Positions 1 through 28,085 of a stretch of 28,085 nt of DNA are shown here, in pieces (the stretch's first letter is position 1; every line of letters starts with the position of its first letter). Origin of the DNA: Solirubrobacteraceae bacterium (GTDB taxonomy: Bacteria > Actinomycetota > Thermoleophilia > Solirubrobacterales > Solirubrobacteraceae); assembly GCA_035942495.1 (NCBI GenBank), contig DASZDB010000250.1:1-28085 (forward strand), written 5' to 3'. Below the pieces are notes generated by a model. The model was not told where the DNA came from and searched no databases. It was given only the letters and a program-made list of their open reading frames with translations. Both the position numbers and the translations under genes were made by a program.

Positions 1-1820
1 AGGCGGCGCTCCTCCTCGAGGCCGCCCTCGTCGAGCGCGCGCGAGTGCGGGAAGACGCCCTCCTCCATCCCCGCGATGAACACGATCGGGTACTCCAGGC
101 CCTTGGCGTTGTGGATCGTCATGAGCGTGACGAGGCCCTCGTCGTCGGTGCGGGTGTCCGCGTCGGCGACGAGCGCCACGCCCTGCAGGAAGACGTCGAG
201 CGTGTCGTGCTCCTCCTCGGCGGTCGCGTCGAACTCGCGCGCGACCTCCACGAGCTCGGCGAGGTTCTCCTCGCGGCCCTGCGCCTCGATCGTGCGCTCG
301 GCCTTCAGCGCGTCGATGTAGCCCGTGTCGTGCAGCAGCGACTCGAGCAGGTCGCCGACCGGCACGCGCTGCTCGACGCGCTCGCGCAGCGCCTGCATCG
401 TGTCCATGAACCGCGACAGCGCCTTGATCGCCGCGGTGCCCAGGCCCGGGACCCCGGCGGCGTTCGCGGCCGCGTCCCAGACCGAGATCCCTTCTGAGTC
501 GGCATACGCGGTCACGCGCCCGAGCGAGGTCTGGCCGATCCCGCGGCGCGGCGAGTTGACGATCCGCGTGAACGAGACGACGTCCTGCGGGTTGCCGAGC
601 ACCGTCAGGTAGGCGATCGCGTCCTTGATCTCGGCGCGCTCGTAGAACTTCGTCCCGCCGATGACCTGGTAGGCGATGTCGCGGCGCACGAGCGTGTCCT
701 CGATGACGCGCGACTGCGCGTTCGTGCGGTAGAAGACCGCGATCTCGGCGCGGCTGGCGCCCTCGTCGACGAGCCGCTCGATCTCGCCGACGACGTAGCG
801 CCCCTCGGCATGCTCGTCGTCGAGCTCGCGGATCCTGATCGCGTCGCCCTGCCCGAGGTTCGTCCACAGCGACTTGTGCTTCTGCTCGCGGTTGTGCGCG
901 ATGACCGCGTTGGCGGCGCTCAGAATCGTCTGCGTCGAGCGGTAGTTCTGCTCGAGCTTGACGACGTGGGCGTCCGGGAAGGTCTCCTCGAAGTCCAATA
1001 TGTTCGAGATGTCGGCGCCTCTGAAGCCGTAGATCGACTGCGCGTCGTCGCCCACCACCGCGAGGTTGCGGTGCTCGCTCGAGAGCAGCTGCAGCCAGCG
1101 GTACTGGACGGCGTTGGTGTCCTGGTACTCGTCGACGAGGACGTGGCGAAACGCGGTGGTGTAGCGGTCGCGCACCTCCTGGAAGAGCTGCAGCACGTTG
1201 ACGGCGTTGACGAGCAGGTCGTCGAAGTCCATCGCGTTCATGCGCAGCAGCTCGCGCTCGTAGATCGCGAACGCGTCTGCGACGTGCGTGGTGAAGGCCG
1301 TCGTGTCACCGGTCATCCGGCGGTAGGCCTCGGCGTCGCGCAGCTTGTTCTTCGCATCGGAGATCTGGTGATGGATCGCCCCGGGCGTGAAGCGCTTCGT
1401 GTCGACGCCGAGCTCGTCGAGGCTGCGCTTGACCAGCCTCCGCGCGTCGGCCTGGTCGTAGATCGTGAACTGGCGCGTGTAGCCCAGACGGTGCGCCTCG
1501 GCGCGCAGCATCCGTGCGCACGCCGCGTGGAAGGTCATGACCCACATCGCGCGCGTCCGGCGGCCGAGCAGCCGCTCGACACGCTCGCGCATCTCCTGCG
1601 CCGCCTTGTTCGTGAACGTGATCGCGAGGATCTCGTTCGCGCGCGCCATCCCGGTCCCCTCGAGGAAGGCGATGCGGTGCGTCAGCACGCGCGTCTTGCC
1701 GGTGCCCGCGCCGGCGAGGATCAGCAGGGGGCCCTCGCCGTGCGTGACGGCCTCGCGCTGGGGTGGGTTGAGGCCGGTCAGCAGCTCCTCGATGCGGCCC
1801 TGGGATGCGGTGTCGGCCAT
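1..1820 (-). CDS. pcrA: PcrA/UvrD family SF1 DNA helicase, 3' end truncated by the window edge
   Basis: Manual translation from ATG at 1820 gives MADTASQGRIEELLTGLNPPQREAVTHGEGPLLILAGAGTGKTRVLTHRIA...ILAITFTNKAAQEMR. Later motifs are VLVDEYQDTN, VVGDDAQSIYGFRGA and LEQNYRS. It is absent from the ORF track because there is no stop inside the window. Confidence 0.95.
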   Translation of the reverse strand, partial: MADTASQGRIEELLTGLNPPQREAVTHGEGPLLILAGAGTGKTRVLTHRIAFLEGTGMARANEILAITFTNKAAQEMRERVERLLGRRTRAMWVMTFHAACARMLRAEAHRLGYTRQFTIYDQADARRLVKRSLDELGVDTKRFTPGAIHHQISDAKNKLRDAEAYRRMTGDTTAFTTHVADAFAIYERELLRMNAMDFDDLLVNAVNVLQLFQEVRDRYTTAFRHVLVDEYQDTNAVQYRWLQLLSSEHRNLAVVGDDAQSIYGFRGADISNILDFEETFPDAHVVKLEQNYRSTQTILSAANAVIAHNREQKHKSLWTNLGQGDAIRIRELDDEHAEGRYVVGEIERLVDEGASRAEIAVFYRTNAQSRVIEDTLVRRDIAYQVIGGTKFYERAEIKDAIAYLTVLGNPQDVVSFTRIVNSPRRGIGQTSLGRVTAYADSEGISVWDAAANAAGVPGLGTAAIKALSRFMDTMQALRERVEQRVPVGDLLESLLHDTGYIDALKAERTIEAQGREENLAELVEVAREFDATAEEEHDTLDVFLQGVALVADADTRTDDEGLVTLMTIHNAKGLEYPIVFIAGMEEGVFPHSRALDEGGLEEERR

Positions 1821-1828
1821 GCCACCTG

Positions 1829-1834
1829 AGCATA
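1829..1834 (-). promoter_or_regulatory. -10 box TATGCT for pcrA, 8 nt before ATG (leaderless or near-leaderless)
   Basis: Minus strand reads TATGCT caggtggc ATG. Confidence 0.55.
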
Positions 1835-1887
1835 GGCCGGGGACCGGAGGCACAGCCGGCGCGCTGGCATAACCCGGCGGAGGCTCA

Positions 1888-1893
1888 TATACT
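1888..1893 (+). promoter_or_regulatory. -10 box TATACT upstream of the CAP gene; SD-like GGAGG at 1910-1914
   Basis: Near-consensus TATACT in very GC-rich DNA, then ggaggttgggta ATG. Confidence 0.55.
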
Positions 1894-1921
1894 CGTGTTT
1901 CAAGGCGGGGGAGGTTGGGTA

Positions 1922-2485
1922 ATGGCGCGGCGCTTGGGCCTCGCGACGGCACTCGTAGTGCTGTTCACTTGCATGGTCGGGGGCGCGAGCCCAGCATCAG
2001 CGGCGAAGACGAAGCAGCGCGCCTGCGTCGCGGCTTCGGCCGTTCCCGACGAAACGACGCTGCCGCGGGCCCTCAACGCGGTCCTGTGCCTCGTCAACCA
2101 GGAGCGGGCACGCCGCGGACTGCCGGCCCTGCGGCGCTCCACCGAGCTCACGCAGGCGGCCGTCGGCCACAGCACGGACATGGTCAGCCGCCGGTACTTC
2201 GGGCACCAGAGCCTCGACGGGCAGACGCCGCGCCAGCGGGTGCTGCAGTCCGGCTACTTCCGCGGCCGCGCCACCGGCATGATCGAGGAGGTGCTCGCCT
2301 GCGGCTGGGCGCACCTGTCCACACCGAGAGCACTCGTCGCGTCGCTCATGCGCAGTCGATCGCACCAGAGCATCCTGCTGAGCCGGCGCCTGCGCGACGT
2401 CGGCATCGGGCTCGTCCTCGGCGGCCCACAGCAGCTACCCGGCTTCTCCGGCGCAACGCTGACGCTCGACGTCGGCCGCCGCTGA
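1922..2485 (+). CDS. Secreted CAP/SCP-domain protein
   Basis: Signal-peptide-like MARRLGLATALVVLFTCMVGGASPASA. CAP motifs CLVNQERARRGL, AAVGHSTDMVSRRYFGH and MRSRSHQSILL...VGIG. GGAGG precedes the ATG at 1922. Confidence 0.88.
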   Translation: MARRLGLATALVVLFTCMVGGASPASAAKTKQRACVAASAVPDETTLPRALNAVLCLVNQERARRGLPALRRSTELTQAAVGHSTDMVSRRYFGHQSLDGQTPRQRVLQSGYFRGRATGMIEEVLACGWAHLSTPRALVASLMRSRSHQSILLSRRLRDVGIGLVLGGPQQLPGFSGATLTLDVGRR

Positions 2486-2526
2486 CGCGGCCGGGAGCGC
2501 GCATCCGCGCCCGCCTGTCCGACGGC

Positions 2527-3381
2527 GTGCGCGCGGCGTCCGCGCAGATCGCCGCCGGCGCCGCGTCGGTGACGATCGACCTCGAGGCGGTCGCGGGCAT
2601 CGAGCCTGCCCCGCCGCCGGCGCTCGACCCGCTGCGCCACTACCTCGAGGGCTCCCCTGCGGAGGTCGCCGCCTACTTCCTCACGCTCGACACGGTGAAC
2701 TTCGGCTCGGGCTGGTTTCCGACGCTGCGCAAGCGATCGGGTTCGTCGGGCTACTTCACCGTCGCCTGGGCGCTGGCCGACCGCTTCCGCGCGCACGGGC
2801 CGTGGACGCCGGCCCAGCTGCGTTCGCTGCGCACCGACGAGATCGCCGCCACCCTCGGCCAGCCGCGCGACCACGAGCTCATGGCGCTCTACGCGCAGGC
2901 GCTCCGCGCGCTCGGCCGCTTCCTCGGCGAACGCGACGCACTGACCGTAGCCCGCGGCGCACGCGGCTCAGCCCAGGCGCTTGCCGCCGAGCTTGCGTCG
3001 TCGATGGCGCTGTTCGCCGACCGCGGCTTCTACAAGCGCGCGCAGATCGTGCCGGCCAACCTGGCGCTGGCGGGCGTCGCGCGCTTCAAGGACCTGCACA
3101 CGCTGACGATCTTCGCCGACAACCTCGTGCCGCACGTCCTGCGCTGCGACGGCGTGCTGCGCTACGACCCCCATCTCGCAGCGCACATCGACAGCGGGCG
3201 CCTGCTGCCGGCCGGCCGTCAGGAGCGCGAGATCCGGGCGTGCGCCGTGCATGCCTGCCAGCTCATCGCCGCGCGCACCGGCGCCAGCGAGCACGAGCTC
3301 GACAACTGGCTGTGGAGCCGCGGGCAGGCACCGGAGTACAAGGCGATCCCGCGCCACAGGACGCGGACCGTTTACTACTGA
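2527..3381 (+). CDS. Queuosine salvage protein, QNG1/DUF2419-like (queuosine 5'-phosphate N-glycosylase/hydrolase); start uncertain (GTG 2527 or slightly upstream)
   Basis: Motifs LDTVNFGSGWF, FYKRAQI, LTIFADNLVPHVLR, EIRACAV, LDNWLW and C-terminal HRTRTVYY are typical of this family. Confidence 0.8.
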   Translation: MRAASAQIAAGAASVTIDLEAVAGIEPAPPPALDPLRHYLEGSPAEVAAYFLTLDTVNFGSGWFPTLRKRSGSSGYFTVAWALADRFRAHGPWTPAQLRSLRTDEIAATLGQPRDHELMALYAQALRALGRFLGERDALTVARGARGSAQALAAELASSMALFADRGFYKRAQIVPANLALAGVARFKDLHTLTIFADNLVPHVLRCDGVLRYDPHLAAHIDSGRLLPAGRQEREIRACAVHACQLIAARTGASEHELDNWLWSRGQAPEYKAIPRHRTRTVYY

Positions 3382-3412
3382 GGCGCCGGCGCGCGGACTG
3401 AGGGCGGCGCTG

Positions 3413-4153
3413 TCAGCCGCCGGCCGGGCTCGGGCCCTGCGCGGGGCGCAGCGGGCGCACATCGGCGACGCGCTCGCGCTGGTTGCCCGACAGGTGGGCG
3501 ACCTCGGCCTCGAGCTCGGCGATCCGCGTCGACAGGCGCGTGATCGCGTCGGCAATCGGGTCGGGCAGGTGGATCCAGTCCGTGTCGGGCCCCTCGACGC
3601 GCTTGCCCTCCACCCGCACCGGGTGGCCGGGGTTGCCGACGACCGTCGTGTTGGGCGGCACGTCGTGGATGACAACGGAGTTGGCGCCGACCTTCGCGCC
3701 GTGCCCGACGGTGATCGCGCCGAGCAGCTTCGCGCCGGCCCCGACCGTCACGTTGTCCTCGAGCGTCGGGTGGCGCTTGCCGGTCGCAAAGCCCGTGCCG
3801 CCGAGGGTCACGCCCTGATAGAGCGTGACGTCGTTGCCGATCTCGGCGGTCTCACCGATCACGACGCCCGCACCGTGGTCGATGAAGAAGCCCTGCCCGA
3901 TCGTCGCGGCGGGATGGATCTCGATCCCTGTCCATGTCCGCGAGACCATCGAGAGCGTGCGTGGCAGCAGTGGCACGCCGATCGTGTGCAGCCCGTGCGC
4001 GACGCGGTGGGCGAGCAGCGCCTGCACGCCTGGCCAGCTCGTGAGGATCTCGCCGCTGCCGGCGCCTCGCGCGGCGGGATCGCGCGCGTGCGCGGCCGCG
4101 ACATCGCGGCGGACCTCGCCGATGACTCGTGACAGGGTCCCCACGCCGAACAC
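3413..4153 (-). CDS. cysE: Serine O-acetyltransferase (start GTG 4153; alternatives 4144 or 4162)
   Basis: RDPAAR, PGVQALLAHRVAH, TGIEIHPAATIGQGFFIDHGAGVVIGETAEIG, YQGVTLGGTG and KRHPTL, with hexapeptide repeats. Confidence 0.95.
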   Translation of the reverse strand: MFGVGTLSRVIGEVRRDVAAAHARDPAARGAGSGEILTSWPGVQALLAHRVAHGLHTIGVPLLPRTLSMVSRTWTGIEIHPAATIGQGFFIDHGAGVVIGETAEIGNDVTLYQGVTLGGTGFATGKRHPTLEDNVTVGAGAKLLGAITVGHGAKVGANSVVIHDVPPNTTVVGNPGHPVRVEGKRVEGPDTDWIHLPDPIADAITRLSTRIAELEAEVAHLSGNQRERVADVRPLRPAQGPSPAGG

Positions 4154-4161
4154 AATGCGCA

Positions 4162-4167
4162 AGGGTA
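4162..4167 (-). promoter_or_regulatory. -10 box TACCCT for cysE, 8 nt before GTG 4153
   Basis: Minus strand reads TACCCT tgcgcatt GTG. Confidence 0.5.
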
Positions 4168-4172
4168 CTGCC

Positions 4173-4201
4173 GACGCCGCTGCGGCCGGCGCAGCGACGT
4201 C
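4173..4201 (-). terminator. 12-bp hairpin between cysK and cysE
   Basis: Minus strand GACGTCGCTGCG-ccggc-CGCAGCGGCGTC pairs fully with one G-U; it lies 5 nt after the cysK stop. No U-tract. Confidence 0.5.
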
Positions 4202-4206
4202 TGGCG

Positions 4207-5130
4207 CTACGGCGCGAAGAACGGCGTCGAGATGTAGCGCTCGCCGGAGTCGGGCAGCACGACGGCGATCCGCTTGCCCTCCGATCCCGCCCGCCCCCCG
4301 ACCTCGATCGCCGCAGCCACCGCCGCGCCGCACGAGATGCCGACGAGCACGCCCTCGCGCCGGGCGATGTCGCGCGCGGTCTGGATCGCCGCCTCGTCGT
4401 CGACGGGGAGGATCTCGTCGATGATCTCGCGGTTGAGGACGGGCGGCACGAAGCCGGCGCCGATCCCCTGGATCTTGTGCGGTCCGGGCGCACGGCCGGA
4501 TAGGACGGCTGAGGTCGCGGGCTCGACGGCGATCACCGCGAGGGCGGGGTTTCGCTCCTTGAGAAACTCGCCTGCACCGGTGATCGTGCCGCCGGTGCCG
4601 ACCCCGCAGACGAGCACGTCGAGCTTGCCGTCAAGCGCCTCCCACAGCTCCGGACCGGTCGTGCGGCGGTGCACGTCGGGGTTGGCCGGGTTGGAGAACT
4701 GGTCGGGCAGGAACACGTCGGGATTCGTCGCCATCGCGCGCGCGGCGTCGACCGCTTCGTTCATCCCGCCCAGCGACTCTGTGATCTGCACCCGCGCGCC
4801 ATACAGGCGCAGCAGGCCCTCGCGCTCACGACTCATGCCCTGCGGCAGGGTGAGCACGAGGTCATAGCCCTTCGCGGCGCAGACGAACGCCAGCGCGATC
4901 CCCGTGTTCCCGGAGGTCGCCTCGACGATCGTCGAGCGTCCGGGCTCGATCAACCCGTCTGCCTCGGCCGCTTCGATCATCGCGACGCCGATGCGATCCT
5001 TGACGCTGCCCCCCGGGTTGAACGACTCGAGCTTGCCGAACAGGCGCACGCCGGGCGGCGCCATGCGCGTGAGCTCGAGCATCGGGGTGCGGCCCACATA
5101 GTCGGCAATGCTGACCGGGATTCTTGCCAT
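4207..5130 (-). CDS. cysK: Cysteine synthase A (O-acetylserine sulfhydrylase)
   Basis: MARIPVSIADYVGRTPM, NPGGSVKDR (PLP Lys), EATSGNTG, GVGTGGT, HKIQGIG and PDSGERY; 307 aa. Confidence 0.97.
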   Translation of the reverse strand: MARIPVSIADYVGRTPMLELTRMAPPGVRLFGKLESFNPGGSVKDRIGVAMIEAAEADGLIEPGRSTIVEATSGNTGIALAFVCAAKGYDLVLTLPQGMSREREGLLRLYGARVQITESLGGMNEAVDAARAMATNPDVFLPDQFSNPANPDVHRRTTGPELWEALDGKLDVLVCGVGTGGTITGAGEFLKERNPALAVIAVEPATSAVLSGRAPGPHKIQGIGAGFVPPVLNREIIDEILPVDDEAAIQTARDIARREGVLVGISCGAAVAAAIEVGGRAGSEGKRIAVVLPDSGERYISTPFFAP

Positions 5131-5136
5131 GCCCCC

Positions 5137-5142
5137 ACGGTA
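5137..5142 (-). promoter_or_regulatory. -10 box TACCGT for cysK, 6 nt before ATG (leaderless)
   Basis: Minus strand reads TACCGT gggggc ATG. Confidence 0.6.
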
Positions 5143-5168
5143 CCCGGGCCGACCCCCGATGCGTGCGA

Positions 5169-5990
5169 TCACGCCGGTTGCGTCTCGAGAACCCACAGCG
5201 GGCCATCGCCGCATTGCACGGGCGTCCCCCCACGGTCGCCCCGCAGGCGCGTGCGCATGAGCCGCACCCGTTCGCCGCCGAGCGTCGTGAGCGGGCCGCG
5301 GACACCGCCGACCGGTGGCGCGAGACCCCACGCCCGCGTCTGGTTGTGGATCTCGTACGCCGGCCACGACCAGTCCACCTCCAGATACGCGGGCTCGAAG
5401 CGGCCCGCATACGTCGCCTCGTCCTCGTCCTGGGGATCGCCGGGATCGCCGGCCTCGACGCGCGCCAGCGCCTGCACGATCAGCTTTCCCCATAGGTCGT
5501 TGCGTCTGATCTCCGTCAACGGGTCCTCCTCGGGATCGATCGCGAACGAGCCCTGGGCGAGGATCGGGCCCGCGTCGAGCTCGTGCGTCATGCGGTGCAG
5601 CGTGCTGCCGATCTGCGTCTCGCCGTTGCGCAGGGCCCAGCCGAGCGGGTTCGGTCCCCGGTAGCGCGGCAGCAGCGAAGGGTGCCCGTTGACGATCCCG
5701 TAGCGCGGCGCGTCGAGTGCGTCGTCGGGGATGAGCGCGGGGAACGTCACGCAGAGCGCGACGTCCGGCGAGTAGGCGCGCAGCAGTGTGCCCAGGCTCT
5801 CCGCCGACCGCACGAACAGCAGGTCCGCCTCGGGCACGAAGTCGTGCAGGCCCGGCGGGTAGTCGACCCCGTAACGCCCGGGCGCGGCGCGCAGCGCCAC
5901 GACCGCCGGCACCTCGTGGCCCAGGTCGGCGAGCAGCTCGCTGATCTTGACGGCGACGGGCGGAGCGGAGGAGATGAGCACAGCACGCAC
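5169..5990 (-). CDS. Formyltransferase-family protein (Fmt-like paralogue, probably not the housekeeping Fmt)
   Basis: VNGHPSLLPRYRGPNP and HRMTHELDAGPI retain the N-x-H...D catalytic set. It lacks the usual Fmt N-terminal F(M/A)GTP motif and is only 273 aa. Confidence 0.8.
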   Translation of the reverse strand: MRAVLISSAPPVAVKISELLADLGHEVPAVVALRAAPGRYGVDYPPGLHDFVPEADLLFVRSAESLGTLLRAYSPDVALCVTFPALIPDDALDAPRYGIVNGHPSLLPRYRGPNPLGWALRNGETQIGSTLHRMTHELDAGPILAQGSFAIDPEEDPLTEIRRNDLWGKLIVQALARVEAGDPGDPQDEDEATYAGRFEPAYLEVDWSWPAYEIHNQTRAWGLAPPVGGVRGPLTTLGGERVRLMRTRLRGDRGGTPVQCGDGPLWVLETQPA

Positions 5991-6082
5991 CGGCCCATCC
6001 TCGCGGGTTTGCGCAGGTAGCCACGGCGTGCTTGGGGCGCACCCGCGACCGGCGCCATCGGCGGTCGGATCTGGCGCAGCGG

Positions 6083-6475
6083 TCAGATGTGGTACATCGC
6101 GACACCGGCCGCGCGCGCTTCGCGCTCGACGATGTCGGCGATCGTGCTCGCCGCGAGGACGTGGCGCGCGGCGCGAGCCGCGTCGCCGAAGATCCCCTCG
6201 GCGTCGCCGCCGAGTGGGCCCTCGAGCAGCTCGACGATCTCGAGGACCGTGATCTCGCTGGGGGCACGGGCGAATGTGTAGCCGCCCTTGACGCCGCGCT
6301 GGGACTTCAACACGCCCGCCCGGCGCAGCGTCGCGAAGAGCTGCTCGAGAAACTGGACGGGGATGTCGCGGCGTCGAGCGAGCTCGCCGATCGGCACCGG
6401 GCCGTCGCCGCCGGAGCGGCCGAGCTCGGTGAGCGCCTGCAGCGCGTACGGCGATTTCGTCGTGATGGAGATCAT
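6083..6475 (-). CDS. cymR: Rrf2 family transcriptional regulator, CymR-like
   Basis: ITTKSPYAL, FLEQLFATLRRAGVLKSQRGVKGGY and ITVLEIVELLEG. No Cys residues, so no IscR/NsrR-type Fe-S ligands. It ends MYHI and lies upstream of cysK/cysE. Confidence 0.8.
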   Translation of the reverse strand: MISITTKSPYALQALTELGRSGGDGPVPIGELARRRDIPVQFLEQLFATLRRAGVLKSQRGVKGGYTFARAPSEITVLEIVELLEGPLGGDAEGIFGDAARAARHVLAASTIADIVEREARAAGVAMYHI

Positions 6476-6502
6476 GATGGGGTGACTAGCCTCATCAGCC
6501 TA
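6476..6502. promoter_or_regulatory. Overlapping divergent -10 boxes: TAGCCT (+, 6487-6492, vanZ-like gene) and TAGGCT (-, 6497-6502, cymR)
   Basis: A 26-nt intergenic gap holds one TANNNT hexamer on each strand. Confidence 0.5.
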
Positions 6503-6903
6503 TGGGACCGGTCAGCCGCTACGCACCGCCGCTGGCCGTGATGGCGCTGATCTTCGCGCTTTCTGCGACGCCGGATCTCAGCTCCGGCCTCGGAACGTGG
6601 GACCTGGTGCTGCGCAAGCTCGCGCACGTCACGATCTACGCGCTGCTGTGGCTGACGCTCGCGCGGGCGACGGAATGGCACCGCCCGGTGGTCGCCGCCG
6701 TCATCGCCGTGGTCTACGCGGCCAGCGACGAGCTCCACCAGTCCTTCGTCGAGGGCCGGGACGGAGCGCTGACCGACGTCGGGATCGACTGCCTCGGGGT
6801 CGGCCTCGCCGCGCTGGCCTGGCTGCTGACGGCACGGCGTCGCGGGCGGCCGGGGCCGCCGTGGCCGCTGCGAAGTGCCGCTAGAGCCAGCCGCGCTCGG
6901 TAG
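6502..6903 (+). CDS. VanZ-family membrane protein
   Basis: IFALSA, RKLAHVTIYALL, YAASDELHQSFVEGR and DVGIDCLG; several hydrophobic segments. Confidence 0.85.
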   Translation: MGPVSRYAPPLAVMALIFALSATPDLSSGLGTWDLVLRKLAHVTIYALLWLTLARATEWHRPVVAAVIAVVYAASDELHQSFVEGRDGALTDVGIDCLGVGLAALAWLLTARRRGRPGPPWPLRSAARASRAR

Positions 6904-7957
6904 CGATGAGTACCGCCTGCGCGCGATCGACGGCGCCGAGCTTGCCGTAGATGTTGTGCAGGTGGGTGCGGACCGTCGACGTCGAGAGCTGAAGCTCGGC
7001 GGCGATCTGCTTGTAGACCTTGCCCTCCGCGAGGCGCTTGAGGACCTCGACCTCGCGCCCCGACAGCGGGCACGGATCGATCTGGCGCGGGCGGCCGGAG
7101 GTCGGGTAGGGCAGGTCGTACATGACGGCGCGCAGGTCGGTCGGGCCAAGGCCGATCGAGCGGGCGACCTTCAGCAGCGAGTTCGGCGACACCTGCCCGC
7201 CCTGGGCGTAGTGGGCGAGCATGTCCGCGAGGCGCACGAAGGCCGCTTCACCGGTCGCGTCCTCGGAGTGATGGCGCTCGATCGCGGAGGCGACCGCGGT
7301 CGGCAGGCCCCAGCGGCGGGCGAGGACGCCACCGACCAGCGCGTGGTCGACGCCGAGATCGCGGCGCTCACGGTGAACGCGCTCCTCGGGCGTCCTGGCG
7401 TCGCCGTGGACCTGCGCCGGGTAGCCGGGGTAGGCGTGCATGAGCACGAGCTTGCCGATGTCGTGCAGCAGCGCAGTGACCATGAGCCGGTCGCGATCCT
7501 CGTAGCCGGCCTCGCTGGCGAGGCGGTCGGCGGCACGCTGGGTGGCGACGCCGTGCAGGCGAAAGCGCTCGGGGGCGGTGTCCCACACCGACGAGCGCTC
7601 GAAGAAGTCGAAGGTGCGCGCGCGGCTGGCGAGCGCCTGGACGGATTCCGGCGAGAGCAGCTCGACGGCCTGCACGACGGACTCGACGCGGCCGCGGCGG
7701 CGCTCGTCGAGCTGGTTGGCCATCCGCAGGACGGCGACGACGAGCGCGATGTCGGACTCGACCGTGGCGACGATGTCAGCCGGGGAGACGCGGTCGGCGC
7801 TGGAGAGGCGCAGCAGGCGGTTGCGCGATTCAGCGAGGGCGGGGAAGGCCTCGAGCGCCTCGAACGCAGCGGTGAGCCGGCGGCCGTGGCCTTCATTGTG
7901 ATGGCGCTGAACGGGCGCGCTGCCGGACTCGGGAGTGCGTGCGGGCGTGGTGAGCAT
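6881..7957 (-). CDS. HDOD-domain protein fused to a C-terminal LuxR-type HTH
   Basis: HDOD: FPAL, ESDIALVVAVLRMAN, VESVVQAVELL, LLHDIGKLVL, GVDHALVGGVLARRWGLP, IERHH. LuxR: LSGREVEVLKRLAEG...IAAELQLSTSTVRTHLHNIYGKLG. Confidence 0.85.
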   Translation of the reverse strand: MLTTPARTPESGSAPVQRHHNEGHGRRLTAAFEALEAFPALAESRNRLLRLSSADRVSPADIVATVESDIALVVAVLRMANQLDERRRGRVESVVQAVELLSPESVQALASRARTFDFFERSSVWDTAPERFRLHGVATQRAADRLASEAGYEDRDRLMVTALLHDIGKLVLMHAYPGYPAQVHGDARTPEERVHRERRDLGVDHALVGGVLARRWGLPTAVASAIERHHSEDATGEAAFVRLADMLAHYAQGGQVSPNSLLKVARSIGLGPTDLRAVMYDLPYPTSGRPRQIDPCPLSGREVEVLKRLAEGKVYKQIAAELQLSTSTVRTHLHNIYGKLGAVDRAQAVLIATERGWL

Positions 7958-8044
7958 GCTGAGCGGTCCCTGCTTTCTGAACTCGGGATCGTCGGGACAC
8001 AGCCCGTATCGGCAGCTATAGACGAATGGTTTAGACCCAACCTC

Positions 8045-9418
8045 TCATCGGCCATCCTTCAGCGCGGCGTCGATGCGCCCAAGGGCCTCTTCTCGTCCGA
8101 GGACGCTGAGCGTCTCGAAGATCCCGGGCGACACGGCGGTGCCCGCGAGCGCGACCCGGATGGGCTGAAAGACCTGCTTGGGCTGGCACTCGCGCGCGGC
8201 GACGACGCCCTCCAGCGCGGCCTGCGTGTTCTCGAGCGTGAACGTGTCGAGGCTCGCGAGCGCCGTGTGCGCGTGGGCGAGCGTGGCGCGCCCCTCGTCG
8301 TCCAGCCACTTCGCGCGCGCCTTCTCGTCGTCTGGCGTCGGGCCGTCGAAGATGAAGCCCGCCAGCGGCCAGAAGTCCGCCAGCGTCTGCATCTTCTCGC
8401 GCGAGATCGCGACCGCGTCGCGCAGCCCGCTGCGGCCGGTGAACGCCTCCACCCGCGCGGTCAGGTCGTCGACCGACAGCGCGCGCACGTAGCGCCCGTT
8501 GAGCCAGCGCAGCTTGCGCTCGTCGAACCGCGCCGGATTGCGCGACACCCGCTCGAGGCTGAAGCGCTCGACGAGCTGATCGGTCGAGAGGATCGTCTCG
8601 TCGTCCGTGTCGCCCCAGCCGAGCAGCGCGAGGTAGTTGCGGACCGCCTCGGGGAGATAGCCGGCGTCGCGCAGGTCCTGCACGGATGCCGCGCCGTGAC
8701 GCTTGGAGAGCTTCTTGCCGTCCGGCCCGTGCAGCAGCGGCAGGTGCGCGTAGACCGGCCGCGCGGCGTCGTCCGCGGCCCCCGCGTCGGCGGCGATGCC
8801 CGACGCCGCCATCGCCTCGAGCACGAGCAGCTGCTTCGGCGTGTTCGAGAGATGATCCTCGCCGCGGACGATGTGGGTGATGTGCGCGTCGAGGTCGTCG
8901 ACCGCGACTGCGAAGTTGTAGAGGACGCTGCCGTCGGCGCGCGCGATGACCGGGTCGTCGAGGTGCACATGGGCGAAGGTCGTGTCGCCGCGGATGACGT
9001 CGTGGACGACCGTCGCGCCCTCATCGGGCACGCGCAGGCGAACCGCGCCCGCGCCCTCGTCGCCACCGCGAAATCCGCGGTCGGCGCCGTGCTGCGCCTT
9101 GTAGGCCCTGACGTCGTCGCCGGTCGCGGTCGAGCGGTAGGCGCGGCCGTCGTCGAGCAGTCGCCCGAGAACCTCGCCGTGACGCTCCGAGCGCGCGACC
9201 TGGCTGATCGGGCCCTCGTCGAAGTCGATCTCCAGCCACCGCAGCGCCTCGAGGATCTGCTCGACGTTCTCCGGGGTCGAGCGCTCGCGATCGGTATCTT
9301 CGATGCGCAGGACGAGGGTCCCGTCGTTGCCCTGCGCAAGCAGCCAGTTGTAGAGCGCCGTACGGGCACCGCCGATGTGCAGGGCGCCGGTCGGAGAAGG
9401 AGCAAAGCGGACTCTCAT
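8045..9418 (-). CDS. gltX: Glutamate--tRNA ligase
   Basis: RVRFAPSPTGALHIGG, LRIEDTDRERS, YNFAVAVDD, IVRGEDHLSNTPKQ, KKLSKR and SPGIFE. Confidence 0.97.
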   Translation of the reverse strand: MRVRFAPSPTGALHIGGARTALYNWLLAQGNDGTLVLRIEDTDRERSTPENVEQILEALRWLEIDFDEGPISQVARSERHGEVLGRLLDDGRAYRSTATGDDVRAYKAQHGADRGFRGGDEGAGAVRLRVPDEGATVVHDVIRGDTTFAHVHLDDPVIARADGSVLYNFAVAVDDLDAHITHIVRGEDHLSNTPKQLLVLEAMAASGIAADAGAADDAARPVYAHLPLLHGPDGKKLSKRHGAASVQDLRDAGYLPEAVRNYLALLGWGDTDDETILSTDQLVERFSLERVSRNPARFDERKLRWLNGRYVRALSVDDLTARVEAFTGRSGLRDAVAISREKMQTLADFWPLAGFIFDGPTPDDEKARAKWLDDEGRATLAHAHTALASLDTFTLENTQAALEGVVAARECQPKQVFQPIRVALAGTAVSPGIFETLSVLGREEALGRIDAALKDGR

Positions 9419-9429
9419 GCGTGCAGATC

Positions 9430-9435
9430 ACCCTA
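9430..9435 (-). promoter_or_regulatory. -10 box TAGGGT for gltX, 11 nt before ATG
   Basis: Minus strand reads TAGGGT gatctgcacgc ATG, inside the 21-nt gltX/nfo gap. Confidence 0.45.
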
Positions 9436-9439
9436 CGAG

Positions 9440-10303
9440 ATGCTGATCGGGGCGCATGTCTCGCCCGCGGGCGGGCCGGCGAAGGCGATCGTGCGCGGCG
9501 TCGAGCGCGGCGCGAACGCGATCCAGATCTTCAACCAGAACCCCCGCGCCTGGAAGCCGCGTGACTATTCCGAGGAGGAGGTCGCGCAGTTTCGCGCCGC
9601 GATGGCGGACTCCCCGGTCGACGTCCTGCTCATCCACGCCGTCTACCTGCTCAACTGCGCGACCGAGGACGCGGAGATGCGCGCGAACACGCTGCGCTCG
9701 CTGATCGCGTCGCTGCACGCCGGCTCGGCGCTGGGCGCCCACGCCGTCGTGCTGCACCCGGGCTCGGCCAAGACCGGCGACGTCGGCGGCGCGATCGCGC
9801 GCGCCGGCGAGGTGATCGCCGAGGCGCTCGCGCAGACCGGCGACTGCCCGCTGCACCTGGAGAACACCGCCGGCTCGGGCGGGACTCTGGGCCGCTCGTT
9901 CGGCGAGCTCGCCGCGCTCATCGAGGCGGCCGGCGGCGACGCGCGGCTGGGTCTGTGCCTGGACTCCTGTCACCTGCTGGCCTCGGGGCACGAGATCCGC
10001 AGCGAGAAGGCGCTGGCGGCGGTGGTCGACGAGTGCGTCGCGCAGGTCGGCCTCGAGCGCCTCGGCTCGCTGCACCTCAACGACTCGCAGACCGCGCTGG
10101 GCTCCAACGTCGACCGTCATGCGAACGTCGGCGAGGGCGAGCTCGGCAAGGCCGGCTGTGCGGTCTTTCTCTCCGAGCCGCGCTTCGAGGGCCTGCCGCT
10201 CGTGCTCGAGACGCCGGGCGTCGATCACAGCGGCCCGTCTGCGGAGGAGATCCTGTGGACGCGCACCCTGCGCGAGCGCGGGCTCGCCGCGCGGCGCGGC
10301 TGA
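9440..10303 (+). CDS. nfo: Endonuclease IV (AP endonuclease)
   Basis: MLIGAHVS, IQIFNQNPRAW, HAVYLLN, VLHPGS, LENTAG, CLDSCH, LHLNDS, DRHANVGEG and LETP. The real start is ATG 9440, inside the long track ORF 6875..10303. Confidence 0.95.
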   Translation: MLIGAHVSPAGGPAKAIVRGVERGANAIQIFNQNPRAWKPRDYSEEEVAQFRAAMADSPVDVLLIHAVYLLNCATEDAEMRANTLRSLIASLHAGSALGAHAVVLHPGSAKTGDVGGAIARAGEVIAEALAQTGDCPLHLENTAGSGGTLGRSFGELAALIEAAGGDARLGLCLDSCHLLASGHEIRSEKALAAVVDECVAQVGLERLGSLHLNDSQTALGSNVDRHANVGEGELGKAGCAVFLSEPRFEGLPLVLETPGVDHSGPSAEEILWTRTLRERGLAARRG

Positions 10304-10309
10304 GCGACC

Positions 10310-11488
10310 CTAACGCGTCGCGCGCGCCGCGCGCAGCGCCTCGCGCAGCTTCAGCGGCTTGCCCATCCGCAGCACCGAGCCTTCGTAGATGCGCGCGGCG
10401 AGCGGGATGAGCAGGGCGATCGCCAGCACGAGCAGACCGAGCGAGGCGGCGATCTCGGTCGCGCCGGCGTCGCCCATCACCGCGCGCACCGGCATGACGA
10501 TCGGCGACGTCAGCGGCAGCAGCGAGGTGAACGTCGCGAGCGAGCCGTCGGGATCCTCGAGCACCGGGAACGCGACGAGATAGCCGGCGACGAGGATCAT
10601 CGTGACGGGGGTGCTGGAGGAGCTCATGTCCTCCTGGCGCGAGACGATGACCCCGGCCACGGCGTAGAGCGCCGCGTACAGCACGTAGCCGAGGACGAAC
10701 CAAACGAGCACGACGGCGAGCACGCCGGCGTGGTCGCTGTCGAGCTCGATCGCGCCGCTCAGCGATGCGCTGACGAGCCCGACGACCGCGATGAGCGCGA
10801 GCTGCAACAGGCCGACCAGACCGATACCGAGGATCTTTCCCGCCAGCAGCGCGCGGCCGGGGACGGCGGCGAGCAGGATCTCCACAACGCGCGAGGACTT
10901 CTCCTCGACAACGCCCGACGCGACCGACAGGCCGAAGACGATGAGCTGCAGGTACAGCAGCAGCGATGCGACGAACGCGATGCCGCGGCGGCCGTCGTCC
11001 TGGGTTCCGAGCGTCCGGACGTGCAGCGCCGGTGGTGCGAGTGCGCGCTGCGCGGCATTCGGCTCGACGCCCTCCTCACGCAGGGCCGCGGTGGCGCGCA
11101 CCTGGCGCGCGGCGGCCTGTAGCGCGCCTTCGAGCTCGGTCGGCAGGGCGTCCTCGCCGAGGATCTCCTCACCGACGATCGCGGCGTCGACGTCCCCGTT
11201 GCGCGCGGCCGCGCGCGCCTGCGTCCTGTCGGTGAAGCGCTTGACCTCGATCCGCGCGTCGAACGACCGGCCGGTCGCGCGCGCGGCCTCGGCGATACTG
11301 ACGGCCTCGGCTCCCTGCGCGGCGACCGTGAAGTTCTCCGGCCCGTCGTCGCCGAACAGGCCCGCCGCCGTGGCGATCGCCGCGACGATGAGCACCGTCA
11401 CCAGGGTGGAGATCTGCAGGGCGCGCGTGCGGATGCGCTCGCCGAACTCGCGGCGCGCGACGAGCATCGTGGCGCGGCGGAAGCTCAC
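10310..11488 (-). CDS. ABC-2 type transporter permease (NatB/YhaP-like)
   Basis: VARREF, an extracellular loop, VVEEKSSRVVEILL, LLAGKILG, SRQED and PLTSPIVMP. The GTG start overlaps the ATPase TGA (GTGA). Confidence 0.9.
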   Translation of the reverse strand: MSFRRATMLVARREFGERIRTRALQISTLVTVLIVAAIATAAGLFGDDGPENFTVAAQGAEAVSIAEAARATGRSFDARIEVKRFTDRTQARAAARNGDVDAAIVGEEILGEDALPTELEGALQAAARQVRATAALREEGVEPNAAQRALAPPALHVRTLGTQDDGRRGIAFVASLLLYLQLIVFGLSVASGVVEEKSSRVVEILLAAVPGRALLAGKILGIGLVGLLQLALIAVVGLVSASLSGAIELDSDHAGVLAVVLVWFVLGYVLYAALYAVAGVIVSRQEDMSSSSTPVTMILVAGYLVAFPVLEDPDGSLATFTSLLPLTSPIVMPVRAVMGDAGATEIAASLGLLVLAIALLIPLAARIYEGSVLRMGKPLKLREALRAARATR

Positions 11489-12375
11489 TGCTCGACGACC
11501 TCGCGAAACAGCTCGGCCAGCGTCGGGCGGGCGGGTGCGAACAGGCGCACGCGGCCGGCCCGCGTCGCCGCCTCGAGGACCTGCTGGTCCTCGGCGCCGT
11601 CGGCGAGCTCGAGCAGCACGCCGCGCTCGTCGCGCGCGACGACCTGCACGCCGGCGAGCCGCTGCGGCCACCCGTCGGGCGCGCCCTCGACCTCCACGCG
11701 CAGGCGCGGCCGGGACCGCTGCGCGCGCAGCTCGTCGACGCGGCCCTGTGCGACGATCCGGCCGCGGTTGACGATCGCCACGCGATCGCAGATGCGCTCG
11801 ACGAGCTCGAGCTGGTGGGAGGAGAAGATCACGGCCGCGCCGTCGGCGGCGCGCTCGGCGAGCACCTGCGACATGACGTCCGTGCCGATCGGATCCAGGC
11901 CGGAGAACGGCTCGTCGAGGATCAGCACCGGCGGATCGTGCACGAGCGCCGCCGCGAGCTGGACGCGCTGCTGGTTGCCGAGCGAGAGCTCCTCGATGCG
12001 CTGCTCGGCGTGCTTGGCGATCCCCAGGCGCTCGATCCAGCGCGCGGCCGCGCCGCCGGCGGCGCCTGGGTCACGGCCGTGCAGCTGGGCGAGGTAGCGC
12101 AGGTGGCGGTCGACGCGCATCTTCGGATACAGCCCGCGCTCCTCGGGCATGTAGCCGAACAGGCGCTGCTGTTCGCGGGTGACCGGCGCGCCGCGCCAGA
12201 GCACCTCGCCGGTGTCGCGGTCGAGCACGCCGAGCGCGATCCGCATCGCCGTGGTCTTGCCCGCGCCGTTGGGCCCGACGAAGCCGACGACCTCGCCATC
12301 CGGCACGGTGAGCGACAAGCCGTCGAGCGCGACGATCTGCCCGTAGCGGCGCGACAGGTCGCGGAGTTCGAGCAT
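11485..12375 (-). CDS. ABC transporter ATP-binding protein (NatA-like)
   Basis: MLELRDLSRRYG, Walker A GPNGAGKTT, YMPEERGLY, signature LSLGNQQR, Walker B ILDEPFSGLDP and FSSHQL. Confidence 0.93.
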   Translation of the reverse strand: MLELRDLSRRYGQIVALDGLSLTVPDGEVVGFVGPNGAGKTTAMRIALGVLDRDTGEVLWRGAPVTREQQRLFGYMPEERGLYPKMRVDRHLRYLAQLHGRDPGAAGGAAARWIERLGIAKHAEQRIEELSLGNQQRVQLAAALVHDPPVLILDEPFSGLDPIGTDVMSQVLAERAADGAAVIFSSHQLELVERICDRVAIVNRGRIVAQGRVDELRAQRSRPRLRVEVEGAPDGWPQRLAGVQVVARDERGVLLELADGAEDQQVLEAATRAGRVRLFAPARPTLAELFREVVEQ

Positions 12376-12475
12376 TCCCCGCACCCGTTCCCCGGACGTC
12401 GCGCTGCCAACACGGGCCACTTTCAGGTAGATCGCGGGGCGGTAGCGCAGGCGTCGTGGCGGGTACGCAGCGAGC

Positions 12476-12745
12476 ATGTCAACACAGACGCCACGCGAGC
12501 GAGAGAACTACGACCTTCCCAAGCGGCCGCCGCTGCCGTTCCGGCAAGCCGCCGTCATGTTCGGCGCCGTCGTGCTGGCGCTCGGACTCTGGTTTGTGCT
12601 GCCCAACTCACCGATCGTCGTGGCGCTCATCGCGGTGATCGTGCTGGCCACGGTCTTCACCGGCGTCGGCCTCGTCATGCGCTCCAAGGAGCTCGACGAG
12701 AAGCCCGGCCGCAACCCGGTCACGCCGCCGAGCATCGACACGTAG
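12476..12745 (+). CDS. Small hypothetical membrane protein (89 aa, two TM helices)
   Basis: Hydrophobic hairpin AAVMFGAVVLALGLWFVLP / PIVVALIAVIVLATVFTGVGLVM, with high GC at third codon positions. Confidence 0.7.
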   Translation: MSTQTPRERENYDLPKRPPLPFRQAAVMFGAVVLALGLWFVLPNSPIVVALIAVIVLATVFTGVGLVMRSKELDEKPGRNPVTPPSIDT

Positions 12746-13012
12746 CCAGGGGCGGGCGCCGGCTCGCGCGGGTCGGGGATCGGCAGCGCGGTCATCCGCA
12801 TCGGCGGCCCCACAGACGTTTTTGGTCGGCGGGCTGCGCTGCGCGGCCATTCCTACGGGCCTGCATCGCCGCATCACCCGTACGACCTGGCACGCGACTC
12901 CTTCCCCTGCGCCGCCTACAGGCGCCGGCGCGAACCGCCGCTCGCGACGATCCAAAAGGGAACTGCTACGCCGCCGCGGCGACCGCCGTGAGGGCTGACA
13001 CTCCCCCCGCCG

Positions 13013-14020
13013 CTATCGCGGCAGCGCCTGCCAGTCCGGGTAGAGGTCGGCGACCGTGTTGCGCGTGATCCGGCGCATCGCGCTGCCGTCGGCGCGCATC
13101 ACGTAGAGCTCGAAGTCGCGGCTGTTGCGCTCGCGCTTGCCGCGCTTCTTGTGACGGTCGCTCGTGAACGCGATCAGCGTCCCATCGGGCGACCACACCG
13201 GCACCGTCTCGAGTGCACCGCTCCGCGTCAGCCGCCGCACGTCGGTGCCGTCGGCGTTCATCGTCGCGACGTCCGACTGGCGCCGCGCACCTCCGGTGTC
13301 GCCGGGCGGCGTGGCCGAGAGGATCTCAAAGGCGATCCGGCGGCCATCGGGCGACCAGCTCGGGTTGACCGCGTCGCGGAACGCCGAGATCGGCACAAGC
13401 GTCCGGCGCCCGCTGCCGTCGGGCGCGAACGCCGAGAGCCCGATGTCGTGGACGCCCGGACGCCCGGCCACGGCGCGCCATTGTGCGAAGGCGATGGTTC
13501 CGTCGATCGGTGAGACGTCGGGATCGGTCTGGATCGAGCGGTCGTTCGTCAGTCGCCGGGCATCGCTGCCGTCGGCGGCGATGGAATACAACTCGGCCGG
13601 CGGCGGCGGAGCGTCGCGTGACGACGGTGCGCGGAAGTCCTTCGTCGTGAAGAACACGATCCGCCCGTCCGGCGTCCACGCCGGCGCCGCGGCGACGTCC
13701 TTGAAGCGCGTGACCTGCCGCAGATCCTCCCCGCCCGGCCCGGTCGTCCAGATCTCGGTCGGATGCCCCCCGCGCGCGCTGCGGGCGAACGCGATCCGCC
13801 GACCGTCGGGCGACCACACCGGTTGCTCCTCGATGAGCGACGTCCCGAGGATGCGCGCGGCGCCGCGACCGTCGGCGCCGATCGTGAACACGTTCACCTG
13901 ACCGCCGGCGGGGCGTTGGAAGACGAGCTTGCCGTTGGCGCCGGGAAACGTGGCGGATGCGGGGGCCGCGGCGGCGAGCGCCGCGGCCAGAGCGAGGAGT
14001 ACGACGGGTGCGCGGGTCAT
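13013..14020 (-). CDS. Secreted TolB-like / PD40 (WD40-like) beta-propeller protein
   Basis: Signal MTRAPVVLLALAAALAAAAPASA. Repeats PVWSPDGRRIAF, PAWTPDGRIVF, PDVSPIDGTIAF, PSWSPDGRRIAF and PVWSPDGTLIAF. GGGAG lies upstream of ATG 14020. Confidence 0.88.
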   Translation of the reverse strand: MTRAPVVLLALAAALAAAAPASATFPGANGKLVFQRPAGGQVNVFTIGADGRGAARILGTSLIEEQPVWSPDGRRIAFARSARGGHPTEIWTTGPGGEDLRQVTRFKDVAAAPAWTPDGRIVFFTTKDFRAPSSRDAPPPPAELYSIAADGSDARRLTNDRSIQTDPDVSPIDGTIAFAQWRAVAGRPGVHDIGLSAFAPDGSGRRTLVPISAFRDAVNPSWSPDGRRIAFEILSATPPGDTGGARRQSDVATMNADGTDVRRLTRSGALETVPVWSPDGTLIAFTSDRHKKRGKRERNSRDFELYVMRADGSAMRRITRNTVADLYPDWQALPR

Positions 14021-14253
14021 GTGTGCTCCCTTCCAGGCAGGAAGACGAGCGACACCTTGCGGCCGCTTACCTGCCCCGTGTGATCGATGACGAATGTGGA
14101 TGTGATGCGCAGGCGATCTCTGTCGGAGAACGCCAGCTGCGAGACGAGCGCGTCGCAGCTGCCGTCGGATGCGGTCAGCGCGACGTCGAGCAGCCCCGGC
14201 CCGACGACGGTGATCGTGCCCCGGAGCACCTGGGAGAACGTCTGGCGTTTCAT
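14017..14253 (-). CDS. Hypothetical protein (78 aa), ATGA-coupled to the TolB-like gene
   Basis: Its TGA (14017-14019) overlaps the downstream ATG (14018-14020). It is preceded by a -10-like hexamer and phased repeats. Confidence 0.5.
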   Translation of the reverse strand: MKRQTFSQVLRGTITVVGPGLLDVALTASDGSCDALVSQLAFSDRDRLRITSTFVIDHTGQVSGRKVSLVFLPGREHT

Positions 14254-14261
14254 CGCGCCGC

Positions 14262-14305
14262 ACCCTGCTGAGCACAGCTTTCAAGCGGCTGACATCCCGC
14301 TGACA
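14262..14305 (-). promoter_or_regulatory. Candidate SARP-activated promoter: three heptamers at 11-bp spacing plus a degenerate -10 CAGGGT
   Basis: Minus strand reads TGTCAGC ggga TGTCAGC cgct TGAAAGC tgtgctcag CAGGGT gcggcgcg ATG. Heptamers start at plus-strand 14277, 14288 and 14299. Confidence 0.6.
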
Positions 14306-14342
14306 GCGCCCTGCCCGGCTCGGTTTTCCGGGGCGAAGCAGG

Positions 14343-14348
14343 TACGTT
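14343..14348 (+). promoter_or_regulatory. -10 box TACGTT for the SARP gene
   Basis: TACGTT gcgcgc CTG AGC GAA CGC CTT GAT TTC. Confidence 0.45.
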
Positions 14349-14354
14349 GCGCGC

Positions 14355-17300
14355 CTGAGCGAACGCCTTGATTTCAGGATCCTCGGCCCGCTGGAGGTGC
14401 AGGCGGGCGACGGTCAGCTTCGCCTGGGGGGCGTCAAGCAGAAGGCGCTGCTCGCGGTCCTGCTGCTGCACCACGGAGAGGTCGTGTCGAGCGATCGCCT
14501 GATCGAGGAGATCTGGGGCGAACAGCCACCGGCCGACGCGCAGACGGCGTTGCAGGCGCACGTGTCGCGCCTGCGCAGGCTGCTCGAGCCCGGGCACAGC
14601 GGAGCGCCGGCGCTGCTGGTCACGCGCGCCCCCGGCTACATGCTCGCGATCGACCCCGACCAGCTCGACCTGCGCCGCTTCGAGACGCTCGTCGCCACCG
14701 GCCGCCGCCAGCTCGACGAGGGCGATCCCGTGCAGGCCGCGGCGTCCGTGCGCGAGGCGCTCGAGCTCTGGCGCGGACGCCCGCTGGCCGAGCTCGAGAA
14801 CGAGCCGTTCGCCGCCGCTGCCACCCGCGAGCTCGACGAGGCGTGGCTCGAGGCGCTCGAGACCCGCATCGACGCCGACCTCGCGCTCGGGCGCCACGCC
14901 GAGCTGACGCCCGAGCTGGCCACGCTCGTGCGACGCCACCCGCTGCGCGAGCGCCTGCGCGCCCAGCTCATGCTCGCGCTGTATCGCTCGGGCCGCCAGG
15001 CGGACGCACTGGCGGCGTTCGACGACGGGCGGCGGCTGCTGGGCGAGGAGCTCGGGCTCGACCCGGGCACGCGGCTGCGCGGGCTGCAGGGCGAGATCCT
15101 GGCGCAGGATCCGGCGCTCGATCTGCCCGCCGCGTCCCGCCGGCCGCCGGCCGGCGGGTCCCGCCGCGAGCGGGAGGCGGACACACGCGTCGACGCCCCG
15201 CCGCGGGCGCCGGCGAAGTGGCGGACGCGGTGGCCGCTGGCGCTTGCGGCGGCGGCCTGCGTGGCCGTCGCGTCGCTGCTCGTGATCCTCGGGGGCGGCG
15301 ACGACGACCCGGCCGCGGACGCGCGGGCGGCCGCGCTCATCCGCATCGACCCGCGCCGCGGCGAGGTCGAGCGCGAGGTGAACGTCGGGACGACGCCCGC
15401 TGCCGTCGCGGTTGGCGAGGGTGCGGTGTGGACGCTGGACGCGGACGCGCACACGGTCTCCAGAGTCGACCGCGACTCCTCTGCCGTCACGACGTTCGCG
15501 ACCGGCGCGACGCCGACGGACATCGCGGCGGGAGCAGGTGGGCTGTGGGTCCTCGGCGGCGCCGCGCTGGCGGACTCGCAGTCGGCGGGCCCCGTCGCCG
15601 CTGCGCTCGCCCGCGTCGACCCGACCACCCGCACGGTGCGCGCTCGCATCGACCTGCCGCGCTCCGGTACGGCGGTCAGCGAGCTGACCGAGGATCACGT
15701 CGCCGTCGAGCGCGACGCCGTATGGGCGATCGCGTCGGACTACTCCGTGGTCCGCATCGACCCGCGCACGAATCGCATCGTCGCGACGATCCGTGGGCTG
15801 CAGGCACGTGCCGTGGCGGCAGGCGGCGGGGTCTGGGTGCTCGGGATCGACGGGAGGATCGCCCGCATCGACCGGCGCACGAACCGGATCGCCGTCCGCG
15901 GCCGGATCGGCGCATCTGCGGTGGCGTCGCTGACCGTCGGCGGCGGAGCGGCCTGGGTCAGCGCCCCCGGCGATGGCACCGTCTGGCGCGTCGAGCCCGG
16001 CCCGCGCCTCGTGATGCGCACGATCGACGTCGGGGCAGGCGCAGGCGATCTGTCCTTCGGCGCAGGATCTGTTTGGGTGGCCAACCCGCTGCGCGGCACG
16101 CTCGCGCGAATCGATCCCACCACGAACCGCGTGACGCGGACCCTGCAGCTCGGCGGCGCGCCGCGCGCCGTGGCCGCCGCCGCGGACGGCGTCTGGGTAA
16201 CGGTCACGGGCGACCGCCGATCGGCGGCGGCCGACGCCGACGCGCGCGTCGGCGGCCCGCCGGTGCACAGCTCGTGCGAGCCGACCTTCTTCGGCGGCGG
16301 CGGCACACCCGACCGGCTGATCGTCTCCGACCTGCCGCTTCAGGGCGGCGTGCGCATCTCCGCGCAGCAGATGGCGCAGGCCGCCGCCTTCGTGCTGCGG
16401 CGGCGCGGCTTCCGCGCCGGCGACCTGCGCGTGGGGCTGCAATCCTGCGACGACTCGCTCGCGCGCAGCGGCCTGTTCGAACCTGCCAAGTGCGCCGCCA
16501 ACGCACGCGCGTACGCGCGCGACGAGCGGGTCGTCGCGGTCATGGGCACGCTGAACTCGCCGTGCACGGCGGCCGCTCTGCCGGAGCTCGCCAGCGCGCC
16601 GGGCGGGCCGCTGGCGATGCTCTCGCCGCTGAACTCGTCCGTCAGCCTCACCCGCCCGCAGGCCGGCGCCCCACCGGGCGAGCTACGCTCGTTCTATCCC
16701 CGCGGGCGGCGGCATTTCGCGCGCGTGTTCCCGACCGACGACCACCAGGCGGTGGCGCTCGCCTCGCTCGCCGTCGAGGACCTCGACGCGCGGCGAGTGG
16801 CGGCGCTCGACGACGGCGACCTGCTGTTCGGGCGCGCGCTGGCCGACCGCTTTGCGGCCTCCGCGCGGTCGCTCGGCGGCGAGGTTGTCGCGCGGCGCAG
16901 CTGGAACCCCGAGACGGGCAGCTACGACCGGCTGGCCCGCGCCATCGCCCGTGCCCGGCCCGCCGCCGTCTTCCTCGGCGGCATCCTGGACTCCAACGGC
17001 GCCGCGGTGCTGCGCGCGATCCGCCGGGCTCTGGGGCGGGAGGTGGCGATCCTGGCCACCGAGGGCTTCACGGGAACCGGCTTGCTCGCCAGGCAGGCCG
17101 GAGCCGCGGCCGAGGGCACGTACGTCAGCGTCAGCGGGCTCATCAACGCGAGCCTGCCGCCGGCCGGCCGGCGCTTCGTCGACGCCTTCGGCGCCACGCT
17201 GCCCGGGGTCGACATCGAGCCGAGCGCCGTCTACGCGGCCGAGGCGACCGGAGTGCTGCTCGACGCGCTCGCGGCCTCAGACGGCACGCGCGCAGGAGTC

Positions 17301-17474
17301 CTGCGCGCGCTGTTCGGGACCGACCTGCGAGGCGGCCTCACCGGACGGATCCGCTTCGACCGCAACGGCGACGTCATCGCGGCACCGATCACGATCCTGC
17401 AGATCAGGCGCGGCAGCCGGCGCTTGCCCGTCTACCCCGACGCGGAGGTCGCCCGCGTCGTCCGGTCGCGCTGA
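14355..17474 (+). CDS. Membrane-anchored SARP/AfsR-like regulator: wHTH + BTAD + TM + 7-bladed beta-propeller + type I (Leu/Ile/Val-binding-like) substrate-binding domain; start non-canonical or uncertain
   Basis: DFRILGPLEV...KQKALLAVLLLH...LQAHVSRLRR...GYML (wHTH); LDLRRFE...ALELWRG...HPLRERL...LMLALYRSGRQADAL...LGLDPG (BTAD); TM at ~15231-15299; xGxGxVW/RIDPxTN blades; SDLPLQG...CDDS...VMGTLNSPC...RVFPTDDHQA...RFDRNGD (binding protein). Confidence 0.88.
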   Translation: MSERLDFRILGPLEVQAGDGQLRLGGVKQKALLAVLLLHHGEVVSSDRLIEEIWGEQPPADAQTALQAHVSRLRRLLEPGHSGAPALLVTRAPGYMLAIDPDQLDLRRFETLVATGRRQLDEGDPVQAAASVREALELWRGRPLAELENEPFAAAATRELDEAWLEALETRIDADLALGRHAELTPELATLVRRHPLRERLRAQLMLALYRSGRQADALAAFDDGRRLLGEELGLDPGTRLRGLQGEILAQDPALDLPAASRRPPAGGSRREREADTRVDAPPRAPAKWRTRWPLALAAAACVAVASLLVILGGGDDDPAADARAAALIRIDPRRGEVEREVNVGTTPAAVAVGEGAVWTLDADAHTVSRVDRDSSAVTTFATGATPTDIAAGAGGLWVLGGAALADSQSAGPVAAALARVDPTTRTVRARIDLPRSGTAVSELTEDHVAVERDAVWAIASDYSVVRIDPRTNRIVATIRGLQARAVAAGGGVWVLGIDGRIARIDRRTNRIAVRGRIGASAVASLTVGGGAAWVSAPGDGTVWRVEPGPRLVMRTIDVGAGAGDLSFGAGSVWVANPLRGTLARIDPTTNRVTRTLQLGGAPRAVAAAADGVWVTVTGDRRSAAADADARVGGPPVHSSCEPTFFGGGGTPDRLIVSDLPLQGGVRISAQQMAQAAAFVLRRRGFRAGDLRVGLQSCDDSLARSGLFEPAKCAANARAYARDERVVAVMGTLNSPCTAAALPELASAPGGPLAMLSPLNSSVSLTRPQAGAPPGELRSFYPRGRRHFARVFPTDDHQAVALASLAVEDLDARRVAALDDGDLLFGRALADRFAASARSLGGEVVARRSWNPETGSYDRLARAIARARPAAVFLGGILDSNGAAVLRAIRRALGREVAILATEGFTGTGLLARQAGAAAEGTYVSVSGLINASLPPAGRRFVDAFGATLPGVDIEPSAVYAAEATGVLLDALAASDGTRAGVLRALFGTDLRGGLTGRIRFDRNGDVIAAPITILQIRRGSRRLPVYPDAEVARVVRSR

Positions 17475-17596
17475 CCCTTCCTCGTCGACCGTTTTGGCAC
17501 CGTCTGCGCTGCCAGCAGCGGCGCGCACCGAGGCTCTGGCACTCGTTCGCGCCACGGGCGTGCGCACCGCCAACGCGCGCGCCCCGCGGACGCGCG

Positions 17597-21130
<3,534 letters not shown>

Positions 21131-21139
21131 GAGCGGCTG

Positions 21140-21145
21140 AGAATA
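21140..21145 (-). promoter_or_regulatory. -10 box TATTCT for dnaE, 9 nt before GTG
   Basis: Minus strand reads TATTCT cagccgctc GTG. Confidence 0.55.
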
Positions 21146-21227
21146 GGCGCCGCGGCGGCGGAACCCGGCGACCGCGCGGGAGCCTTCCCGCTCCTTGCGC
21201 AAATGGCCGTCTACGCCGCCGTCACGC

Positions 21228-21407
21228 CTACGAGCTGTCGGTGCAATCGCCGCGCTTGGTGGCCGTGACCACTGCGACGGTTGCGACCGCGCTCACGACG
21301 AACGCCGCCGCCGCCACCCGGCGCGACGGGAGCATCCGGGCCACGCGACGGCGCGCGTACCAGCGCGCGCCCTGCCATACGACGAATCCGAGCACCTTGT
21401 ATCCCAT
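21228..21407 (-). CDS. Small hypothetical membrane-associated protein (59 aa)
   Basis: MGYKVLGFVVWQGARWYARRRVARMLPSRRVAAAAFVVSAVATVAVVTATKRGDCTDSS. TAGCCT box 7 nt before the ATG; fills the argG-dnaE gap. Confidence 0.7.
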   Translation of the reverse strand: MGYKVLGFVVWQGARWYARRRVARMLPSRRVAAAAFVVSAVATVAVVTATKRGDCTDSS

Positions 21408-21414
21408 GCAGGAC

Positions 21415-21420
21415 AGGCTA
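21415..21420 (-). promoter_or_regulatory. -10 box TAGCCT for the 59-aa gene (leaderless)
   Basis: Minus strand reads TAGCCT gtcctgc ATG. Confidence 0.55.
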
Positions 21421-21433
21421 CCCGCGATCGGCC

Positions 21434-22741
21434 CTACGACTCGCCGTCCTCGGCGGGTCCCGCACCGGTGGGGTTGAGATCCTCGCGCAGCCGGTACGCC
21501 ATCCGCGACTGCAGCGACCACAGCTCGATGAAACCCGGCGAGGCCTGCTGGGAGAACAGCCCGCCCGACTCGCCGAAGGAGGCCAGCGCCTGGTCGTAGA
21601 CGGCATTGGGCGAGTCGCGCGTGACGACGCGCGCCGAGCCCTTGTAGAGCTTCATGCCGATCGTGCCGCTGACCTGCTCGTTGACGTGCTCCATGAACGC
21701 GGAGATGTCGCCGCGCAGCGGCTCCCACCACAGGCCCGCGTACACGAGGTAGGCCCACTGGCGCTCGAGCTGGGGCTTGAACTGGTTTTGGTGGATCGTG
21801 CCGACGAGCTTCTCGAGCTCGGCGTGGGCGGGCAGGATGATCGCCGCCGCCGGCACCTCGTAGATGTCGCGCACCTTCAGGCCGACGATGCGGTCCTCGA
21901 TGTGGTCGACGATGCCGACGCCGTGGCGACAGCCGATCTCGGCGACGTGGTCGAGCAGCGCGACGAGCTCCATCCGCTCCCCGTCGACCGCCACCGGGAC
22001 GCCGCGCTCGAACGTGACCGCAACGGTCTGCGGCTCGTCGGGCGCCTGCTCGGGCGGGGTGACGAGCTGAAAGACGTCGTCATCGGGCGCGTGTGACAGA
22101 TCCTCGATCCAGCGTCCCTCCGAGGAGCGCCCCCACAGGTTGTCGTCGATCGAGTACGGGGTGATCTCGCTGCCGCCCTTCACGGGGATCCCGTGGCGGC
22201 GGGCGTATTCGATCTCCTCGTCGCGGCCCATCTGCCAGCCGCGCACCGGCGCGATGACCTTCAGCTCGGGCGCCAGCGTCGCGATCGTCGCCTCGATGCG
22301 GACCTGGTCGTTGCCCTTGCCGGTGCAGCCGTGGGCGATCGTGTCGCAGCCGGTCTTGCGCGCGTACTCGACCGCGAGCTTGGCGATCAGCGGGCGGCCG
22401 AGCGCGGTGAACAGCGGATAGCCGCCGCCGTAGAGCGCGTTGGCCTTGATCGCGGGCAGGACGAAGTCGCGGGCGAACTCGTCGCGCGCGTCGACCGTGA
22501 AGCACTCGACCGCGCCGATCCGCCGCGCCTTGCCCTCGATGACCTCGTAGTCCTCGCCCGGCTGGCCGAGGTTGACGGTCAGCGTGACGACTTCGGCCTC
22601 GTACTCGTCGGCGATCCATTTGAGCATGACGCTCGTGTCCAGGCCGCCGGAATACAGCAACAGGACGCGCCCGACCTCGCTCGGCTCGGCGAGATACGAG
22701 GCCGTGCGGGTGTGCGGCGTCTGGTTCGTGGTTTCGGCCAT
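21434..22741 (-). CDS. argG: Argininosuccinate synthase
   Basis: LYSGGLDTS, YPLFTALGRPLIAK, HGCTGKGNDQVR, YSIDDNLWGRSSEG, IEDRIVGLKVRDIYEVP and GFIELW. Confidence 0.97.
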   Translation of the reverse strand: MAETTNQTPHTRTASYLAEPSEVGRVLLLYSGGLDTSVMLKWIADEYEAEVVTLTVNLGQPGEDYEVIEGKARRIGAVECFTVDARDEFARDFVLPAIKANALYGGGYPLFTALGRPLIAKLAVEYARKTGCDTIAHGCTGKGNDQVRIEATIATLAPELKVIAPVRGWQMGRDEEIEYARRHGIPVKGGSEITPYSIDDNLWGRSSEGRWIEDLSHAPDDDVFQLVTPPEQAPDEPQTVAVTFERGVPVAVDGERMELVALLDHVAEIGCRHGVGIVDHIEDRIVGLKVRDIYEVPAAAIILPAHAELEKLVGTIHQNQFKPQLERQWAYLVYAGLWWEPLRGDISAFMEHVNEQVSGTIGMKLYKGSARVVTRDSPNAVYDQALASFGESGGLFSQQASPGFIELWSLQSRMAYRLREDLNPTGAGPAEDGES

Positions 22742-22750
22742 GAGACCGCA

Positions 22751-22756
22751 AGCCTA
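22751..22756 (-). promoter_or_regulatory. -10 box TAGGCT for argG, 9 nt before ATG
   Basis: Minus strand reads TAGGCT tgcggtctc ATG. Confidence 0.55.
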
Positions 22757-22832
22757 CGAGCCCGCGTGCGGGGGCGACTACAGCCTGCACCCCAAATCTC
22801 GTGCACATGGTGACGAACGCCCCCGGATCCGT

Positions 22833-22907
22833 TAGCTTTGAAGGGCATATCGCGCGTCGGGCTCGCGCGATGGACGGATCCAACCAAACGGCAGGGGGAA
22901 CACCCAG
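22833..22907 (+). promoter_or_regulatory. -10 box TAGCTT (22833-22838), 5'-UTR hairpin (22849-22871) and purine-rich RBS for the collagen-like gene
   Basis: TAGCTT, then ATCGCGCG-tcgggct-CGCGCGAT, then AGGGGGAA cacccag ATG. Confidence 0.45.
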
Positions 22908-24950
22908 ATGACTCTCGAGGCACATCGCCTCTCGCGCGGCGTCGGCGCATGCCTACTCGCGCTCGCTCTCATCATGCTCGCGGCGGTGCCTGCGGCACAC
23001 GCGGACACGATCTACCCGGACAACAAGATCACGGGTACATCCTTCGACTCCGGTCTCGACGGGTGGATCGAGTTCGACAACCACTGCGACCTCGTCACGC
23101 TCGGTGACACCGTGCTGCTCGATCTCGCCGCACCCGACCCGCTCTGCGACCCGCGGACCGATCATGCGGCCGGCATCGGTACACCGCCGGGATCGCTCGA
23201 GCAGCGCAGTGAGCAGGCCGCCTCCGCGTCCGTGCTCGGCAGCGCGATCGGCGTGATCCGAGGTCGCAGCACCGCCCTCTCGCCGGTCTTCACCGTTCCC
23301 GTCGGCGGGCCCGCGACGTTCACGGTCGACCGCCACTTCATGATCGACGCGCTGCTGCCGGTCGGCCTGGGCGCCGAGCCCGCCCGGATCGGCTACCAGT
23401 TCCTCCTCGTCGACCAGGCCGGCGGGACGCCACTCGTCCTCGACGGCGACACGATCGAGATCGATCGCGGCAGCACGTCGCCCGCTTCCCCGTTCACCGG
23501 GCACGGGCCCATCAGCCTGCCGCCCGGGAGCGTTCAGAGCGGTCACAGCTACCGCATTCAGCTGACGACCACCTTCCGGGCCAACCCGGCCGGCCTCGCC
23601 ACGGCGATCGCGGCCCTCTTCACCATGCGCGCTCAGTACGACAACGTCCGCCTGCGCGTGCAGGACGGGACGCCGACGTTCGGCCCGGCCACGGCGATCA
23701 CGGATCCCGCCACGAACATCACGGCGACGACGGCCACGCTGAACGGCCGGACGAACGCGCAGGGCCTGCCCTCGACGTACCGGTTCCGCTACGACGACGA
23801 CGCGGACTTCGCGGACGACGCCACCGACGCGACCGACGACATCGCGACGGATGCGTTCAACGCAGGATCGAGAACCGACGAGCAGCCGCGCTCGCGTGGC
23901 ATCAGCGGCCTGACCGCCTGCACGACGTACTACTTCCGGATCGAGGCACAGACGGTTGATTCGGACGGCCCCGCGGCGGGGGGCATCGGCGAGACGCTCT
24001 CCTTCCGCACGGATTGCGCGCCGACCGTCGAGACCCTCCCGGCGGTCGCCGGAGCGGAGTCGGCGGTGCTCAACAGCGCCATCAACCCCGAGGTCTTCAT
24101 GACGACGGGACCGCAGACGACATACGTCTACGAATACCGCGAGAAGGGCACGGAGCCCTGGCTGGTGTCGGCGGCCGGTGCGCCGATCTCCGGCGGCCGG
24201 CGCGTCGTGCAGCCCAACAGCGTCGTGATCTCGGGCCTCAAGAAGGACACGACGTACGAGGCGCGCGTCGCCGCGACGAACTATGTCGGGCCGACGACGG
24301 ACCCGACGCCCGTCGAGTTCACGACCCTCGCCGACGGCGAGCAGGGTCCGGCGGGCCCGACAGGTCCGGTAGGCCCCACAGGGCCGGGCGGGCCGGCCGG
24401 CCCGGCAGGTCCTCAGGGCGGGCAGGGTCCGGCGGGTGCCAACGGTGCCCCAGGGCCGGCGGGCCCCGCAGGTCCGGGAGGGCCTCCGGGCGCGCAGGGT
24501 CGGCCCGGTCCGGCCGGGACGTCGGGTTCGTCATCGACGAGGATCCTCGGTGAGAACGGTCGCATCGGAAGCGCGACCGGTCCCGTCGCGACGTGTGGTC
24601 GCATCACGATGAACTTCGCGAGCGGCATGCGGAGCCTCGGCCGCAGCCTCGCGAGCCGCTACGGCACCCGGACGGTGACGCGCGGCCGGATCGTGACGTG
24701 CGGCTCCAACCCGCGCCCGATCATCGGCGCGAGGATCGACGTGGTGCACGTGCTGCCGGGCAACAAGCAGCGCCGCAAGACCGGGCTGCGCTCGCGGGCC
24801 AACGGCCGGCTGACGCTGATCCTGCCGAACAACGTGCGGACGCGGACGATCCGCTACTCGTACCGGCCGGACCTGCGGTCGTCGCGCGTCACGTCGCGCG
24901 TGACGCTGCGCCTGACCGTGCGCAACCGCAGCGGTCGCGTCATGCGCTAG
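22908..24950 (+). CDS. Secreted modular protein: signal peptide, jelly-roll-like domain, two FN3-like domains, collagen-like Gly-X-Y stalk, Arg-rich C-terminal domain
   Basis: AHA-D cleavage site; FDSGLDGW...YDNVRL; ATLNG...[14 protein letters not shown] and [14 protein letters not shown]; 22 consecutive G-X-Y triplets. Confidence 0.88.
24336..24533 (+). repeat. Collagen-like (Gly-X-Y)22 repeat
   Basis: [66 protein letters not shown]. Confidence 0.95.
24549..24950 (+). repeat. Copy 1 of the duplicated Arg-rich C-terminal domain (copy 2 at 26203-26607)
   Basis: My manual alignment gives 107/134 identical residues; 24691-24828 vs 26348-26485 differ at 6 of 138 nt. Confidence 0.95.
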
Positions 24951-24971
24951 CGCTGCACACACCACCGCCTG

Positions 24972-24996
24972 CGGGCCCTCCCATCGGGAGGGCCCG
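24972..24996 (+). terminator. 11-bp perfect hairpin after the collagen-like gene
   Basis: CGGGCCCTCCC-atc-GGGAGGGCCCG, 21 nt after the stop; no U-tract. Confidence 0.7.
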
Positions 24997-25086
24997 TGGC
25001 CGTTGTGCGCACAGATGCGCAAGCTTTCGCCCGTCGCTGCGTTAGAGGTCTCACGGAGCATCGACCAGCAGGGAGAGAGGGAGTGC

Positions 25087-26607
25087 ATGCGCAACCATGT
25101 GATGAGTAGGGGACGGCTGTTTGCCGTCTGTGTCTTGGGTGCGCTTGCGGGCGTCGTCCCGACGGCGAGCGCGGACACTGCGTTGCCCGTCTGGACCTGC
25201 CGCGGCAGCGCGGGCTACATCGAGCTCAACCCGCTGCTGGATTCCCAGCGCATCGAGCCGGTGCTCGCCAACGGGCAACCCGATCGGCTGACCCCCGACC
25301 GCGAATTCTGCGCGAACGCAGACGCCGGCGTGCAGAACATCGCCCTCCCGCCGGACGAGGCTGCTCCGACGCTCTCGCTGGAGGCGGCCTCAGCCAGCAC
25401 CTCGATCACTCCGGCGATCGCGCCGGCACGCGAGCAGACCGCTGCGGCAGAGGGCGGCGTCGCCGAGACGGTGCGCGTCGAGATTCCCGGCTTGACGATC
25501 GACGCCGAGGCCGTCACGGCCCAGGCCACGGGGCGCTGTGTCAACGGCGCGCCCGAGCTGACCGGCTCGAGCAGCATCGTCTCGCTCATGGTCAACGACA
25601 CGGTCATCGACATCCCCCAGAACGGCGAGCCCGTCGACCTCGACCTCCTCCCCCTCGTCCGCATCCGGCTCAACCAGCAGGTGCCGGAGGGCACCGCGAC
25701 GAGCACCGACCAGGCGCTGACGCAGCGAGCGGTGCACATCGAGCTGCTGTCCGCTCCCGGCGGCGAGCCGGTCTCCAGGGTCGTCCTTGGCGAGGCGAAG
25801 GTCGACCGCCACGGCGCGGTCTGCGCGCCACCGGTCGTACCGGTCTGCCCGGAGGGCTTCGTCCCCCAGGCCGGGTCTGACCCGCTGGTGTGCGTGAAGA
25901 CCGTCACGGCACCGTGTCCGGCGGGCTCGACGCCAGACCCGGCGGCCGGCGGGGCGTGCATCATCATCCGCCAGGTCAACGCGCCGTGCCCAGCCGGCTC
26001 GACGGCGGATCCCGACAGGGCAGGCGCGTGCATCGTGCTCGTGCAGTCACCGCCCGCCAACTGCACCGGGGGATCGGTGCGCGATCCGGCGACGAACAAC
26101 TGCGTGCTCGTCCGCGACAGGCCCTGTCCCCCCGGGGCGACGCCTGATCCGAACACGCGGGTGTGCGTGGTGACGAGAGCGCCGACGACCGTCGTCGGCT
26201 CGGGTGAGAACGGGCGCATCGGAAGCCCGTCCGGCCCGGTGGCGACGTGCGGCCGGCTTCAGATGTTCTTCGTACGCGGGGGCTTCCGCAGCGTCGGACG
26301 CTCCCTCACGAGCCGCTTCGGCACCCGCACGGTCACGCGCGGACGGCTCGTGACGTGCGGCTCCAACCCGCGCCCGATCATCGGCGCCAGGGTCGACGTC
26401 GTGCACGTGCTGCCGGGCAACAAGCGGCGCCGCAAGACGGGGCTGCGCTCGCGGGCCAACGGCCGGCTCACGCTGATCCTGCCGATCGACCTGCGCAGCC
26501 GCCGCATCGAGTACGCGTACCGGCCGGACCTGCGCTCGACGCGCGTGACCTCGCGCGTGACGCTGCGCCTGACGGTGAAGAACCGCCGGGGCCGCACGCT
26601 GCGCTAG
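25087..26607 (+). CDS. Secreted modular protein: signal peptide, choice-of-anchor-P-like beta domain, five CPxG...C repeats, Arg-rich C-terminal domain
   Basis: GGGAG RBS before ATG 25087; signal ...VVPTASA-D; AEAVTAQATGRC...GSSSIVSLMVN...IRLNQQ...LTQRAVHIEL...VVLGEAK; Cys repeats. Confidence 0.85.
   Translation: MRNHVMSRGRLFAVCVLGALAGVVPTASADTALPVWTCRGSAGYIELNPLLDSQRIEPVLANGQPDRLTPDREFCANADAGVQNIALPPDEAAPTLSLEAASASTSITPAIAPAREQTAAAEGGVAETVRVEIPGLTIDAEAVTAQATGRCVNGAPELTGSSSIVSLMVNDTVIDIPQNGEPVDLDLLPLVRIRLNQQVPEGTATSTDQALTQRAVHIELLSAPGGEPVSRVVLGEAKVDRHGAVCAPPVVPVCPEGFVPQAGSDPLVCVKTVTAPCPAGSTPDPAAGGACIIIRQVNAPCPAGSTADPDRAGACIVLVQSPPANCTGGSVRDPATNNCVLVRDRPCPPGATPDPNTRVCVVTRAPTTVVGSGENGRIGSPSGPVATCGRLQMFFVRGGFRSVGRSLTSRFGTRTVTRGRLVTCGSNPRPIIGARVDVVHVLPGNKRRRKTGLRSRANGRLTLILPIDLRSRRIEYAYRPDLRSTRVTSRVTLRLTVKNRRGRTLR
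25846..26166 (+). repeat. Five tandem two-Cys repeats (CPxG-x-DP-x-C)
   Basis: CPEGFVPQAGSDPLVC, CPAGSTPDPAAGGAC, CPAGSTADPDRAGAC, CTGGSVRDPATNNC and CPPGATPDPNTRVC. Confidence 0.9.
26203..26607 (+). repeat. Copy 2 of the duplicated Arg-rich C-terminal domain
   Basis: [18 protein letters not shown]...[44 protein letters not shown]...[29 protein letters not shown]. Confidence 0.95.
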
Positions 26608-26626
26608 CCACGGCAACGTAAGGACG

Positions 26627-26660
26627 GACTGCGGGCTCTCCTACAGGAGGGCCCGCAGTC
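26627..26660. terminator. Probable bidirectional terminator hairpin overlapping the argD stop codon
   Basis: GACTGCGGGCTCTCCT-ac-AGGAGGGCCCGCAGTC (15/16 Watson-Crick plus one G-U on the plus strand), between convergent genes. Confidence 0.7.
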
Positions 26661-27804
26661 GTTGCAGGACGTCGTCGACGTGTTCGTCGCCGATCGTCAG
26701 CGGCGGCAGCAGGCGCAGCGTCGCGGGGCCGGTGGCGTTGACGACGAGGCGCTGGTCGAGCAGCGCGCGGCGCACGAGCTCGGGCGCGCCGCCGTCGGCG
26801 AAGTCGCAGGCCAGCATGAGGCCGCGGCCGCGCACGGCGGCCACGCCGGGCAGCGCCGCGAGGCCCTCGGCGAGGCGCTCTCCGAGTGCGCGCACGCGGG
26901 CCAGGAGCGCGGGATCCTCCACGATGTCGAGCACCGCGAGCGCCGCCGCGCAGGGCACGGGGCCGCCGGCGAAGGTCGAGCCGTGGTCGCCGGCCGCGAA
27001 CACGTCGGCGTAGCGCGGCGAGCAGATCAGCGCACCGATCGGCAGGCCGCCGCCGAGCGCCTTCGCCGTCGTCATGAGATCGGGCACGACGCCGGCGTCC
27101 TCGTAGGCCCACAGCGTGCCGGTGCGCCCGAGGCCGCACTGCACCTCGTCGAAGATCAGCGCCGCGCCGTGCTCGTCACACGCCGCGCGCGCGGCCTGCA
27201 GCAGCTCGTCGTCGAGCACCCAGACGCCGCTCTCGCCCTGCACCGGCTCGAGGATCACCGCGGCGGTGCCCGCGTCGACCGCGCCGGCCACCGCGCGGGC
27301 GTTGGGGGCGACCGAGACGAAGCCGGGAACCAGTGGCGCGAACGGCGCCTGCTTGGACTCCTGCGGCGTCGCCGAGAGCGAGCCGTACGTGCGCCCGTGA
27401 AAGCCGCGGTGGACGGAGACGATCGTGCCCTGCGGCTTCGCCTTGCGCGCGAGCTTGAGTGCGGCCTCGTTGGCCTCGGTGCCCGAGTTGGCGAAGTGCA
27501 CCTTGCCGCCGCCGCCCAGCGCCGACGCCGCCAGCCGCTCGGCGAGCCGGATGCCGGGCTCGCTGTAGAAGAGGTTGCCGACGTGGACGAGCCGCGCGGC
27601 CTGCTCCTGGATCGCCGCGACCACCGCCGGATGGGAATGGCCCAGCGACGTGACCGCCAACCCCGTCTGGAAGTCGAGGTACTCGATGCCGGCGTCGTCC
27701 CACAGCCGCGCGCCCTCGCCGCGCACGAACTGCACGGGCTGGCGCGCGTACGCGGGGACGACGTGGTCATGCTCGAGCGCCTGCAGCTCGCCGAGCGTCG
27801 TCAT
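26641..27804 (-). CDS. argD: Acetylornithine aminotransferase
   Basis: YARQPVQFVRGEG, LGHSHP, ANSGTEANEAALKLARK, FHGRT, EPVQGESG, FDEVQCG, AKALGGGLPIGA and HGSTFAG; ATGA overlap with argB. Confidence 0.95.
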   Translation of the reverse strand: MTTLGELQALEHDHVVPAYARQPVQFVRGEGARLWDDAGIEYLDFQTGLAVTSLGHSHPAVVAAIQEQAARLVHVGNLFYSEPGIRLAERLAASALGGGGKVHFANSGTEANEAALKLARKAKPQGTIVSVHRGFHGRTYGSLSATPQESKQAPFAPLVPGFVSVAPNARAVAGAVDAGTAAVILEPVQGESGVWVLDDELLQAARAACDEHGAALIFDEVQCGLGRTGTLWAYEDAGVVPDLMTTAKALGGGLPIGALICSPRYADVFAAGDHGSTFAGGPVPCAAALAVLDIVEDPALLARVRALGERLAEGLAALPGVAAVRGRGLMLACDFADGGAPELVRRALLDQRLVVNATGPATLRLLPPLTIGDEHVDDVLQRLRALL

Positions 27805-28085
27805 CGCGCGGGATGGATCTTCGTGCCGCTGCCGGCGTCGGTGAAGAGCTCGAGCAGCAGCGAATGCGGCTCGCGCCCGTCGATGATGTGCGCGGCCCGG
27901 ACGCCGCCGTGGATCGCGTCGATGCAGGCCTGCAGCTTCGGGCGCATGCCGCCGCCGACGTCGGGCAGGGCGCCCTCGACCGCATCGGCCTCGGCCTGCG
28001 TGATCCGCGAGTCGGGGTCGGCGGGGTCGCGCAGCCAGCCGGCGACGTCGGTCAGGAAGATGACCTTGTAGGCGCCGAGCTCGCG
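27801..28085 (-). CDS. argB: Acetylglutamate kinase, C-terminal part (5' end outside the window)
   Basis: Manual translation gives [18 protein letters not shown]...[11 protein letters not shown]...[30 protein letters not shown]. Confidence 0.92.
   Translation of the reverse strand, partial: [94 protein letters not shown]

Follow-up and report, generated by a model that had tools for sequence, protein, structure and literature searches.

The Thermoleophilia, to which the Solirubrobacteraceae belong, are abundant in soil. A stretch of 28,085 nucleotides from one member of this family, called the window below, holds two neighbouring genes, here gene A and gene B, whose secreted products end in the same strongly basic domain and are otherwise unrelated. 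This raises the questions of what the domain is, how two such different proteins came to share it, and what it does there. A sequence-only reading of the window had taken it for an interchangeable anchoring or assembly module. In the present work, we examine this proposal. The explanation that we find best overall, and towards which we lean with some reserve, is that of a lineage-restricted, disulfide-bonded cationic sandwich that was swapped into gene A and would serve in surface attachment. A search of the literature on Solirubrobacter surface-protein display and on actinobacterial collagen-like C-terminal domains returned nothing specific.

Two tandem proteins and their common end

Gene A (positions 22908..24950, forward strand) encodes 680 amino acids according to the open reading frame list, arranged as a signal peptide (residues 1-32), an acidic head, two FN3-like domains, a collagen-like G-X-Y stalk and the shared C-terminal domain. 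Pfam recognizes fn3 (29.6 bits) and Collagen (24.4 bits), the latter over residues 477-535 of the stalk, which comprises 22 triplets (residues 477-542; 24336..24533, forward strand). The NCBIfam models SclB, SclA and Lcl match the collagen part only, far below their cut-offs. Gene B (25087..26607, forward strand) is listed with 506 amino acids when read from the ATG at 25087, a start that is uncertain, as the frame can also be read from a TTG at 25003. Its product consists of a signal peptide, an acidic head, a Cys-rich repeat stalk and the shared domain, and at E<=1 neither Pfam nor NCBIfam has a match to the protein, head included. Orthologues of gene B with the same architecture occur in the genomes G019, G009, G011, G010 and G016. 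The locus is flanked by arginine biosynthesis genes, and gene B is convergent with an aminotransferase gene. A GC3 of 0.94-0.95, dN/dS values of 0.3-0.5 against orthologues and an AF2 model with a pLDDT of 86.8 together indicate that the annotated frame is the real one.

When the two proteins are compared by BLASTP, the single significant match joins their C-termini (E 7e-68), all others lying at E>=0.03, and when the two domains are aligned with MAFFT, 107 of the 134 columns are identical; the earlier observation that the proteins are unrelated outside this region thus holds. Copy 1 of the domain, in gene A (24549..24947, forward strand), has 133 residues, among them 27 Arg, 2 Lys, 2 Asp, 1 Glu and 2 Cys, in agreement with the earlier count, and a net charge of +26/+27. 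Copy 2, in gene B (26203..26604, forward strand), has 134 residues and a net charge of about +28. This copy is native to the gene B family, and we refer to both copies as B-type.

According to a local alignment, the homology between the copies at the DNA level starts exactly at 24549 and 26203, five codons past the collagen stalk of gene A, and ends about 55 nucleotides beyond both stop codons. The homologous segment includes a GC-rich hairpin, which lies in the 3' flank of copy 1 at 24961..25005 (forward strand; RNA fold −40.7 kcal/mol, z −4.3) and has no U tract. Its counterpart behind copy 2, at 26621..26664 (forward strand; −37.5 kcal/mol, z −6.0), is situated between gene B and the aminotransferase gene. 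A search for a canonical terminator at the copy 1 hairpin gave no match; the hairpin is probably a terminator and, to judge from the alignment, was copied along with the domain.

Both proteins begin with an n-h-c signal peptide that, by eye, ends in A-x-A before DT. An LPXTG motif, a C-terminal transmembrane segment and a lipobox are absent from both translated sequences, also by eye, and neither protein has a Pfam match to SLH, LysM, GW/SH3, CWB2 or choline-binding modules at E<=1. The description of two Sec-type secreted proteins without a canonical anchor is thereby borne out.

Fold and distribution of the domain

Taken in isolation, copies 1 and 2 match no Pfam or NCBIfam model at E<=1. 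The AF2 model of the domain, to which the pLDDT quoted above belongs, is an all-beta sandwich of nine strands. Among solved structures, VIA-align finds the best matches in macroglobulin domains of C5, C3 and alpha-2-macroglobulin (Z 9.5-10.2), followed by the Big_1 domains of invasin and intimin (Z 9-9.6); with rank 50 still at Z 8.4, the top matches stand little above the rest and assign the fold class alone. The neighbours of the model in the Atlas belong to the TTR-52, Big_3_5, CarboxypepD_reg and MG families, and Foldseek against the PDB gives weak generic matches only, to Ig V domains and the Nir2 C-terminal domain (TM about 0.5). Distant members of the family (P0120, P0114, P0171 and P0147) score 18.3-30.5 bits with CarboxypepD_reg beneath the profile match, and distant members also give sub-threshold Big_1 and MG2 matches exactly under it. 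The gathering cut-off of PF13620 CarboxypepD_reg, 32.3 bits, is reached neither by the window copies nor by the distant members. The earlier suggestion, a divergent carboxypeptidase-regulatory-like beta sandwich, agrees with these sub-threshold matches and with the fold searches.

With PF13620 (transthyretin-like clan), Big_1 (PF02369) and MG2/MG4, the window domain shares an all-beta sandwich of similar size. It differs from them in an additional N-terminal strand region, about 35 residues long, with a covarying disulfide pair, in its net charge of about +24 to +28, and in the strictly C-terminal position of its close members. Both cysteines of the pair are present in 46 sequences, neither in 78, and only one of them in 1, an all-or-none pattern as expected for an extracytoplasmic disulfide. 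We are highly confident that the domain is an uncatalogued Ig-like beta-sandwich of the macroglobulin/Big_1/CarboxypepD_reg kind and that it forms a family of its own.

A profile search of 1.84 billion representative proteins yielded 186 members. In the close ones the domain stands at the extreme C-terminus (tail of 0-17 residues; strong matches are always terminal) and is joined to three unrelated types of passenger, much as the sequence-only reading had anticipated. The main carriers are types B and C, the gene B family and a third family of Sec-secreted Solirubrobacteraceae proteins, for which it is the normal C-terminal domain and neither of which contains collagen. Distant relatives carry it internally, followed by another domain of 85-99 residues. 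A genome has one to three copies, usually with one strong match. The distribution is patchy within a single bacterial family, covering 14 of the 51 genera sampled, and 16 genomes from sister families gave no match.

These numbers bear on the possibility that a dedicated machine recognises the domain as a signal for sorting or secretion, in analogy to the T9SS CTD or to PEP-CTERM/exosortase, and that it is possibly cleaved off. The strict C-terminal position of the close members on three unrelated passengers speaks for it, as does the size of the sandwich, which resembles the T9SS CTD (Por_Secre_tail), likewise a small C-terminal beta-sandwich on unrelated passengers. However, a T9SS genome has dozens of carriers instead of one to three, only 186 of the 1.84 billion representatives have the domain, no NCBIfam sorting-domain model, the T9SS CTD included, matches at E<=1, the distant relatives carry it internally, and the domain occurs in an actinobacterium that has sortases. 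Between the type C loci of G018 and G023, the only pair compared, no neighbour is common, and no partner gene came to light there. We consider a sorting signal very improbable, and the notion of a large sorting system is not supported.

Another option considered was that the domain is an oligomerisation module, which could, for example, nucleate the trimer of the collagen stalk and permit mixed A/B oligomers. Bacterial collagens require an adjacent trimerisation domain (PMC8968730), and in gene A the domain comes directly after the 22 G-X-Y triplets, where it has replaced another domain at the same position (see below). Against this, the main carriers, types B and C, are without collagen, the nearest folds tend to occur as monomeric beads within multidomain proteins, and a net charge of +27 per chain would lead to repulsion in a homotrimer unless neutralised by a polyanion. 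A three-copy complex prediction of the domain provided neither support for a homotrimer nor evidence against one. The collagen trimerisation role put forward earlier gained no support, and oligomerisation appears to us improbable.

Replacement of the gene A end domain

We now turn to the question of how gene A acquired the domain. The gene A head is present in 41 of the 54 genomes of the genus, and in 39 of the 54 there is an alternative end domain. The gene A orthologues without it are exactly those of the source genome (G000) and of G022, and both have the B-type domain; all 11 orthologues that were inspected for the alternative domain contain it. Homology between the B-type domain and this ancestral end of gene A can be rejected, as hhalign gives a probability of 0.1%. 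The model of the alternative domain is a different sandwich with one helix, whose best match, to chaperone-usher chaperones (Z 8.8), is at background level. The alternative domain was not found elsewhere in the source genome, which is only 72% complete. In G019 the order of genes is argG, gene A with the alternative domain, gene B and argD.

In the domain tree, copy 1 nests inside the B-type clade with a support of 100/100. Its terminal branch is long, 0.18 compared to 0.021 for copy 2, and this could reflect relaxed constraint after the swap. The gene A of G022 has an apparent frameshift in the collagen repeats. At this locus gene A is joined to a B-like domain and gene B is lacking, an arrangement that may have come about by crossing-over between the two direct repeats.

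It had been noted before that a core of 138 nucleotides differs at only 6 positions between the copies. That count, which refers to the best such window and starts at 24691, is correct. It is no sign of a recent exchange, as different species also show 87-98% identity over this stretch, and third positions agree to the same degree whether the copies come from one genome or from two. The dS between copies 1 and 2 is 0.31, and 0.34-0.36 to the orthologues. Recent gene conversion between the window copies is thus rejected; the two are as diverged as orthologues of different species, which means that the swap is old.

On this evidence we have little doubt that gene A obtained its B-type domain by replacing an unrelated, equally cationic end, and that the exchange went in this direction. 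The ancestral gene A would have been a collagen-stalked protein ending in that unrelated beta-sandwich, and in the lineage of the source genome and one relative a unit derived from neighbouring gene B and consisting of the B-type domain and the 3' hairpin would have taken its place, by non-allelic recombination or duplication. The swap, newly described here, is a clean natural replacement of a C-terminal module between neighbouring genes, with 39 of the 41 gene A orthologues ending in the non-homologous, equally cationic domain and two in the B-type one, and it is this replacement that shows the domain to be interchangeable, as had been proposed.

Charge and a possible role at the cell surface

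The bodies of both proteins are acidic (net charge −25 for gene A and −17 for gene B; pI 4.4), while the domains carry +27 (copy 1) and +28 (copy 2), and the alternative end of gene A carries +19 to +30. For the terminal copies of the family the median net charge is +24, and in the alignment 20 columns are at least 80% basic, with R/K exchange seen in relatives.

It could be argued that this charge is only a by-product of the Arg codons favoured at 71-73% G+C, and that the domain itself is merely inherited, as a structural spacer of neutral effect. The genome is indeed very GC-rich, and Arg-rich frames are common in it. However, the bodies of the same genes contain 5.4-5.5% Arg compared to 20-22% in the domain, the basic columns are conserved with Lys standing in for Arg in relatives, the unrelated domain that was replaced is equally charged, and dN/dS is 0.3-0.5. 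We give this explanation hardly any credence.

In the mechanism that we propose instead, the cationic C-terminal module would hold the acidic head and stalk at the cell surface, by a non-covalent and largely electrostatic contact with an anionic envelope polymer as the putative ligand. What counts would then be that the C-terminus carries a cationic beta module, whatever its exact fold, and this would account for the replacement of one end domain by another. Such attachment is in our judgement a serious candidate, although one to which we give somewhat less than an even chance, and it is argued from the charge and by analogy. Cationic modules that bind the wall non-covalently are known from the GW modules of Listeria InlB and Ami, and in Lactobacillus S-layer proteins a basic C-terminal region binds teichoic acids. 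As in those cases, a basic C-terminal module is found here on a secreted protein without LPXTG, with the acidic functional part at the opposite end; the window domain has, on the other hand, no sequence relation to them in Pfam and belongs to a different fold class. A TagB/TagF-type teichoic acid polymerase was found in G000 and weakly in G013, and not in G019, G022 or G023. The gene is hence not general in the genus, which counts against poly(glycerol phosphate) as the general ligand. Also to be counted against attachment are the sortase genes of the source genome, as they mean that a canonical anchoring route exists which neither protein uses.

The layout of gene A recalls the Scl1/Scl2-type 'lollipop' collagen-like surface proteins, in which a head and a collagen stalk are followed by a C-terminal region on the wall side (PMC8968730). 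The difference is that gene A has no LPXTG and that its C-terminus is a folded cationic beta-sandwich, which was exchanged within the genus.

The domain might also be the distal, ligand-binding end of proteins that are released or loosely held, directed not at the cell's own wall but at anionic material in the surroundings, for instance extracellular DNA, acidic polysaccharides, humic matter or clay surfaces. By sequence and Pfam there is no canonical anchor at either end of the proteins, the extreme and conserved positive charge would suit any polyanion, and MG and Big_1-like sandwiches are frequent in adhesins. But in the known stalk-bearing Gram-positive surface proteins, collagen-stalked ones among them, it is the variable head that points outwards, while the C-terminus is wall-proximal (PMC8968730). 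In the present proteins, the heads are diverse and specific to each family, and the C-terminal module is the part that was exchanged. We regard environmental binding as unlikely.

If the attachment reading is extended to the family, the Solirubrobacteraceae would display secreted proteins via interchangeable, hyper-cationic C-terminal beta-sandwiches, which belong to at least two unrelated sequence families and act as electrostatic anchors to an anionic wall polymer. We put this forward as a possibility that is less likely than not; such a display route would be distinct from sortase/LPXTG, SLH, LysM and GW. About a dozen further open reading frames of the source genome combine an acidic body with a basic C-terminal beta region, in a list that is rough because shadow frames, common at this high GC content, have found their way into it.

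The domain family defined here is uncatalogued; its boundaries are clear, it has a disulfide and a fold class, and its distribution is known. The swap leads to a testable prediction, namely that charge and not fold is decisive at the end of gene A. If anchoring is false, the domain is an ordinary lineage-specific Ig-like domain. If it is true, the domain would offer high-GC Gram-positive hosts a display tag of compact size, and under the display reading the gene A swap would be an evolutionary demonstration of anchor modularity. Should the same hold for the further reading frames, the cationic-end layout would be a general strategy of the lineage.

The two genes and their shared end

In the assembly of this genome, which is fragmented into 716 contigs (3.37 Mb in total, completeness 72%, ca 71% G+C), gene A (22908-24950, 680 aa) and gene B (25087-26607, 506 aa counted from the first ATG) lie head to tail, flanked by the argininosuccinate synthase and acetylornithine aminotransferase genes, each of which is encoded on the minus strand. 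Where gene B starts is ambiguous: the frame is open from a TTG at 25003, and a normal signal peptide is obtained from ATG 25087 or ATG 25102. The alignment of gene B orthologues begins at the 25087 start. Positions 25087-26202 of gene B encode a head and a stalk of Cys-rich repeats (CP.GS..DP...C units), for which no Pfam or NCBIfam family was found at E≤1.

The sequence-only reading had described a shared cationic C-terminus on two otherwise unrelated proteins, and this observation is real and accurately described. The single significant BLASTP match between the two proteins is that of the C-termini (E 7e-68; all others E≥0.03), with 107 of 134 columns identical and 6 differences in the best 138-nt window. 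Copy 1, the domain of gene A, contains 27 Arg and 2 Lys against 3 acidic residues. The Arg-rich frame is the coding frame, as seen from its GC3 of 0.94-0.95 and a dN/dS of 0.3-0.5.

At the DNA level, the homology starts exactly at 24549 and 26203, five codons past the last G-X-Y triplet of gene A, and extends ca 55 nt past both stop codons, across a strong GC hairpin. The two hairpins, at 24961-25005 (−40.7 kcal/mol, z −4.3) and 26621-26664 (−37.5 kcal/mol, z −6.0), are homologous to each other and lack a U tract; a consensus terminator scan detected neither of them.

Replacement of the end domain in gene A

The head and FN3 region of gene A has orthologues in 41 of 54 genomes of the genus. 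All 11 inspected orthologues have the head, two FN3 domains and the collagen stalk, followed by a different conserved end domain of ca 125 aa, which is marked by a DANNNRQN motif and by two cysteines within CR..AVRTCSG (L025:6110-6550 and loci L029-L038; alignment A3). A profile built from A3 finds this alternative domain in 39 of the 54 genomes, with one copy for each gene A orthologue. These are all gene A carriers except exactly the present genome, from whose assembled part the domain is absent, and the relative G022. The alternative domain has no Pfam match, and its model is a different beta-sandwich with one helix (pLDDT 86.8); homology to the domain shared by genes A and B (the B-type domain) is not detectable by hhalign (probability 0.1%). 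The alternative domain is the ancestral end of gene A.

In the relatives G019 and G009, argG is followed by gene A with the alternative domain and then by gene B, which carries the B-type domain; next comes argD in G019, the genome whose flank was examined. In G010, gene B directly follows argG. In G022 (L024, contig C21, 6916-9013), gene A ends with a B-like domain that is 86% identical to the gene B copy of the window and 72% to the gene A copy, and no gene B lies between argG and argD. This arrangement could be the leftover of a crossover between the two direct domain repeats. It could also be an assembly error or a pseudogene; an apparent +1 frameshift is located inside the G-X-Y repeats.

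In the domain tree, the B-type clade has 100/100 support and includes both gene A copies nested within it; its interior is unresolved, and the branch of the window A copy is longer than that of the B copy (0.18 and 0.021). From the prevalence of the alternative domain, the synteny and this nesting, the transfer went from B to A, and the copied segment reached from just past the collagen stalk through the 3′ hairpin. The replacement event is not recent: the dS between the window copies is 0.31, compared to 0.34-0.36 for orthologues, and the near-identical core is equally conserved between species. The suggestion of an interchangeable C-terminal module is supported, and this natural domain replacement adds to its strength.

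Fold and distribution of the B-type domain

The B-type domain has no Pfam or NCBIfam match at E≤1. The AlphaFold2 model, calculated from a 15-sequence alignment (A2), is confident (pLDDT 86.8, pTM 0.80) and consists of nine strands, all beta. Against the PDB, Foldseek gave only generic Ig-like matches. Among the AFDB clusters, the top places go to two unnamed close look-alikes with 77% and 65% identity, which presumably belong to the same family; Ig-like, Big-1 and macroglobulin domains come after them at TM ca 0.6. In an exhaustive VIA-align search, the best matches are macroglobulin domains, those of C5, C3 and alpha-2-macroglobulin (Z ca 10), and the next best are invasin/intimin Big_1 domains (Z 9-9.6), scores that are not far above the Ig-domain background. 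The ESM Atlas neighbours are TTR-52, Big_3_5, CarboxypepD_reg and MG families. Four distant members (P0120, P0114, P0171 and P0147) match CarboxypepD_reg exactly under the profile match, at 18-30.5 bits and thus below the cut-off of 32.3 bits; P0120 additionally matches Big_1 and MG2. The two cysteines covary over 125 aligned domains (both in 46, neither in 78, one in 1), which suggests that they form a disulfide and that the domain lies outside the cytoplasm. On the basis of the model, the fold searches, the sub-threshold matches and the cysteine data, the domain is a divergent, uncatalogued MG/Big_1/CarboxypepD_reg-like sandwich with an added N-terminal strand region, in line with the carboxypeptidase-regulatory-like fold proposed earlier.

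Among 1.84 billion cluster representatives searched with a profile, 186 proteins passed E≤1e-3; at 1e-10 there were 101, and at 1e-30 there were 42. Named database matches to the domain are from Solirubrobacteraceae metagenome bins. In strong matches the domain is followed by a tail of 0-17 residues, and the few non-terminal ones look like gene-call artefacts; in weaker matches one further domain of 85-99 aa follows. One such distant paralogue, the third in this genome (L003, contig C503, 728-2458, minus strand; 576 aa, 31% identity, E 1e-5), has a type C head, the domain internally and then an Arg-rich domain of ca 95 aa, beta-rich by eye. N-terminal clustering of the carriers gives three passenger classes: gene B type (39), type C (62; N-terminal motif resembling ADSYLVTSCHDP) and gene A type (2).

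Of 24 other genomes in the genus, 20 have a match, mostly a single strong one; at 1e-10, matches occur in 34 of the 200 genomes (14 of 51 genera) sampled across the family, and none was found in 16 genomes from five sister families. No common neighbour was found at the type C loci of the two genomes compared. The unpublished genome G012 is counted once in the genus tallies (domain, gene A head and alternative domain) and contributes one type C sequence (L020) to the domain tree; no conclusion rests on it. This distribution is that of a domain shared by a few orthologous families and not that of a sorting signal served by a dedicated machine, and the new sorting system that had been envisaged is unlikely.

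Charge and putative role

The two window proteins are charge dipoles, with net charges of −25 and −17 (pI 4.4) for the bodies of A and B and of +27 and +28 (pI 12) for their end domains. In twenty columns of the alignment, 80% or more of the residues are basic, with Arg replaced by Lys in some relatives, and the median net charge of terminal copies is +24 over the whole family. Since the unrelated domain that was replaced is equally cationic (+19 to +30), what is conserved at the gene A C-terminus is a strongly cationic beta module and not one fold.

The cleaved Sec signal, the absence of a canonical anchor and the head-stalk layout of the two proteins fit with such a module, and Scl-type collagen proteins have their C-terminus towards the wall (PMC8968730). 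The simplest interpretation is that the module would attach the protein non-covalently, mostly electrostatically, to an anionic envelope polymer. Two observations speak against this. A TagB/TagF-type CDP-glycerol glycerophosphotransferase is present in this genome (contig C317, 6067-7146, minus strand; PF04464, E 3e-98) but was not found in three relatives (G019, G022 and G023); members of the genus seem to differ in their capacity to make wall teichoic acid. Sortases are present in the genus. A credible alternative to envelope attachment is the binding of external polyanions, and trimerization of the collagen stalk by the end domain is possible but unsupported.

A crude GC3-filtered ORF scan, in which false frames may be included, gave ca 12 further ORFs in this genome with a start resembling a signal peptide, an acidic body and 130 final residues that are strongly basic (net +17 to +31) and beta-rich by eye (contigs C47, C121, C99, C283, C222, C197, C427, C41, C569, C323 and C9). 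This suggests that an acidic body with a basic C-terminus is a general layout of secreted proteins in this organism. The B-type domain itself is a hyper-cationic, uncatalogued form of a known class of fold, and its attachment role is putative.
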